The translations under genes were made by a program, and so were the position numbers. Below, one piece after another: positions 1 through 64,000 of a stretch of DNA of 64,000 nt (the first letter of the stretch is position 1; every line of letters begins with the position of its first letter). The stretch comes from Fimbriimonadaceae bacterium. Its GTDB lineage: Bacteria > Armatimonadota > Fimbriimonadia > Fimbriimonadales > Fimbriimonadaceae. Location of the stretch: NCBI GenBank assembly GCA_037190145.1, contig JBBCJU010000003.1:2170-66169 (forward strand), written 5' to 3'. The notes beneath the pieces are model-generated. The model had not been told where the DNA came from and did no database searches. It saw nothing but the letters and a program-made list of their open reading frames with translations.

Positions 1-109
1 TGAAACAGGCCCCCATTCCTTGGTCCAAGTTCCTCTGGCCAGAGCCTGGCTGTATAAGACCATGAAGCGCATCTGAAAGAGAATATGGAGTTCTGTAGGG
101 ACGCCCTCC

Positions 110-664
110 CTACAGCGCTAGGTCACCTTTAACGCCATACTCTCCGATTCGTCTTAGCTCATCCATGATTCGAGTACGCCCCCAATCGGATTCCCACCAG
201 TTGTCGGCTTTCATGTCCTGAGGCAGATTCGACGGTAGCATCAGAAAGCGGATGTGTTCTGGCCAGAAACGGCGTGCGGTCATCAGGGCCCTTCGCATGT
301 GGTACGGCTTACCGATAATCGCTACAGTACGCACAGACTCCCAACCCATCTCCGATTCAATAATGGGCGCTGATCGTTCAAAGTTATCTCGGGTGTGCCT
401 GGCTTCCCTTTCCATCAAAATGATCTTTTCAGGAACGTTGTTTTGGAGAGCATATTCACGGAATAAGTCAGCTTCTTTCTCTTGGTCTTCCTTTGGGCCG
501 TGTCCGGTAATGAGAATGCGAGGCGTCCAACCTCGGTGCCAAAGGTCAATGGCTCCATCCATTGTCTCGGCGTATCTGCTTCCCAAGACAACGCATAAGT
601 CCACCGGCGCAGGTTCATCGCGCAAGAAGAGGAAATCAGATATCGCCTGTTGAGTGGAGTGCAT
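110..664 (-). CDS. DUF218 (YdcF/ElyC/SanA-like) family protein
   Basis: 184-aa ORF. The blocks ILITGHG...EADLFREYA...IILMEREARHTRDN resemble DUF218-fold proteins. No competing long ORF. Confidence 0.55.
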   Translation of the reverse strand: MHSTQQAISDFLFLRDEPAPVDLCVVLGSRYAETMDGAIDLWHRGWTPRILITGHGPKEDQEKEADLFREYALQNNVPEKIILMEREARHTRDNFERSAPIIESEMGWESVRTVAIIGKPYHMRRALMTARRFWPEHIRFLMLPSNLPQDMKADNWWESDWGRTRIMDELRRIGEYGVKGDLAL

Positions 665-854
665 TGCCTATGCCTCCAAGAGTATCCGTTCTATGTCCCA
701 ATTGCCAGGCAGTTTAGCAATCAAGGCTCGCTTGTCATTTGCCGCTGGCAAAAGAACGCCCCATGGATAAGGAAAACTCTAACATTCCACTGTCCAAAGC
801 CCCAAAGGACGTGTCAAAAACTGAGGGCCAATCAGGTATTATCTCTTCTCGTTT

Positions 855-931
855 GCTCCGGTCGTCTAGTGGTCCAGGACATCGCCCTCTCACGGCGAAG
901 ATCGCGGGTTCGACTCCCGTCCGGAGTACCA
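855..931 (+). tRNA. tRNA-Glu (anticodon CUC), CCA encoded
   Basis: Folds by hand into a cloverleaf: acceptor GCTCCGG/CCGGAGT (G1-U72 wobble), D arm GTCT-AGTGGTCCA-GGAC, anticodon arm TCGCC-CTCTCAC-GGCGA, T arm GCGGG-TTCGACT-CCCGT. Close to canonical bacterial tRNA-Glu. Confidence 0.85.
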
Positions 932-1064
932 CCACTTCTTCAGAGGCCGTTTCAGGCCATTCCCGTTTCTCTAAGCCCTTCTATTTCGGTTTTAGTTATT
1001 CTGGGAGGTGCTCACCAATCTGAATTTAGCCACTAAAGTCTCTTAATGCAAGTAAAATCCGAGA

Positions 1065-2243
1065 ATGCGTCGCGTGGCTCCAAATGACCTATATACTGCC
1101 AGCCTCTTTGACGAATTGGCGTCAGACGAAGAGTTGGAGGCCAAAACCGCTGGAAACCGCCAGCCGGAAGTCGCGGAAGATGAAGCAACTCGTGAGCAAG
1201 GCGAACAACAGATTCGTGAACGACAAAAAGTCGTTGACTACAATATCAAAGATTATCCCATCGAGGTTATCGTTTCTAAGTTTAGCGAAGGGCAAGATAG
1301 TGACGAGAACGAATTCTTCATCCCCTACTACCAACGGGAATTTACATGGGACGTAAGACGCCAGAGCCGTTTTATTGAATCTATCTTGCTTGGATTACCA
1401 ATCCCACCTTTGTTTTTAGCTGGCATTGAGAAGGAGATTAAAGAGGATGAAGGCAGACTTGAGATTGTAGATGGCTCTCAAAGGATCAGAACTCTTGAAC
1501 GGTACTTAAGAAACCAACTCGTACTCAGGAATCTTGAAAAGCTTGATCGGTTAAATGGTTTTTCCTTCTTTGACTTAGAGTTATCCCGACAGAGAAAATT
1601 CAAACGGCATCTGATTCGAGTTATTGAACTTAGCGACAAAGCGGATGAAGACACCAGGCGAGATTTGTTTGCCAGAATCAATACAGGCAGTGATGTCCTA
1701 AAACCAATTGAAATAAGAATGGGAGCCCAGTCTGGTCCGTTCTTCGATTTCCTTGATAGGATGGCAAATGATAATCTGTTTGACAAGCTAGTTCCTGTTG
1801 GTCCGCAAAAAAGAACAAGAAAAGAAGCGCAGGAGCTTTTACTTCGCTTCTTCGCATATACGGAAAATTATCTGGAATTCAAGAAGCGTGTAGATGATTT
1901 TCTGACCGACTATATTGAGAAGAAAAAGAACGTTGAAGATAATGCGAACGACGAAGAACTACTTAAAAGTGTTCTCCGATTTGTAGAGCGAGTATTTCCA
2001 CATGGCTTTAGGAAAGGTGCAAAGTTTAGGACTGTTCCTAGGGTTCGCTTTGAGGCAATCGCAGTAGGCACTGCTCTTGCCCTAACAGAACGCCCTGATC
2101 TTTCTGGTAAAGAAATTGACGTATCTGGGTGGATTGATGGTGATGAATTCAAGCTTTTAACTACAGCTGACGGGAGTAACTCTGCGCCTCGGCTCAGGGC
2201 AAGAATTGAGTTTGTTCGCAACAAGCTACTTGGAACGGTATGA
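1065..2243 (+). CDS. DUF262 (ParB-like nuclease/NTPase superfamily) protein with acidic N-terminal extension
   Basis: Has FFIPYYQREFTW and EIVDGSQRIRTL, which match the QR...W and DGQQR signature blocks of DUF262. No DUF1524 or His-Me nuclease tail recognised. Stop overlaps the next start (ATGA). Confidence 0.75.
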   Translation: MRRVAPNDLYTASLFDELASDEELEAKTAGNRQPEVAEDEATREQGEQQIRERQKVVDYNIKDYPIEVIVSKFSEGQDSDENEFFIPYYQREFTWDVRRQSRFIESILLGLPIPPLFLAGIEKEIKEDEGRLEIVDGSQRIRTLERYLRNQLVLRNLEKLDRLNGFSFFDLELSRQRKFKRHLIRVIELSDKADEDTRRDLFARINTGSDVLKPIEIRMGAQSGPFFDFLDRMANDNLFDKLVPVGPQKRTRKEAQELLLRFFAYTENYLEFKKRVDDFLTDYIEKKKNVEDNANDEELLKSVLRFVERVFPHGFRKGAKFRTVPRVRFEAIAVGTALALTERPDLSGKEIDVSGWIDGDEFKLLTTADGSNSAPRLRARIEFVRNKLLGTV

Positions 2244-2887
2244 TTTCTTTGCGCGCCGACTTCGATGCCCGTGTAGCCGAAATCAGTTCATTCATTGCAC
2301 TGGTTAAGAAGCAAGATTCGGCAATTGCACCGAGTGACCCCAATATAGAAGGGTACAAGGCTATGAAGGCTGCTACTCATCTGCTAATGTACAATCTCGT
2401 TGAATCTACAGCCACGAGTATCCATGAGCTGATTTTTGATGCGGTGTCATCATCAAAGACTACGTTTGACGACCTGATTCATCCACTGCGTAAGACCGTT
2501 TTGAGAAATGCCCAGAAGCCCAGCGTAGATAAGCTCGTTGAAAAACTGAAAATCTTGTCGATTGATTTAATTGATGCTACATTTGATCGTGAAGGAATCT
2601 TTTCTGGCAATGTAGATGCTAAGAAGCTTCGAGAGAGCTTTTTATCTCTTGGTCTTAAAGAGCCCAAGGCCACTGGGAAAAAAGCTAAGGAAGGATCAGA
2701 TTCTTTACTCAGAGTTAAAAGCAACAGGAATGACTTGGCTCATGGCAGAAAAACATTTGCGGAGATTGGACGTAATATGACACCCAACGAGCTGGAGAAA
2801 GAATTAGACTGCATCAAATCTTTTCTAGATCAATGTATCAAGATCGCAGAGGATTTCGTTTCGACCTCAGGATTTCGCACTTCATAG
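2240..2887 (+). CDS. HEPN-like protein (Rx4H motif), probable RNase effector
   Basis: 215 aa and mostly helical-looking. A single RNDLAH motif (R163-x4-H168, nt 2726-2743) lies in the C-terminal third, as in HEPN nucleases. Translationally coupled to the DUF262 gene. Confidence 0.55.
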   Translation: MISLRADFDARVAEISSFIALVKKQDSAIAPSDPNIEGYKAMKAATHLLMYNLVESTATSIHELIFDAVSSSKTTFDDLIHPLRKTVLRNAQKPSVDKLVEKLKILSIDLIDATFDREGIFSGNVDAKKLRESFLSLGLKEPKATGKKAKEGSDSLLRVKSNRNDLAHGRKTFAEIGRNMTPNELEKELDCIKSFLDQCIKIAEDFVSTSGFRTS

Positions 2888-3906
2888 CCTGATAGATGGC
2901 TCAAGATTGAATTGCCAATTGACTTCGCAAGAGAAACCGGCACTGCGTTTCCAATCAAACGCGCAAGCACTCTTGGTCGAACTTGCCCTTTCTCCTCCAC
3001 AAACTTGTACGATGAAGGAAATGATTGAATCAGCGATGCCTCTCTGATCGATAACCCACGATTTTGTTCAGGATGAATAAACCGTCCATTTCCAACTCCG
3101 AGGCAGTGAGTTGTGAGGGTCGGTGCAGGCTCATCATAAAGCATACGTCCGTATACGCTCCTATACGTTTTACCAGATGCTTTACGATGACAGGCAAGAT
3201 GAAGTTCTTCTGGCCAATCCTTCCATGACCCCCCAGGTTTAGACGCGGCAACTCGCATCAAATTTAGTGGCGACAGTTTACTGGCATAGTGGAGAGGATC
3301 AGTCTGTGAAGCAGTTCCATTTTCAATAGGTTCCAAATGAGAAATGGCCTCTCTAACGCTTACAGACTTTCCTTGAGTTCGGTGAAGTTCAAGCGGTCCG
3401 TACTGAGATGCCAATAATACCAATCTATTCCTATTCTGAGGAACGCCAAAAGCCGCACAATTTACTACATCGTACCAAACATGATATTGCTTTCTTTTCA
3501 AGAACGAAACTAGCCTAATGAAAGCTTCTGAGTTACAGGCACGGGGAACATTTTCCATCGAAACTACCTCCGGCAACGTTTCCCTAACCAGTCTCTTATA
3601 TTCTGAGATTAGGCTCCAACGCTTATCATCAGGGTCAGCTTTCTTTTTTCCCATGGAATAGGTTGAAAATGTTTGGCAGGGAGCGCATCCAACAAGAATG
3701 CGAATCCCATGGTCCCAATGACTATTAAGTATTTCCCCAGACAAATCGAAGATGTCCTGTTGAATAAATATTGCGTTATTATTTTCTTCAAATGGGAAGC
3801 GACAGGCAGGATCAATATCAAATCCTGCCTTTACCTTAATGCCAGCACTTTCAAGCCCGTGAGTAAGGCCGCCAGCACCACAAAACAGGTCAATTGCAGA
3901 TGCCAC
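2830..3906 (-). CDS. dcm: DNA (cytosine-5)-methyltransferase
   Basis: All canonical C5-MTase motifs are present: DLFCGAGGL (I), GCAPCQTFS (IV, catalytic Cys), MENVP (VI), QNRNR (VIII), SIREASLIQSFP (IX), GNAVP (X). Confidence 0.9.
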   Translation of the reverse strand: MASAIDLFCGAGGLTHGLESAGIKVKAGFDIDPACRFPFEENNNAIFIQQDIFDLSGEILNSHWDHGIRILVGCAPCQTFSTYSMGKKKADPDDKRWSLISEYKRLVRETLPEVVSMENVPRACNSEAFIRLVSFLKRKQYHVWYDVVNCAAFGVPQNRNRLVLLASQYGPLELHRTQGKSVSVREAISHLEPIENGTASQTDPLHYASKLSPLNLMRVAASKPGGSWKDWPEELHLACHRKASGKTYRSVYGRMLYDEPAPTLTTHCLGVGNGRFIHPEQNRGLSIREASLIQSFPSSYKFVEEKGQVRPRVLARLIGNAVPVSLAKSIGNSILSHLSGYEVRNPEVETKSSAILIH

Positions 3907-4324
3907 CAGCTAAGGGTACCTTGAGGCATTGGAGGAATTGCGGGTGATAAAGATAACCTATTACCTCAGAAGCAGGCTTTACCCAGCAAGCTTGCTCATG
4001 GTTGCAAGCTGAGTAGGGAACTCGTCGTTCAACTTCTTATCCACACGGAAGAATAAGCCCTGCTGCAAGCACGTGCCATCGTCGTCCATCAGCTTGAGAA
4101 CTTGGTTAGAGAGCTTACACAGCCAGTATCTGCATTTTCATGCGCAAATAGTGGGCACTTCCTTGGCTTAGTTCTAGGGGGCAAGTCGGTGCAACGGATT
4201 GAAGTAGTCTTGCCATTCGAAAAGTCGGTTACCGAAGAGGAGGACCTTTAAAGTTTCATATTGGGAATATACAAAAGATATCACCTAAGGCACCTCAGCA
4301 CATCAATACCCACGGCGGGAATAC

Positions 4325-4358
4325 TTTTAAAAGGACCACGCAGCAGGCTGGCGTGGTC
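4325..4358 (-). terminator. Candidate intrinsic terminator of the PEP-CTERM gene
   Basis: 8-bp stem GACCACGC/GCGTGGTC (4334-4341 / 4351-4358) with a 9-nt loop. On the minus strand it is followed by C-TTTT, about 10 nt after the stop codon. Confidence 0.45.
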
Positions 4359-4367
4359 AGCAAGATC

Positions 4368-5081
4368 TTAGGCTTTCTTCCGACGACGTCTTGCGAGTAG
4401 GGCAAGGCCAGCGGCTACGCCAACAAGCGTAGCGGGTTCAGGAACAGCTTGTACATTCACTTCCGTAAGCACGAAGTTGCCATTTGTGCTGTACATGCCG
4501 GGACCATTAGTTGGCAAACTAGGGTCATCTAGTACTTCAAGTCGAAGACCTGTTACATTGGAAAGGCCGAGGTTTAGGTTAACCGTGTACTTGCCCAAAA
4601 CGGGTGTACCCGACATCAAAACACTTCCATCACCAAGAATTGAGGAACTCATACTTACGGGTTGGGCGACACTAACCGGAGTAAGGACTGTCCAGTTAGC
4701 GGTTACATCTCCACCGGACTGCAAGCCATCAGCAAAGTTCGATCGATCATCCGTTGTGGCTGACCATCGAAAACGCCCTACGTTATGCCCAACAAAGGTT
4801 TGAAAGTTATGAAACATATCAATGGACAACATTGGGGAATTCAAGTCGGCCACTGTCTCGAATACTGCGGTCTGAGGACTCGTGCTATTCGTTGTTGAAT
4901 CGAAAACAGCCCACCCATTACGATTAGAATAATCCCCATCGATCATTTGTGAAGCAAGCCATGGCCCGTCAAAGGCCTGGCTAAATGTTGCCGTTGCATT
5001 TTGTAGTGCAACTTGTCCCAAGGCAAATGTTGGAATGATCCCTAACGTGATGCCTATGGATCGTGAAAATGTGATTGCCAT
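4368..5081 (-). CDS. Secreted PEP-CTERM sorting-domain protein
   Basis: N-terminal signal-like segment. C-terminus VPEPATLVGVAAGLALLARRRRKKA is the PEP motif, a TM helix and a basic tail. Confidence 0.8.
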   Translation of the reverse strand: MAITFSRSIGITLGIIPTFALGQVALQNATATFSQAFDGPWLASQMIDGDYSNRNGWAVFDSTTNSTSPQTAVFETVADLNSPMLSIDMFHNFQTFVGHNVGRFRWSATTDDRSNFADGLQSGGDVTANWTVLTPVSVAQPVSMSSSILGDGSVLMSGTPVLGKYTVNLNLGLSNVTGLRLEVLDDPSLPTNGPGMYSTNGNFVLTEVNVQAVPEPATLVGVAAGLALLARRRRKKA

Positions 5082-5276
5082 TTATAACTTCCTCAATACT
5101 GTTGCCTCCATGCTACCTGGAGCGCAAAAAAACGTTCAAATTTGTTAACACCAAACCTAGTGATGTTTACAGGTTTGCAATTTCAAGCATAACATTCTTG
5201 GTGTCAACAATCGCCGGAGATATCGCGGTTCAAACAAAGGGCAAAACCCTTGGTCAGGAAGCTATTGCAAGGTGTG

Positions 5277-5987
5277 TTAGCACCTAGCCGACTTGCGCTT
5301 TTTGCCCACCCGTCCCATCGAATCAACCTTTCGAATATAGTCAGGAGAGAAAGGTACTTTACAAGCCGTCTTACCCATGTCCACTTTCACAAGCCCGATC
5401 TCTTCACCAGCCTCGATTGCTTCCTCTTTGAGTTCGCGAACATAGCTCCCAAGACAGATAATGAAACCATTCATCTTGTAACGCACTCGATCAGGCTGAG
5501 TATGAATTGTCTTTCTCACACGGTCTAATAGGCGTCGGAGAGAAGGAATATCCAGTTGATCATCACCCTTCACAGATACCCAGCTAGACAGCGTCCCCCA
5601 TCCTACGATAGCCTCTTTTTCACTTTCAGACTCGATCCACTCTAGTCCTAGCTCCCAGCCGTGTGGTCCATCCGCGGCAACCCAGGCAACAGCAAACTCG
5701 GCCACGGTATCACTGGTTGCTTTTTCAAGCCAGGCACGCAAATCTTCCTTCGACATCCGAGACTCATCTGCGATGAGACCAGCTAAATAGAGCGCGTCAT
5801 AGACTCCAGTGTCATAGAGATCAAGGGCAAGTTGATAGTCTTTCTTTATCCTTTTCTCATACTTCTTTAGCTCCTCAATCTTCACTCCGTAAAGCGGTCC
5901 GGTAACACCGTGGTTGCGCAAAATACGGCGGTAAACTTCTGTTCCGAGAGGTTCAATTTCGGTGAGAATCTGTTGGGCGGTCATCAT
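5277..5987 (-). CDS. DNA alkylation repair (AlkD-like HEAT repeat) family protein
   Basis: 236 aa. Helical-repeat pattern (YRRILRNHGV...YGVKIEELKK...LALDLYDTGVYDALYLAG) resembles the DNA_alkylation family. Confidence 0.5.
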   Translation of the reverse strand: MMTAQQILTEIEPLGTEVYRRILRNHGVTGPLYGVKIEELKKYEKRIKKDYQLALDLYDTGVYDALYLAGLIADESRMSKEDLRAWLEKATSDTVAEFAVAWVAADGPHGWELGLEWIESESEKEAIVGWGTLSSWVSVKGDDQLDIPSLRRLLDRVRKTIHTQPDRVRYKMNGFIICLGSYVRELKEEAIEAGEEIGLVKVDMGKTACKVPFSPDYIRKVDSMGRVGKKRKSARC

Positions 5988-6059
5988 TGCTAACTACAGA
6001 ATTCTACTAAACCTAACCAAGAACCGCCAACAATTGCGTCTTATCAAAACAGACCGACA

Positions 6060-6575
6060 ATGATGTCGACTAAAATCCTGAATGTGGAGCCATCTGACAT
6101 GAAGCCTAAGAACACGATCTGCCTTTGGTATGACAAAGACGCACTAGAAGCCGCCCAGTTCTACGCGGAGACCTTTCCTGACAGCGAAATCACCGCTACT
6201 TTCGAGGCCCCGAGCGACTTCCCGGGTGGGCAAAAGGGTGACGTCCTAACCGTAGATTTCACCGTTCTTGGCATCCCTTGTATTGGCCTTAATGGGGGGC
6301 CAAGCTTTAAGCATTCCGAAGCCTTTTCGTTTCAGATAGCTACCGATAACCAAGAAGAGACTGACCGGTATTGGAACGCCATTGTGAGCAACGGCGGACA
6401 AGAAAGCGAGTGTGGTTGGTGCAAAGATAAATGGGGCATCTCTTGGCAGATCACCCCAAGAACCCTTACCGAAGCCATGACTGCAGGTGGTGATGAAGCT
6501 GCTCGTGCATTTCAAGCAATGATGACGATGAAAAAGGTTGATGTTGCCGCGATTGACGCAGCTAGGAAAGGCTAA
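6060..6575 (+). CDS. VOC-superfamily protein (PhnB-like / 3-demethylubiquinone-9 3-methyltransferase domain)
   Basis: ICLWYDKDALEAAQFYAETFPDSEI at the N-terminus and CGWCKDKWGISWQI later are characteristic of this domain family. Confidence 0.65.
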   Translation: MMSTKILNVEPSDMKPKNTICLWYDKDALEAAQFYAETFPDSEITATFEAPSDFPGGQKGDVLTVDFTVLGIPCIGLNGGPSFKHSEAFSFQIATDNQEETDRYWNAIVSNGGQESECGWCKDKWGISWQITPRTLTEAMTAGGDEAARAFQAMMTMKKVDVAAIDAARKG

Positions 6576-6680
6576 CGGCTCTGAGAAAGCTTGAGTGTCG
6601 ATCCAAGATAGTTCGATGATACTTTCTTGGATCAAGCTCTTGGTAGCTGCAATCGCATCGGTAGGGGTATTTCACCACTA

Positions 6681-7211
6681 CTAAAGAGAATCCTTCTTCT
6701 CCGTAAAATATATCTCTTGATCATTCCAGCACGTCTGCAAATAGTCAATCTGCCCCGTGTGAGAGTATGCGTGAATGCCCGGTAACTTCATTAAAAATGA
6801 AATCGGCATACTCCAACCAAACGAGGAATCCAATACAAGGTCCATATCCTCAGATGTTAAAGCGTCCAATGCAGCAATGATGTCTTCCGTATTTGCTTTG
6901 AGAAGACTCACGACTTCGTCTCGACTGCTCAATGACTTTGTGGCTGCCTCCATCTCCGCAACAATGATCGGGATCTCGGCTCCCGCAGGAAGTTGGCGAG
7001 CACGTAACATCTTCGCAAAATGCCCCGCATTCACGGCAACATGAGCAGCTATTCTTAGGGCTGACTTTGCGGTTGGCGCGGGTGTCCAATCCAGTTTTTC
7101 ATCCGGAACATGGGAAAAAGATCGGAGAAACCATTCCATCCCAGATATCGCACTTTCTTTACTATCCTTAATCAGATCGTTCACTTGATGACCTCTAGTT
7201 AACGATAGCAA
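6681..7211 (-). CDS. DinB-family (DinB_2) four-helix-bundle protein
   Basis: 176 aa with spaced His residues (AAHVAVNAGHFAKML ... HAYSHTGQIDYL) typical of DinB-like metal-binding bundles. Confidence 0.6.
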   Translation of the reverse strand: MLSLTRGHQVNDLIKDSKESAISGMEWFLRSFSHVPDEKLDWTPAPTAKSALRIAAHVAVNAGHFAKMLRARQLPAGAEIPIIVAEMEAATKSLSSRDEVVSLLKANTEDIIAALDALTSEDMDLVLDSSFGWSMPISFLMKLPGIHAYSHTGQIDYLQTCWNDQEIYFTEKKDSL

Positions 7212-7302
7212 GTGTATACACGTCTCAGATTTACCGCAAGGTGATGTGACTCATCTTTCAACCGGAGAATATTCCGGACAGCCCAGCCGATAAAACGATT
7301 AA

Positions 7303-7812
7303 TCACGCTAACTGACTTGTGCAGAAGGCACACCGAGTTGCTTCTTCGGGAACTTCAGTTAGGCAGTAAGGACAAGGATGCTTTTTCACGGGCTCCGCTG
7401 GCTTCTCGCCGAACTTTTCGCGTAAGCGATTGATTCCTCTTACCATCATGAAAACCGCAAACGCGACAATCAGGAATTGAATGACGTTGTTTATGAAGTT
7501 GCCATAAGCAAACGTTCCGACTCCCGCCGCCTTATAGTCCGCCAGAGAATTGAGAGACTTCCCTGCTTGGCGAGCTTGGATAATCGTTTGGTCTTGTCCG
7601 GGAATCACCAAGAAAAGCTCCGCGTAGTTCACCTTCCCCAAAATCGCACCAAGAGGTCCCATCACTAAGTCTTCAACAATCGAATTCACAATCTTGGTAA
7701 AAGCAGCGCCAATGATCACACCAACAGTAAGGTCGATCACATTCCCTTTGATAGAGAATTCACGAAACTCCTGAAGAAAACTCTTCTTAGGAGGATTATC
7801 GGGCTGGGACAT
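7303..7812 (-). CDS. mscL: Large-conductance mechanosensitive channel with C-terminal zinc-ribbon extension
   Basis: FREFSIKGNVIDLTVGVIIGAAFTKIVNSIVEDLVMGPLG is the conserved MscL TM1 region. The extra C-terminus carries CPYC-x12-CAFC. Confidence 0.85.
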   Translation of the reverse strand: MSQPDNPPKKSFLQEFREFSIKGNVIDLTVGVIIGAAFTKIVNSIVEDLVMGPLGAILGKVNYAELFLVIPGQDQTIIQARQAGKSLNSLADYKAAGVGTFAYGNFINNVIQFLIVAFAVFMMVRGINRLREKFGEKPAEPVKKHPCPYCLTEVPEEATRCAFCTSQLA

Positions 7813-8044
7813 TCAAAAAGTTGTACCGCAAGGAGCACTTGCAAATTAGACGCCATAAAACCCCAGGCTTAACTTTCTAAGATCTGAGTCAGACTGCAAG
7901 GCAGTTTGTCTTAGAGAAAGCCGGTTTGGATGTATAAGTGATTGATGTCGATATTCGTGAAGAAACTGTCGCAATGCTTGACATCCGGGGTCAGGTTATA
8001 GCGCATGAATCTGGGAAGCTGGTAGACATTGAGAAACTCGCTGA

Positions 8045-8707
8045 CTAGCGTTCAAACCAGTTGGTCAGAGACTCTTCCAGGAGCCGTCCTAAGTTGAATG
8101 AATTCCATTCCGGCCCAATGTAGGAACTTGCGTCCAAGAAAATACTAGATGGATCAACCAGAGGTTTTCCTATTGGAATACTGGCTTGCAGCAAAACAGC
8201 ATCTCTCTTTCGCCGCATAGCGCACCCGCAAAGTTTCTCTCCGGTTATTCGGTTCACAATATCCAATTCCGAAGTTCCCGCAAAGCAGTCAGGCAGATCT
8301 GAACGGACCTTTGTCCACGCCGTATCAACAGCCAGAGCAACATCCAAGCCACAACCTCTCAGAGCCTCCAGGACCGGCTTCGTTGAGATTCGATAAACAC
8401 TTCGAATTCCCAGCCGCTCCGTGGAAGCTTTAGCAATAACATTGGCGATTGGAATCGCCAATCCGATCGTTGCATCATGGCCATGAAGTACTCCTTGCCC
8501 TCCGGTAGGTCGCTTCACAGAAGGCACTGTATTGTTGGGAAGTAGGTCACGCTCGGCTGTTTGCGACCTTCCTAAGGTCACCCATGGGCCATCCCATGAG
8601 TAAACCCTCGCTCCTAAAACTCCTTGCTCAGCATTTGCCAAAAGGAGAGAATCCCGTTCCATATTGGTAAATCCGTCAAGGGAGGACTCTTCGAGAACCT
8701 GAATCAC
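8045..8707 (-). CDS. Lipoate/octanoate-protein ligase family protein (BPL_LplA_LipB catalytic domain)
   Basis: VKRPTGGQGVLHGHD matches the R-x-S/T-GGGAV-x-HD block, and EKLCGCAMRR matches the catalytic-Lys block. Start overlaps the alr stop by 4 nt. The operon also contains gcvH. Confidence 0.6.
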   Translation of the reverse strand: MIQVLEESSLDGFTNMERDSLLLANAEQGVLGARVYSWDGPWVTLGRSQTAERDLLPNNTVPSVKRPTGGQGVLHGHDATIGLAIPIANVIAKASTERLGIRSVYRISTKPVLEALRGCGLDVALAVDTAWTKVRSDLPDCFAGTSELDIVNRITGEKLCGCAMRRKRDAVLLQASIPIGKPLVDPSSIFLDASSYIGPEWNSFNLGRLLEESLTNWFER

Positions 8708-9816
8708 GAAAACACCCGGGGTAAAAGGGGGGAGATTCGGGCGATGACTTCGTAGTTGATCGTCCCTGTCTTCTGGGCAATCTCTTCGGCGGTGATTCGG
8801 TCCTCGCCTTGGCTGCCCAAAAGAACCACCTCATCCTCAGCTTGAGCATCAGGTACTTCCGTGAGATCAATCGCAAACATGTTCATCGCAATACGTCCAA
8901 GGACTGCACAGCGCTTCCCTTTCACCAACACTTCACCGGTGTTGGAAAGACCTCGGTCATAGCCATCGCTATAGCCTTGTGGGACAATGCCAATCTTGGT
9001 TCGCTTGTTGGTTATGTAGGTCAGTCCATAACCAACAGGATGCTTAGCGGGCAGAGTTTTTACTTGAGCTAAGTGCGATATCCACTTCAGGGCCGGCTTT
9101 AGTCCGAGCGCCCCCCAGGTTCGCTCTAGTTGAGGCGAGGGATAGAGCCCATACAGGCCAATTCCCAAACGTACCCACTGGTTTCTCGACGTTGCCCCTT
9201 CTCCAACCATGGCACCGGAAGTTGCAGACTCGTGGCGGTCCATGAGGCCAGCAAGATTTGCCAGACCCTTCTCAAACTCCGTAGTTTGAGCTTGAGCATG
9301 GTTCAAATCAGTTGTGTCTTCAATGTTTGCAAAGTGGGAATAGGCAGCGTGAACATCGATGGATGGATATTTCTTAAGCTCCTCACTGAATTGAGCCACC
9401 TCATCAGGAAGGAGTCCTTGACGGCCCAACAACGCATCAATTTTCACATGAATCCTGGCTCGAATTCCTAGCTTATCGCAAGCTTGCTGAATCCATGGTA
9501 ATCGTTCTACATCATAAATCGCCAACTCAGATCCGAGGGCCAAAGCATCCTCAATTCTTTCCCTCTGCACATAGCCCAAGACTAGAGTAGGAACTTTGCT
9601 GATCTTTCGAATGGCATACAACTCTTCAATATCATCAATCGCAAAGTAGTCAACTTGTCCATCCAGTGCCCTCACCACCGGTTCTAAACCATGGCCATAC
9701 GCATTTGCTTTAACAACCGCAACCACCTTGCGAGCAATCGGGCACAAGGTCTTTAGAGCCTCCAAATTGTGAAGAAGTGAAGCGCGGTTAACCTCAATAC
9801 GTGAAAGATGTCTCAT
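8704..9816 (-). CDS. alr: Alanine racemase
   Basis: VVKANAYGHG PLP-lysine motif. 370 aa with full-length similarity pattern to Alr. Confidence 0.9.
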   Translation of the reverse strand: MRHLSRIEVNRASLLHNLEALKTLCPIARKVVAVVKANAYGHGLEPVVRALDGQVDYFAIDDIEELYAIRKISKVPTLVLGYVQRERIEDALALGSELAIYDVERLPWIQQACDKLGIRARIHVKIDALLGRQGLLPDEVAQFSEELKKYPSIDVHAAYSHFANIEDTTDLNHAQAQTTEFEKGLANLAGLMDRHESATSGAMVGEGATSRNQWVRLGIGLYGLYPSPQLERTWGALGLKPALKWISHLAQVKTLPAKHPVGYGLTYITNKRTKIGIVPQGYSDGYDRGLSNTGEVLVKGKRCAVLGRIAMNMFAIDLTEVPDAQAEDEVVLLGSQGEDRITAEEIAQKTGTINYEVIARISPLLPRVFS

Positions 9817-10607
9817 AGCTTCACTAGCTCCAGCTTCAAGTCCTCACCCATTAGCCGATGCACAAACTCAATATAGCCCGGACTTAAATCAGTCACCTGA
9901 AACAGCCGTTTACCAGACTTTTCCAACTTCGATTCAATCTCAGGATGACGTTCTAGGTAGTCAGCTAGTTTATCTGGCACGACTTCATCTTGAGAGATCA
10001 CCGGACAATCGATCATTTCTCGAACAATGTCCTTGAGAAGACAATAGTGAGTACAGCCTAAGATCAGGGAATCAATCTGAACCTCTTTCAACGGTTGCAG
10101 GTAATCCTCTAAAATGCCCCGGGCGTACTTCAAACCGTCGTTCTCGACCAACGGAACGAGAAGAGGAGCGGCCTTGGCAACAACCTCAGCACCCGGTCGA
10201 ATTCGCTCCACTTCTCTAGTGTAAGAACCTGATTCCACGGTACTTGCGGTAGCCAAAACTCCAACCCTCTTTGAATCTGGGGAGCCTAAAGCAACCTCCA
10301 CCGCAGGGATCAGAACACCGAGAATCCTTCGGTCTGGATAGCGAGTTGGAAGATACTGCTGTTGACTATGCCTTAAAGCTTCTGCGGAGGCCGTATTGCA
10401 GGCGAGGATGACGAGTTGACAGTCCTGCTCAAAGAGGTAGTCCAAAGCTTCTTGGACAAACTGATGAATCGTCTCTTGAGACCGATTGCCATAGGGGACC
10501 CTTTTGGTATCCCCTAGGTAGAGATAATCGTATTGAGGTAGCCGGGCCATAATGGCCCGGGCAATCGACAATCCGCCGAGGCCCGAATCAAAGACCCCGA
10601 TCTTCAT
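9813..10607 (-). CDS. murI: Glutamate racemase
   Basis: GVFDSGLGGLS, ILACNTAS and LGCTHY motifs with both catalytic Cys. 264 aa. Confidence 0.9.
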   Translation of the reverse strand: MKIGVFDSGLGGLSIARAIMARLPQYDYLYLGDTKRVPYGNRSQETIHQFVQEALDYLFEQDCQLVILACNTASAEALRHSQQQYLPTRYPDRRILGVLIPAVEVALGSPDSKRVGVLATASTVESGSYTREVERIRPGAEVVAKAAPLLVPLVENDGLKYARGILEDYLQPLKEVQIDSLILGCTHYCLLKDIVREMIDCPVISQDEVVPDKLADYLERHPEIESKLEKSGKRLFQVTDLSPGYIEFVHRLMGEDLKLELVKL

Positions 10608-10612
10608 CGCAT

Positions 10613-12118
10613 CTAGCGAGCTGCAGCCACTTCTTTGGGCTCAAAAGTCCACCGAACATCCAGGTCCTTGACTGCCTTCGTCTCATCCAGGCGACCCACC
10701 ACCTGAGTGGTTGGGGCATCGTGGAGAAGGTCTGGATTGGTCTCAGCTTCCTTGCAGATAGCGATCATTGCATCACAGAAGGCGTCCAGTGTCTCTTTGG
10801 ACTCGGTCTCGGTGGGCTCGATCATGAGGCACTCAGGGACGATCAATGGGAAGTAGTTCGTCGGAGGGTGATATCCATAGTCGATAAGTCGCTTGCTGAT
10901 GTCAAGGGCACGAACCCCATGCTCCTTCTTATACTTCTCTGCCGTCAAAATGCACTCGTGCATGCAAGGGCGATCATGTGCGGGAGGGAGCACATCTTTC
11001 AGTCGCGCACGAACATAGTTGGCGTTGAGAACCGCGTGGCGCGAAATGTCAGCCATCTTCTCTTTACCAAAAGCTCGGAGATAAGTGTAAGCGCGGACTT
11101 CCATTAGGAACTGTCCGTAGAATGCTGAGATGCGTCCGATAGAGTGAGGGCGAGTGTAATCTGCGATCACTTCCCCACTTTCGTTTCGGCGAATTACGGG
11201 AACAGGAAGGTGAGGCTCAAGGTGCTTTTGCAAGCCGATAGCTCCACAACCAGGACCACCACCTCCGTGCGGGGTGCTGAACGTCTTGTGAAGATTGAGG
11301 TGCATGCAGTCGAAACCATGATCGCCGGGACGAGTGGTTCCCAGCATTGCGTTCATGTTCGCGCCGTCACAGAAGACCTGTCCACCAACAGCGTGAATCA
11401 TCTCACAAACCTTCTCGATATTGGGCTCAAATAATCCGAGCGTCGATGGGTTTGTAAGCATGAGAGCGGCTACGGCTTGGCCTTTTTCGCCTTCCAGCGC
11501 CTCAGCTAATGCCTTCAGGTCCGTATTGCCGTCGGCATCGGTTGGAATGGACTTCACGTCATACCCACATCGAGCGGCAGAGGCAGGATTGGTACCGTGA
11601 GCAGAGTCCGGAACCAATACTGTATGTCGTTGTGTGCCTTCTCCTTTGGCCTCGAAGTAAGCCTTGATCAGCATCAGACAAGCCATTTCACCATGGGCAC
11701 CGGCAAGCGGTTGCAGGGTGATATGATCAAACCCTGTGATCTCCCCAAGCATTTCCTGGACGCCGATCAGGATTTCTAGTGCTCCCGGAATGGTCTCCAC
11801 CGGTTGCATCGGGTGAATGTTTGCAAAACCTGGCAACCCAGCGGTCTTTTCATTGATCTTTGGGTTGTATTTCATCGTACAGGAACCCAGCGGATAGAAG
11901 CCGGTCTCGATTCCGTAGTTGATGTGGCTCAGGTTTGTAAAGTGGCGAAGCAAGTCCAGCTCGCCAATCTCGGGCAGGTGCAGATCATCACGAGTCTCGC
12001 CAACGGCTAAGGCAATATCCACCTCAGGCGTATCGCAAACCGGAATATTGCATCCAATGCGCCCTGGCGATGACTTTTCAAATATGGACTGGGGTACGGG
12101 AACAGTTTTTGTAGGCAT
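10613..12118 (-). CDS. gcvPB: Glycine dehydrogenase (decarboxylating) subunit 2
   Basis: 501 aa with HLNLHKTFSTPHGGGGPG (PLP-Lys region) typical of GcvPB. Follows gcvPA with a 3-nt gap. Confidence 0.95.
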   Translation of the reverse strand: MPTKTVPVPQSIFEKSSPGRIGCNIPVCDTPEVDIALAVGETRDDLHLPEIGELDLLRHFTNLSHINYGIETGFYPLGSCTMKYNPKINEKTAGLPGFANIHPMQPVETIPGALEILIGVQEMLGEITGFDHITLQPLAGAHGEMACLMLIKAYFEAKGEGTQRHTVLVPDSAHGTNPASAARCGYDVKSIPTDADGNTDLKALAEALEGEKGQAVAALMLTNPSTLGLFEPNIEKVCEMIHAVGGQVFCDGANMNAMLGTTRPGDHGFDCMHLNLHKTFSTPHGGGGPGCGAIGLQKHLEPHLPVPVIRRNESGEVIADYTRPHSIGRISAFYGQFLMEVRAYTYLRAFGKEKMADISRHAVLNANYVRARLKDVLPPAHDRPCMHECILTAEKYKKEHGVRALDISKRLIDYGYHPPTNYFPLIVPECLMIEPTETESKETLDAFCDAMIAICKEAETNPDLLHDAPTTQVVGRLDETKAVKDLDVRWTFEPKEVAAAR

Positions 12119-12121
12119 TTC

Positions 12122-13453
12122 TTACTTGAGGGCAGTCGCCAACTCGGCGGCAAATTGGTCAATCTCAGCTTTAGAGCGAATCTCAGTGACAGCTACCAGA
12201 AGGCAGTTATCCATGTCTGGATAGTAGTGGCCTAACGGCAAACCCGCCAAGATTCCCTTCTTCAGCAGAGAATCTCGAACTTCAACCGCATTCTTGCCAA
12301 GGTCCAAAACAAACTCGCCGAAGACTTTGCCGGAATACCGAATCTTGGCTCCAGCGTCCACCAAGGCTTTTATCGCATATTGCGTATTTCGGACCGACGA
12401 CTCTGCGACTTGCCTCATACCGTTCTTGCCCAGAGCTTCCATGTAGATGGTTGCGGCCAATGCCATCAGGGCTTCATTGGTACAGATATTGGAGGTTGCC
12501 TTCTCGCGTCGAATATCCTGCTCGCGAGTTCGTAGAGTCATTACGTAGCCAGGAGTTCCGTTATGGTCCTCGGTGCGACCAACGATTCTTCCAGGAATCC
12601 TTCGCACCAAATCCTTTTTACAGGCAAACAGACCCACCATTGGACCGCCCAGTCCCATCGCGACTCCCATTGGCTGCCCTTCTCCTACGACGATATCAGC
12701 ACCATAGGCTCCAGGAGATTTCAGTAAAGCACAAGCAACTGGGTCTGCGACCACGATAAGCATCGCTCCGGTGTCATCCGCAACCTTTCGAGCTGCCGCC
12801 AGATCTTCGATCCCGCCGAAGAAGTTGGGATACTGGACAATAACACAAGCAGATTCACTACCCACGGCAGAAAGGTCCGTCATCCCGTTAGGGGTAGAAA
12901 GAGTCTCTACGGTCAAGCTCATCGACCAACAGTACGTATCCAACACCTGGCGATAATGAGGATGCACCGCTCCACTCACCATGATCTTGGTTCGACCGTT
13001 CAAGCCGTGCGCTAGAATTGCGGCCTCTGCCATAGAGGTAGATCCATCGTACATAGAGGCGTTTGCGATGTCCATTCCATAGAGTTCCGCGACCATTGTT
13101 TGAAACTCATAGATGGTTTGAAGGTAGCCCTGGGAAAGTTCAGGCTGGTAAGGAGTGTAAGCGGTTAGAAACTCTCCGCGTGAAATGATCGCGCCAACGG
13201 TTGCGGGAATGTATCGGTCATAAATGCCCGCACCCAGAAAGCACGTAACGTCTTGTAGGTTAACGTTCTTCTTGGCGATCTCCGCCATGTGCCCATAGAG
13301 GCGATACTCGTCCAGAGCGGGGGGGATATTTAGCGAACCTGGAGCAATACGTAGGTTCTGGGGAATCTCGCGGAAGAGTTCATCAATTGACTCTGCGCCA
13401 ATCGTGGCCAGCATAGCTTGGCGATCAGCTTCGGTGTGAGGGATGTACGGCAC
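12122..13453 (-). CDS. gcvPA: Glycine dehydrogenase (decarboxylating) subunit 1
   Basis: 443 aa. The MPYIPHT...FLGAGIYD...TAYTPYQPELSQG blocks are typical of GcvPA. Confidence 0.95.
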   Translation of the reverse strand: MPYIPHTEADRQAMLATIGAESIDELFREIPQNLRIAPGSLNIPPALDEYRLYGHMAEIAKKNVNLQDVTCFLGAGIYDRYIPATVGAIISRGEFLTAYTPYQPELSQGYLQTIYEFQTMVAELYGMDIANASMYDGSTSMAEAAILAHGLNGRTKIMVSGAVHPHYRQVLDTYCWSMSLTVETLSTPNGMTDLSAVGSESACVIVQYPNFFGGIEDLAAARKVADDTGAMLIVVADPVACALLKSPGAYGADIVVGEGQPMGVAMGLGGPMVGLFACKKDLVRRIPGRIVGRTEDHNGTPGYVMTLRTREQDIRREKATSNICTNEALMALAATIYMEALGKNGMRQVAESSVRNTQYAIKALVDAGAKIRYSGKVFGEFVLDLGKNAVEVRDSLLKKGILAGLPLGHYYPDMDNCLLVAVTEIRSKAEIDQFAAELATALK

Positions 13454-13545
13454 TTGGTTACTTAGTTTTTCCTTTCTAGATTAAGTTGTAGATAAGGGAA
13501 AGAACCAAAAGAAAGCACTCCTTCCCTTTTCAAATTGTCGACTGC

Positions 13546-13923
13546 TTAGCCAGTAACAGCTTTGTAATCGTCAGCAGACATCAGCCCTTCTACATCCGCA
13601 GGGTTTACGCGTAGCTTCATCATAAATCCCTTGCCATATGGATCAGAGTTGATCAATTCTGATTGAGCACCGAGGGCTTCATTTGACTCGATCACTTCAC
13701 CGGTAATGGGTGCATACACGTCGCTTACGGTCTTAACTGACTCAACGGAACCAAATGTGTCCCCAGCAGTCAGAGCACGTCCTACATTAGGAAGCTCAAC
13801 AAATACAACGTCACCAAGTTCTGACTGGGCAAAGTCAGTGATACCGATGGTGGCGACATCGCCTTCCAAACGAACCCACTCGTGGGTCTTGGTGTACTTC
13901 AAATCAGCAGGAATATTCGACAT
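13546..13923 (-). CDS. gcvH: Glycine cleavage system H protein
   Basis: 125 aa. ESVKTVSDVYAP lipoyl-lysine motif and YTKTHEWV N-terminal block. Confidence 0.95.
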   Translation of the reverse strand: MSNIPADLKYTKTHEWVRLEGDVATIGITDFAQSELGDVVFVELPNVGRALTAGDTFGSVESVKTVSDVYAPITGEVIESNEALGAQSELINSDPYGKGFMMKLRVNPADVEGLMSADDYKAVTG

Positions 13924-14027
13924 TCAGTCTCCGTATGGATGAGATGATATGAGGATACCTTCGCATCGTGAATTCCGTGTGAGGGTGAAGGGACCACCAG
14001 AAAGCCACAGTGACTCATAATGACGAC

Positions 14028-14756
14028 ATGCTGCGCATTGACTTCCTAACACTCTTTCCAGAGATGGTGATCAATGCATGCCGCCATAGCATTTTGGCTC
14101 GAGCTGAAGCTGAGCAAAAGGTGACATTTGGAGCAGTCAACCCAAGGGACTTCACCTATGATCGCCATGGCAAAGTTGATGACACACCCTACGGCGGAGC
14201 CTCCGGGATGCTTATTGCGGTTGAACCCGTTGAAATGGCCCTCCGGCAATTAGGGCTGGGGGCCGAAAAGTCACCAAAGATCGCTGTAGTCATGACGGAC
14301 CCCACGGGCAAATCCTTTCATCAGTCAGATTCACAAGAGCTCGCAGAAATGGACCATATCGTGTTCCTCTGTGGGCACTACGAAGGATTCGATGATAGAG
14401 TGCGGGAAATCTTTGCAACCCATTGCTTTAGCATCGGAGACTATATCCTAACGGGTGGCGAGCTACCGGCTCTGGTCATGACCGATAGCATCGTGCGGCT
14501 ACTGCCCGGTGCATTAGGAAGTGCAGGAAGCCTTCACCAAGATAGCCATTCAGATGGCCTTCTTAGCTCCCCCAATTTCACTCGACCCGAGATCTACCAA
14601 GGACATAAAGTTCCCGATGTGCTCCTCAGTGGCGACCACAAAAAGATCAAGAATTGGCGACGGAAGATCTCCCTTGAATTGACTCTGAAAAATCGGCCAG
14701 ACCTACTGAGGAAAGCGGACCTGGATATCAGTGATCTTGATGTGCTATCATCTTAA
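14028..14756 (+). CDS. trmD: tRNA (guanine37-N1)-methyltransferase
   Basis: MLRIDFLTLFPEM...PRDFTYDRHGKVDDTPYGG aligns with the TrmD N-terminus. The ORF also opens at GTG 14010, so the ATG at 14028 is preferred by homology. Confidence 0.9.
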   Translation: MLRIDFLTLFPEMVINACRHSILARAEAEQKVTFGAVNPRDFTYDRHGKVDDTPYGGASGMLIAVEPVEMALRQLGLGAEKSPKIAVVMTDPTGKSFHQSDSQELAEMDHIVFLCGHYEGFDDRVREIFATHCFSIGDYILTGGELPALVMTDSIVRLLPGALGSAGSLHQDSHSDGLLSSPNFTRPEIYQGHKVPDVLLSGDHKKIKNWRRKISLELTLKNRPDLLRKADLDISDLDVLSS

Positions 14757-14807
14757 GCTCGCAGAGGCCATCTAGCCTGTTGCGCTGTTACAAGGGAATT
14801 AAGAAGA

Positions 14808-15158
14808 ATGTCGAAAGCGGCGATTTTAGAGAGTGTCGTTCAGGATTGTAAGAAGACCGATTTGCCAACCATTTGGCCCGGCGACACCGTTAAGGTTAGT
14901 GTAAAGGTCCGTGAAGGCGGCAAAGAACGAATTCAGATGTATGAAGGCGTGGTCATTGGCGTTAAGAACGGTGGCATCGCAGAAACCATTCAGGTTCGAA
15001 AGATTTCAAACGGAGTTGGTGTTGAGCGAACGTTCCCCATCCACTCGCCAAACGTTGCAAAGATTGATGTAACTCGACGCGGTCGAGTTCGAAGAGCTAA
15101 GCTTTACTACCTTCGAGACAAGGTTGGTAAGGACGCACGAATCAAAGAGCGACGCTAA
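14808..15158 (+). CDS. rplS: 50S ribosomal protein L19
   Basis: 116 aa. [26 protein letters not shown] and RRAKLYYLR are hallmark L19 blocks. Canonical trmD-rplS order. Confidence 0.95.
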
Positions 15159-15164
15159 AAAACT

Positions 15165-16136
15165 GTGTGGCCAGTCTTCCTTGCCCAAGCTGAACCTACC
15201 GGCGGTCTCCGTGAATTTATCGATACGGTTGCACGGACACCGCTGAGTCAAGTCGTGGCATTTGTCGCAGCTTGCACGGTTATTCGACTGGCCCTTTTTC
15301 CTGTCTTAAAGAACACCCATTCACATCTTCGGACCGGTGGATACAAGACAGCCCGCTTCTTCAACGAGTTTCTGGACGCCATTATCTATGCAGGCGTCTT
15401 CGTTTTCCTAATCATACGACCCTTTGCGGTCCAGGCGTTTCTGATTCCTACGCCCTCCATGATCGATACGCTGTTAGTAAACGACTTTATCGTTGCAAAC
15501 AAAGCGATCTATCGATACACAGACCCTAAAGTTCGCGACATCGTTGTCTTCAAGCCACCTACGGGGGCCACAAGCCAAGATCAGCAAGATGAGAATGGCG
15601 AAGTAAAGGTCGACTTTATCAAGCGTTGTCAAGGTGCTCCGGGCGATGTCGTGGAAGTACGCGGCGGACGGTTGTATAGGAATGGTCAAGTTGTGGACGA
15701 GCCTTATACCAAAGACCCTGAAATGAGGTTCGATTGGAAGCTTGTCAAGTACACCGGAGTCCGCAAAGAATGGGAGGGTAAGTACATTCCCGTCATTCTA
15801 GAAAACGGATTTGATTCATCGCCCAATTACAACGTCGCTTCCGGAATTTCCAAAGAGTTTGCGGTCGGGGCAACCGATGCAGACAAGGAAACTAAAGAAG
15901 CTTGGGTCTTGAGCTGGAAAGATCGATCTAGCTTGAGCGACGAAGAGAAAACCGTCCTTAAAGAGTTGGAAGACCTAAAGCCTGCTCCGGTACCGCCTGG
16001 CTACTACTTGATGTTTGGCGATAACCGTAACGGCTCCTTCGATAGCCGTGCTTGGGGATTGGTCCCGCGAGACAACATCATCGGTCGAAGCGAGATTATC
16101 TGGCTTCCAATCAACCGATGGCAAAAGACTCGTTAG
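15165..16136 (+). CDS. lepB: Signal peptidase I
   Basis: IPTPSMIDTLLVNDFIVANK (catalytic Ser box), FIKRCQG (Lys box) and GDNRNGSFDSR box. GTG start. Confidence 0.85.
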   Translation: MWPVFLAQAEPTGGLREFIDTVARTPLSQVVAFVAACTVIRLALFPVLKNTHSHLRTGGYKTARFFNEFLDAIIYAGVFVFLIIRPFAVQAFLIPTPSMIDTLLVNDFIVANKAIYRYTDPKVRDIVVFKPPTGATSQDQQDENGEVKVDFIKRCQGAPGDVVEVRGGRLYRNGQVVDEPYTKDPEMRFDWKLVKYTGVRKEWEGKYIPVILENGFDSSPNYNVASGISKEFAVGATDADKETKEAWVLSWKDRSSLSDEEKTVLKELEDLKPAPVPPGYYLMFGDNRNGSFDSRAWGLVPRDNIIGRSEIIWLPINRWQKTR

Positions 16137-16138
16137 AT

Positions 16139-16552
16139 TTACTTTAAAGTCAACAAGACTCCAGCGACAATAAGTAAACAGCCCAGACCCATTTTCAAGT
16201 CAATCTTCTCGCTGAGAAAGATGACTCCAAAAACTACGGCCAAAACAAAACTTAGTTTATCGATTGGAGCCACTACAGAGACTGGACCTCCTTGCAAAGC
16301 TCTGAAGTAGCAAAGCCAAGATAGCCAGGTTGCCAGTGCTGATAGGGCCAAGAATGCCCAGTTGCCCTTTGTCAGTTGACCAAATGAAACCTGCCGAGTA
16401 ACAAGCGCCAGAGATATTGAGAATAAGAGTACAAACCCTACTCTTATAACTAGCGCCACATTCGGAGGAACTCCGTCTACACCCTTCTTTGCCAGAACCG
16501 CAGTTATGCCCGCAAAACCTGCTGAAAGAAGTGCCCAAACTCTGAAATCCAC
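16139..16552 (-). CDS. Small EamA-like (DMT superfamily) membrane transporter
   Basis: 137 aa with 4-5 hydrophobic helices. LSAGFAGITAVLAKKG and PVSVVAPIDKLS resemble a single EamA domain. Confidence 0.55.
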   Translation of the reverse strand: MDFRVWALLSAGFAGITAVLAKKGVDGVPPNVALVIRVGFVLLFSISLALVTRQVSFGQLTKGNWAFLALSALATWLSWLCYFRALQGGPVSVVAPIDKLSFVLAVVFGVIFLSEKIDLKMGLGCLLIVAGVLLTLK

Positions 16553-16606
16553 TATTTGAGGACGTCACAAACGTGAAGAAGGCATTAACGGGTTCAATGT
16601 AGATCA

Positions 16607-17095
16607 ATGCGATTTCTCGTCTTGATCATCAGCTTAATAATCTGTGCTTCTTGTACTAAGACAGAGGTAGCTGTGCAACCACCATCTGCCACCAAAAAAG
16701 AGGTGAATTATACCGTTGGCGGTTTGCTAGATGGAAAGCTCGTCATCGCCGTAATCTCACGTGGGTCGAAGAACGTACCAGTGATCCTTGAAGACGACTA
16801 TGCAGCGATGCTCGTTAACGAGGGAGATGCAAAAATTCCTAAGGCCAAGTATGTCCTGGCCGTCGCCAAAAAGAAGAAGGTGGTTTCTTTTACAGATGTC
16901 AGACAGTTTAAGCTCTCTGCGGATATTGAGGTCCCAAAAACATTTGAGCTACGTCCCTATGACGCCTGTACTACTAGCCTAAACTCTGGGCTTAGTGAAA
17001 CAGAAAAGGAAGAGTTTGCAAAGGTGCTTAAGAAGCACTCAACTGCCAAACCATCACCTACCCACATTACTTGTTCTTGTGAATCAGTAGGCTAA
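16607..17095 (+). CDS. Hypothetical lipoprotein
   Basis: Signal peptide MRFLVLIISLIICASC with a lipobox-like Cys. No recognisable domain. Confidence 0.4.
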   Translation: MRFLVLIISLIICASCTKTEVAVQPPSATKKEVNYTVGGLLDGKLVIAVISRGSKNVPVILEDDYAAMLVNEGDAKIPKAKYVLAVAKKKKVVSFTDVRQFKLSADIEVPKTFELRPYDACTTSLNSGLSETEKEEFAKVLKKHSTAKPSPTHITCSCESVG

Positions 17096-17097
17096 AT

Positions 17098-17173
17098 TGG
17101 TGGGCCCGGCGGGGATCGAACCCGCGACCAAGCGGTTATGAGCCGCACGCTCTAACCGCTGAGCTACAGGCCC
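17098..17173 (-). tRNA. tRNA with CAU anticodon (elongator Met or lysidine-modified Ile2), CCA encoded
   Basis: The reverse complement folds as GGGCCTG-TA-GCTC-AGCGGTTA-GAGC-G-TGCGG-CTCATAA-CCGCT-TGGTC-GCGGG-TTCGATC-CCCGC-CGGGCCC-A-CCA. The stretch from the anticodon arm into the T stem (CTCATAA-CGCTTGGTCGC-GGTTC) resembles E. coli ileX. Confidence 0.85.
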
Positions 17174-17205
17174 CACCAACTCAATTATACCGATTCACTG
17201 GCTTT

Positions 17206-17949
17206 CTACTCCGAGGTTAGGTCGTGAAGAGGTCTTCCCTTTACACCCTTTGTGCTAAAAACTTTCTTCGGAAAATGATTAGTGGACGTCAGGATCACTT
17301 TTTGCCGCCATCTGGAAGTAGGGTCAATCGGCTTTACCCAAACCGAGTCTAAACTTGATAATCGCGTTTGATACGGAAGATGATCGAACTCAAGCTCCCA
17401 AACGGAGAGCTCTTCTACGCTTTCGTTTTTGGTTACAGTTACGCTTCCAAATTCATTGGAATCCCAGATGATAGAGTTCGGCGAGGCTCCCAATGAAATC
17501 GCACAACTTCCACTCAACCTATCCAGGAGACTTGGCCCTTCCATTAGGAAAAACCATGGCGACGCGGCGGTTCCATCTGGTCCGATACTGTCGCTTTGTT
17601 CAGCCGGAAGATCGGATGCGTTTCTCAAGGTAAGTGATTCATCGCCAACATCTTCCAGAACCTTGTTTCCATCAGAGACAACTAGGATGGAAGCACCTTC
17701 TAAATCTCCAAATTCGACTCTCAACTTCTTGGCATCTCGCCATATCTCCATAGATGCGTTGGGAGTAAAACCACTCTCACTGGTCTCACGATGGGAACGT
17801 AGAATCAGGCCGTGGTATGCCTTTTCTTCACTAATCTCAGCCAAGAAACTACGTAGCATGGCTTCTCCAGACCGATCAACTTTGGCTTTGACGCTATCGG
17901 CATTTTGACCTGCTAATGCCGCGATGGTTGCAAGAATAGATCCGATCAT
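17206..17949 (-). CDS. Hypothetical secreted protein (possibly LolA-like fold)
   Basis: 247-aa ORF with a hydrophobic N-terminus. Composition is protein-like. The fold assignment is a guess only. Confidence 0.35.
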   Translation of the reverse strand: MIGSILATIAALAGQNADSVKAKVDRSGEAMLRSFLAEISEEKAYHGLILRSHRETSESGFTPNASMEIWRDAKKLRVEFGDLEGASILVVSDGNKVLEDVGDESLTLRNASDLPAEQSDSIGPDGTAASPWFFLMEGPSLLDRLSGSCAISLGASPNSIIWDSNEFGSVTVTKNESVEELSVWELEFDHLPYQTRLSSLDSVWVKPIDPTSRWRQKVILTSTNHFPKKVFSTKGVKGRPLHDLTSE

Positions 17950-17972
17950 GGTGAATCCATTCTAGCTGCACA

Positions 17973-19595
17973 GTGAATATAATCTTGGGTACGACGACAC
18001 CGTCGAGGAAGACGATGCCCATTTCATCCATCACCAACGCAACCGGCTGCGATTTTTTTTCATCCACTCCAGACTCAATTTTTACAGTTGAGCAGTTTCA
18101 GGGCGACGATGCCTTAATGATCCAAGCGGCAGAACAGTTCAGCCGTGGCGAAGTATTACCATTAGTCGAACGCCTTGACCACCAAGAAGACGGCTTGATG
18201 CCCTCCCTCATCCAAAAGGCTGGTGAACTTGGCTTTTGTGGGATTGACTCCCCGGAAACGTTTGGCGGGCTTGGACAATCGAAAAACCTTGCCGCTCGAA
18301 TCCTGGAATACCTGTCTCTAAACGGTTCGTTTAGCGTGACGTATGGTATTACCAGCGGTATCAGCCAAGTTGGTCTCTCGCTGTTCGGCAATGAAAGCCA
18401 AAAAGCGAAGTACCTACCCTTATTGTCAACCGGAGAGTGGATGGGAGCCTATGCTCTTAGCGAACCCAATAGTGGAAGCGATGCTCTTTCTGTAACTACA
18501 AGGGCGGAGCAGCATGGCAACAAGTGGATTCTAAATGGCACCAAAATGTGGATCAGCAATGCCAAATGGGCTGATCTGTTCTTGGTTATGGCCAAGATTA
18601 ACGGGGATCAGTTCAGCGCATTTCTTGTTGAAAAAGACTTTCCCGGAGTGAGTGTCAGCCGAGAGGAACATAAAATGGGCTTGAAAGGTTCTTCGACGGC
18701 TCGGCTTGTTCTAGAGAATGCTGAAGTTCCACTCGAAAACCTTCTTTATGAACCAGGGCTTGGTCACCAAGTGGCCTTCAACGCCCTGAATCTTGGACGA
18801 TTCAAGCTCTCTTCCATGTCCATTGGCCCGGCAAGGCATGCGATTGAAGTGGCGTCTGATTACGCGCAGGATCGTAAACAGTTTGGAAAATCCATTGCAT
18901 CTTTTGGACTTATCGAGAAGAAGTTTGCGTTGATGGCGGCCCTGTTTTTTGCCGCTGAATCCATGATCTATCGAACCGGGGCCTTGATAGATTCCGCTTT
19001 CAGCCAGTTTGCTGGAGATATTGAAGGAAATAAGCGAGCCGCCTCTGAGTTTGCAGTTGAGTGCTCGGCTTGTAAAGTTTTTTCCACTGAAGTTGAAGGT
19101 TGGATTGTGGATGAAGCTCTTCAAACTTATGGTGGATATGGCTTTACAGAAGAGTTCCCCATCGCCCGTATTTACCGAGATGCACGGGTCAGTAGAATCT
19201 ATGAGGGTACCAACGAAATCAATCGAATCTTTTTGGCAGATAGATTGATCCGAAAAGCTAAAGAAGGGACCGCATCTTTGGAAGGGGTCGCCGATTCATT
19301 TGTCGCAGAACTGGCGGCAAAAGCTGTTCGGCTTTCCCTGAGTGGTCAAATAGAGATGGGAGCCCTTAGTGATCTCATCATGCTTCAATATGCTGAACAA
19401 TCTGCCCGGATTCGGACACAACAGGTTGGCAATCATACTGCCCTGCTTTATGAAGCCTTCCTCCCTTGGGTCAATGTTAGGGCTGCAGAGGCTTACCAAA
19501 CCCTGTCTGGTGAATCGATTGTTTTGCCCCAATGCGCTAAGCCCGAATATTCTGAAATTGCAAAGCTCCTGTATCAAAAGAAAAGCCCGTTATAG
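17973..19595 (+). CDS. Acyl-CoA dehydrogenase family protein (long form)
   Basis: YALSEPNSGSDA, KMWISNA and GGYGFTEEFPIARIYRDARVSRIYEGTNEINR are ACAD signature blocks. The start could be GTG 17973 or ATG 18015. Confidence 0.85.
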   Translation: MNIILGTTTPSRKTMPISSITNATGCDFFSSTPDSIFTVEQFQGDDALMIQAAEQFSRGEVLPLVERLDHQEDGLMPSLIQKAGELGFCGIDSPETFGGLGQSKNLAARILEYLSLNGSFSVTYGITSGISQVGLSLFGNESQKAKYLPLLSTGEWMGAYALSEPNSGSDALSVTTRAEQHGNKWILNGTKMWISNAKWADLFLVMAKINGDQFSAFLVEKDFPGVSVSREEHKMGLKGSSTARLVLENAEVPLENLLYEPGLGHQVAFNALNLGRFKLSSMSIGPARHAIEVASDYAQDRKQFGKSIASFGLIEKKFALMAALFFAAESMIYRTGALIDSAFSQFAGDIEGNKRAASEFAVECSACKVFSTEVEGWIVDEALQTYGGYGFTEEFPIARIYRDARVSRIYEGTNEINRIFLADRLIRKAKEGTASLEGVADSFVAELAAKAVRLSLSGQIEMGALSDLIMLQYAEQSARIRTQQVGNHTALLYEAFLPWVNVRAAEAYQTLSGESIVLPQCAKPEYSEIAKLLYQKKSPL

Positions 19596-19651
19596 ATCGT
19601 CGTTTGACCACTTTTCTTAACGATCCCTTATAGGTGATAATGCATAGGACG

Positions 19652-19671
19652 ATTTGGCAACGTTGCCGAAT
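19652..19671. promoter_or_regulatory. Near-perfect 20-bp palindrome upstream of glnA (candidate operator)
   Basis: ATTTGGCAACGTTGCCGAAT pairs at 9 of 10 positions, with a perfect 12-bp core GGCAACGTTGCC. It lies about 105 nt upstream of the glnA ATG. Confidence 0.35.
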
Positions 19672-19776
19672 AGCCCTGCTCACAGGCGTCAGGGGGCTTT
19701 GCTCCCGGTCGCTTGAAAGCCCTACGCAATGCCCGCGTGGGATTTCGAACGAACGATTAATTTTTTGCGAGGAAAA

Positions 19777-21186
19777 ATGACCCCTAAAGACGCCGTCGCC
19801 TTCGTACAAGAAAACGAAGCTCAGATAGTTGACATCCGGTTTACCGACCTGATGGGTACTTGGCAACACTTCAGCATGCCGGTTGGTCACTTCAGTGAAG
19901 ACCACTTTACGGAGGGTCTACCCTTCGACGGCTCCAGCATCCGTGGCTTCCAAACCATCAATGAATCGGACATGCTACTCATTCCAGATCCATCCAGCAT
20001 GTTTATGGATCCATTCACCGAGGTTGCTACCGCGGTTGTGATCTGTAAGATTGAGGATCCTCTGACTCGTCAACCTTATTCCAAGGACCCACGCTTCACG
20101 GCTGAGAAGGCCGAACAGTATCTGAAGTCAACCGGTATTGGGGACACTGCATTCTTTGGCCCTGAGGCCGAATTCTTCGTGTTTGATCAGCTTCTTTTCA
20201 ATGTAGACCCTCATAACAGTGGCTACAAGATCAAGTCTGAAGAAGCCTACTGGACCTCTGGTGATGAGGATAGCTCCGGTTACACCATTAAGCCAAAGGG
20301 AGGCTACTTCCCTTGCGCTCCTGTGGATAAGCTTCAAGACCTCCGTACAGAAATGGTCCTTCATATGGAATCTGTTGGAATCACGGTCGAAATGCATCAC
20401 CACGAGGTTGCAACCGCTGGTCAGTGCGAGATCGACATGAAGTTCGATACCCTCACAAAGATTGCCGACCAGTTGATGAAGTACAAGTACATCGTCAAGC
20501 AAACCGCCTACCAACATGGTCTGTTCGCTACCTTTATGCCGAAGCCTCTCTTTGGTGATAACGGCAGTGGAATGCACGTTCACCAATCCATTTGGAAGAA
20601 CGGCGAAACCCAAATGTTCGACGAAGCCGGATACGCTGCCCTCAGCGACACGGCTCGATGGTATATCGGTGGCCTCTTGAAGCACGCGCCCGCGCTTTTG
20701 GCCTTCTGCGCACCTTCCACCAACTCCTACCGGCGGCTGGTGCCTGGTTACGAGGCTCCGATTAACCTGATGTACTCCGCTCGAAACCGATCGGCTTGTG
20801 TCCGTATCCCAATGGTTAGCAAGTCGCCTAAGGCGAAGCGAGTTGAGTTCCGTGCGCCAGACCCCATGGCAAACCCATATCTTGCCTTCTCCGCGCTCCT
20901 GATGGCAGGTATCGATGGAATTCAAAACCGAATAGAGCCACCTAAGCCTCTGGATAAGGACCTGTACGAACTTCCTCCTCTTGAGCGAGCAGGTATCGCA
21001 CAAACCCCAGGGTCTCTCCGAGCCACTCTCCATGCACTTCTAGAGGACCACGAGTTCTTGCTGAAGGGCGATGTATTTACCAAGGAACTCATCGAGAGCT
21101 ATGTTGAATACAAACTTGTAAACGAGTGCGATGCTGTCGATCTACGACCCCATCCGTACGAGTTCTACATGTACGCTGACGCCTAA
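19777..21186 (+). CDS. glnA: Glutamine synthetase, type I
   Basis: MTPKDAVAFVQENEAQIVDIRFTDLMG aligns with GSI N-termini. GSGMHVHQS and NSYRRLVPGYEAP blocks present. GAGG lies 5 nt upstream of ATG 19777, although the ORF opens at 19729. Confidence 0.95.
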   Translation: MTPKDAVAFVQENEAQIVDIRFTDLMGTWQHFSMPVGHFSEDHFTEGLPFDGSSIRGFQTINESDMLLIPDPSSMFMDPFTEVATAVVICKIEDPLTRQPYSKDPRFTAEKAEQYLKSTGIGDTAFFGPEAEFFVFDQLLFNVDPHNSGYKIKSEEAYWTSGDEDSSGYTIKPKGGYFPCAPVDKLQDLRTEMVLHMESVGITVEMHHHEVATAGQCEIDMKFDTLTKIADQLMKYKYIVKQTAYQHGLFATFMPKPLFGDNGSGMHVHQSIWKNGETQMFDEAGYAALSDTARWYIGGLLKHAPALLAFCAPSTNSYRRLVPGYEAPINLMYSARNRSACVRIPMVSKSPKAKRVEFRAPDPMANPYLAFSALLMAGIDGIQNRIEPPKPLDKDLYELPPLERAGIAQTPGSLRATLHALLEDHEFLLKGDVFTKELIESYVEYKLVNECDAVDLRPHPYEFYMYADA

Positions 21187-21196
21187 AGTCAGTTCC

Positions 21197-21225
21197 CTGC
21201 CCCTCCTCTCAACGAGTAGGGGCAG
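21197..21225 (+). terminator. Candidate stem-loop terminator after glnA
   Basis: 8-bp stem CTGCCCCT/AGGGGCAG with a 13-nt loop, 11 nt after the stop. The downstream tract is pyrimidine-rich but is not a clean U-run. Confidence 0.35.
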
Positions 21226-21264
21226 TCCTCTCCCAGTTTCTCCAAGTCGGTACACTTCCCGGCT

Positions 21265-22743
21265 GTGATAACCCTCGACCGGTCAGTGCTGACCTTGTCC
21301 CAAATTGAGTCTGTAGCTCATGGCTTTGCCCCTGTTTCAATTGCGCCGGCTACTTACGAGCGAGTTGAGGCCAGCCGAAAAGTTGTCGAGCAAATTCTGG
21401 ACGAGCATCGGGTTGTCTATGGAGTGAACACCGGTTTTGGTCGCCTCTCTGATGTCAAAATATCAGACGACGACCTGAAGATTCTCCAAATCAATCTTGT
21501 CCGCAGCCACTCCGTGGGAGTGGGTGAGCCACTCTCTATTCCCGAGACAAGAGCCATGATGCTTCTGCGAGCCAATGTATTGGCGCAAGGCTACAGCGGA
21601 GCTAGGAGAGAGGCGCTTGATCTTCTGGTCGGGATGCTCAATGACCAAATTCACCCCATCATTCCTTCCCGAGGATCTGTTGGGGCCAGCGGCGATCTTG
21701 CTCCATTAGCTCACTTAGCGCTCGCCATGATTGGTGAAGGCCCTTGCTGGGACAACAGAACCGTCGCAAACCCTCTCAACTTAGAAGCGAAAGAAGGTCT
21801 CGCACTTTTAAATGGCACTCAAGCCATCGGCGCGGTAGGTTCTCTCGCCCTTATCAGGGCTATGCAGTGCGCACATGTGGCCGATATTGCCGGGGCGATG
21901 ACTCTTGAAGCCCTGCTGGGAACCCCAACTGCATTCGATCCTAGAATCCAAGACGCTCGCCCACATCCCGGGCAAATCCAAGTCGCCGCTCACCTTCGAA
22001 ACCTCATGGAAGGCAGCGAGATTCGAGAATCTCATCGCGATAATGATCCTCGGGTGCAAGATGCCTACTGCCTGCGTTGTATGCCTCAGGTTCACGGTGC
22101 GGTGAGGGGCGCACTGGAGCATGTCCGCCAAGTTTTGGAGATCGAATCCGGCTCCGGCACCGACAATCCCCTAGTCTTCACAGATAACGGAGATGTTCTC
22201 TCAGGCGGAAACTTCCACGGCGCTCCGTTAGCCTATGCCCTGGACTACGCCGCCATCGTCCTCACCGACCTCCTCTCGATAAGCGAGCGCCGCATCGATC
22301 GGCTAGTCAACCCCGACACCAGCGAGGGCCTTCCCGCATTTCTCACCCGCCACCCAGGAACTTCCTCCGGCTTCATGATGGCGCACGTAACCGTTGCGGC
22401 CCTGTTGAACGAGTGCAAGGTTCTCTCCCACCCCGCCAGCGTTGACAGTGTCCCGACTTCTGGCGGAAAAGAGGATCATGTTTCGATGGGGATGACCTCC
22501 GCGCTCAAGCTCCGCCAGATCGTGGCGAATGTGGAGCTCGGCCTGGCAATAGAGCTGCTCGCCGCAGCCGAGGGGCTGGAGTTCCGAAAGCCGTTGCACC
22601 CCGGCGATGGAGTTCAAAAGGCGTACCAAGCTGTCCGAGATATCGCAGAGCCCGTCCTAGTAGACCGCGCCCTCTCCCCTGATATTGAGGCCGTCGCCGG
22701 TGGAATTCGAGCCGGAGCCTTCACCCTTTCCCCCGAGCCGTGA
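21265..22743 (+). CDS. hutH: Histidine ammonia-lyase
   Basis: GASGDLAPLAH (the MIO-forming ASG triad), YGVNTGFG and GNFHG blocks. GTG start aligns with HutH N-termini. Confidence 0.95.
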   Translation: MITLDRSVLTLSQIESVAHGFAPVSIAPATYERVEASRKVVEQILDEHRVVYGVNTGFGRLSDVKISDDDLKILQINLVRSHSVGVGEPLSIPETRAMMLLRANVLAQGYSGARREALDLLVGMLNDQIHPIIPSRGSVGASGDLAPLAHLALAMIGEGPCWDNRTVANPLNLEAKEGLALLNGTQAIGAVGSLALIRAMQCAHVADIAGAMTLEALLGTPTAFDPRIQDARPHPGQIQVAAHLRNLMEGSEIRESHRDNDPRVQDAYCLRCMPQVHGAVRGALEHVRQVLEIESGSGTDNPLVFTDNGDVLSGGNFHGAPLAYALDYAAIVLTDLLSISERRIDRLVNPDTSEGLPAFLTRHPGTSSGFMMAHVTVAALLNECKVLSHPASVDSVPTSGGKEDHVSMGMTSALKLRQIVANVELGLAIELLAAAEGLEFRKPLHPGDGVQKAYQAVRDIAEPVLVDRALSPDIEAVAGGIRAGAFTLSPEP

Positions 22744-22804
22744 CAGCCGTCCCGCAAGGAATCGCGGACGTTTGTAGAGCTTTTCCGGAGGTCCCGGACC
22801 GCTT

Positions 22805-22965
22805 TTCGGGCGTTTTAAAATGATTTTCAAACATCCGACAAGGACATTCAAACCCCTGATGTCTCCTCTCGACCTTCCGAAAACGATTTTCAAATGGCCG
22901 AGAAAGGGATTCAAGCATCAGAAACTCCTTCTCGAACACTCGAAAATCGCCGTCAAAGTAAACTC
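22805..22965. repeat. Degenerate ~62-bp tandem direct repeat (about 2.4 copies) in the hutH-hutU spacer
   Basis: Unit cores AAAATGATTTTCAAACATCCGACAAGGACATTCAAAC (22817-22853) and AAAACGATTTTCAAATGGCCGAGAAAGGGATTCAAGC (22880-22916), with matching tails CTCCTCTCGAC / CTCCTTCTCGAAC. A partial third start CGAAAATCGCCGTCAAAG follows. Confidence 0.6.
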
Positions 22966-22971
22966 TGCGGC

Positions 22972-24621
22972 ATGACGCAATCGCCGACGATCGTCCGTGC
23001 GCCTCACGGCACCTCCCTCTCTTGCAAAGGCTGGCATCAGGAAGCCGCGATGCGGATGCTGATGAACAACCTGGACCCCGAGGTGGCCGAGGACCCGGAG
23101 AACCTGATTGTCTATGGCGGAACTGGGAAGGCCGCGCGAAACTGGGATTGCTACCACGCCATTATTCGCTCCCTCCAATCCTTGGAGAACGACGAGACCC
23201 TGCTCGTCCAATCCGGCAAACCGGTCGGGATCTTCCGCACTCATGAAGAAGCGCCGCGCGTTCTGATCGCGAACTCCAATTTGGTTGGCAAATGGTCCAA
23301 CTGGGAGCATTTCCGAGAGCTGGAGCGCAAGGGCCTCATGATGTACGGCCAGATGACCGCCGGATCTTGGATTTACATCGGCTCCCAGGGCATCGTGCAA
23401 GGCACCTTCGAGACTTTTGCCGCCTGCGCAGACCAACACTTCGGCGGCGATCTGAAAGGCAAGCTAGTGGTCAGCGGCGGAATGGGCGGGATGGGCGGCG
23501 CTCAACCTCTTGCCGCAACCTTGAACGGCGCGAACTTCCTGGGGATAGACGTCGATCCATCGCGAATCGAGAAACGCCTGAAATCCGGCTACTGCGACCA
23601 GATTGCGTGGACCTTGGATGAAGCCCTAGCCATGTTCGTTGGCGCAGAAGGGCTATCGGTTGGTCTTGTCGGAAACTGCGCCGATGTGCTTCCCGAGATG
23701 CTTCGACGAGGGATCATTCCCGACGTCCTCACCGACCAAACCTCCGCCCACGATCCTCTCAATGGTTACGTTCCAAACGGAATGACCCTAGAGGAAGCCG
23801 CTTCTCTGCGCGAATCCAATTCAGACGAGTACGTTCGAAGATCAAAGGAAGCAATGGCGGTACATGTTCATGCCATGCTCGATCTAAAGGCCAAAGGCGC
23901 GATCACATTTGACTACGGCAACAACATCCGCGCTTTCGCCCAAGAAGCAGGCTGCGAGCGTGCGTTTGACATCAAAGGTTTTGTTCCCGAATACATCCGC
24001 CCCCTCTTCTGCGAAGGCAAAGGCCCCTTCCGTTGGGCTGCTCTTTCAGGTGATCCAGAGGATATCTACAGAACGGACCGCCTCGCTCTCGAACTGTTCC
24101 CGGAGAATAAAACTCTCAGACGCTGGATGGAGAACGCCGCGCCCAAGATTCAGTTCCAGGGACTGCCCGCCCGAATCTGTTGGCTAGGCTATGGAGATCG
24201 CGCCAAGATGGGCCTGGCAATCAATGAGCTTGTCCGAACCGGTGAGATCAAAGCCCCGATCGTCATCGGTCGAGACCACCTAGACTGCGGCTCCGTCGCC
24301 TCCCCAAATCGGGAAACCGAGTCCATGAAGGATGGCACCGATGCCGTCGCCGACTGGGCACTGCTCAATGCCATGGTAAATACCGCCGCTGGTGCATCCT
24401 GGGTTTCCCTTCATAACGGCGGAGGTGTAGGCATCGGCTATTCTCAGCACGCAGGAATGGTGGTCGTAGCCGATGGCACCGATTCAGCGGCGAGAAGGCT
24501 CGAAAGAGTTCTCACATCTGATCCTGGCATGGGAGTGATTCGTCATGTGGACGCAGGTTATGATGAAGCTATTGCATTTGCCACGGATCATGAAATCAAA
24601 GTACCATTGCCGCGTGGCTAG
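22972..24621 (+). CDS. hutU: Urocanate hydratase
   Basis: [32 protein letters not shown] and [13 protein letters not shown] (NAD site) are HutU hallmarks. ATG 22972 is preferred by N-terminal homology, although the ORF opens at 22894 inside the repeat. Confidence 0.95.
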
Positions 24622-25063
24622 ATCTTTGTTCCTTGCACTGCTTACCGCCTTGCTTATTGGGTGTAACGCCAGTCCATCGTTTGTGGGCGTATGGACTTGT
24701 GAATCGGCAGTCATGACGCTGGATACCAAAACGGTTACTGAACATAAGGCGGATGGCACGTTCAAGTCGGTAACCACAACCCAAAAGAGCCCCGATGGAG
24801 CATATTTAACCGCCACGGATACCGGAACTTGGAAACTGGATGGCAATAAATTGACTCAGCTCTATACGGATATAGATTGGAAATTTTCCGGTGGAAAACC
24901 AGAAGTTATGAAACGGGCGAGCCAACGGTTTAAGGAAGTAAAACCAACAGTCATTGCCGAATCCAATCGCGCCGGTACCGGCACTATCAGTTGGAAAGGG
25001 AACGACGACTTTGAGTACGTTGACAAGGCAGGCAAGAAATACATCTACCGCCGACAAAAATGA
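24590..25063 (+). CDS. Lipoprotein, lipocalin-like
   Basis: Lipobox LLIGC after a hydrophobic leader. Has GVW / [10 protein letters not shown] beta-barrel-like motifs. The start is ATG 24590 or GTG 24614, and either overlaps the hutU 3' end. The stop overlaps the next start (ATGA). Confidence 0.5.
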
Positions 25064-25554
25064 ACATTAATTTCGAATCCTTCAAAAGTTGGAAAGGCGA
25101 TCTCTTTAGAGGGTGTAGTCCCGTATTGGTAGATGTCAAAGCTCAAGAAGCCGTGATGGGGGTTGATAGAGAGAACCAATGTATCCAAACTCTAAGCGGG
25201 AGTTACTATTCAAAGATCATCTCGATCTCAGACGGTTGGAAGAACGCTCCTCACATCATCTATCAGCTTATGTCTAGGAATCAGACTTTTACAAGCGTCG
25301 ATTGGATGATTCAACTCATTGACTCTACTGGAAACCTATTGCTAGATCACTTTGCTCCACGAGCACCATTACTGGTCCATCGTCCTAATGGCGCCAAAAG
25401 TCAGTATTGCGATGAGCAAGGCACTGCACTTGTCACTATGACCGATGCTTGGCGTGATGACGACCTCAAGAGAGGAGTGATTAGCCAGTTCGAGATAAAC
25501 GAACCCGATCACCCTCTTTCCTACCCCGCGCTTTGGAGTTTCTTCGGTGTATGA
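25060..25554 (+). CDS. Unknown-function protein, tandem paralog A
   Basis: 164 aa and clearly homologous to the next ORF (FESFK-WKGD-FRGCSPVLVD...HFAPR-PLL...LVTM...WRD-D-KR...QFEINEP-HPLS). No signal peptide. Confidence 0.5.
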   Translation: MNINFESFKSWKGDLFRGCSPVLVDVKAQEAVMGVDRENQCIQTLSGSYYSKIISISDGWKNAPHIIYQLMSRNQTFTSVDWMIQLIDSTGNLLLDHFAPRAPLLVHRPNGAKSQYCDEQGTALVTMTDAWRDDDLKRGVISQFEINEPDHPLSYPALWSFFGV

Positions 25555-25604
25555 CGCTAAAAGATTGTCAGCGACTTCTCCAATGTATTCCGACTAGAGA
25601 AGCA

Positions 25605-26123
25605 ATGAGTATTCAGTTCGAATCATTCAAAGGATGGAAAGGAGACTCTTTTCGTGGATGCAGCCCTGTATTGGTAGACATCCAATCCCAGGAAGCAATG
25701 ATGGGAATTCACCTAGAGAGTCAAGCCATTCGAACGCTGGAGGCCACATACTACTCAAGTCTTGTGGTTATCTCAAACAGCCATGAAGGCCCACCCTATG
25801 TTGCCTATCGCCCTTTCTCAACAGACCAAAGTCTTGGAACAATCGAATGGGCGACCTTAGTTGCAGATCACAACGGCCCGACATTTTTTGCGCACTTTGC
25901 GCCTCGCTGTCCCTTACTGATCCCAAAGCGCTCTGGCACACGGTTACAAATCTGCGATGAAAATGGAACGCCTTTGGTCACAATGTTTGGTGTGTGGCGA
26001 GATTCCGACATCAAGCGACATGTGTTGAAGCAGTTTGAGATCAATGAACCCAATCATCCGCTTAGCACGTTTGCACTCATAAGCCTTCTCCATGCTTCAA
26101 GTGACTCCCGGATGCTCACATAA
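25605..26123 (+). CDS. Unknown-function protein, tandem paralog B
   Basis: Starting at ATG 25605 (MSIQFESFKG) aligns it residue-for-residue with paralog A, roughly 45-50% identical by eye. Confidence 0.5.
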   Translation: MSIQFESFKGWKGDSFRGCSPVLVDIQSQEAMMGIHLESQAIRTLEATYYSSLVVISNSHEGPPYVAYRPFSTDQSLGTIEWATLVADHNGPTFFAHFAPRCPLLIPKRSGTRLQICDENGTPLVTMFGVWRDSDIKRHVLKQFEINEPNHPLSTFALISLLHASSDSRMLT

Positions 26124-26293
26124 CTAACTATGCTAAAGATACAAAAGGGGTTTACACTCTGACTAAACGAGATTTCCGACGCTACCTTGCCTATGGCAGC
26201 GGTAAGGCAACACTAGAGGTTTTTCAAAACGGCGATGCTGGGAGAGAAGCTGACATTCTCAATGCTTGCTGCAAAAGCACCCTCTTTGATCGG

Positions 26294-27430
26294 ATGTTCG
26301 ACGAAGAAAAGGGATGGTATTTCTCCCAAATACTTCAGGCCACAGAGCGCGAAGATTGGTATCTCCAGCAACTCATTCTTCAGTGGAGACAACTTCGATA
26401 CAGCAAGGATCGTGCTCAAAGGAATAGCCTTCTCGGCAATCTGATGAAGCGCGGCAATGGAATTGCTCGACGTGAACTGGATCGCATTTGGAAAGAACAG
26501 CTTCAGGAAAACAACATTGGGCCTCTCCACGACTTTATTGAATACGGCACCCCAAATGACTATCGAACGGTTCTTCAGCATTGTGAAGCTGCGTGGCAAA
26601 ATCGAAGGAAACCGCATCCCGACGTTTGGTACATCCACCTTAAAGCGGAGGATGGAATCGGTAAGAAACGTGCCGCGAAGATCCGCCAGTCCTTCCTGAC
26701 TCGAAATCCAAAGTTCGCCAAGATCGCCGACTTTCCGGAATGCAAGATTGAGAAACCATACGCACCTCTCAACGAGGACAAGACGGTTGAGGAATGCATC
26801 CTCGCTGCGACCTGGGTCCCAGCTAACCTGCTTGATGCAGATGGGTTAGCCAGGGTGGTTAAACTGATGCAGACCAACCTGCAAACCAACCAGCTACGGT
26901 CCGCAATCCGTGTCTTCAATAAGTTCCCTTTCCCAGGAGATATCCAGATTCTTCTCAACTTCCTTGACCACGAGAATGAGCAAATCGTCTTCACAACCCT
27001 CAACGCACTTCAAGAAACGAAAAGTGCCCTCATTCGAGAAGCTCTGTTTAGTCGAACGTTTGAGCCAAGTGTCCGATGCACAATTGTGTCTGCCCTAAGT
27101 AGCAGTTTCGAGCCAGGAGATGAGAGGTGGGTCAAGGATCAGCTCGACTCGATCGATGACACATGGGATCAGCACATAGCTCGCATGAGCATGTTTGATG
27201 TCGTCAGAAAGAACCCCAAAGGTGACTGGATCAATCTTCTACAAGAAGCCTACGAGTTCTCAGCTTGCCAAATTTGCCGATCCAGCTTCGCCGAGCATCT
27301 CCACAAACGTCGTGCTCTTCCCCGTCTTGAGCTTGAAGCCCTTCAACACGATGCCTTCGAATCTACACGAACCTGGGCGACAAAGGAGCTTCACAAGCTC
27401 GACCGGAAAGCAGGCAAGGCAACCGCTTGA
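26294..27430 (+). CDS. Hypothetical helical-repeat (HEAT-like?) protein
   Basis: 378-aa ORF with helix-rich composition. Segments such as ILLNFLDHENEQIVFTTLNALQE look HEAT-like. No family recognised. Confidence 0.4.
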   Translation: MFDEEKGWYFSQILQATEREDWYLQQLILQWRQLRYSKDRAQRNSLLGNLMKRGNGIARRELDRIWKEQLQENNIGPLHDFIEYGTPNDYRTVLQHCEAAWQNRRKPHPDVWYIHLKAEDGIGKKRAAKIRQSFLTRNPKFAKIADFPECKIEKPYAPLNEDKTVEECILAATWVPANLLDADGLARVVKLMQTNLQTNQLRSAIRVFNKFPFPGDIQILLNFLDHENEQIVFTTLNALQETKSALIREALFSRTFEPSVRCTIVSALSSSFEPGDERWVKDQLDSIDDTWDQHIARMSMFDVVRKNPKGDWINLLQEAYEFSACQICRSSFAEHLHKRRALPRLELEALQHDAFESTRTWATKELHKLDRKAGKATA

Positions 27431-27551
27431 GGTGATTTGTGCCTTGTGTGCAAATCGCTCAAGAGCCTTCCCATTCGCCCGCAGTTGTAGATGATGGTGT
27501 CGTTGCGATGCAACTGCGTGCGACATTGCTATAGCTAAAGACAAGAAAGTG

Positions 27552-28952
27552 TTAGCGCCATAAAACCAAGACGGATTCGATAATGTGCCGTGCCGGATTG
27601 CCTTCAACGGGCGACTTGTTTTCGTAAGGTTGGATTTCGTACTCGAACACAGATTTGACCTTCAACTGCTTGGTAACGTCTACCACCCAAGGGTCCAAGA
27701 CAGAGCCCGGTGCCCAACCTGCCCGATCATACTTCCAAGTTCCTCCCTGAGGGCGGCAAGGGTTGAGGTAGTTGTCTTCTTTCCACAGATCACTCTGAAA
27801 AGGTGTGCCGTTCACGCTGAGTTTTCGCCAAAGCTTGATGAACTCAGCGGCATTGCCGGTATTTGGGTTCATGCCATGACCACTAACTGTGGTGTAGATT
27901 TGCGCCCGCTTAAAGCTTGGAACATCCAGACTTTGGGAAGCAGGCAGGGGCTTCTTCGTGCCGATCTCATAGGTGTTCTGCCAAAGCGGAATCACCGCCA
28001 CCGGCTTGGGCGCTAGACGACCCTCGAAATACTCCAGATCAAACGTTACCGCCCATCCTTCGCCCCAGGTCTCACAATCCCAGCTAAGTTCCTTCTTGCC
28101 TTGAAGAAGCGGCAATAGATGAGTCAAGTCTAGTTGCCAAGTCCATCCTTTTCGATAGGGTGTCATACAGCGCAAAACTTCAAATCGTTTGCCATTTTGA
28201 TCCTTCAAAGAAAGAGATGCAGACCTATCCCAAGGGTCAATTCCTTTGGGTGTGGGGCCAAGTTTCAATGTTCCGACTAAGCGACCAACCCGGTCTACCT
28301 TTTCGGGAAGTTGTACAGATTTGGTAAATCTATGACGATTAACATCATTGATCTCTGCATCAAAAACTCTCACTTTTTGCGATGCCTCTTCCTTTTTGCC
28401 TCGGCCATAAGAAAGCTTGACATCGCCCTGGGCTCCCACCAAGTTCCAAGAAGACTTTAACGGACGCATTTTTGGCACTAAAAAACGATCATAAATCGCT
28501 GTCTTGCCAACCCAAACAGAAACCAGGCTTCCCCCAATCGTCCACTCCACCTTGATCCGTGTTTCCTGAGCCTTGTCACTCCGAATCTCCACCGGGGACA
28601 ACCGATTGGCAATCTCCGTACCATTCCAGTGAAGCGACACTTCCCTCTCGGGTCGTCCATAAATGTTTCCATTGGCGTTAAAAGGGTCACGCTCACGAGG
28701 ATTATGAAGATCAAATCCAACCCCAAACCCACCAGAAACATTCGGTTCAGCTACGTCCCCCATAGCAGGAACGACGTCGGCACAAAGGAGTGAGAATCCC
28801 TTAGATTCCGGCGACAGAAGGTATTGGGCACGGACCTCAGAACGATCCACCAGAGGGGTGGTCTGAAGGACAGTGGCAGCAAGGATGGTGAAAACCATTC
28901 CTAAGAGACTACTCGTTTTGCCGGAAAAAGAAGCAGGAACACCACCAAGCAT
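27552..28952 (-). CDS. Peptide-N-glycosidase F-like protein with N-terminal extension, secreted
   Basis: The C-terminal half aligns by eye to Elizabethkingia PNGase F. The matching blocks are IDPWDRSASLSL / CDEWDRYANVYV, MTPY / ITPY, TTVSGHG...NAAEF / TTISGWGH...GCAEW and YDRAGWAPG / PDRAGWCPG. Confidence 0.65.
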   Translation of the reverse strand: MLGGVPASFSGKTSSLLGMVFTILAATVLQTTPLVDRSEVRAQYLLSPESKGFSLLCADVVPAMGDVAEPNVSGGFGVGFDLHNPRERDPFNANGNIYGRPEREVSLHWNGTEIANRLSPVEIRSDKAQETRIKVEWTIGGSLVSVWVGKTAIYDRFLVPKMRPLKSSWNLVGAQGDVKLSYGRGKKEEASQKVRVFDAEINDVNRHRFTKSVQLPEKVDRVGRLVGTLKLGPTPKGIDPWDRSASLSLKDQNGKRFEVLRCMTPYRKGWTWQLDLTHLLPLLQGKKELSWDCETWGEGWAVTFDLEYFEGRLAPKPVAVIPLWQNTYEIGTKKPLPASQSLDVPSFKRAQIYTTVSGHGMNPNTGNAAEFIKLWRKLSVNGTPFQSDLWKEDNYLNPCRPQGGTWKYDRAGWAPGSVLDPWVVDVTKQLKVKSVFEYEIQPYENKSPVEGNPARHIIESVLVLWR

Positions 28953-28985
28953 GATGATTGATGTTTGATGCGTAATAATTATTGT

Positions 28986-29213
28986 ATGAGGACAACCGTT
29001 AACTTAGATCCAAGTGCATTGTCTATTCTAAAATCGCTAGCGATCAGAGAGCAAAGAACGCTGGGAGAGGTTCTGAACCGACTTATTTTTAAAGAGGTTG
29101 AGCTAAGCCACATCGAGACAAAGAATGGGTTCCCAGTTCTTCCGAATCGAGTTCCTGGAGCTGTTTTGACGACTGAAGATGTTCTGAACATCATGGAGCA
29201 AGAAGGAATCTAG
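28986..29213 (+). CDS. vapB: VapB-type antitoxin
   Basis: The MRTTVNLDPSALSILKSLA N-terminus is typical of the VapB_antitoxin family. The gene sits 4 nt upstream of a PIN gene. Confidence 0.7.
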   Translation: MRTTVNLDPSALSILKSLAIREQRTLGEVLNRLIFKEVELSHIETKNGFPVLPNRVPGAVLTTEDVLNIMEQEGI

Positions 29214-29217
29214 CCTT

Positions 29218-29637
29218 ATGTTCCTACTCGATGTAAACGTGCTGGTTGCACTAATGGATTCCGGTCACATCCACCATGACGTATGCCAGAACTGGTACTC
29301 CAATCACGGGGTTAAGGGCTGGGCCACCTGTCCAATAACCGAAAATGGATTCCTAAGAGTATTGGCTTCGCCAGCAATAAAAACGGGCCCCGTTCCTCCT
29401 GCTCAAGCAGCCATGTTTCTAAAACAGGCCGTCTCCCAAGGTAATCACACCTTAATTCCTGACTCCCTGAGCATTCTTGAGAGCTTGGATCTGTTTAAAA
29501 ACATCCAAGGACATCGGCAGATCACCGATCTTTACCTACTGACCCTTTGCCGAGCAAATAACTTAAGGCTTGCAACCTTGGATCGTAGACTTGCAAGCCT
29601 TATCCCTTCAAACCTCGATTTAGTAGAGTTTATATAG
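29218..29637 (+). CDS. vapC: PIN-domain toxin VapC
   Basis: MFLLDVNVLVAL (first acidic PIN residue), a later ITENGFLRV block and a C-terminal LATLD block. 139 aa. Confidence 0.8.
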   Translation: MFLLDVNVLVALMDSGHIHHDVCQNWYSNHGVKGWATCPITENGFLRVLASPAIKTGPVPPAQAAMFLKQAVSQGNHTLIPDSLSILESLDLFKNIQGHRQITDLYLLTLCRANNLRLATLDRRLASLIPSNLDLVEFI

Positions 29638-29663
29638 CAGCTACGCTTGCTAACTACTCAATA

Positions 29664-30446
29664 TTAGGCAACTTGAAGATCTCTGATTTGTCCCAGCCGT
29701 TCATCCCTTGTTGGGTAACTGCTCAACTTAGAATCGACTGGATTCTCTTCAGCCGTTAGCTTATCTAGGGCAGCATATGCAGCTTCAAAGTCACCACAAA
29801 GTTCAGCACCAATAAGATCGCACTCTAGTTCTATAGCCTTGCCCGACAAAGGAGCCCGGTGTGCTAACCAAACAGTGAATACAACAAGAGCCGAAAATAA
29901 AGCTACTAACGCCAAAACACGGGTTTGCCATAAAAAATCCACTCTTGCCACTGTCAGGACTGGCAGTATAGCTACGAAACAAAGAATCAAAATAGGATGC
30001 TTCAAGACTCTCTTTCGATGCCGGATTCTTCGTAGATGTCCCAATTCATGGCCTAGTAAGAAGTCAATCTCTACATCTCTCAGTCTACTAATCGCTTTCT
30101 CAGTTACAAAAATCGTATCGTGCTTTACCCACGCATTTATCTGGCTGGTTCCAGTGCGACCGACTAGACGCCTAACCGGTACCGGAGAAATCCCCATCCG
30201 AGCGGCCAGATTCTTCACTTTCTCGGTTAAGTCCTCGTCAATGGGAGTTAGCTCCGGATCGTACATCTCCATTATTGGAAAAATGAATGGATTAAAGATA
30301 AGGGATAAGGGAACTACCAGAGACAGTGGCGGATTAGAAACCTTGAGACCCAATATATTCCCTACGAAAATGGCAAGTAAATCGACAAACAACCAGATAG
30401 CAACGAAAGGCCAAATCGTTATCACCAATCGCAAATATCCTATCAC
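29664..30446 (-). CDS. M48-family (HtpX-like) membrane zinc metalloprotease
   Basis: HELGH zinc motif (LLGHELGHL) flanked by several TM helices. 260 aa. Confidence 0.7.
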   Translation of the reverse strand: MIGYLRLVITIWPFVAIWLFVDLLAIFVGNILGLKVSNPPLSLVVPLSLIFNPFIFPIMEMYDPELTPIDEDLTEKVKNLAARMGISPVPVRRLVGRTGTSQINAWVKHDTIFVTEKAISRLRDVEIDFLLGHELGHLRRIRHRKRVLKHPILILCFVAILPVLTVARVDFLWQTRVLALVALFSALVVFTVWLAHRAPLSGKAIELECDLIGAELCGDFEAAYAALDKLTAEENPVDSKLSSYPTRDERLGQIRDLQVA

Positions 30447-30483
30447 TGCGCGATGAGTATACGGTCAAAGATGCTCTGTCCTG

Positions 30484-32169
30484 CTACAGCTTTGCTTCTA
30501 CAATCTCCAGGATCTCTTCTTCCAGGGTTACAGCAGCATCCGCCAACATTTGGGCTTTGGCTAGGGTTACTTCGACGAAAGCTTGATCTTTGATGCTGCC
30601 GCAGTTGATCTTTACGTTCAAATGAGCGCCCAACACCGCTGATCTTGCCGCCAAAGCACCGACTCCCGCGTCGGAAACAGAATTGGGATTTCCGATCTCT
30701 GCCATGGCTTTAATCACAGCCATCGAGTCATGAGAGACTTGCATTACTTCTAAAGGAATGTTGATCGCGTGTTTGGTTGCCTCTTGAATCGCCGCTGTTC
30801 TGGCGGCTTTTTCTTCATCTGTCGATTTAGGCAACCCAAAGCAAGCCATCAACGCATCAAAAGCGTCTGTATCTTCATCAATCAACTGGAGCAATCGGTC
30901 GTGATAAGCCTTGCCTTTATCCGCCCAATCCGAGAACTCTTCCCAACGGTCATCCCAACCACGCTTGTGGCTCGAGAGATTTGCAACCATGGTAGCAAGC
31001 GCGGCCCCCATCGCTCCCATCGTTGCCGCGATCGAGCCTCCTCCAGGTGCAGGAGATTCAGAAGCGGTTTCCTCGACAAAATCCTTGACTGATACATCGA
31101 TTAATCTTCGTTTATTCGTATCCTGCAGGGCATATTCGATAATCTTTTTCTCAGGTTCAAAGGAACCTAACTCATCCAAACCCATGGACTTGATCGCGAT
31201 TTTTATGAGTTCAGCATCGCTTACCCCCGTCGAGCGCTTTTGCTTTCGTAAGAAGTAACGCCCAGCATCGAGCATACAGCTTAGGGGAATCAACCCAACA
31301 AGCTCAGAACCCGTGATCCGAATCCCTCGAGCGTTTGCCTTCTCCGAAGTTTCATCAAATGCGACATGAACCGGGGTTTCCCTAATGCTTGTTAGGTTCA
31401 TGGAGACTTGGCAAATGCCATATTCTTCGATATACCAACCGATGCCCTTGACGTTTTTTAGAACTCCTGGCTCGTAAACCGCGGCTCCATTCCCGTCTCG
31501 AACAATCTCACCCGTGATTGGGTCCCCTTCCCGCTTCATCCTTCCCTTCTCTCGCACATCAAAGGCAACGGAGTTCGCTCGTCTTACGGAAGTTGTATTC
31601 AGGTTGATGTTGTAGGCAACGAGAATGTCTCTCGCACTCACGGCAGTTGCGCCAAGTTTCTCGTTAAAAGTTGCGGGACCAAAATCTGGTTTCCACTCTG
31701 GCTTTTTGAGCTTCTCGCTTAGCCCTTCATACTCGCCACTTCGTACATAACTAAGGTCTCGACGTTCATCACTACTAGCAGCAAATCCGTAGTTGTAAAT
31801 GGTCATTCCCAGTTCGTCGGCAAATCTGCGAGATAGTTGTTTTGCGTATTCCGCAGCTTGCTCCATTGTGCAGTTAGAAATGGGAATAATCGGGCAAACA
31901 TCTAGGAACCCAAAACGGGGGTGCTCGCCTTTGTGATTCCGCATATCGATCAGACTCGCCCCAACCTTAGCGGCTTGAAATGCTGCCTCTAAAACAGGTT
32001 CTGGGGAACCTGCAAACGTGTACACCGTGCGGTTCGTCGATTTACCCGGGTCAACATCCAGTAACTTGCATCCATCCACAGCTCGAATCGCTGCCGCAAT
32101 CGCTTCAATAATCGACGTATCTCGACCTTCGCTGAAGTTTGGAACGCATTCGATAATGGGTTGACTCAT
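30484..32169 (-). CDS. ftcD: Bifunctional glutamate formimidoyltransferase / formimidoyltetrahydrofolate cyclodeaminase
   Basis: IECVPNFSEGRD N-terminal hallmark of the formiminotransferase. The C-terminal ~200-aa helical domain (ESPAPGGGSIAA) is typical of the cyclodeaminase. ATG 32169 is preferred over 32205. Confidence 0.85.
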   Translation of the reverse strand: MSQPIIECVPNFSEGRDTSIIEAIAAAIRAVDGCKLLDVDPGKSTNRTVYTFAGSPEPVLEAAFQAAKVGASLIDMRNHKGEHPRFGFLDVCPIIPISNCTMEQAAEYAKQLSRRFADELGMTIYNYGFAASSDERRDLSYVRSGEYEGLSEKLKKPEWKPDFGPATFNEKLGATAVSARDILVAYNINLNTTSVRRANSVAFDVREKGRMKREGDPITGEIVRDGNGAAVYEPGVLKNVKGIGWYIEEYGICQVSMNLTSIRETPVHVAFDETSEKANARGIRITGSELVGLIPLSCMLDAGRYFLRKQKRSTGVSDAELIKIAIKSMGLDELGSFEPEKKIIEYALQDTNKRRLIDVSVKDFVEETASESPAPGGGSIAATMGAMGAALATMVANLSSHKRGWDDRWEEFSDWADKGKAYHDRLLQLIDEDTDAFDALMACFGLPKSTDEEKAARTAAIQEATKHAINIPLEVMQVSHDSMAVIKAMAEIGNPNSVSDAGVGALAARSAVLGAHLNVKINCGSIKDQAFVEVTLAKAQMLADAAVTLEEEILEIVEAKL

Positions 32170-32219
32170 AGAGTCATTGTACTGAGATAGCCACGTTTCT
32201 ACCATGGTATAACGACGCT

Positions 32220-32486
32220 ATGGGCCTGAATATCAAAAATGAAGAAGTTGAACGGCTCGTGACGGAAGTGTCTCGAATAACGGGCGAAACGAAAACTGAG
32301 GCGATACGCCAAGCCCTGTTAGAACGCAAACGTCGCTTAGCTCCCGACCAGGTTAAAGAAGGTCGTGCTAAGGCATTCCAATACTTGCGCGATGAAGTAT
32401 GGCCTGGCCTAACAACGGAACAAAGGAAGCCTATCTCCAAGCAGGAATGGGAGGAAACCCTTGGAATCGATACAGAAAGCTCCTAA
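32220..32486 (+). CDS. vapB: Antitoxin, Rv0623-like (PSK_trans_fac) VapB family
   Basis: MGLNIKNEEVERLVTEVSRITGETKTEAIRQALLERKRRL matches that antitoxin family pattern. Overlaps the downstream PIN gene. Confidence 0.7.
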   Translation: MGLNIKNEEVERLVTEVSRITGETKTEAIRQALLERKRRLAPDQVKEGRAKAFQYLRDEVWPGLTTEQRKPISKQEWEETLGIDTESS

Positions 32487-32883
32487 CGCTGGCTTTGTCC
32501 TAGATGCATCAATTATCGTCGCAATTATCCTACAGCAAGAGGAAGCAGAAGCTGCCACAAGTTTGCTTGCAGGGTCACTACCTCTGTTCATCGGTGCGCC
32601 TACATTGCTGGAGGCCAGAATGGTCCTTCTCTCTAGGGGTTTCCTGTCTCAGTTTGAGGCTTGGTGGGCAACTATGAACGTAGAGACATTATCTTTTGGT
32701 CAAGCTCACACCGAAGCAGCCACGTTGGCATTCCAACGTTTTGGAAAGGGCCGAAGTTCAGCAAAGCTAAACTTCGGCGACTGTATGGCGTACGCAACAG
32801 CACAAATCGCCAACACCGCTTTGTTATACATCGGAAACGACTTTGACGAGACCGACATTTCTAGATTCCGTGTTACTCCTTAA
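32461..32883 (+). CDS. vapC: PIN-domain toxin VapC
   Basis: FVLDASIIVAIIL at the N-terminus and FGDCMAYATA...LLYIGNDF at the C-terminus are PIN acidic-residue blocks. TTG start overlaps the antitoxin by 26 nt. Confidence 0.75.
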   Translation: MESIQKAPNAGFVLDASIIVAIILQQEEAEAATSLLAGSLPLFIGAPTLLEARMVLLSRGFLSQFEAWWATMNVETLSFGQAHTEAATLAFQRFGKGRSSAKLNFGDCMAYATAQIANTALLYIGNDFDETDISRFRVTP

Positions 32884-32901
32884 ACTCCGCATAATAACGG
32901 C

Positions 32902-34110
32902 ATGATCACCGCCGTTCGGAATTGCGGGCAACTTGTGACCCTTTCAGGTTCTCCGGAACCTAGAGTGGGTTCTCAGATGAGTGAGCTTGGCATCCTTGCT
33001 CATGGGTCTATGTTGATCGAGGATGGTCTCATCAAATGGACTGGCCCGGACTCCGAACTACCCGCATACGACGAAGACATTGATGCAAAGGGCATGCTGG
33101 TAACCCCTGGTTTCGTCGATGCTCACACACATGCCGTTTTCGCAGGCGATCGATCTAGCGAGTTTGAACAACGAATTCAAGGAGCAACCTACCAAGAGAT
33201 CAAAGAGGCGGGCGGTGGAATCATGTCCACCGTTCAAGCAACCCGAGAGGCAACTTTTGATGACCTTGTCAGCTCAGCAAACCAGCGACTGCGGTGGATG
33301 CTGGCTTCAGGGACAACTACTCTAGAAGTCAAATCTGGCTACGGGTTGACCTTCGAGTCAGAAACAAAACTGCTTCGGGTTGCTAGGAGTCTAGGACCAC
33401 AAAGGATCGTCAAAACTTACTTAGGGGCTCACGCCATACCACCAGATTCAGACTCCAAGAAGGAGTACTTGGATTCCTTGATTGTAAATCTGTCCAAGGT
33501 GGAGTTCCTCGCCGATTTCTGTGATATATTTGTGGAATCAGGTTATTGCGAACCTGAAGATGCCCGCCGTCTCTTTACCGCCACTAAGTTAAAAGCCCGC
33601 CTTCATGTAGACCAATTCACAAATAATGGAGGTGCAAAGCTTGCTGCGGAGCTTGGAGCCAAGACTGCTGACCACCTAGAGCAAACCGATGGGGACGGAA
33701 TTGCTGCTTTACGACAAGCGGGAGTAATTCCGGTTCTTCTACCCGCCTCTGTTTATTGCCTAGGTCTCTCCAAATATCCTGACGCCCGACTCATGATTCA
33801 AGAAGGATTACCGGTTGTGTTAGCCACCGACTTCAATCCGGGCTCTTCGCCAACGTGTTCTTTACCGTTTGTGATGTCCTTGGCATGTACTCAGATGAGA
33901 ATGACCCCAGCAGAAGCCTTAACAGCCTGCACCATAAATGCCGCGCATGCGCTAGACATGGGAGACCGCGTAGGTTCCTTGGAACCTGGCAAACGAGCTG
34001 ATTTCATCATTCACGATGTAAAGGACTATCGAGAAATTGCGTACTGGGTTGGACATAACTCTGTCGCACAAGTCTTTTTGAACGGTCAGAACATTTGGTC
34101 CAAAAATTAA
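32902..34110 (+). CDS. hutI: Imidazolonepropionase
   Basis: PGFVDAHTH metal site, TTLEVKSGYGL, DHLE and LATDFNPGSSP blocks. 402 aa. Confidence 0.95.
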   Translation: MITAVRNCGQLVTLSGSPEPRVGSQMSELGILAHGSMLIEDGLIKWTGPDSELPAYDEDIDAKGMLVTPGFVDAHTHAVFAGDRSSEFEQRIQGATYQEIKEAGGGIMSTVQATREATFDDLVSSANQRLRWMLASGTTTLEVKSGYGLTFESETKLLRVARSLGPQRIVKTYLGAHAIPPDSDSKKEYLDSLIVNLSKVEFLADFCDIFVESGYCEPEDARRLFTATKLKARLHVDQFTNNGGAKLAAELGAKTADHLEQTDGDGIAALRQAGVIPVLLPASVYCLGLSKYPDARLMIQEGLPVVLATDFNPGSSPTCSLPFVMSLACTQMRMTPAEALTACTINAAHALDMGDRVGSLEPGKRADFIIHDVKDYREIAYWVGHNSVAQVFLNGQNIWSKN

Positions 34111-34113
34111 AAA

Positions 34114-34134
34114 GGCCCCGGGGAGATCGGGGCC
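34114..34134. terminator. GC-rich stem-loop after hutI
   Basis: GGCCCCG-GGGAGAT-CGGGGCC starts 3 nt after the stop. The A-tract is upstream only, so the U-tract would be on the minus strand, where no gene needs it. Confidence 0.4.
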
Positions 34135-34328
34135 AATCCATATGATTTCAGGTTGGTACTAGCGATCCCCGAAAAAATCGGTGTTGGTTCGCAGACCAAA
34201 AGTAGTATACATCGCTTCTCTAGATTTTTTGCATTGATGACGATAAAAATGTAGATCGGCAAGAAAAACCTTGAATAGGGTAAATCTTTGCCTTCGTTGT
34301 TCTTTGAACAGCATTCTTTTTTGTTTCG

Positions 34329-36623
34329 ATGAAACCAGTTATGTCCCTGCGCGCCCTCGCGGCGTTGTACATTGCGCTATGCGTGACCCCATTCGCGTGG
34401 GCGCCTCGCAACAACACTTTGGATCAGATCGCGCTACGACTAGCAAATGGCGAAAACCTAAAGATCGTCATTTATGGCACCAGCTTGTCCGCCAATGGTG
34501 CCTGGGTAAAGCAAATTCAAGAGAACCTTGCGGAACGATATCCAGGACGGGCTGAATGGATCAATACTTCGGGCAGCGGGAAAAACTCTGATTGGGGCAT
34601 CGAAAATGTTCAAGAGCGAGTAGTTCGCCACCAGCCAGACGTGGTGATTATTGAGTTTGCGATCAACGATTCGGTCGCACGCTTCAATATTTCGTTGAGC
34701 AAAGCTGAGTCCAATCTCCGCCGTATCGTGTCGAGCATTCGTAAAGGCGTCCCGAGTGTTCAAATCGTTCTTCAAACCACGAACCCTGTTCTAGATCGTC
34801 CACCAGGGCATGATGGGCATCGTCGAGAACTCGAACGATATTACAATGTGGTTCGAAAAGTCGCCAAAGAGCTTGACCTGCATCTTTCGGATCAAGCGGC
34901 TGCTTGGCAACATGTATTGAACCAAGGTCCCAATCGTTTTCGCAGACTGGTTCCTGATGGACTTCACCCAAATGCCGAAGGCAGTTCGGAAGTTAGTACC
35001 CCGACATTGCTAGACACATTGGGGGCAAAACACGCTGATGCTGTTTTCCAGCAGCATAGAACTCATGACATCCTTGTTTATGGGGGAACTTCAGGCGCTA
35101 TCACTGCCGCCATTCAAGCAAAGCGGATGGGTAAGCAAGTTCTGCTGGTAAGCCCCGATCCGTTTTTAGGCGGCCTCACTAGCAATGGCCTAGGATGGAC
35201 AGACCTCGGTGATGCACGCACCATCGGAGGGCTTTCGCGAGAGTTCTATCAGAGAATCTATGAGCATTATGGAAAGCCCGACTCTTGGGTTTGGCAAGCT
35301 CAAACTTCATTTCGTGGCCAAGGTCAAGGGGCACCGGCTCGAGATGATAAAACTCGGACGATGTGGACTTTTGAACCACATGTGGCCGAACGCACGTTCC
35401 GACAAATGATTGAAGAGGCGAAGGTCCCCGTCGTCTATGGTCGCTTGGACTTGGATGGAGGCGTTCTCAAGCGGGGCGATCGAATCGTAGGAATTCGCAC
35501 GACTGATCGAAACATCTACTCAGCCATCACTTTCATCGACGCGACGTATGAAGGCGATTTAATGGCTGGAGCAGGAGTTTCTTTCACCACAGGACGAGAA
35601 TCGAACTCCAAATACGGAGAAACGATGAATGGCAACCAAATGGGTAGGGCTACAAAAAACCAGATCCCCAAAGGTGTCAGCCCCTATCGAAAGAAGGATA
35701 ATCCTAAGAGTGGATTATTGCCGGGAATAGAACCAGCGACCACCGACTTGGACGGATTAGGGGATGAACGCATTCAGGCTTACTGCTACCGAATGTGTTT
35801 GACCAATCTCCCCGAAAACCGGGTTCGCATTACAAAGCCAAAGGGTTATAGAGCTAGTGACTATGAACTGGTTTTCCGTTCCTTGGAAGCTGGTCAAACC
35901 GCTGACTTCTTTAAGCTCGATACGATTCCAAACCGCAAGACAGATTCTAACAACACGGGCGGAGTTTCAACGGATTTCATAGGTCGAAACTACCGCTATC
36001 CAAACGCTCCGTACGATGAACGGGAACGCATCGCAAATGCTCACCGTGATTGGCAACTAGGGTTGATCTGGACCCTACAAAACCATCCTCGAGTTCCTGA
36101 AAACATCCGCAAGAGATACGCAGATTGGGGTTTGCCCCGCGATGAGTTTCCAGAAAACGGCCACTGGCCGCGCCAAATATACGTCCGCGAAGCCCGCAGG
36201 ATGTTAGCCGATGTTGTGATCGACGAAAACTCACTAGTCAAAAAACTAGGCTCTCCTTTTTCGGCTGGTATGGGTTCCTACAAGATGGACTCGCACAATG
36301 TACGCCGCATTGTAGGTCCAGATGGCTTTGTGATGAACGAGGGTGATGTTCAGGAATCAACCAAAGGGCCATACGCCATTGACTATCGAGCAATGTTGCC
36401 CAAGTCGTCTGAATGCAGCAACCTGATTGTGCCAATATGCCTCTCCGCAAGTCACATCGCTTACGGTTCTATCCGCATGGAACCCGTGTTTATGATTTTG
36501 GGCCAAACCGCCGCAACTCTTGCCTCGATGTCGGTTGATGAGTACAAGTCTGTTCAAACAATCGATTATCAACGACTTGCCAATCGACTGAAAGCCGACC
36601 AGCAAGTGCTGAACTTACCCTAG
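34329..36623 (+). CDS. Secreted fusion protein: N-terminal SGNH/GDSL hydrolase plus C-terminal FAD-dependent oxidoreductase-like domain
   Basis: SGNH blocks: IVIYGTSLS (block I), IIEFAINDS (block III), DGLHPN (block V). These are followed by the dinucleotide-binding motif ILVYGGTSGAITAAIQA...GGLTSNGLG. Signal peptide LAALYIALCVTPFAWA. Confidence 0.7.
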   Translation: MKPVMSLRALAALYIALCVTPFAWAPRNNTLDQIALRLANGENLKIVIYGTSLSANGAWVKQIQENLAERYPGRAEWINTSGSGKNSDWGIENVQERVVRHQPDVVIIEFAINDSVARFNISLSKAESNLRRIVSSIRKGVPSVQIVLQTTNPVLDRPPGHDGHRRELERYYNVVRKVAKELDLHLSDQAAAWQHVLNQGPNRFRRLVPDGLHPNAEGSSEVSTPTLLDTLGAKHADAVFQQHRTHDILVYGGTSGAITAAIQAKRMGKQVLLVSPDPFLGGLTSNGLGWTDLGDARTIGGLSREFYQRIYEHYGKPDSWVWQAQTSFRGQGQGAPARDDKTRTMWTFEPHVAERTFRQMIEEAKVPVVYGRLDLDGGVLKRGDRIVGIRTTDRNIYSAITFIDATYEGDLMAGAGVSFTTGRESNSKYGETMNGNQMGRATKNQIPKGVSPYRKKDNPKSGLLPGIEPATTDLDGLGDERIQAYCYRMCLTNLPENRVRITKPKGYRASDYELVFRSLEAGQTADFFKLDTIPNRKTDSNNTGGVSTDFIGRNYRYPNAPYDERERIANAHRDWQLGLIWTLQNHPRVPENIRKRYADWGLPRDEFPENGHWPRQIYVREARRMLADVVIDENSLVKKLGSPFSAGMGSYKMDSHNVRRIVGPDGFVMNEGDVQESTKGPYAIDYRAMLPKSSECSNLIVPICLSASHIAYGSIRMEPVFMILGQTAATLASMSVDEYKSVQTIDYQRLANRLKADQQVLNLP

Positions 36624-36624
36624 G

Positions 36625-37275
36625 TCAAGCTTGGTTCTTACGGCGAATGAAGCCTAGAAGGCCAGCCCCAAGAACTGCCAAGGTTACAGGTTCTGGTACA
36701 GGCTCAGCATCAAACGTGATCTCACTGGCGAAAACCCAATCGCCACTTGCGATCAAATCTATAACGATGTTATCGCTAGTAAGGGCAAGATTTGAGAATG
36801 TTAAGCTCTTTGGCTCCGACCCCGCAAGTGTCTCATCAACATCATACGTGACACCGTTGATAATGACTGCGTCCGGCAAGCTGACTCCACCATTACCGTC
36901 GGAATCATCTACGTAAACGGTGATCTCGTTGAAGATAAAACTTGACTCAAAGTAGAAGGTGATTTGAGGATCACCGTTGAGTCCCGCTCGCCACCCGACA
37001 TAGGGGCCGGTACCTTCAATGTTCTCCACAACATTCCAGTTATCTGATGCAATGATCCCATCAGTCAGATCACCGAGACCACCAGATAGAAAGTCATTAT
37101 CCAAACTGGTGTTTCCGGAACCAGAATAGCTGAGGTCCCAATAATTAAAGCTTCCGCCACTAACTACACCATCACCATTTGACATATCGTAACTACTGGG
37201 CAAAATAGGAACGGCAATACTTGCACCGGCCATCACCATCAACCCAACAACGAACTTCCCTCTCCAACTCAACAT
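36625..37275 (-). CDS. Secreted PEP-CTERM sorting-domain protein
   Basis: Signal peptide at the N-terminus. C-terminus VPEPVTLAVLGAGLLGFIRRKNQA. The central region has a discoidin/jelly-roll-like GDLTDG motif. Confidence 0.8.
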   Translation of the reverse strand: MLSWRGKFVVGLMVMAGASIAVPILPSSYDMSNGDGVVSGGSFNYWDLSYSGSGNTSLDNDFLSGGLGDLTDGIIASDNWNVVENIEGTGPYVGWRAGLNGDPQITFYFESSFIFNEITVYVDDSDGNGGVSLPDAVIINGVTYDVDETLAGSEPKSLTFSNLALTSDNIVIDLIASGDWVFASEITFDAEPVPEPVTLAVLGAGLLGFIRRKNQA

Positions 37276-37396
37276 AACTCCACCTCGAAAACCGAATAAT
37301 TATCCAGTATTTTTACTGATAACGAGACGATCTCTTTGAATGTTCCACGTTAGTCTGGGAAAAGGCTGGAGGAACCTAAGCTCCTCCAACCGCAGC

Positions 37397-38875
37397 CTAT
37401 GCCGCTACTCGCAAGTGTGATCCAGGCTTATGATCATCAACTGTAAACTGACTGACCAAATCTCTGAGAGATTGACTCATATGGGCAAGCTCGCTAGCAG
37501 CAGCACCCACCTCTTCGATACTTGCATTTAGTTCCTCGGCGCCAGCGGAAGACTCTTCTCCAACGGCGGCAACTTCCATAATGACTTGACTGGCACGTTG
37601 CGCATTTTCCGCCATGTTGACCGCTGCACGTAGATTCTTGGCAGCACTTTCGGCGACATCTCCCATCCCTGCCTCCACAACGTTTGCAAGTTTGCTGGCC
37701 TTGTCTGCCTGGATTGCCACTTCATCAGCAGCAGAAACAATCTGAACAAGAGACTTACCCGCTTGCTCACTACTTGTAGCACCGTTCTCTACTTCATGCG
37801 TCGTACTCTGGATGGCGGTTACAGTCTCATCAACTGTAGATCGAACGCCCGCAATAAGAGATCCTATTTCTCGTGTTGCAGAACCAGCCTGCTCGGCAAG
37901 TTTACGCACTTCTTCGGCAACTACCGCAAAACCACGACCGTGCTCTCCGGCCCGTGCAGCCTCTATTGCGGCATTGAGGGCAAGCAAGTTGGTTTGCTCG
38001 GCGATGGCTTCGATTGCTTTAACGATGTCGCCAATCTTTTGCCCAGCAAGATCCAGCTCTTGAACTATCTCAGAAGACAACGTAACGCGGGCTTTTACTC
38101 TAGCCATTGCTTGGATGGTTTCATTCACAGCGGTATTGCCTTCTTTCGCGAGTTCAGACATTTGTTGAGCAGCACGGCTAACCCGATCTATCTCTGTAGA
38201 AGCTCCCTTAAGCGCATCCGACGCCTTTGACACAATCATCTGTTGTGCTTCACTGCTCTCAGATACTTCAGCAACCTGACTATTCAGCCGGCTCATCTCC
38301 TCAGAAGCTTTAGAAGAGTTTTCGGCCAGTTTTTGACTTCCTGCGGCAATTTCATTTGCCGCTGCTCCACTTTCTTCACTCGAAGCCGCAAGCTGTTGGC
38401 TTGTACCGGCCACGCTGTCGGCGTTTTGTGATACCGATGTAATCATGTTTGACAAGCTTTCTCGCCCGCTGTTATACGCACTTACTGATGCCTGAACCTT
38501 CCCAAGCAGAAGGTTGAATGTCGTGCAAAGCTGCCCAACTTCGTCGCTGCCAGTTACTGGAACCGGTGTTGTTGCAGGTTGAACTTCATACGTAAGATCA
38601 CCTCTTGCCAAGGATTGAAGCCCAGTCGTGAGATGGTAAACACAGATGGACTCCATAGACACCAATCGGCTCTGAAGTTCTGAGAGTGGCCCAACAAGCG
38701 CTTTGCGCATCAAAACGAAGGACACAACACTGGAGCACATGGAAGCACCCGCCAACGCATATATCCAATTGTGCGCAGTTCCATTCGCGGGAACAAACAC
38801 CATGGCGAGTGATAAAATGGCACCTGTTCCAAATGCAGCAGCTAGCTTAGCTTGTATACCAAAACCTTTAGACAT
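37397..38875 (-). CDS. Methyl-accepting chemotaxis protein
   Basis: [37 protein letters not shown] is the invariant MCP signalling hairpin. N-terminal TM segments and a HAMP-like linker are present. Confidence 0.9.
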
Positions 38876-39355
38876 TTAATAAACCCCTTGACCTTTTGGT
38901 CACGCACGTTTATCAACAGTCCCAATTGCATGAACAATTAAACTGCCTATTCGGCAAAAACACCGGGTTAATCCCGATGGATAAGTATAGGCACGGAAAG
39001 CTGATTTCGTTAGGTGAGGTCAATAGTGGCTCATGAAATTCATACAAGGCCTAGTTGTTGTTGGAAGGCACAATCCTACGCGCCTTGTCAATAAACAACA
39101 ATGTTAAAAGTTTATCGTCAAATAGTTATCCAACATTGAAATGTATCGATTTTCTAAGATCCCATACATCCTGCATTGCCGTTATAATAATCATTTCACA
39201 ACAGTTGGTATTTTAGTTTTGATTTAGAGTAATGTGGTGGTTCTTATAAACCCGTGCTTTGGTTACTTTCACCAAATGGTCTGCATCCGGCAATTTAGCG
39301 TAATGGGAAATGAGTACAGCATTTCCCCTGATGAGATTGCTATGATATCAGTTAA

Positions 39356-40291
39356 GTGCCGAAGTCCCCGTTTGAGCTTCTCACCGAACGTGAGTTAGAG
39401 ATACTAAAACTTGCAGCTTCGGGTCATATGGATAAGCAGATTGCCGTTAACTTGAACATACGGCCAGGCACACTTATTACTTATTGGTCTCGCATTCGGC
39501 GTAAAATTGGCGCTTCTTCTAGAAGTGAGATTTCTGTCAAATTCATTCAGTGGAAATACGAGACTGTTTCATCTCCAGCTGATCGTTCCGACGCTACAGA
39601 AAATGCTTTCGACCATGCACCTCACAGCATTCTCAGAGTTTGCAGAAATGGGCTCATTCGATACGCAAACAAGTCATTTTTGAACCTAGTTGGCTACACA
39701 GTAGATGAAGTAGTAGGACAACCCGTAACGTTATTTCTCAAGAGCCCCAACCGAGCAATCCAAGAGCTTATTGAGTCCGTATTCCGTAATCGTGGTCGTA
39801 CTCAGACAACAATGCAGACCACTGATGGTGATAATGGAATAACGCTAAATGTCATTGCATTTCCTGAAACAGATGCAAAAGGCCATGTTACAGCAATGTG
39901 TCTAGCTTTAAATCAGGTTTCTGAGTCAGATCCACCACAACGCACATGGGATCAAATCATTGATACTGTTTACAATGCAAGCGATATACTGATAGTCTTT
40001 TCTCTCATCGGAAAAGTTATCTACATTAATAAGCTTGTCGAATCACTCTTTGCGTCTGAAGTTCCTACTTTGATGGAAATGAATCTTAGTGATTTCTTTG
40101 ATGCTTCTTCACTAGCATGCTTAACTGAAGAAGCAATTCCTAAGGCAATGTCTATCGGGTCATGGTCTGGCCAGTTACATCTTAAGGAAAAGCTTAATTC
40201 TAAAGAAATTCCATTCACATTGATTTCTCTTCGAACGACACACCACCCCGCCAAGCTCTTTGGTGCGTTTGGGTGGATTCCACGTCCTTAA
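39356..40291 (+). CDS. LuxR/GerE-type HTH protein with C-terminal PAS-like domains
   Basis: LTERELEILKLAASGHMDKQIAVNLNIRPGTLITYWSRIRRKIG is a GerE HTH, unusually at the N-terminus. The following SILRVCRNGLIRYANKSFLNLVGYTVDEVVGQP is PAS-like. GTG start. Confidence 0.7.
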   Translation: MPKSPFELLTERELEILKLAASGHMDKQIAVNLNIRPGTLITYWSRIRRKIGASSRSEISVKFIQWKYETVSSPADRSDATENAFDHAPHSILRVCRNGLIRYANKSFLNLVGYTVDEVVGQPVTLFLKSPNRAIQELIESVFRNRGRTQTTMQTTDGDNGITLNVIAFPETDAKGHVTAMCLALNQVSESDPPQRTWDQIIDTVYNASDILIVFSLIGKVIYINKLVESLFASEVPTLMEMNLSDFFDASSLACLTEEAIPKAMSIGSWSGQLHLKEKLNSKEIPFTLISLRTTHHPAKLFGAFGWIPRP

Positions 40292-40499
40292 TATACAGGT
40301 CATTGCTGTTAGTCGACGTGTACTTAAAAGTAAGGACTATTCCTTGCCCGACTAAATACGAATAATTGCACTATTGATTACGCAATCTCTTGTCACGTGC
40401 AAGTCAAATTGATGTATTCCAGTGCCGATGGTTTGTAGCCACCTCACTAATAGGAGATGGCTGCGTTAAATCGCGGCTAAATCAACTCAGCCCAATATT

Positions 40500-40535
40500 G
40501 GGTCACACGCCATGAATAATGTGTGGCCCTTTTTT
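40500..40535 (+). terminator. Rho-independent terminator with no adjacent upstream CDS
   Basis: 9-bp stem GGGTCACAC/GTGTGGCCC (one G-U pair), a 12-nt loop, then T6 (40530-40535). It lies 209 nt after the LuxR-PAS stop. Confidence 0.65.
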
Positions 40536-40574
40536 CGTTCTAGTCCACTGCCCTATGCCTAACCTGTCCAAAGG

Positions 40575-40580
40575 TATAAT
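40575..40580 (+). promoter_or_regulatory. Candidate -10 box for tRNA-Gln
   Basis: Perfect TATAAT 18 nt upstream of the mature tRNA 5' end. No convincing -35 seen. Confidence 0.3.
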
Positions 40581-40598
40581 GTTGAGTCTACGACGCGC

Positions 40599-40672
40599 TG
40601 CCCGCTCGTCTAATGGCAGGACAACAGTCTCTGAATCTGTTTATCGTGGTTCGAATCCATGGCGGGCAGCCA
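40599..40672 (+). tRNA. tRNA-Gln (anticodon CUG), CCA encoded
   Basis: Folds as TGCCCGC-TC-GTCT-AATGGCA-GGAC-A-ACAGT-CTCTGAA-TCTGT-TTAT-CGTGG-TTCGAAT-CCATG-GCGGGCA-G-CCA. The U1-A72 pair and G73 are typical bacterial tRNA-Gln identity features. Confidence 0.9.
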
Positions 40673-40738
40673 AACTCATTGAACCAGAACCCCTCTAGGG
40701 TCATCGTGTGTATTCTCACTTGTCTGAGTAAAAACAGA

Positions 40739-40792
40739 GCGGGCGGGCAATCCTAGCCGACGACCGGATATTCGCCGGGGACTGCCCGCCCG
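40739..40792 (-). terminator. Candidate terminator of the STAS-like gene
   Basis: 10-11 bp GC-rich arms GCGGGCGGGCA / TGCCCGCCCG enclose a 33-nt structured loop. On the minus strand they are followed by CTCTGTTTTTA. Confidence 0.4.
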
Positions 40793-40822
40793 TCTTCCTT
40801 CAAAGACGAACTCCTTTGTCCG

Positions 40823-41212
40823 TTAAGCTGCTCGAAGCATTGCCGTTTGTTGCCAGAAAGGCGCTTGCATGGATGGAATTTCCAGGCAGAACTGTTCTCT
40901 ACCTTCGAGAACTTGCTGCAAACGGGCTGTCGTATGACGTGCGATGTCCTCATCATCACTGGCCATCGTCACAATCTTCTCTGCACCAAATTCGAAAGCC
41001 TTATCCTTGAGGTTATCTAAGATACTTGTGGCCTCACTGTCAAGATTCTTTGCTCTCGAATGGTCAATCAATAGGTAAAAGGGGTTCGACTCAAGTGACT
41101 CAAGAACCTCTTCTAAATCTTCCGCGAATGCTCGCATCTCAAGCTTGTCTATTCTTCCTCCAAGACTTGCTTCTACAATCGCACGCTCTTCCTGAACCGT
41201 TACTAGATACAT
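40823..41212 (-). CDS. Hypothetical protein, STAS-like (anti-sigma antagonist fold?)
   Basis: 129 aa. The pattern ASLGGRIDKLEMRAFAEDLEEVL...YLLIDHSRAKNLDSEATSIL resembles a STAS domain. The assignment is weak. Confidence 0.35.
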   Translation of the reverse strand: MYLVTVQEERAIVEASLGGRIDKLEMRAFAEDLEEVLESLESNPFYLLIDHSRAKNLDSEATSILDNLKDKAFEFGAEKIVTMASDDEDIARHTTARLQQVLEGREQFCLEIPSMQAPFWQQTAMLRAA

Positions 41213-41493
41213 TCCTTATTTCGCTAGGGATAGATTCCCTACCTCCACCACCGTCTTTCCCTAACAAAGTTCTAGAAGACCTGGTAAATGCAACAAGCCC
41301 ACCATAAACCAGCACGCATGACAGCTAGTGGGTGTACCGGTAGAAGAATTACCAGCCAAATCTATTACCAGGAAGGCATATTGAATCCAAGAGTATCTAC
41401 CAAGCCAACAATTCGGTTGGCTCAAGTTAGTCTTTGTACAAAAACACCTTCACTCCAGCACCTATTGTCACAAGGACTCGCTAAACTACTTTC

Positions 41494-43131
41494 ATGATCT
41501 CGCTCATTGCGGTTGCGCTTACGACTCAAATTCACCCTCAAAGCTACAAAAATGGAGCGGTGGTGAGCGATAGCGACATCGCCAGCCGAGTGGGAGCGGC
41601 TGTTCTACGTAAGGGCGGAAATGCAGTCGATGCCGCAGTGGCGACTGGACTTGCCCTGGCCGTAACTTTTCCTGCAGCTGGAAACTTGGGAGGAGGTGGC
41701 TTTATGCTCGTGCGCATGGCAGATGGGAGGACCGTAGCGATTGACTATCGTGAGGTCGCACCAAAACTTGCGACACGCGATATGTATAAAAATCCATCTG
41801 ACTCCCTAACTGGGTATCTCGCTTCTGGAGTGCCGGGGACACCCCTTGGAATGTGGGAGGCGCATCGCAAGTTGGGGAAATTGAGGTGGAAAGATGTGGT
41901 GGAACCCGCGGTAAAGCTTGCACGCGATGGGTTCGCAATGCCTGCCGGACTGGCCAGAGACTTACAAAGTGAAGCCCCAAAGTTCCGTAAGTTCCCTGCT
42001 TCTTGGGCTCAATTCTGCCGAGACGGAAAGTTTTATCAGACCGGAGAAATATTCAGACAACCTGATTTAGCCAGAACGCTTACCCTCCTACGTGATCAAG
42101 GTCCAAAAGGGTTTTATGAGGGAGAAACTGCGCAGAAGTTTGACCATGCAATGCGGCAAAATGGCGGGCTGATAAGCGCTGAAGACCTTAGCAGCTACCG
42201 AACGGTAAACCGAGAACCTCTCATGGGTGATTTCCGAGGATATCAAGTTCTCACCATGCCCCCACCGAGTTCGGGAGGCATTGCCCTGCTTCAGATGCTG
42301 GGGATGCTGAAAAACGATAACCTCAATCAAACCGGCTATGGATCTAGTACGACCCTCCATTTGATGGTTGAAGCGATGAAGAGAGCCTTTGCGGATCGCT
42401 CTCTGCATCTAGGAGACCCTGCCTTTGTAAAGATTCCTGTGAGTCAGTTGCTTGACCCTAAGTACATCAACGAGTTGCGTCATTCCATTTCCGACCAAGC
42501 AACGCCCTCGGCAAGCATCAAAGGACTAGATCCCGGAGTAAGCGGAATGCATACAACTCACTACTCGGTTGTAGATAAGGACGGCAATGCGGTTTCCAAT
42601 ACTTACACCCTCAATACTAGCTACGGCAGTAGCGTGGTCATTCCTGGCACTGGCGTACTGATGAACAACGAAATGGATGACTTCACCACCCAGCCAGGAA
42701 AACCCAATGTCTTTGGTTTAATACAAAGCGAAAAAAACATAGTGGAACCCGGCAAGCGTCCACTAAGCTCTATGACGCCGACGATTTTGGTAAAGGACGG
42801 AAAGGTTGCTTTTGTGATTGGCAGTCCGGGCGGTCCCACTATTATCAACACTGTTTTCCAGACTGTCCTCAATACTGTCGAGTTTAGGATGAATATTCAA
42901 ATGGCCGTAGCCGCCCCGCGATTCCATCATCAATGGATGCCGGATGAGATCCGTTGGGAGCCCTATGGACTATCTGCCGATGTTAGGAAAGGACTTGAGG
43001 CAAGAGGCCACAAACTCGCCGTATCTGGAATGCGGATGGGCAGTTGTCACAGTATTCAGGTTGATGCGCAGGGAAACAAGCTCACCGGCATAGACCCACG
43101 CATTTCTACATCTGGCGCAGCCGGTTGGTAG
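41494..43131 (+). CDS. ggt: Gamma-glutamyltranspeptidase
   Basis: TTHYSVVDKDGNAVS (autocatalytic Thr), GSPGGPTII and PRFHHQW blocks. 545 aa. Confidence 0.95.
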   Translation: MISLIAVALTTQIHPQSYKNGAVVSDSDIASRVGAAVLRKGGNAVDAAVATGLALAVTFPAAGNLGGGGFMLVRMADGRTVAIDYREVAPKLATRDMYKNPSDSLTGYLASGVPGTPLGMWEAHRKLGKLRWKDVVEPAVKLARDGFAMPAGLARDLQSEAPKFRKFPASWAQFCRDGKFYQTGEIFRQPDLARTLTLLRDQGPKGFYEGETAQKFDHAMRQNGGLISAEDLSSYRTVNREPLMGDFRGYQVLTMPPPSSGGIALLQMLGMLKNDNLNQTGYGSSTTLHLMVEAMKRAFADRSLHLGDPAFVKIPVSQLLDPKYINELRHSISDQATPSASIKGLDPGVSGMHTTHYSVVDKDGNAVSNTYTLNTSYGSSVVIPGTGVLMNNEMDDFTTQPGKPNVFGLIQSEKNIVEPGKRPLSSMTPTILVKDGKVAFVIGSPGGPTIINTVFQTVLNTVEFRMNIQMAVAAPRFHHQWMPDEIRWEPYGLSADVRKGLEARGHKLAVSGMRMGSCHSIQVDAQGNKLTGIDPRISTSGAAGW

Positions 43132-43251
43132 AAACAAAAACCAACGTTTATAAACAATTAGCGATTTTTTACCGAGGGAACACGAGAATCTTGTAGTCTA
43201 ATCACTAGAGGATTGTATTTTTCATCCAACTTCCAAGGATTAAGCACCGAT

Positions 43252-43599
43252 ATGATAAACAATCGTTTCCTTCTTCTTTTCACCTTTGTGGCCCTCGTTT
43301 CCGTTCCAGTATTTGCCCGACAAGGTTCAACTCAATCCCCAAAAGACAATGTACTTGTAACCCCTGGGTTTGAGAAGAAGACCTGGGCAGAGATTGTTCA
43401 TCGAAACTATACATACTCAAATGCAGACTTAAACAAGGCTAACAATGAAGTACGCGATAGCACCATGGAGCGGATGCAGGGGATGGGGTTCCGTATTAAG
43501 CAAATGACGTCTGTGTCGCTTTCGATCGGGGCGGAGCCACCTCAAAGCGTGATAGAGACACGTTACTTCCTAGAACGAGAACCAGGTGCCATCCGATGA
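43252..43599 (+). CDS. Hypothetical secreted protein
   Basis: ATG 43252 gives the signal peptide MINNRFLLLFTFVALVSVPVFA. No family recognised. Confidence 0.4.
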   Translation: MINNRFLLLFTFVALVSVPVFARQGSTQSPKDNVLVTPGFEKKTWAEIVHRNYTYSNADLNKANNEVRDSTMERMQGMGFRIKQMTSVSLSIGAEPPQSVIETRYFLEREPGAIR

Positions 43600-43686
43600 C
43601 TAAAAGCCTTTGATCCGAATCTCGTTTTGTGTGGTATCTAGGCTAAGACCTCAGCCAACCGGCTTTCTCTATACCAAGCCTAGATA

Positions 43687-43962
43687 CTATTCAGGATCAT
43701 CCATCCCACCAGAGGAGATAGTTGTTACCTCAACTCTAGCAGGAACAAAAACCAGACCGGTTGCAATAGTCAGTAGTCCAAGAGATACTAGAGATACTAT
43801 CAAGATGGGGCGAGGGACTTCACGGTGCTTTACGATTAGATAAACAATCGCAAAAATGCCAATCCCAATTGCGAGGACAGAGAAGAGTCCCATTGGGGTA
43901 GACAAGATGTTTTTGGAAGCCACTTCGCGTTGCACATCGCGATTATAAGTCATTACCCTCAA
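43687..43962 (-). CDS. Hypothetical small membrane protein
   Basis: 91 aa with two clear hydrophobic helices (GLFSVLAIGIGIFAIVYLIV and ILIVSLVSLGLLTIATGLVFV). Confidence 0.35.
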   Translation of the reverse strand: MRVMTYNRDVQREVASKNILSTPMGLFSVLAIGIGIFAIVYLIVKHREVPRPILIVSLVSLGLLTIATGLVFVPARVEVTTISSGGMDDPE

Positions 43963-44204
43963 AAAGGAAAATAATGCTCAGAAGAAGATAATGGCGAATG
44001 ATCGACAAGGCTATATCTATTCTCTAGTGCTGTGGAAATTATTGTGGCGCTTGAGATTACTCGGCAGGTTTACTGGATCAAACGGATTAAAGCGAGATGA
44101 TTCGACGACAATATTGAGCTTAGGCTCACGCTTGCCCCACGCCGCCAGACGAGAGTGCCTATAAAACCAATGATGGCTTCTACAGCCAAGATCTGTGACA
44201 AGAA

Positions 44205-44564
44205 ATGAACGATGAACCACATTTGCGTTATGGTGATTGGCTTATCTTCTTATCGCTTACAGGGCTATCTTCTCTACTTGGATCAATCTTCTTAGATTAT
44301 CTGACCGGGCAAGATGGACAAATGGGTCTCTTTTTGGGAGGCGTTATCCTTGTTGCTATAGGTGCGGCTTTTTCTTGTCTGATTGCGGTTGCCTGTCTTT
44401 GGTTTATTCCCAACTGGATAAAGGAAAACAAATGGGTCGTCATCCTTGGGTCACCGTCTCGTGTTTCACCATCTTGCTATTCCTTTACTTATCACGCAGT
44501 TCCCTTTGACCTGACCACGTTAGCTTGCCGGAAATCCATATCTAAATTTGGAAATATTCGATGA
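44205..44564 (+). CDS. Hypothetical membrane protein
   Basis: 119 aa with 2-3 hydrophobic helices. No family recognised. Confidence 0.3.
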   Translation: MNDEPHLRYGDWLIFLSLTGLSSLLGSIFLDYLTGQDGQMGLFLGGVILVAIGAAFSCLIAVACLWFIPNWIKENKWVVILGSPSRVSPSCYSFTYHAVPFDLTTLACRKSISKFGNIR

Positions 44565-44882
44565 TCGACCGAATTGGAGATTCAGAGGATCAGCCCCTCA
44601 AAGGATTTGGGAGGCAACAGAGAACCCGCGAAGGCAGCATGTTGAACCTCCCAGCCAAGACATACGCGGCGCCTGTATACAATCTTAAGGTCCGCGTGAT
44701 TTCAGCTTATAAGGAAGATACATCTGGTTTTATCCAACCAGGCAAACCTTGGCACGATGTACAAAATCAATAACTTATTCGACGAACATCAAGGTGAACG
44801 ACCCTGAAGAACATTCCACTTCTCACGAGCCCAGTATCAACCGTACTTGGGAGAATTACAACAATCTTATGCCACACCGAAT

Positions 44883-45927
44883 TTAGTGTGAACATTGAGT
44901 GGGATTGGGGACGGAAAGCTGATACTCCGTAGGTTGATTACTTTGCTGAGATACAACAATTGCAATTACGCCCTTTTCTTTTGCCAAGCAAGTTGCCCAT
45001 CCCTTTTTCCTTCGATGATCGAATATCTGCGATACAAACTTCGGAAAATGACGAGCCTCCACTTCTTCTACTGAGAACCAGACTCCGCGAGCCTCACTTA
45101 CAGACTCGATACGAATAAAATCACCGGGATTAACCTCCAGTAAAGCAAGCTCAACAGAACTGGGCGCTAGTTTTCGGGGCAATGTGGGCTTATCAATGAC
45201 CACCGGAAAAAGAGTCATCGGGGCCATGCTCACCTCCACCAAGGCTTTTGGGGCAGCCCTTGCAAAAATCTTCAGGTAGTAGTCTCCATCCGTCACCTTT
45301 CGAACATCTATCCGAGTGTGGCTTCCACTAAAGGAGTCCTCGTCGATCACACGTCCGATCGGATCTAGCACCTCATACTCGGGACGTGCCGTACCAGTAG
45401 TCAAGTGCAAGGAGAAAGGACGTCCCTTTTTTGCCTGAGACATGTAGCCAATGAGTCCCTTTTTCATCGAGAATGATCGGTGCTGGCTTGGAAGAATCAA
45501 GAGAGGTAGAAACAAATCGCCGAATCGTTAGTTCGAATGGTCCACCCGCTGCGGACTTATAACCCTTTACCCAGATTCGATATCTACCGGCAGCAGAAAA
45601 CCGATAAGCCAACCTAGGATTCTGGATGCCTGGTTCTTCATCATCATTTGAAGCTAAGATTTTTCCGGCTTCATCCACAATCTCCAGCGCAGGATCAAAG
45701 ACAGTGCTCTTCGCAGTTGCGATAACAGTCTCACCAGCCTTTGCTTCAACTAGCCATTCTCCCTTCTCGCCGGGAGTAAGAATAAGCTGTTGGCTCACCT
45801 CATCTCCGGTAGCCGTACTGATAGCCGCGCCTCCCATCCCTCCGCCTCCGAAGCCTCCCTATCCATTGGTCAAAGCGCATAAAGAGACTAATAGAGCAAA
45901 AACAATTGCTAATCGAAAACCATTCAT
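44883..45927 (-). pseudogene. Disrupted gene for a secreted protein with three pre-peptidase C-terminal (PPC)-like repeats
   Basis: The signal peptide MNGFRLAIVFALLVSLCALTNG is in frame with ORF 45373..45837 but separated from it by TAG (45859-45861). That ORF continues into ORF 44883..45515 only after a +1 shift at the A6 run (45427-45432). The DP-LEIVDEAGKILASNDD style motifs repeat. Confidence 0.65.
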
Positions 45928-46303
45928 CCAGAACCTCATTTCACAACCCTATGTGTGGTTCTTTGACGAGCGATCAGCCTTTTTGTTACAAAATGGATGG
46001 ATTCATCTACTAGGTCGTGTCTGCCAAAATGGGATCAATGGCGAACATTAAGGCCGCACAGGCATTCCTTTACGACGTAACCGTCATGTATTCCGATGGA
46101 TCGGTGATGGAAGTTATTGTCTCTTCCGCAAACAAGCTAGCTGGTGGCGACACATTGATGGTTACAGGAGCAGGCGGAAAGTCTCGAATAGCCGTTATCG
46201 AGCCGGCAGGAATAATGCACCCGCAATCAGTGCCAAGTTCTAAATCAAGTTCTCGGTGCTACATTCGACGAGATCAGCTTGGCCGGGCGGTTGCTTCAGT
46301 TTC

Positions 46304-46951
46304 TTAGTAGTAACAACCAGACGTCTTTTGGTTCGGTGCGTATTTGGCATCGAACGGCTTGGCCTCCGCTCCGACCTCTTTGCCAATCATGTCGTTCATC
46401 TCTTTCATCATGTCTTGGCTATATCCAGGCCACATCTTTACGATCTTGCCTTCTGTGGAAACCAAAGCACAGTAAACCGATTGCTTGGCTTCGTAAGCCT
46501 TTATGATCTCCTTCTTCGAATCAGAAACCACTGGGAAAGACGGGCGATAGTCTTGCGTCCATGCTCTTCCCTTCTTTTGGTCAGAATCAATTACGCCGTA
46601 GAAGTCCACTTTATCTTTCCACTGCTTTGAAAGACTGTTGAATAAGGGCTGAGCATCAATGCTGCAGGGGCAACCATCGAGAATAAAAAGGATGAACTGC
46701 GGACGTTCTTGCTGGCCCGAAATCTTGACCGGCTCCTCGCGAACGGAAAGAAGCTGATACGAAGGCGCATCTTTCAACGCCAAACGATCTGCATCGGCAA
46801 TCATTTTCTTGGTTACGGGATGCTCTGGCTGCGCAAAATCCACTCCTGGAATCTGGGAAGCAGGATCAGGTTTCTTGCTTGAGAAGAAGATAGCAAGGCC
46901 AGCGATGAAAATCCCGGCGCTAAGGACGATGCCAATCAGATTTCTTTGCAT
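46304..46951 (-). CDS. Membrane-anchored thioredoxin-fold (TlpA/redoxin-like) protein with CPC motif
   Basis: N-terminal TM anchor. FILFILDGCPCS sits where Trx-fold proteins carry CxxC. The FPVVSD and downstream beta-strand pattern is typical of redoxins. Confidence 0.55.
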   Translation of the reverse strand: MQRNLIGIVLSAGIFIAGLAIFFSSKKPDPASQIPGVDFAQPEHPVTKKMIADADRLALKDAPSYQLLSVREEPVKISGQQERPQFILFILDGCPCSIDAQPLFNSLSKQWKDKVDFYGVIDSDQKKGRAWTQDYRPSFPVVSDSKKEIIKAYEAKQSVYCALVSTEGKIVKMWPGYSQDMMKEMNDMIGKEVGAEAKPFDAKYAPNQKTSGCYY

Positions 46952-47078
46952 CGATAATCAGTTTACCGGTGCAACTAGGCAGGACAGGGTCCTTAGAATA
47001 GACCTCATCGGTTGCGGGAAGTTTGTTGCATTGATCTTCAATCCAGCAATCGCTAAACCAAGCGATCCAAAATGAGCC

Positions 47079-48920
47079 ATGCGTTCCGTGCGGATGCGGC
47101 TTCTTGTAAGCCACCTAATTCTTGTGCTGTTGCTTGGCTTTGTTATGAGCTCAGCCATCAGTAGCTTCGTCGCTCTGGGCAGAGGTGTGGATCGAGTTTT
47201 AGAGGGCAACTACAAGAGCATCTCTGCAGCTCAAATGATGCAGAATGCCTTGCTGCAAGACATGACCGGCATTAGTGAGGTCCTTGCAAATCGTCGAGAA
47301 GATGGTATTTCAAGGCTAAACGAAGGAGATCGTGAATTCAAAGAAGGAATTACTGAAGCGATTGCGGCGATCAACGAGGATGGAGAAGCCGACAACATAA
47401 AGCGCATCGAAAAACTGTATGCCGAGCATCGCCAAACCACTGATCGAATCCTTACGAACCAGAACCTTAACCTGAACACACGATCTGAACTCACTCACTT
47501 TGCGGCGATAAATCTCAGCCAGTTAAGTATCGAGATTAACGACTTGATTCTTCTGAATCAGAACGCAATGGTAAGAGAGAGTTCGATCGTAAAGTCAGTC
47601 GTTCAGAACGCAGCCGGGCGTAGTATTGCAGTAGCCGGCATCGCGCTCATCCTAGCCATTGTCCTCACGATAGGCCTCTCCAAGGACATCCTAAAGCCTC
47701 TTCATATGCTTGCCGAGCGTGTCCAATCTATTGGTGAAGGAGACTTGGATCAGCGCCTTGTGCTCCGTCGCAATGATGAACTGGGCTCACTGGCAAAGTC
47801 CTTTAACCACATGGCAGATAGCCTTCAAGAAGCCAAAATGCGCGCCTTGCAACGTTTGCAACGTGCGGAGAAAATGTCTGACCAAGCTCTTGAGAGCCTT
47901 TACGATCCCGTCATTGTCACCGACTCAAGAGGCAATATCGCCTACCTGAATAAGGCAGCAGAGGGGCTATTTGGACCAAGCCCTGACATTCCCCGCATAC
48001 CTATCATCTCTCATAGGGGAGACGAGCTCATTGTCAAGGCGATTCATCGCGCTATACAACAAGAAACCGTCCTCGCAACGGAAGACGAAACCTCCTTGAT
48101 TCCGATTCAGGTCGGAGAGACCACCCGGAAATACAGACAAAGGGTAACCCCAATGAAAGATGATCAGGGCGAACTGTTAGGAACGGTTGTCGTCCTTGAA
48201 GACATCACTCATCTGAAAGAAGTAGACCGTCTTAAGACCGAGTTCATTGGTGTAGCTTCACATGAGCTAAGAACACCGGTCACGTCTCTCCTCATGTCCG
48301 TACAACTTCTAGAGGAAGGGGCGGTTGGTGATCTCAACGACAGTCAAAAGCAGGTTGTGGCGCTTCAAAGACAAGACCTTGAGCGGCTTCAACGGTTGAT
48401 GCAAGAGTTACTTGATTTGTCCAAACTTGAAGCTGGAACTCAACCTTTGCGCTACACCCTATTGAACGCTGAGGAATTAGTGCAAGGAGCCATTTCCTCT
48501 ACCAAAGCCATCGCAGCACAAAAAGAGATGCAAGTGACGGCTGAAATAGATCCTAGCCTGCAACCTTTCCGAGCGGATCGTAGTCAGATTGAGCGGGTCT
48601 TGATCAATCTGATTTCGAATGCCGTTCGTCACTCAAATCCCGGTAAAGGAATCATAGTCCGTGCGGCCAAAGATAAGGATCAAGTAACCTTTACGATCGA
48701 AGATCAGGGTGAGGGTATTCCGAAGGAATACGTTGACAAAATCTTTGACCGGTTCGTGCAAGTTCCGGGGGCGACGGGAGGCGGTGCAGGCCTCGGTCTC
48801 TCAATTGCGCACAACATTGTGAAAGCACACGGCGGAAGCATCTGGGTGGAAAGTAAACTGGGGGTAGGAAGTGCCTTCCACTTCTCCTTACCCACCGACC
48901 CTATAGCCGTGGGAGAATAA
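47079..48920 (+). CDS. Sensor histidine kinase (two-TM sensor, HAMP, PAS, HisKA, HATPase_c)
   Basis: HAMP: GEGDLDQRLVLRRNDELGSLAKSFNHM. H-box: FIGVASHELRTPVTSL. N-box: NLISNAVRHS. G-box: GGGAGLGLSIAHNIVKAHGG. Confidence 0.9.
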   Translation: MRSVRMRLLVSHLILVLLLGFVMSSAISSFVALGRGVDRVLEGNYKSISAAQMMQNALLQDMTGISEVLANRREDGISRLNEGDREFKEGITEAIAAINEDGEADNIKRIEKLYAEHRQTTDRILTNQNLNLNTRSELTHFAAINLSQLSIEINDLILLNQNAMVRESSIVKSVVQNAAGRSIAVAGIALILAIVLTIGLSKDILKPLHMLAERVQSIGEGDLDQRLVLRRNDELGSLAKSFNHMADSLQEAKMRALQRLQRAEKMSDQALESLYDPVIVTDSRGNIAYLNKAAEGLFGPSPDIPRIPIISHRGDELIVKAIHRAIQQETVLATEDETSLIPIQVGETTRKYRQRVTPMKDDQGELLGTVVVLEDITHLKEVDRLKTEFIGVASHELRTPVTSLLMSVQLLEEGAVGDLNDSQKQVVALQRQDLERLQRLMQELLDLSKLEAGTQPLRYTLLNAEELVQGAISSTKAIAAQKEMQVTAEIDPSLQPFRADRSQIERVLINLISNAVRHSNPGKGIIVRAAKDKDQVTFTIEDQGEGIPKEYVDKIFDRFVQVPGATGGGAGLGLSIAHNIVKAHGGSIWVESKLGVGSAFHFSLPTDPIAVGE

Positions 48921-48925
48921 ACTTC

Positions 48926-49678
48926 TTGAGCAAAATCCTCATCATCGATGACGAAGCCAACTTGCGCACCATGATGCGCCTAACGTTGGAACATTCCGGA
49001 CACCAGGTGGAAACCGCCGAAGATGGACCCAGTGGGCTAGAAAAATTCGGGGATGGATCCCTCTATGACCTTGTCTTGCTTGATCAAAGAATGCCCGGCA
49101 TGCACGGCACCGAGGTTCAAAGAGACATCCGCAAAAAGAATCCGAAAGCCAAAGTCATATTGACCACCGCGTTTGGCACCAATGATCTTGCGGACCAAGC
49201 GATGGCAATGGGAGCTGCAGATTTTCTACGCAAACCTTTCACCGCCGACACGCTTCGCTTAGCCGTGAAGTCCGCGCTTGCTAGAGACGCAGATACAGCA
49301 AGTAAACCGACAACTGGCTTTGAGAGAACGACGATCAATGGCTACCGCATTCAATTGCTGACTGAAATACATGACCGACACTTTGGCGAAGTGATTTGCA
49401 CCTATAAAGTGTACGAACCTTCTGAAACTACAGCCTCGGTAAAAGTGATTGTTCCGCAGTATGTAATGGAACTGGTAAAGGCACACGCCGATACGGAAAC
49501 AGTGCCTTGCCAAAACCGTTTTTGGCAAGCGATGAGTGAAGAAGCCCTCATTGATTACCTTTGGCAACAAGCTAAACTTCCGACCGATAACGTGCTGAAA
49601 GTAGAAGAGTTAACCCCTGCACTAGAGAGATGGGTTGATGGCATCATGACCATTCAACCGGAGTCTGAGAATGAATGA
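48926..49678 (+). CDS. Response regulator: receiver domain plus uncharacterised C-terminal domain
   Basis: ILIIDDE, DLVLLDQRMPGM (phospho-Asp) and LRKPF (conserved Lys). The ~125-aa C-terminal region matches no output domain I recognise. TTG start. Confidence 0.8.
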   Translation: MSKILIIDDEANLRTMMRLTLEHSGHQVETAEDGPSGLEKFGDGSLYDLVLLDQRMPGMHGTEVQRDIRKKNPKAKVILTTAFGTNDLADQAMAMGAADFLRKPFTADTLRLAVKSALARDADTASKPTTGFERTTINGYRIQLLTEIHDRHFGEVICTYKVYEPSETTASVKVIVPQYVMELVKAHADTETVPCQNRFWQAMSEEALIDYLWQQAKLPTDNVLKVEELTPALERWVDGIMTIQPESENE

Positions 49679-50765
49679 ACTTGGGCCCGACGGTAAGGGC
49701 AAACTAAAAATATTCCTTAGCTTTGCAACGGGAGTCGGCAAAACGTTCCGTCTGCTCGATGAAGCGAAGCGACGAGCGAAACGAGGACAGGACGTAGCCA
49801 TTGGAATGATTGATGCCCGAAAGCGCCAATCTACCATTGAACATACCGGAGGTTTCGAAGTCGTTCCCCCTCAGATCATTCACTATGGTGGTCGCGAGTA
49901 CGAGGCTCTTAATGTGGATGCCATCATCAAACGTCATCCGAACTTGGTCCTCATTGACGACCTAGAGAAGAAGAATCCTCCGGGAGCCGGACACGAGTAT
50001 CGATGGCAAGATGTCGAGCAAATCATGGAGCATGGCATCTCGGTCCTCACTTCGATGAACGTCGCTCATCTTGAGAGCCTGAACGACAAGATTGCCGATA
50101 TCACTGGAATTCGAGTTGCGGACACTGTTCCTGACCAGCTTTTCCATAAGGCAGAAGAGATTGAGATCATTGATGCCACGCCTCATGCGTTGATCAACCG
50201 GTTAGAAAGAGGCGATATCTTCCCCATGGAAGAGATTGAGAACCAGAAGAAGACTTGGTTCAAAGAAGAAACCCTAAGTGCCCTTAGGGAAATCGCCATG
50301 CGCGAAGCGGCGGGACGAGTAGACGAAGACATTAACGAGTATCGCAAGAAGAAGAAAATCGAGAAATTGTGGGCTACGAATGACCGCGTTCTCATCTGCG
50401 TGTCTCCCACAAAATCTTCCCTTCGAATCGTACGCCGAGGCTGGAGAATGGCCCAAAAGATGAATGCGGATGCCGTCGCATTTTTTGTGGAAGAAAAGCC
50501 ACCCACTGAGGAAGAAGAGCGCACCATCCACGACGATTTGGCCTTGGCTGAGCGTTTAGGTATCCGGGTTGAAAAGGTAAAGGGGAAAGCCCTAGACGAA
50601 ATCATTCGCTACTGTAAAGAACACAACGTCACTCAGTTGGTGGTAGGACACAGTGAACGTAGCAAACTTGAACAACTAACCAAAGGGTCCGTTATTAACG
50701 ACTTGGTTCGTGAGTTGAGAACGGTTGACATTCTGGTTGTCGCCGCCGAAAGTTCGGGAGCTTAA
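49671..50765 (+). CDS. Stand-alone KdpD N-terminal sensor domain plus Usp domain (no TM or kinase part)
   Basis: GKLKIFLSFATGVGKTFRLL (Walker A-like), RWQDVEQIMEHGISVLTSMNVAHLESLND and REIAMREAAGRVDE align closely with E. coli KdpD residues ~20-380. The start overlaps the RR stop (ATGAATGA). Confidence 0.9.
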   Translation: MNELGPDGKGKLKIFLSFATGVGKTFRLLDEAKRRAKRGQDVAIGMIDARKRQSTIEHTGGFEVVPPQIIHYGGREYEALNVDAIIKRHPNLVLIDDLEKKNPPGAGHEYRWQDVEQIMEHGISVLTSMNVAHLESLNDKIADITGIRVADTVPDQLFHKAEEIEIIDATPHALINRLERGDIFPMEEIENQKKTWFKEETLSALREIAMREAAGRVDEDINEYRKKKKIEKLWATNDRVLICVSPTKSSLRIVRRGWRMAQKMNADAVAFFVEEKPPTEEEERTIHDDLALAERLGIRVEKVKGKALDEIIRYCKEHNVTQLVVGHSERSKLEQLTKGSVINDLVRELRTVDILVVAAESSGA

Positions 50766-50770
50766 TCAAC

Positions 50771-50803
50771 GATGTTTCCTGACGAAGATCATCAGGAAAC
50801 ATC
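50771..50803. terminator. Strong hairpin between convergent genes
   Basis: Perfect 12-bp stem GATGTTTCCTGA/TCAGGAAACATC with a 9-nt loop, lying between the stops at 50765 (+) and 50809 (-). No U-tracts. Confidence 0.45.
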
Positions 50804-50808
50804 AGACG

Positions 50809-52149
50809 CTATTGCTTAGCTAAGTAAAAGAATGTGTTGTTTCTATCCTTCAAAACAAGGATACGGCCGCCTTTAACAGACTCAAAGTAGCAATCAAAGG
50901 TCTCGGCTTCACCCTTGAAACGATTAGTCAACTTGATAGACCAATCACTACTTGTGTAGCTGCCGCTGTAAGTTTGCCTAGAAAATCGAGCATTGCCTAC
51001 TTGACCAGATGCGCCAGAATGGTCGCTACTATACTTTCCTCCCGCTAAGAATTTGTATTCATCAGCCGTAGAAGTAGCCGTTGCTCCGGCAACCCTGCCG
51101 GAACTTACATAGTAGTAAGTCAGACTTGCGTAAGTGTTTGTAGCCCAGATACCTGTCAAATCAGCACTTGCAACCGCAAAACGGTTTCGCCTGACAAAGT
51201 TTTCCAATTTCTCCCATCCAAACTCTTCGTTTCGGTACGTCATGAACTCCCGTTCAAACGTGGCCTTTGAGTCGGTTATAAACTCAATGTACTTTCCGTC
51301 TCCTTGACTCTTGTGCTTCTTAAAGAGCACGACATAGACCTTTTTACCAGAGGCTTTATCAATGGCACTTGCCTCGGCAAAACCAATGGACTCAAAGCTC
51401 TGAATAGACCGGTCAGCGAAGTTTTGGATACCCGAATACCTCGGCGCAACCAGGGTGTTCCACGCTCGTTGCGTCTGCGTTTTGAGTACAGAGTTGTATT
51501 CATCTGCAGCCTTGTTTGGATAGTGAACCAACACCTTGAGATTGCCTTTTGAAACGGTCACCCAATCCGAGTCTTCCGTGGATGTCCAACCATCGTCAAA
51601 ATTTGTTGTTGTGAACTGAAAATTCCCTTTCTTTGTTTGGGGCTGAGGCTTGGCTATAGGAGTTGTACCTGCAGGTTTTTTAAGGGATAAAGTGCCAACA
51701 AACTTTTGAATCTCATCCTTGTACGCGTCTGTGTTAGTGAGTACCAATAGGTTCGCAACGCGCCCATGACCGGTTGCGGTAATCAATAAAGCAATTCCTT
51801 TGTGTCCCTCTAATTCGAAAGTCGACGAACCAGATTCTAACGTCCATCCATTATCTGAAGTTGGTTTATTCACTTCAGGATTACCAGCCTTCACCGCACC
51901 TTGTACGAGCGTTTTCCAGAAGCTTTTGAAATTCTCGTTACTGCTCGCTTTAGATGCCTGAGACTTGACCAGGGTTAAGGCACAGAACGCCCCAGTCGTA
52001 GAGTCTTCTTTGGTGTAGATAAGCGTATCCGGGGTCTTGCTCACCTTATAGCCGGCAGGTATCTGATGGACAATGACGTCGAACTCCTGCTTTTGGGCAA
52101 AAACACAGGTGGTTAGCAGGAAAACACAAAGAATCATAAAAGATTTCAT
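50809..52149 (-). CDS. Hypothetical secreted protein
   Basis: ATG 52149 gives the signal peptide MKSFMILCVFLLTTCVFAQ. Beta-rich composition. No family recognised. Confidence 0.45.
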   Translation of the reverse strand: MKSFMILCVFLLTTCVFAQKQEFDVIVHQIPAGYKVSKTPDTLIYTKEDSTTGAFCALTLVKSQASKASSNENFKSFWKTLVQGAVKAGNPEVNKPTSDNGWTLESGSSTFELEGHKGIALLITATGHGRVANLLVLTNTDAYKDEIQKFVGTLSLKKPAGTTPIAKPQPQTKKGNFQFTTTNFDDGWTSTEDSDWVTVSKGNLKVLVHYPNKAADEYNSVLKTQTQRAWNTLVAPRYSGIQNFADRSIQSFESIGFAEASAIDKASGKKVYVVLFKKHKSQGDGKYIEFITDSKATFEREFMTYRNEEFGWEKLENFVRRNRFAVASADLTGIWATNTYASLTYYYVSSGRVAGATATSTADEYKFLAGGKYSSDHSGASGQVGNARFSRQTYSGSYTSSDWSIKLTNRFKGEAETFDCYFESVKGGRILVLKDRNNTFFYLAKQ

Positions 52150-52203
52150 AGGAACCAAACCAACAAATCTATTTTTACACGGTGATTGACTCATGAATAC
52201 TGA

Positions 52204-54306
52204 CTATGGTGGGGGTGGAGAACCACCATTCTGGTTCTGGCGCTGTTGTTGCAGTTGCTGGATGGCGGTTTGAACCTGCTTTCGAAGTTGCTCTGGCAAC
52301 TTTTCCCAAGGTTGAGGATTTGCCTGGTCGTCGTAAACCGGCAGCATAAGGGGCATTTCTTTCCAAAGTCCGGGAGCCACAACTAACCTGAGAGACAACA
52401 TTCGATCCACTCCTGCAGCGTAACCAACCAAGTTAGGAAGTCCGTAGTCTCGCATCATTGAGGGATTGTTCCCTCCTTCTGCTATTACGTGCGCCAGAGT
52501 CCAAGCATTGATGCTTCGCAAGGCCTTTACTTTTCCAGCTTTATCCTTACCATAGGCTACGATGGTATCAGCGTTGATGGATTTGGATGTCAGCTGCGCA
52601 TCGTTAGGGATACCATTGGGAAACGCATCTGTCGGTTCCACTGGTTGATGTGTAAGGCGCGAGCTTAACCGCTCCATTCGTTCTTCACTACGCAATACAC
52701 CTTTGTAGATAATCCGCTCTGCAATCTGCTTCTGAGCTCCGTTCATACCTGCGTACTTGATAGAGCCACCCTTTTCCAAGTCTTGTTGCAGCCGTGGAGT
52801 CAATGATCCGAAGAGGCGCATTCCATCCCAAGACTCAAAATCTAGGTTGCCCATAAGGCTAGGGTCTATTAGTATGGTGAATAGGTCGGCAAGCCCGCCA
52901 CGATTCAGTCGCTTTGACTCAAAAGCGTAAAGCGCGTAGTCTCGGACATCGATCCTTCCCTTGTTAACCAGCGACTTGATCAGTTTAGCCATCGCAGGAC
53001 GAGGCGTAAAATCAGTGGCAGATTCCCATCGATCCACAGGCGTGAACCGATGCAAGACTCCTTCTTCTTCGAGCTGCAACAACCCAGATTTCACCAGGCT
53101 ATTGACGGCTTGGATAGTGCGAATTTTGTTTCCGTTTCCAAAAGCAATTATTGAAAATGCTTCATCGGGGAGAACCGCTATCACGTTTACGCCTTTAAAG
53201 TCCGCGTAAGAGGAGTAAACATCGGAAACTGTCCAGCCAAGTGGTTCCACTTCTCCCACTGAAGTGATCATCTTCAAAAGGTCTGGTGATATCGCATAGT
53301 CTCCATCTCTAGCTCTGATCTCTTGACCAGCACCTACTATTAGCTCTGACTCCGCTGAAAGCTTTACCAAAGGGTCGTTAGGGTCTGGAGCGATTCCATC
53401 TGACATAGCATTCAGATAGTCTCGAGTCGCATTGGGGACATTCATTTGGCAAATCGTGGTCCGGCCAAAGTTTTGAGAGTGCCCATCAAGATTAACTAAG
53501 AAGAGCGCTGCGACTTCTCCTCTGTTAATATCAATATCTGCATCCATTGCGATCTTCTCAGAGTATTGAAGTTGCGTTCTTGGATCGCTTGCCGTCTGAC
53601 CATTGCGATCTTCAGGAAATGGATTCGCTGAAACAGTCTCCTTCCAACTCGCTTGTTCTTTCGCAAACTGAAGTGCTGCGGTTCGAAATGCCGCCTCATT
53701 GATTCTTCCCTGCCGCTTATTGGGACGAAACCTAAAGATTCGTCTCTCATGTGGACCAACTGCGGCCAAATCATTGCGGTCGCATGCCAAAAGGAGTCGC
53801 CGCATCAATCGAGCGGCAGGACCGGTCGCAAAAAGTTGCTGCTGTGTTCTGTAGCGGGCCGTCGCCGCTTGCCTATTATTCTGGACAGACTGTTCAGTAG
53901 GTAAGCGCCTTAGGCCTTCAGCAAGGGAACGCGCGTCAAAAGGTTTTTTAAGCTCCTCCTCTACTTTGGCAAGGGCGCTATCTACTTGCTTTCGACGAAT
54001 CGCAAGATGCTGTTTCCAAATTTCTGTTTTCTGAAGAGGGGTCCGCTCAAGCACGAGGGCACCATCTTTTTCTACCCAAGTACCCAAAACAGCTTTTGCC
54101 AATTCTCCTCGAATCGTCGCTGAATCCGTCTTGTTCATGTGAACAAAGACAATCTCGTGGCCTATATCGCCATCAACGAAGAGGTTCTCTCCAGTCGCTT
54201 TGCTCAGTTGAGAAACAATAGAGCGCAGATTATCCGCACGTGGCCTAAAATCAAGATTGTTGGCACTTGGATTCAAGAGGCAAAGAGCAACGAAGGCGGA
54301 AAACAT
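52204..54306 (-). CDS. Hypothetical large secreted protein with Gln/Pro-rich C-terminal tail
   Basis: 700-aa uninterrupted ORF with a short hydrophobic N-terminus. The C-terminus is QQLQQQRQNQNGGSPPPP. No family recognised. Confidence 0.45.
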   Translation of the reverse strand: MFSAFVALCLLNPSANNLDFRPRADNLRSIVSQLSKATGENLFVDGDIGHEIVFVHMNKTDSATIRGELAKAVLGTWVEKDGALVLERTPLQKTEIWKQHLAIRRKQVDSALAKVEEELKKPFDARSLAEGLRRLPTEQSVQNNRQAATARYRTQQQLFATGPAARLMRRLLLACDRNDLAAVGPHERRIFRFRPNKRQGRINEAAFRTAALQFAKEQASWKETVSANPFPEDRNGQTASDPRTQLQYSEKIAMDADIDINRGEVAALFLVNLDGHSQNFGRTTICQMNVPNATRDYLNAMSDGIAPDPNDPLVKLSAESELIVGAGQEIRARDGDYAISPDLLKMITSVGEVEPLGWTVSDVYSSYADFKGVNVIAVLPDEAFSIIAFGNGNKIRTIQAVNSLVKSGLLQLEEEGVLHRFTPVDRWESATDFTPRPAMAKLIKSLVNKGRIDVRDYALYAFESKRLNRGGLADLFTILIDPSLMGNLDFESWDGMRLFGSLTPRLQQDLEKGGSIKYAGMNGAQKQIAERIIYKGVLRSEERMERLSSRLTHQPVEPTDAFPNGIPNDAQLTSKSINADTIVAYGKDKAGKVKALRSINAWTLAHVIAEGGNNPSMMRDYGLPNLVGYAAGVDRMLSLRLVVAPGLWKEMPLMLPVYDDQANPQPWEKLPEQLRKQVQTAIQQLQQQRQNQNGGSPPPP

Positions 54307-54345
54307 ATTGGAATTCTACAGGCAGTATGAAAAAGACACAACTGG

Positions 54346-54840
54346 CTATAGGTCTACACGTACCTTTCGTCCGTTATAGACGGTGAACTCCAAATAGCTT
54401 TTCATAAATGTAAAAGTGGGATTTTTCAGCCACGTCCCTTCCGGATGACAAGTCCATTTTCCAGGAACGTTCTTTAACTCCTTTTCACTTAACAGCAAGC
54501 GAGGTAGGAGGAGGGCGATCTTCTTTCCTTTCCCGTTAAAAATCTCCATCCCTGCGTAGCAATCGTAGATCGCAAAAGCTGACCCATCGCCGCTAATCAC
54601 TACCTGCTGATGGTGTCCGAAGCCACTCCAGCGTCCCAAATAGATCCGATTGGTCGAACCTTTACGATGAACTGTTAACTTTCCATCATGTAGGACAGTG
54701 ACCTTTACCGTTCCATCAGCAGATTGCGCGATCTGAGGGTCTACTACCATCGCGCACTTGAATGCGCCCGGAGGTGTCAATGAGGCAACCGCTGCCAATA
54801 ACGTTGAAAGCATATGTATTAGGTGTTCCAGAAGGGGCAA
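54346..54840 (-). CDS. Hypothetical secreted protein
   Basis: 164-aa ORF with a hydrophobic N-terminus (MLSTLLAAVASL). It is first in a co-directional three-gene string. Confidence 0.35.
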   Translation of the reverse strand: MPLLEHLIHMLSTLLAAVASLTPPGAFKCAMVVDPQIAQSADGTVKVTVLHDGKLTVHRKGSTNRIYLGRWSGFGHHQQVVISGDGSAFAIYDCYAGMEIFNGKGKKIALLLPRLLLSEKELKNVPGKWTCHPEGTWLKNPTFTFMKSYLEFTVYNGRKVRVDL

Positions 54841-54888
54841 ACAGTTCTATGAAATCCAAACGATTGCGGGTGGCGTATAACTAACATA

Positions 54889-55890
54889 GTGTTTCTCCCC
54901 TTCATCGTTGCTCTTATACAATCGCCAAAGCTGGAACCAGTCTGGAGTAGCCGACTGCAAACTCAAATACAGTCTTACCAAGTTGGCGAGCAGTCCATCT
55001 TTTTTGGCACCAACAATAGCTATGGAGCGATAAGCCAGTCAAACGGCAACAAGGTTTGGGCTAAGTCCATTGTTTTGCCACAGTTGGGTGTTCATATCGT
55101 GGAAGGGGATGGAGTTCTTTACGCAAACATCGGTCAAGGGAGCTTAACTGCTCTGGAAGCAAACTCAGGGAAATCTCTTTGGTCACTGAAAAGGACAGGC
55201 TATGCCAGTCCTATGGGATATGCAAACAAGTTTTTGTATGCCGAGCTTCAGCCCAATAAGCTAACCGCCATATCATCAAACGGTAAACCCGCCTGGACGG
55301 CAGATTTAGAAGGATCGTTATCGACTCGACCCATTCGATACAATCAGTCCATCTTTGCGGGACTGAAGACCGGTCAAGTCCTCGCCTTTCATAAAGACAC
55401 GGGGAAAGCGGTTTGGAGACTCGCCGAAAGAAAGTCGGCCGTAAAATCTCTGATTATTTCAAACGAGCGCTTATTGGCCACCTACGATGATGGAACGATT
55501 CATGGAATCAGCCTTGAGACTGGTCAACGAATGTGGGCCGTCTATACCAACAATGCTCTATTCGGAACCCCGCTCTTAAGGGATGCCCGCCTCTTCGCCG
55601 TCAGTGCCAGTGGACGCTTCTATAGCATTGCCGCCGAAAGTGGGCAAGAGCTTTGGGTTCGCAGTCTAAGCTTCCGACAGAATTTCGGCCTGTCTCAGCC
55701 GATGACTTATCAGGAAGGCTTTCTGATCGCCGACAAATCAAAATTGGTTCACCTAAGTGAATCGGGCGAAAAGGTCTGGGAAGTCGAAACCGGATCTGAA
55801 ATGTTTGGAAACCAGCCAAGAGCGCTTGGAAATGATCTCTTGCTCACAGGTTCACACGAGTTCAGAAGGGTTAAGCTTTTAGCTCCTTAG
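54889..55890 (+). CDS. PQQ-like beta-propeller repeat protein (BamB-like)
   Basis: Recurrent G-x-x-x-W repeats at about 40-aa spacing: GKSLWSL, GKPAWTA, GKAVWRL, GQRMWAV, GQELWVR, GEKVWEV. Confidence 0.7.
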   Translation: MFLPFIVALIQSPKLEPVWSSRLQTQIQSYQVGEQSIFFGTNNSYGAISQSNGNKVWAKSIVLPQLGVHIVEGDGVLYANIGQGSLTALEANSGKSLWSLKRTGYASPMGYANKFLYAELQPNKLTAISSNGKPAWTADLEGSLSTRPIRYNQSIFAGLKTGQVLAFHKDTGKAVWRLAERKSAVKSLIISNERLLATYDDGTIHGISLETGQRMWAVYTNNALFGTPLLRDARLFAVSASGRFYSIAAESGQELWVRSLSFRQNFGLSQPMTYQEGFLIADKSKLVHLSESGEKVWEVETGSEMFGNQPRALGNDLLLTGSHEFRRVKLLAP

Positions 55891-55941
55891 TCTCAAAGAA
55901 TTGAGCCTCAATGTCAGTCCAACTGTAGCTACAATCTTCCC

Positions 55942-56829
55942 ATGCCTAAAACGGTGGTCATCCGCAACGAAAAGAGCGGACGATCACGTCTTGCACAAAC
56001 ATGGCCGCAGATTCGAAGCGACCTCACTTCACGCATTGGCAACTTTGACTACTGGCCTACGACTCACCCTGGTCATGCGACGGAGCTAGCCATTTCTGCC
56101 GTCACTCAAGGATATGAACGCGTCATCGCAGTCGGTGGAGATGGCACGATAACTCAGACTGCCAATGGCATAATCGATCACGATATCATCTTTGGCATCA
56201 TCCCGAGCGGTACGGGTAATGATCTTTGCCGCACCCTTGGATTTGGAGCCTCGACCGAAAAAGCCATAGATGCTATTCAGGTTGGCAAAACCCTTCAAAT
56301 GGATATAGGGCATTGGCATACAGACCAATCAGAAGGCTATTTCCTTAACATTGCTGGAATGGGCTTTGATGCTGCGGTTGCAGATCGCATTAATCAAGGC
56401 TTTCGCAGTCTTCGCGGAACGGCTGCTTATCTTGCCGCGGTTGTAACCACTCTTGTACGATACAAACCCACGGAACTTCGCATTACGATTGATGGTGAGA
56501 TACTTGAAGAAGATATCATGCTCACTGCTATTGCCAATGCCCGAAGCTATGGCGGAGGTATGAAGGTTGCTCCAACTGCCTCAGTTAGCGATGGCCTACT
56601 AGATGTGATCCTCGTAAAAAAACTTCCTAAGCACGACTTTCTCCGTTCCTTTCCTCGCGTGTTTAAGGGAAGCCATCTAGGACATCCCGCAGTAGATCAT
56701 TATCGAGCCCGCTCGGTACGTCTTGAGCCTCGCAGGGATTCTCCCTTCCTAATTGATGGCGAACTCACTCCTTGCCGTTGGGTAGAAATTGAAGTCGTTC
56801 CAGCCGCCCTAAAGATTATTGTCCCATAG
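55942..56829 (+). CDS. Diacylglycerol kinase-family lipid kinase (YegS/DagK-like)
   Basis: IAVGGDGTI, GIIPSGTGND and GGGMKVAP blocks. 295 aa. Confidence 0.85.
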   Translation: MPKTVVIRNEKSGRSRLAQTWPQIRSDLTSRIGNFDYWPTTHPGHATELAISAVTQGYERVIAVGGDGTITQTANGIIDHDIIFGIIPSGTGNDLCRTLGFGASTEKAIDAIQVGKTLQMDIGHWHTDQSEGYFLNIAGMGFDAAVADRINQGFRSLRGTAAYLAAVVTTLVRYKPTELRITIDGEILEEDIMLTAIANARSYGGGMKVAPTASVSDGLLDVILVKKLPKHDFLRSFPRVFKGSHLGHPAVDHYRARSVRLEPRRDSPFLIDGELTPCRWVEIEVVPAALKIIVP

Positions 56830-56893
56830 CTTGAGACCGGCGAATCAATTCAGAGAAGCCGGAAGTTGTGATCACTACCCAGGTTAAATTGCA

Positions 56894-57322
56894 TTGATGA
56901 CAATAAAGTTGCTTAGAAACTCTGCATCCACCTTTACTATTGTGCTGTTGGCAATAGGTTGTGGCTATGGCTGGAAGCCCGCACCTCCAGATGAAGCAAC
57001 CCGAGCTCCGAAAGATGGAACTCCCGTCGTCAAGATAAATCCTGGAGACACAGGTCTCACTGTTTCCGTAAACACGGATTCAGAAATTGAATCCTACGTC
57101 ATTGATCACTTGACGGTTAACGGAGTGGAGCCTTTGGAGATGCCAATCCGTGTGGGTGGGTTACTCCCTGGCATGGCAACTCGAAAGTTTCTGAAAGTGG
57201 ATCCCACCCAATACGACTCCAAACTGGCTTCGCCAGGGCCAAAACCATGGAAGCTCCATCGACGAGTGGTCTGGAAGTCAGGCAAAACAATTGAAGATGA
57301 GCTATCTGGAACCCTTAGATAG
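56894..57322 (+). CDS. Hypothetical lipoprotein
   Basis: Leader FTIVLLAIGC with a lipobox-like Cys. No family recognised. Confidence 0.4.
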   Translation: MMTIKLLRNSASTFTIVLLAIGCGYGWKPAPPDEATRAPKDGTPVVKINPGDTGLTVSVNTDSEIESYVIDHLTVNGVEPLEMPIRVGGLLPGMATRKFLKVDPTQYDSKLASPGPKPWKLHRRVVWKSGKTIEDELSGTLR

Positions 57323-57333
57323 CCCAGCTTTGA

Positions 57334-58374
57334 CTAGGAGAATACAGGCAGTTTGAGTGTTCCACGCTCGTGGCTGGCACGAGTAATGGCTTCATACCAA
57401 TTGAAAATGGGTAAATCTTCTTCCTCTCCCATCTCTTTCTCATAGACCTGCAAGCACAAGTTTTTGAAGTCGTTCGCCACTTCCCTTTTCCATCTCGCTG
57501 ACATCTCTTCGAAGGATTGTTTATATAAGTTGCCTACTTGATAGTGCCGACCAAATCCAAACTGTAACGGAACAACTGCCCCATCTTGCTCGATCACAAG
57601 AGGACTCAGGTGATCGGACAATGGACGATCAGTCGCCGGGATACCACAACTTTCGGCATAGACTCGCCCCGCAGCGTCTTTCAGCAAATCTCGATCCACT
57701 AAGTCGATTCGGATTGCCATTCGATCCCCTATTTCAGCTTGCAAACGTAAAGTCTGTAAGTAAGCAAATGCAGTCTCGACTTCGTCCGGTCTTGCACCTT
57801 CCAATAGCTTCATCCCTCGTCCCACTTCCTCCAAAGGGTGGATTTGAAGCAGCTTTGCCCCTTGCTCCAAAGCAAAGTCGGTCACCCATTTCAGTTCGTG
57901 CAAGTTACTCATTGTAAGGGTGAAGATAAATCCGAACGGGATACCGCTTCTACGCACCCCTTCCAAGTTGGCTGACATCTTCTGAAAAGCAATTGGAGAG
58001 TTCCGCATTCGGTTATGAGATTCGGGAGGCCCATCCAAGCTGATTGCAATCAGATCAGTCACCCCGATCAACTGCTCTAGCCGTTTACCTTCCAAAAGCA
58101 TTCCATTAGAGACCATATTTGTCGCCATGCCAAGTGACTTGGCATGCTCTAGTAGGTAGCGTAGCTGGGGATACAAAATCGGCTCTCCTCCTGAGAACGC
58201 GGCATCGTTATAACCTTCTTCCCTAGCGCCAGAAATAGCGTCCATCAACAGCTCAGCTGGTAGCTGTTGCCGTTGGTCGGGCCCGGATGACGAATAACAG
58301 TGGAGGCACGTGAGATTGCAGAACCGGGTTGGGTGAATCTGAATTGCCTTGAAGACATCGCCAGTCGGGCCCAT
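57334..58374 (-). CDS. Radical SAM enzyme with cysteine-less SPASM-like C-terminal region
   Basis: CNLTCLHC (CxxxCxxC, nt 58297-58320), GGEPILY and ISLDG core motifs. The C-terminal IEQDGAVVPLQF...VGNLYKQSFEEM mimics the SPASM dG-v-PC...GNl pattern but lacks the Cys ligands. Confidence 0.85.
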   Translation of the reverse strand: MGPTGDVFKAIQIHPTRFCNLTCLHCYSSSGPDQRQQLPAELLMDAISGAREEGYNDAAFSGGEPILYPQLRYLLEHAKSLGMATNMVSNGMLLEGKRLEQLIGVTDLIAISLDGPPESHNRMRNSPIAFQKMSANLEGVRRSGIPFGFIFTLTMSNLHELKWVTDFALEQGAKLLQIHPLEEVGRGMKLLEGARPDEVETAFAYLQTLRLQAEIGDRMAIRIDLVDRDLLKDAAGRVYAESCGIPATDRPLSDHLSPLVIEQDGAVVPLQFGFGRHYQVGNLYKQSFEEMSARWKREVANDFKNLCLQVYEKEMGEEEDLPIFNWYEAITRASHERGTLKLPVFS

Positions 58375-58379
58375 GATCT

Positions 58380-58712
58380 TTACCGCCCTCCCGGAGTGGA
58401 GAACCGAATCTCAATGAGCTCGGGATTGATGATTCCTAGAGGGAATCCTTCGACTTTTAGTGGAAGCTTTTCGATCGTTGCGAGTTCTTGAAAGATCTTG
58501 CCAGCGATGTCCGGCTTCACGTGGATTACCCCCGTAACCACATCAATCGCGGGCTTGCCGTATGTCCACCATCCGTGAAGATTGACTCCACTAGCCCGAG
58601 TGACCTTCAGTATTTGCTTTAGTGAAGCTTTCGAAATCTCGCTTGGCTTTCCAAACATTTCATCGGAAAGCATTTCGGATCCTCGAACTGCCGCATGTGT
58701 TGCGTTTGCCAT
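58380..58712 (-). CDS. Unknown 110-aa Cys-free protein, translationally coupled to the radical SAM gene
   Basis: Strong SD (AAAGGAG) 7 nt upstream of the ATG. The stop lies 5 nt before the rSAM ATG, and the rSAM SD (GGGAGGG) lies inside this ORF's last codons. Confidence 0.5.
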   Translation of the reverse strand: MANATHAAVRGSEMLSDEMFGKPSEISKASLKQILKVTRASGVNLHGWWTYGKPAIDVVTGVIHVKPDIAGKIFQELATIEKLPLKVEGFPLGIINPELIEIRFSTPGGR

Positions 58713-59153
58713 GTATTTTTCTCCTTTCGCAGAAATAAAAACTCTCCCTGCAATGGATAAATCATAAAGGCAATCACCCGGTAAACATACGGGGCAATGG
58801 TTAGTAGCATCCCCTAACTTCTGATAGGGGTGGCCAGTTTGGTGCGTATCCTAAGGTTAAGGCACTCTCGTTGTTCTGAGATTGTCTCTCACGCAGACGG
58901 CTAAAAATCTGAATAACACATTTTCCTTAAGGCGCTCCGGAGCACTCAAATATTCCCGCAGGATTTCCGTTAAACCAAACTGATCTTCCCTATCCTCCAA
59001 TCGTTTCAGAAAATGATCCAAGAGTTGTTAAGATTGAGGTCCAAGATGGGTTTTTGGCGACGGTTTTATATATAAATCAACGGGTGACTCTGAATGAATA
59101 CCTCTTCAGATACGGTTTACAAATAGATCAGAAGGTAGTACGATAGTGTTTGG

Positions 59154-60152
59154 ATGGCTCCTAACTGGCAGCCAACAGCCGGGTTTGCAGAAGACGATCA
59201 CATATCACTTGAACGAGCGTGTAATCCAATGAACTATAGATATGTTTGCCTTCATAGGCGTTCTTTTCAGCTCATCTCTGTAGCACTGTTTTCCTTGCAG
59301 TTATCTATAGGGGTTTCCCAAGACTTAGATTCTCTAAAGAAGAAATTGCGGAAAGCGGGGAGTATAAGGACCTCCTCGTTAAGCAGCGAATCATCACGGA
59401 TAACTCGAGAATATCTCCGAAAAGCAAATGCTGCAGAGACACGTCAGGACTACAGCCTCGCACATTACTACTACCAACTTGCCGCAAGTGTTGATGCTAA
59501 AAACAAGGGAATTCATTTAAAGGTTGGGCGTGTTCTTGAACGTCTAGGCAAGTCTCGTGATGCCTACGAGTCATACAAGATTGTGTTCGGTCAAGACGTT
59601 AAGGATTCCAGACCTCGCGACTTGGCTGCTTTTGCTAGATTTGGAGATTTAAGCACAACCTTTGGTAAGACTCAAGAAGCAACGGCGATCTTTGAAGAAA
59701 TTGCAGGTGCTTGGATTCCTCCCAAGGATTTAATCCCAATCCCTATCAGTCCTAATCGAACTTTCGAATCTTTGCGATCACAAGCCTATAGAGTTGTTGC
59801 TCTCGATCTTAGGTTCAAAACAGGAACAGAGGAAGATACTTCCATCGCATATGCAACAAAGGCTGTGGAGATGAGTCCCAAGGAATGGAGTAACCATTAC
59901 TTTAAAGCCGCGATTGAGTATCGATTACGCGACAGAGTAGCTGCTAAAGAGTCAATGGGTAGAGCTCTAACGTTGGCCAAAGGCCGAGATTATGAAAATC
60001 TAAGGGCCGAGTCTAAGCGAATGCGATTAACAACCGGTAGCTCTGGAGTGAAGATGCTGCAAGACGGGAAATACCTGGATTGGAAAGTCGTCATTTACCC
60101 AGACAACACGAAAGTAGAGACCTCGCAGGTGAAGACACTTGTGAAAGGCTAG
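59154..60152 (+). CDS. Hypothetical TPR-like repeat protein
   Basis: Helical repeats with the A-x-x-Y-Y / A-x-x-x-Y pattern (AHYYYQLAASVDAKNKG, SRDAYESYKIVFG). The true start is probably an internal Met that yields a signal-like segment. Confidence 0.45.
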   Translation: MAPNWQPTAGFAEDDHISLERACNPMNYRYVCLHRRSFQLISVALFSLQLSIGVSQDLDSLKKKLRKAGSIRTSSLSSESSRITREYLRKANAAETRQDYSLAHYYYQLAASVDAKNKGIHLKVGRVLERLGKSRDAYESYKIVFGQDVKDSRPRDLAAFARFGDLSTTFGKTQEATAIFEEIAGAWIPPKDLIPIPISPNRTFESLRSQAYRVVALDLRFKTGTEEDTSIAYATKAVEMSPKEWSNHYFKAAIEYRLRDRVAAKESMGRALTLAKGRDYENLRAESKRMRLTTGSSGVKMLQDGKYLDWKVVIYPDNTKVETSQVKTLVKG

Positions 60153-60158
60153 AAGAGT

Positions 60159-60190
60159 AAAGGGACGACGGCATATCCCGTCGTCCCTTT
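60159..60190. terminator. Bidirectional intrinsic terminator between the TPR gene and clpX
   Basis: Perfect 13-bp stem AAAGGGACGACGG/CCGTCGTCCCTTT with a 6-nt loop. The A/T-tracts are built into both arms. It sits between convergent stops. Confidence 0.75.
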
Positions 60191-60206
60191 ACGTCTAAGC
60201 TCTAGA

Positions 60207-61514
60207 TTAGGAAGCTCTTCGAATTTCTTCTTCTGTCATCAAGATGGGATCAATTCCCCTCTCGATAACTCCTTCCGGCACTAGAACTCGTCTGACGCCT
60301 TCAGCAGTTGGCACCTCGTACATGACATCCATCATGATCTGCTCTATGATGGCTCTCAGGGCACGGGCACCGGTCTTTCGCTTCATTGCTTCGCGAGCGA
60401 TCTCATGCAGAGCGCCTGGCTCAACGATCAGCTCTACGTCGTCAAGCTCAAAGAACTTTGCGTATTGCTTGAGAATCGCATTCTTGGGTTGGCTAAGAAT
60501 ATTGATTAGCGCATCCTCATCCAACAAGTCCAAAGTAGCGATGACGGGAAGTCGGCCAATGAACTCTGGAATTAAACCGTACTTGAGAAGATCATCTGGC
60601 ATCAACCTTCGCACTATATTCGGGTCCAGTTCATCTTTGGATTGCGGATTAGCTCGGAAACCCATCACATTCTCCTTCATCCGCCGCTTGATAATATCTT
60701 CGATTCCTTCGAAGGCACCACCGCAGATAAAGAGGATGTTGGAGGTATCAATCTGAAGATACTCCTGCTGAGGATGCTTGCGCCCTCCTTGGGGAGGAAC
60801 ATTGGCATGAGTGCCTTCAAGAATCTTCAGCAGAGCTTGCTGAACACCTTCCCCACTTACATCTCGAGTAATGGATGGGTTATCGCTCTTACGACCGATC
60901 TTATCGATTTCGTCAACATAGATGATGCCGCGCTCACATGCCTTCTTCGGATCTCTAGGATCAACCGCCTCGGCCGCCTGCCAAAGCTTTAGAAGGATGT
61001 TTTCAACATCTTCTCCAACGTATCCCGCCTCAGTCAATGCCGTGGCATCGGCAATGGCAAACGGAACATTGAGCATTCTCGCCAACGTCTGGGCTAACAG
61101 GGTTTTTCCAGAGCCTGTAGGACCCACCATGAGGATGTTGCTCTTTTGGAGCTCCACATCATCATCTCGGAATGGCGAATCAGTAATTCGCTTGTAATGG
61201 TTATAGACCGCTACCGCCAAAGCTTTCTTGGCGTGGTTCTGCCCAATTACGTAATTGTCCAAATGACGGACGATTTCGGCTGGCTTAGGAACCTTGCCAC
61301 CGGTATGGGTAGTCACTGGAGGACGGACCGATGCTTGCGGTGCGGCAGCTGCCACGTTGTCCTTCTTATCCGGATCGTTATGCAATATATCGTTGCATAG
61401 GTCGATACAGTCTGAACACACCGCTCCATGCAAGCCTACAATGAGCTTTCTTACCTGCTCTTTGGTCTTGCCGCATAGGCAGCATTGATCACGTCTTTCC
61501 AATGTTCTAGCCAT
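60207..61514 (-). CDS. clpX: ATP-dependent Clp protease ATP-binding subunit ClpX
   Basis: N-terminal zinc-binding CCLCGK...CSDCIDLC, Walker [16 protein letters not shown] and IIYVDEIDK (Walker B). Confidence 0.95.
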
Positions 61515-61534
61515 TCACACTCCAGATACTTGCT

Positions 61535-62119
61535 TTATCGTACGCCAGGTTCAACAACTCGGTCAACCAGACCGTACGCTGCCGCTTCAGCAGAGGAAAG
61601 CCAATGATCGCGATCACAGTCCTTTCTAACCTTCTCTTCGGGTTGCCCCGTATCGTTGCTTAGAAGCCCCATGAGCGTGTCCATCAGTTTGTTGGTTTCC
61701 GCCACCTGTACATTAATATCGGCGGCAGTTCCTCGAAACCCACTAGAAACCTGGTGAATCATTACACGAGCATGTTTTAGCGATGACCTTTTGCCCTTTG
61801 CTCCTCCCGCAAGAAGAACCGCTCCCATAGAGGCAGCAACTCCAACGCAGGTAGTAGCAACGTCGCATTTGATCAATTGCATCGTGTCGTAAATGGCAAG
61901 TCCGGCATAAACCGAGCCACCCGGCGAGTTGATATACAACTCGACATCTTTATCAGGATCTTCCTTCTCAAGAAAGAGAAGTTGGGCCACGATGAGGTTG
62001 GCGTAGTAATCGTCGACCTCCGTACCCAAGTAAACGATGCGATCCTTAAGAAGCCTCGACCAAAGATCGTAACTCCTTTCTCCGCGCGAAGTCTGTTCGA
62101 TAACGTACGGTATGCCCAC
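61535..62119 (-). CDS. clpP: ATP-dependent Clp protease proteolytic subunit
   Basis: [14 protein letters not shown] (catalytic Ser) and RVMIHQ (catalytic His). 194 aa. Confidence 0.95.
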
Positions 62120-62182
62120 TTTTTCCTCCTGTTAGGTGGCCCTGATTTTATTCAAAACGTCGCCTATCGGCGGGACCTTTCT

Positions 62183-63478
62183 TTAGGCCCCGGCGAGTGC
62201 GACTTCCTTGATATCGGCATTCTGGAGCAAGAACTCGCTAACTTTGCGAGAAATTGCCCGATATGTCAGCTCTTCCATGGCATTGTTCTTCTGAAGCATC
62301 TCCAACATCTGTTGTGGCTCCACTCCAAACTCTCTCGCCATGGCAAACAATTCTTGGTTAAGGCTCTCATTGTCGATCTGCATCTTCTCTTGCTCAAAGA
62401 TAGTGCGGATCATAAGGGCACGAACTACGTGGGTCTTTGCCTTCTCACGCCAAGCCTCTACCAAACCTTCAATGGTCATCCCATTCTCTGCGGCATGCGC
62501 TTCCATGGTTTTGCCTTGCTGACGAACCTCTTGCTCAGTTTCGTAGAGCCTTCGGTTGGCCAGCTGCTCCCACATATTGTCGCTAACTTCTACCTTACTT
62601 CGCTCCAGTAGCTTTTCAAGAAGCTGCTCGGTAGTCATCTCTCGCACCATGTCATTCTTAGCGCGCAAAATGCCCTCTCGCAGCTTAACCTTGAGATCGT
62701 CAACGTTATCGGTCTTCAAGCTCTGGGCAAATGCATCATCGATCTCAGGCAGGGTGACCGCACTGATTGAATTTAGGGTAACCAAGCTCTTATGAGTCTG
62801 TCCAGCCCAATCCTTTTCTTGGAAGTTCTCAGGGAATGTCAGCTCAAGGTTCTTCATCTCTTCAACCTTCATTCCGAGCAAAGCTTCGTCTAGTTGAGGG
62901 AAAGTCTTTCCGACAACGGTCATGAAGTTTCGACCGTCGCTCTCAACTCCCTCAAGCTTGATGTTTACTACCGATACATCGCCTTCTTCTGCGCCACGGT
63001 CAGTTACCGCTGTGCGTGAGTGGCGTTGCTTTCGCAACTCTTCGATCTGGTAATCCACTTCCTCTTCGGTGACCTCGATAGCTGGTCGCTCAATCTCAAG
63101 CCCTTTATATTCACCAAGCTCTACGACTGGAGGCAGAGGAACCTTGGCATTAAACTCACAGGCGGCCTCGTCTCGATCAATTTTGATAAGCTCAACGGCC
63201 GGAGCGGTTCCAGGATCAGCCTGAATCTTCTCCTGCTCAATAGCAGCTCGGAAAGCGGCTCGAACAATGTTCTCAGCAGCTTCTTCACTCAGATGCCCAG
63301 GATCAATCATCTTATCGATCATTGCCTTAGGAACATGACCAGGTCGGAAACCAGGCATCTTAATGGTCTTAGAAATCGTCTTTACGGCTTTCTCATAGCC
63401 GGCTTTTACCTGCGCTTCATCACAAACGATGTTCAGTTTAACTGTGCAGGGGTTCAAATCTTCGCGAGTTACTTGCAT
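62183..63478 (-). CDS. tig: Trigger factor
   Basis: MPGFRPGHVPK ribosome-binding signature. 431 aa. Canonical tig-clpP-clpX order. Confidence 0.95.
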   Translation of the reverse strand: MQVTREDLNPCTVKLNIVCDEAQVKAGYEKAVKTISKTIKMPGFRPGHVPKAMIDKMIDPGHLSEEAAENIVRAAFRAAIEQEKIQADPGTAPAVELIKIDRDEAACEFNAKVPLPPVVELGEYKGLEIERPAIEVTEEEVDYQIEELRKQRHSRTAVTDRGAEEGDVSVVNIKLEGVESDGRNFMTVVGKTFPQLDEALLGMKVEEMKNLELTFPENFQEKDWAGQTHKSLVTLNSISAVTLPEIDDAFAQSLKTDNVDDLKVKLREGILRAKNDMVREMTTEQLLEKLLERSKVEVSDNMWEQLANRRLYETEQEVRQQGKTMEAHAAENGMTIEGLVEAWREKAKTHVVRALMIRTIFEQEKMQIDNESLNQELFAMAREFGVEPQQMLEMLQKNNAMEELTYRAISRKVSEFLLQNADIKEVALAGA

Positions 63479-63724
63479 GGCGGTAGGTGGGGCGCAAACC
63501 CCTGTGAATACACGATTGTACCTTGGGCCTTACCTCCAAGAACTTCCCAGCATTTGATGACATTAAGGACGGTCCTAATGACTCATTGCTCGAAACGCTC
63601 ACGCATATTTCGAATGCTCACGTAAGCCGTAAAATCCTATTTCTCTCTGAATCAACTGCACAACTATTTCAAATAGTATTTTGGGGACAACAAGGTACGA
63701 GCGCAGAGCCAAACGGTCATGCCT

Positions 63725-63955
63725 TTAGTCGAATATATCCATCAACCAGTTTTTCTTTTTGCGCCCGTCCCGACGGTAGTCGTCATCATCATCGTCGTCA
63801 TAGCGATGCGATCGTTGGTCCTGCGATCGAGCCACAATCTTATCTAGTTCGCCTCGATCTAACCACACTCCACGACATTGTGGGCAGTAATCAATCTCAA
63901 CACCATTCTTGTCAGTCATCATCAGATCGACTGTCGAGCACGTAGGGCACTTCAT
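63725..63955 (-). CDS. TFIIB-type zinc-ribbon protein with poly-Asp tract
   Basis: MKCPTC...YCPQCRGVWLDRGELDKI is the common bacterial zf-TFIIB family pattern. It is followed by DDDDDDD and a basic tail. Confidence 0.65.
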   Translation of the reverse strand: MKCPTCSTVDLMMTDKNGVEIDYCPQCRGVWLDRGELDKIVARSQDQRSHRYDDDDDDDYRRDGRKKKNWLMDIFD

Positions 63956-64000
63956 TGTGTCAATGAACGATTAAAACTGCCTTTTCGTTGCGCTGAAAAC

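Follow-up and report, generated by a model that had tools for sequence, protein, structure and literature searches.

A mobile DUF262–HEPN–C5-methyltransferase cassette and its possible action as a restriction–modification-like system with an RNase effector

In the 64-kb stretch of DNA analysed here (the window), the genes for a DUF262 protein, a HEPN protein and a C5 cytosine DNA methyltransferase (MTase) form one cassette, which is intact, strictly linked across phyla, co-evolving and moving together. The cassette probably protects bacteria from phages. We give about an even chance to the reading that it is a mobile three-gene defence cassette similar to restriction–modification (R–M) systems, in which a sensor and an RNase make up the attacking arm in place of a DNA endonuclease.

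The gene for the DUF262 protein starts 134 nt after the end of a tRNA-Glu gene. The features of the locus are as follows:

855–931, plus strand: tRNA-Glu(CTC), found by ARAGORN; a flanking landmark only, outside the defence system
1065–2243, plus strand: DUF262/ParB-like NTPase protein, 392 aa (ORF list, Pfam); predicted DNA sensor
1332–1349, plus strand: DUF262 motif I, QREFTW (QRxxxW), aa 90–95; Q90, R91 and W95 invariant in 26 homologues
1470–1484, plus strand: DUF262 motif II, DGSQR (DGxQR, nucleotide-binding centre), aa 136–140; D136, G137, Q139 and R140 invariant in 26 homologues
1668–1682, plus strand: DUF262 motif III, FARIN (FxxxN), aa 202–206; F202 and N206 invariant in 26 homologues
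2240–2243, plus strand: ATGA overlap of the DUF262 stop and HEPN start; sequence GGTATGATTT at 2237–2246
2240–2887, plus strand: HEPN protein, MAE_28990 family, 215 aa (ORF list, Pfam); predicted RNase effector
2726–2743, plus strand: HEPN catalytic motif RNDLAH (Rx4H; R163, H168), aa 163–168; the single such motif in the protein
2830–2887, no strand: 58 bp shared by the HEPN and MTase genes, which converge and overlap at their 3′ ends (ORF coordinates)
2830–3906, minus strand: C5 cytosine DNA methyltransferase, 358 aa, GTG start (Pfam); predicted self-marking enzyme
3673–3690, minus strand: MTase motif IV, GCAPCQ

An earlier note on this DNA had described the tRNA-Glu, the 392-aa DUF262 protein, the 215-aa HEPN protein and the intact, convergent MTase, and the ORF list and ARAGORN place all of them exactly where it had put them. 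The ATGA by which the HEPN start overlaps the DUF262 stop is present at 2240–2243 as it had claimed, and implies translational coupling of the two genes. The motifs QREFTW and DGSQR and the single Rx4H (R163/H168) were likewise all located in the sequence. The hand counts of 26/60, 21/60 and 25/60 GC, from which an AT-rich islet had been proposed, are exact; the cassette has a GC content of 44.0% compared to 48.8% across the 64-kb window, and belongs to the lowest 0.8% among same-size windows. There is no integrase in the window ORF list, no att-like repeat of the tRNA-Glu 3′ end was found downstream, and no Vsr, GHKL-type REase, DrmD or gpA is encoded within the 64-kb window. The absence of vsr, integrase and a recognisable restriction endonuclease beside the cassette, stated in the earlier note, is borne out, the latter also in that no recognisable DNase fold was found. 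The genes flanking the cassette are housekeeping genes, and this copy is chromosomal and is not accompanied by mobility genes in the window. The position next to the tRNA, to which the earlier note had drawn attention, is real; the adjacency is incidental, however, because a tRNA is located within 7 kb of the cassette in only 6 of 51 related loci.

The DUF262 protein can be divided into an N-terminal DUF262 domain (residues ~57–190) and a predicted all-helical C-terminal domain (residues ~195–390), which is of the same kind as the ParBDB domain of NsnA. The protein matches Pfam GmrSD_N (PF03235) with 2.6e-25. Its best PADLOC match, to NsnA, is near full length (3.7e-52, residues 33–336 against model positions 22–322 of 385), and it also matches PD-T4-2_A (PDLC04027; 5.1e-30, residues 87–351). 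The match to the PADLOC model 'REase_II' (PDLC03418) is weak, with 7.2e-5, and reaches down to 5.8e-13 in relatives. The AlphaFold2 model of the protein has a pLDDT of 82, and its best match in a Foldseek comparison with the PDB is BrxU (7p9k_A), with a probability of 1.0. No nuclease fold was detected in the C-terminal half using the AlphaFold2 model and Foldseek. The lack of DUF1524, which had been noticed previously, is evident from both the absence of a Pfam match and the AlphaFold2 model, which contains no beta-strand beyond residue 189.

The HEPN protein matches two Pfam families, HEPN_MAE_28990 (PF18737), with 1.8e-20 and 74.5 bits at a cut-off of 26.8, and HEPN_RiboL-PSP (PF18735), with 8.4e-13. 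Among 37 homologues, residues R163, N164, L166, A167, H168 and G169 do not vary. The AlphaFold2 model is all-helical and has a pLDDT of 92.8. In the Foldseek comparison of the model with the PDB, the best E-value is 0.38, and HEPN toxins reach a TMt of only 0.44.

The MTase matches Pfam DNA_methylase (PF00145) with 8.3e-51 and TIGR00675 with 9e-36, so that the DUF262, HEPN and C5-MTase assignments of the earlier note are all supported by Pfam. Its PADLOC matches are MTase_II (4.2e-85) and, over the full length of the protein, DrmMII (PDLC02651; 6.1e-80). The protein has each of the C5-MTase motifs I, IV, VI, VIII, IX and X, which are invariant in 10 orthologues, and its variable region is conserved. 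From its sequence, the MTase is predicted to be an intact self-marking enzyme. Vsr, which repairs mismatches resulting from 5mC deamination, accompanies 9 of 80 triad loci, which speaks for an action of the MTase on host DNA. A survey of 160 loci taken around the MTase gene shows DUF262 and HEPN as its partner in 74 loci; in 42 it is accompanied by a GHKL protein that matches PADLOC REase_II (1e-96), and in 23 by DISARM DrmD/DrmA. These classes are nearly mutually exclusive. Because the MTase family pairs almost exclusively with DUF262 and HEPN, a GHKL ATPase or a DISARM helicase, the DUF262 and HEPN proteins fill the restriction slot of a modification-based system. Such alternation points to functional coupling, not to hitch-hiking, and strengthens the earlier proposal of a module that carries its own modification enzyme and has a HEPN protein in the effector slot.

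The linkage of the three genes was determined in 80 genome loci retrieved by DUF262 alone. The HEPN gene is located directly downstream of DUF262 in 78 of the 80 loci, and a C5-MTase gene is adjacent in all 74 loci that are assessable on both sides; every one of the six loci without an MTase is cut by a contig end beside the module. The adjacent enzymes are close orthologues of the window MTase in 65 of the 74 loci, and in the others the enzymes found in its place are C5-MTases without exception (9/9). The triad is thus co-conserved across phyla, which bears out its proposed unity. The 4-nt overlap of the DUF262 and HEPN genes is found in 38 of 76 related loci, most of the others being spaced by −1 to +3 nt. 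Of 50 related loci in which the HEPN and MTase genes converge, 40 have overlapping 3′ ends. The Mantel correlations are 0.93 for DUF262 and MTase, 0.85 for DUF262 and HEPN, and 0.84 for HEPN and MTase (each p = 0.001), which could partly reflect shared organismal phylogeny. Decay has broken DUF262 or HEPN and left the MTase intact in five loci, with the reverse in one locus, an asymmetry that agrees with the R–M-like reading. Two plasmid loci, L087 and L088, contain the DUF262 and HEPN pair without a linked MTase. A scan of 185,579 species genomes yielded at least 557 confirmed relatives.

The cassette is horizontally mobile, riding on phages and plasmids. In relatives with 81% and 71% identity, the triad is set between different flanking genes. 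In P2-like prophages, the E. coli copies occupy the interval from gpQ to gpA, which is a defence hotspot (PMC9122126), and the triad is tabulated as cargo of this hotspot by Rousset et al. 2022 (PMC9122126, Table S5A). Plasmid copies occur in Roseomonas and Phaeobacter, and the triad class is also present in other phages. The DUF262 and HEPN pair of L088 adjoins the toxin–antitoxin systems ccdAB and pemIK.

The cassette type is already known computationally, and the window copy is a further, ordinary instance of it, since the type was described computationally before and a tested two-gene relative, PD-T4-2, exists (PMC9519451). The novelty perceived in the earlier note was overrated, as the triad is already contained in PMC3710099 and PMC9122126. 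The relevant section of Anantharaman et al. 2013 (Biol Direct 8:15; PMC3710099) presents an operon of MAE_28990 HEPN, ParB and DNA methylase in one computational line, which gives neither a mechanism nor an experiment. According to this section, the operon shares with the window the HEPN family (PF18737), the Rx4-6H motif, and the ParB/DUF262 and DNA methylase neighbours; it exhibits no substantive difference, and the window cassette belongs in the same category. That section does not state that the methylase is of the C5 type or that other effector modules share it. In the literature searched, we found no experimental test of the MTase-linked triad.

PD-T4-2 from E. coli ECOR65 (Vassallo et al. 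2022, Nat Microbiol) is a two-gene operon of DUF262 and HEPN that blocks T4 in its native strain as well as after cloning on 1.8 kb of DNA that includes no MTase (PMC9519451). The systems selected with T4 generally also conferred protection against T2 and T6 (PMC9519451). The likeness of the window proteins to PD-T4-2 consists of the PD-T4-2_A match of the DUF262 protein and the PF18735 match of the HEPN protein, PF18735 being the Pfam family listed for PD-T4-2 in a review (PMC10952713). In contrast to the window cassette and all its assessable relatives, PD-T4-2 has no MTase, and its two genes are shorter (1,540 bp, versus 1,823 bp in the window). Furthermore, the window DUF262 protein scores higher with NsnA than with PD-T4-2_A, and the PD-T4-2_B model does not match the window HEPN protein at E ≤ 1, although PF18735 does.

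NsnA, which consists of DUF262 and the helical ParBDB, belongs to Menshen (NsnABC; Millman et al. 2022; Li et al. 2025, PMC12065111). The window cassette is similar to Menshen in its NsnA-type DUF262 protein and in the proposed logic of a DUF262 sensor with an RNase-type effector. However, the NsnB ABC-ATPase is absent from the locus, where the HEPN gene sits directly downstream of DUF262 instead, and so is NsnC (inPIN and nuclease), the third gene encoding a C5-MTase. In GmrSD, BrxU and SspE, which are Type IV and PT-sensing enzymes, DUF262 is an NTPase sensor (PMC12065111, PMC10952713), and the window protein shares with them the NTPase domain with the motifs QRxxxW, DGxQR and FxxxN, BrxU being the best structural match. 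SspE provides a precedent for the coupling of a DUF262 sensor to a host DNA-modification module (SspABCD). These proteins carry a DUF1524 His-Me nuclease, whereas the window has a separate HEPN protein as the effector; their models comprise ~560–800 aa, compared to 392 aa for the window DUF262 protein, and the modification linked to the latter is predicted to be 5-methylcytosine from a single MTase. The C5-MTase family is shared with DISARM (DrmMII variants), whose DrmD/DrmA adjoin MTase orthologues elsewhere, and with Type II R–M systems that have a GHKL-ATPase REase. Nevertheless, DrmA, DrmB, DrmC and DrmD are absent from the window, the effector module of which is entirely different, and the GHKL protein is missing as well. 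Methylation is the self mark of DISARM and GHKL R–M systems and presumably also of the window cassette. The cassette differs from a classical Type II R–M system in that it contains no recognisable DNase fold and no GHKL REase, and its DUF262 protein matches REase_II only weakly.

We infer methylation gating and RNA degradation, which together constitute a 5mC-gated RNase. The C5-MTase would methylate a fixed motif in host DNA and thereby provide the self mark. The DUF262 protein, with its ParB-like NTPase and helical DNA-binding domain, would bind DNA and read the cytosine-methylation state of the motif. Incoming DNA without the mark would cause an NTP-dependent change in the DUF262 protein, which would release or activate the translationally coupled HEPN partner. 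The HEPN protein would then dimerise, form the Rx4H active site and cleave RNA (tRNA or mRNA), so that phage gene expression is stopped or the infected cell arrested by abortive infection. In DARNA, a HEPN effector cleaves tRNA once DNA is sensed (bioRxiv 10.64898/2026.02.22.705581). Methylation may be an off-switch rather than an absolute requirement for host viability. Class 1 DISARM, which relies on a DrmMII-type methylase, shows no autoimmunity upon deletion of its methylases, and its helicase DrmD adjoins orthologues of the window MTase in 23 loci; therefore, the MTase of the cassette may be dispensable for viability. Several points run against the proposed mechanism: DUF262 and HEPN pairs exist without a linked MTase (L087, L088), as in the functional PD-T4-2, the characterised DUF262 sensors GmrSD, BrxU and SspE recognise modified, not unmodified, DNA, and the Foldseek comparison gave no structural confirmation of the HEPN fold. 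We consider R–M-like immunity without DNA cutting, in which a ParB-like NTPase reads the 5mC of a motif and unmarked DNA triggers a HEPN RNase with an abortive-infection-type output, a tentative proposal with somewhat less than an even chance of being correct.

Alternatively, the DUF262 protein might act in a Type IV-like manner and trigger HEPN upon sensing cytosine modification of phage DNA, be it 5hmC, glucosyl-hmC or a foreign 5mC pattern, the role of the MTase being separate, for example, the shielding of the mobile element's DNA from host restriction. We regard this as unlikely. It agrees with the best fold match to BrxU, a Type IV enzyme, with the protection by PD-T4-2 against T4, and by T4-selected systems generally against T2 and T6, without an MTase, with the existence of other DUF262 and HEPN pairs without one, and with a Vibrio locus of DUF262 and HEPN_MAE_28990, which Rousset et al. 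filed under 'Type-IV restriction' (PMC9122126). However, a sensor of cytosine modification beside an active C5-MTase would risk self-attack. The presence of an adjacent C5-MTase in every assessable locus, its tight co-evolution with DUF262 (r = 0.93), the conservation of its variable region, and its alternation between DUF262 and HEPN on the one hand and bona fide modification-dependent-self partners (GHKL REase, DISARM) on the other also argue against separate roles.

That the cassette is a true DNA-cutting R–M system, in which the DUF262 protein is itself a DNase or nickase acting on unmethylated DNA, with HEPN as a second-line abortive-infection RNase or a regulator, is quite unlikely. DUF262 is an NTPase and sensor in every characterised protein, cleavage being performed by the fused DUF1524 (PMC10952713, PMC12065111), and its invariant residues are NTP-binding motifs. 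Although the partner is termed 'ParB nuclease' in the relevant section of Anantharaman et al. 2013 (PMC3710099), REase_II is matched weakly here and better in relatives, and the arrangement of M and R, convergent and overlapping at their 3′ ends, is reminiscent of many Type II systems, the C-terminal half of DUF262 lacks a detectable nuclease fold, and the invariant Rx4H of HEPN would be unexpected for a mere accessory. That the cassette is primarily a selfish addiction module, in which a HEPN toxin is checked by DUF262, methylation or both, post-segregational killing stabilises the mobile element and phage defence is only a by-product, is very unlikely. The carriage of the cassette by P2 prophages and plasmids, the toxin–antitoxin neighbours of the L088 pair and the asymmetric decay, which spares the MTase, are consistent with addiction, and HEPN proteins are common as toxins of toxin–antitoxin systems according to the corresponding section of PMC3710099. 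Nevertheless, the E. coli copies occupy the P2 gpA–gpQ hotspot, where most of the cargo that has been tested acts against phages, protection by the relative PD-T4-2 is seen in its native strain, and the window copy resides in a chromosome without mobility genes.

The window copy adds little to what is known of the cassette, as it is one more intact instance, from an uncultured bacterium, in an otherwise ordinary chromosomal neighbourhood. The triad class is common, and its carriers include E. coli P2 prophages, further phages and plasmids. If the 5mC-gated mechanism is true, an immune response based on an RNase can be under the control of DNA methylation, and DUF262 sensors can read the absence as well as the presence of a mark. 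A single C5-MTase family would then serve several defence systems interchangeably as their self-marking module, providing a portable self mark for at least three unrelated effectors (DUF262–HEPN, GHKL REase and DISARM).

The tRNA-Glu gene and the three open reading frames of the cassette were all found where the earlier note had placed them, and the DUF262, HEPN, and C5-methyltransferase (MTase) domains each score well over the curated Pfam cut-off.

Features of the locus in the window
855-931, tRNA-Glu(CTC)
1065-2243, forward strand, DUF262 (ParB-like) gene, 392 aa (Pfam GmrSD_N/DUF262, 2.6e-25)
2240-2887, forward strand, HEPN gene, 215 aa (Pfam HEPN_MAE_28990, 1.8e-20; HEPN_RiboL-PSP, 8.4e-13)
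2830-3906, reverse strand, C5-MTase gene, 358 aa (Pfam DNA_methylase, 8.3e-51)
4368-5081, reverse strand, PEP-CTERM sorting-signal protein, just past the MTase gene
5277-5987, reverse strand, AlkD-like DNA alkylation repair protein, near the MTase gene

The DUF262 motifs quoted in the earlier note are exact, with QREFTW starting at residue 90 and DGSQR at residue 136. The HEPN protein contains a single Rx4H motif, RNDLAH, at residues 163–168, and the ATGA overlap between the stop codon of the DUF262 gene and the start codon of the HEPN gene was also described accurately. The hand counts of 26, 21, and 25 GC per 60 nucleotides are correct, and the cassette is a low-GC islet (44.0% versus 48.8% for the window), which ranks among the lowest 0.8% of windows of the same size. 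The DUF1524 nuclease, reported to be missing, has no Pfam match, and the AlphaFold2 model of the DUF262 protein (pLDDT 82) is devoid of beta-strands beyond residue 189. As had been noticed from the sequence, no Vsr is encoded across the 64 kb and no integrase was found; the whole 64-kb window also lacks a GHKL restriction enzyme (HATPase_c_3 protein), a DISARM helicase, and a phage gpA. The observation is thus confirmed. The DUF262 protein starts with an acidic extension of about 55 residues (window 1065-1230, residues 1–55), most of which was modeled with low confidence: the pLDDT is below 50 at residues 1–16 and 29–35, and the means of ten-residue blocks stay below 55 through residue 40. The length of the extension is kept only in the closest relatives (392–396 aa); most homologues have about 362 aa, and their alignment begins at about residue 30–55.

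The cassette is surrounded by DUF218, PEP-CTERM, AlkD-like, PhnB-like, DinB, and MscL genes. These neighbours rule out a defence island, and the housekeeping character of the flanks indicates that the cassette is a solitary insert. A 460-bp intergenic gap without open reading frames (3907-4367) separates the start of the MTase gene from the PEP-CTERM gene. Neither an att-like repeat nor an integrase, as would be expected for tRNA-targeted integration, was found at the locus, and proximity to a tRNA is not a trait of the family, as only 6 of 51 loci have a tRNA within 7 kb. A search for an empty site in strains with the same flanking DUF218 gene returned none. A second stretch of the window, at approximately 38600-41700 around tRNA-Gln (40599-40672), has a GC content as low as that of the cassette. 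It encodes a methyl-accepting chemotaxis protein, a LuxR-PAS regulator, a 129-aa open reading frame with no Pfam match, and a gamma-glutamyltranspeptidase; no defence-related genes were seen in this stretch, which is ordinary.

The proposal that the three genes form one module is borne out by their co-conservation. Eighty loci were fetched from one-genome-per-species contigs with DUF262 as the sole bait, and their neighbours were scored with HMMs built for this analysis. The HEPN gene is located directly downstream of DUF262 in 78 of the 80 loci, and a C5-MTase gene adjoins in 74; in each of the six that lack an MTase, the module sits at a contig end. Sixty-five of the adjacent MTases are close orthologues of the window enzyme (phmmer E<1e-80), encoded convergently downstream in 53 loci, one of which is without a HEPN gene, and co-directionally upstream in 12. 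An unlike C5-MTase is substituted in the remaining nine. The DUF262 C-terminal domain from loci with a swapped MTase shows an extra divergence of about 1.3–2 s.d. in three of eight cases and none in the rest. The 4-nt overlap of the DUF262 and HEPN genes occurs in 38 of 76 loci, and overlapping convergent 3′ ends in 40 of 50. The pairwise identities of the proteins are strongly correlated across the 65 triads (Mantel coefficients of 0.93 for DUF262–MTase, 0.85 for DUF262–HEPN, and 0.84 for HEPN–MTase; p=0.001 each), to which a shared organismal phylogeny could contribute. Triads are found in Cyanobacteria, Proteobacteria, Planctomycetes, Verrucomicrobia, Acidobacteria, Bacteroidetes, and Armatimonadota, and among the named relatives a Chthonomonas MAG ranks first, with 71% identity. 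Since the triad lies between other flanking genes in relatives with 81% and 71% identity, the cassette moves as a whole. Four decayed or rearranged variants all retain an intact MTase gene: one has three HEPN-like open reading frames of 140–185 aa in tandem (L011 8265-9745), one is without a HEPN gene (L052 8095-8201), and in two the DUF262 gene is split (L083 and L055).

The partners of the MTase were analysed in 80 metagenome and 80 viral loci (L094-L253) fetched with the MTase alignment as bait, in which the orthologues have 45–55% identity. The MTase is accompanied by DUF262 and HEPN in 74 loci, by a HATPase_c_3 (GHKL) protein of 540–760 aa in 42 (PADLOC ‘Type II restriction enzyme’ model, 1e-96), and by the DISARM SNF2 helicase DrmD/DrmA in 23 (bit scores >1,500). 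These classes are almost mutually exclusive, with two occurring together in only one locus. Vsr is found at times with each partner class, and in 9 of the 80 DUF262-anchored triads, which implies that the MTase really methylates host DNA. Furthermore, the variable region of the MTase (residues 200–290) equals its catalytic motifs in conservation, and the genes decay asymmetrically: five loci have a broken DUF262 or HEPN gene next to an intact MTase gene, and one has the converse. The exchange of partners, presence of Vsr, conservation of the variable region, and asymmetry of decay together assign DUF262 and HEPN to the ‘restriction’ slot of a system based on modification, and the MTase family looks like a portable self-marking module. 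The similarity of the MTase to the DISARM component DrmMII does not point to one methylation motif, as characterised DrmMII enzymes have different ones (MTCGAK versus CCWGG).

The NTP-binding and associated motifs of the DUF262 protein are invariant in an alignment of 26 homologues, and its closest structural match is BrxU, followed by the CTPase domains of ParB and Noc. Its C-terminal domain is all-helical; such a domain, named ‘ParBDB’, is considered DNA-binding by Li et al. (PMC12065111). Comparisons with sequences in the PDB gave only a weak match for the DUF262 profile, to an 818-aa DUF262 protein, and no significant match for the HEPN-family profile, which leaves no relative with a solved structure; a Foldseek search of the PDB with the HEPN model gave a best E-value of 0.38. 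The RNxLAHG and YNLVE motifs are both invariant in the HEPN family, and the MTase has the full set of catalytic motifs, with Cys77 (PCQ) as the catalytic residue. The MTase would mark self DNA, the DUF262 protein would read the methylation state, and DNA without the mark would license the translationally coupled HEPN protein to cut RNA. HEPN chemistry is metal-independent and requires a 2′-OH group, which makes DNA an improbable substrate and therefore favours an RNA-targeting output. DARNA (PD-T7-3), a HEPN tRNase turned on by DNA sensing, provides a precedent (bioRxiv 10.64898/2026.02.22.705581). However, known DUF262 sensors detect modified DNA, and the MTase is missing from the PD-T4-2 system (PMC9519451) and from two plasmid pairs. 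Class 1 DISARM lacking its methylases is not autoimmune, and the role of methylation may accordingly be just that of an off-switch. As far as computation reaches, the interpretation of the earlier note, a methylation-gated system that senses DNA and may degrade RNA, is supported.

The cassette has every feature of the MAE_28990 HEPN/ParB/DNA-methylase operon category, as set out in the survey by Anantharaman et al. (PMC3710099). PD-T4-2, a validated anti-T4 pair of DUF262 and HEPN (PMC9519451; RCO39066.1 and an unannotated partner, QOYX01000002, 338334-339873), is shorter and without an MTase; formal membership is rejected in view of the linked MTase and of the failure of the PD-T4-2_B model to match the window HEPN protein. 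Menshen (NsnABC) shares NsnA alone with the cassette and is rejected because, although NsnA is the top PADLOC match, NsnB and NsnC are absent. GmrSD, BrxU, and SspE have only the DUF262 domain in common with the cassette, and the missing DUF1524 excludes a GmrSD-type Type IV enzyme; DISARM has only the MTase family in common. The tables of tested systems of Rousset et al. (PMC9122126) contain no DUF262 entry. In the literature searched, nothing was found on the triad under other names, MAE_28990 is named in a single paper, and no paper combined DUF262, a cytosine methyltransferase, and phage.

In DNA-level searches, the whole cassette was matched in seven complete E. coli genomes and the MTase segment in 93 others. 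All three loci that were opened, including one drawn from the ‘MTase-only’ group, contain the full triad.

Triads in P2-like prophages of E. coli chromosomes
L086, 6014-8914
L089, 3020-5896
L090, 5923-8819

Each triad is positioned between gpQ (portal) and gpA (replication endonuclease), which is by definition the P2 defence hotspot of Rousset et al. (PMC9122126), and the L089 proteins are those in Table S5A of that study. The hotspot holds at least three diverged triad variants; the proteins of an E. coli copy at this site are WP_000351260, WP_000373633, and WP_001697730. Homologues of DUF262 are also present in Peduovirus P24B2 and Moraxella phages, and full triads occur on Roseomonas (49% identity) and Phaeobacter (35% identity) plasmids. 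In a Roseomonas mucosa plasmid locus (L254 1-3880), a DEAD/DEAH-box helicase gene of >1,290 aa, cut by the edge of the locus, ends 46 bp upstream of the DUF262 gene of the triad on the same strand, and could be an extra component in some triad variants. The E. coli IncF plasmid NZ_CP137740.1 carries a pair of DUF262 and MAE_28990 HEPN genes with 44% identity (L087 3965-5665), and no C5-MTase was detected at this locus, which may reflect either loss of the MTase or a pair that suffices by itself. The pair is flanked by IS66 downstream and by an 802-aa, unannotated, chimeric-looking open reading frame upstream, one end of which resembles a transposase by eye.

The cassette is no new system, as its kind has been described computationally before and partly validated; a mechanistic test of the methylase-linked form was not found in the literature searched. 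What interest remains is in the class as a whole: DUF262-HEPN cassettes linked to a methylase are both common and mobile.
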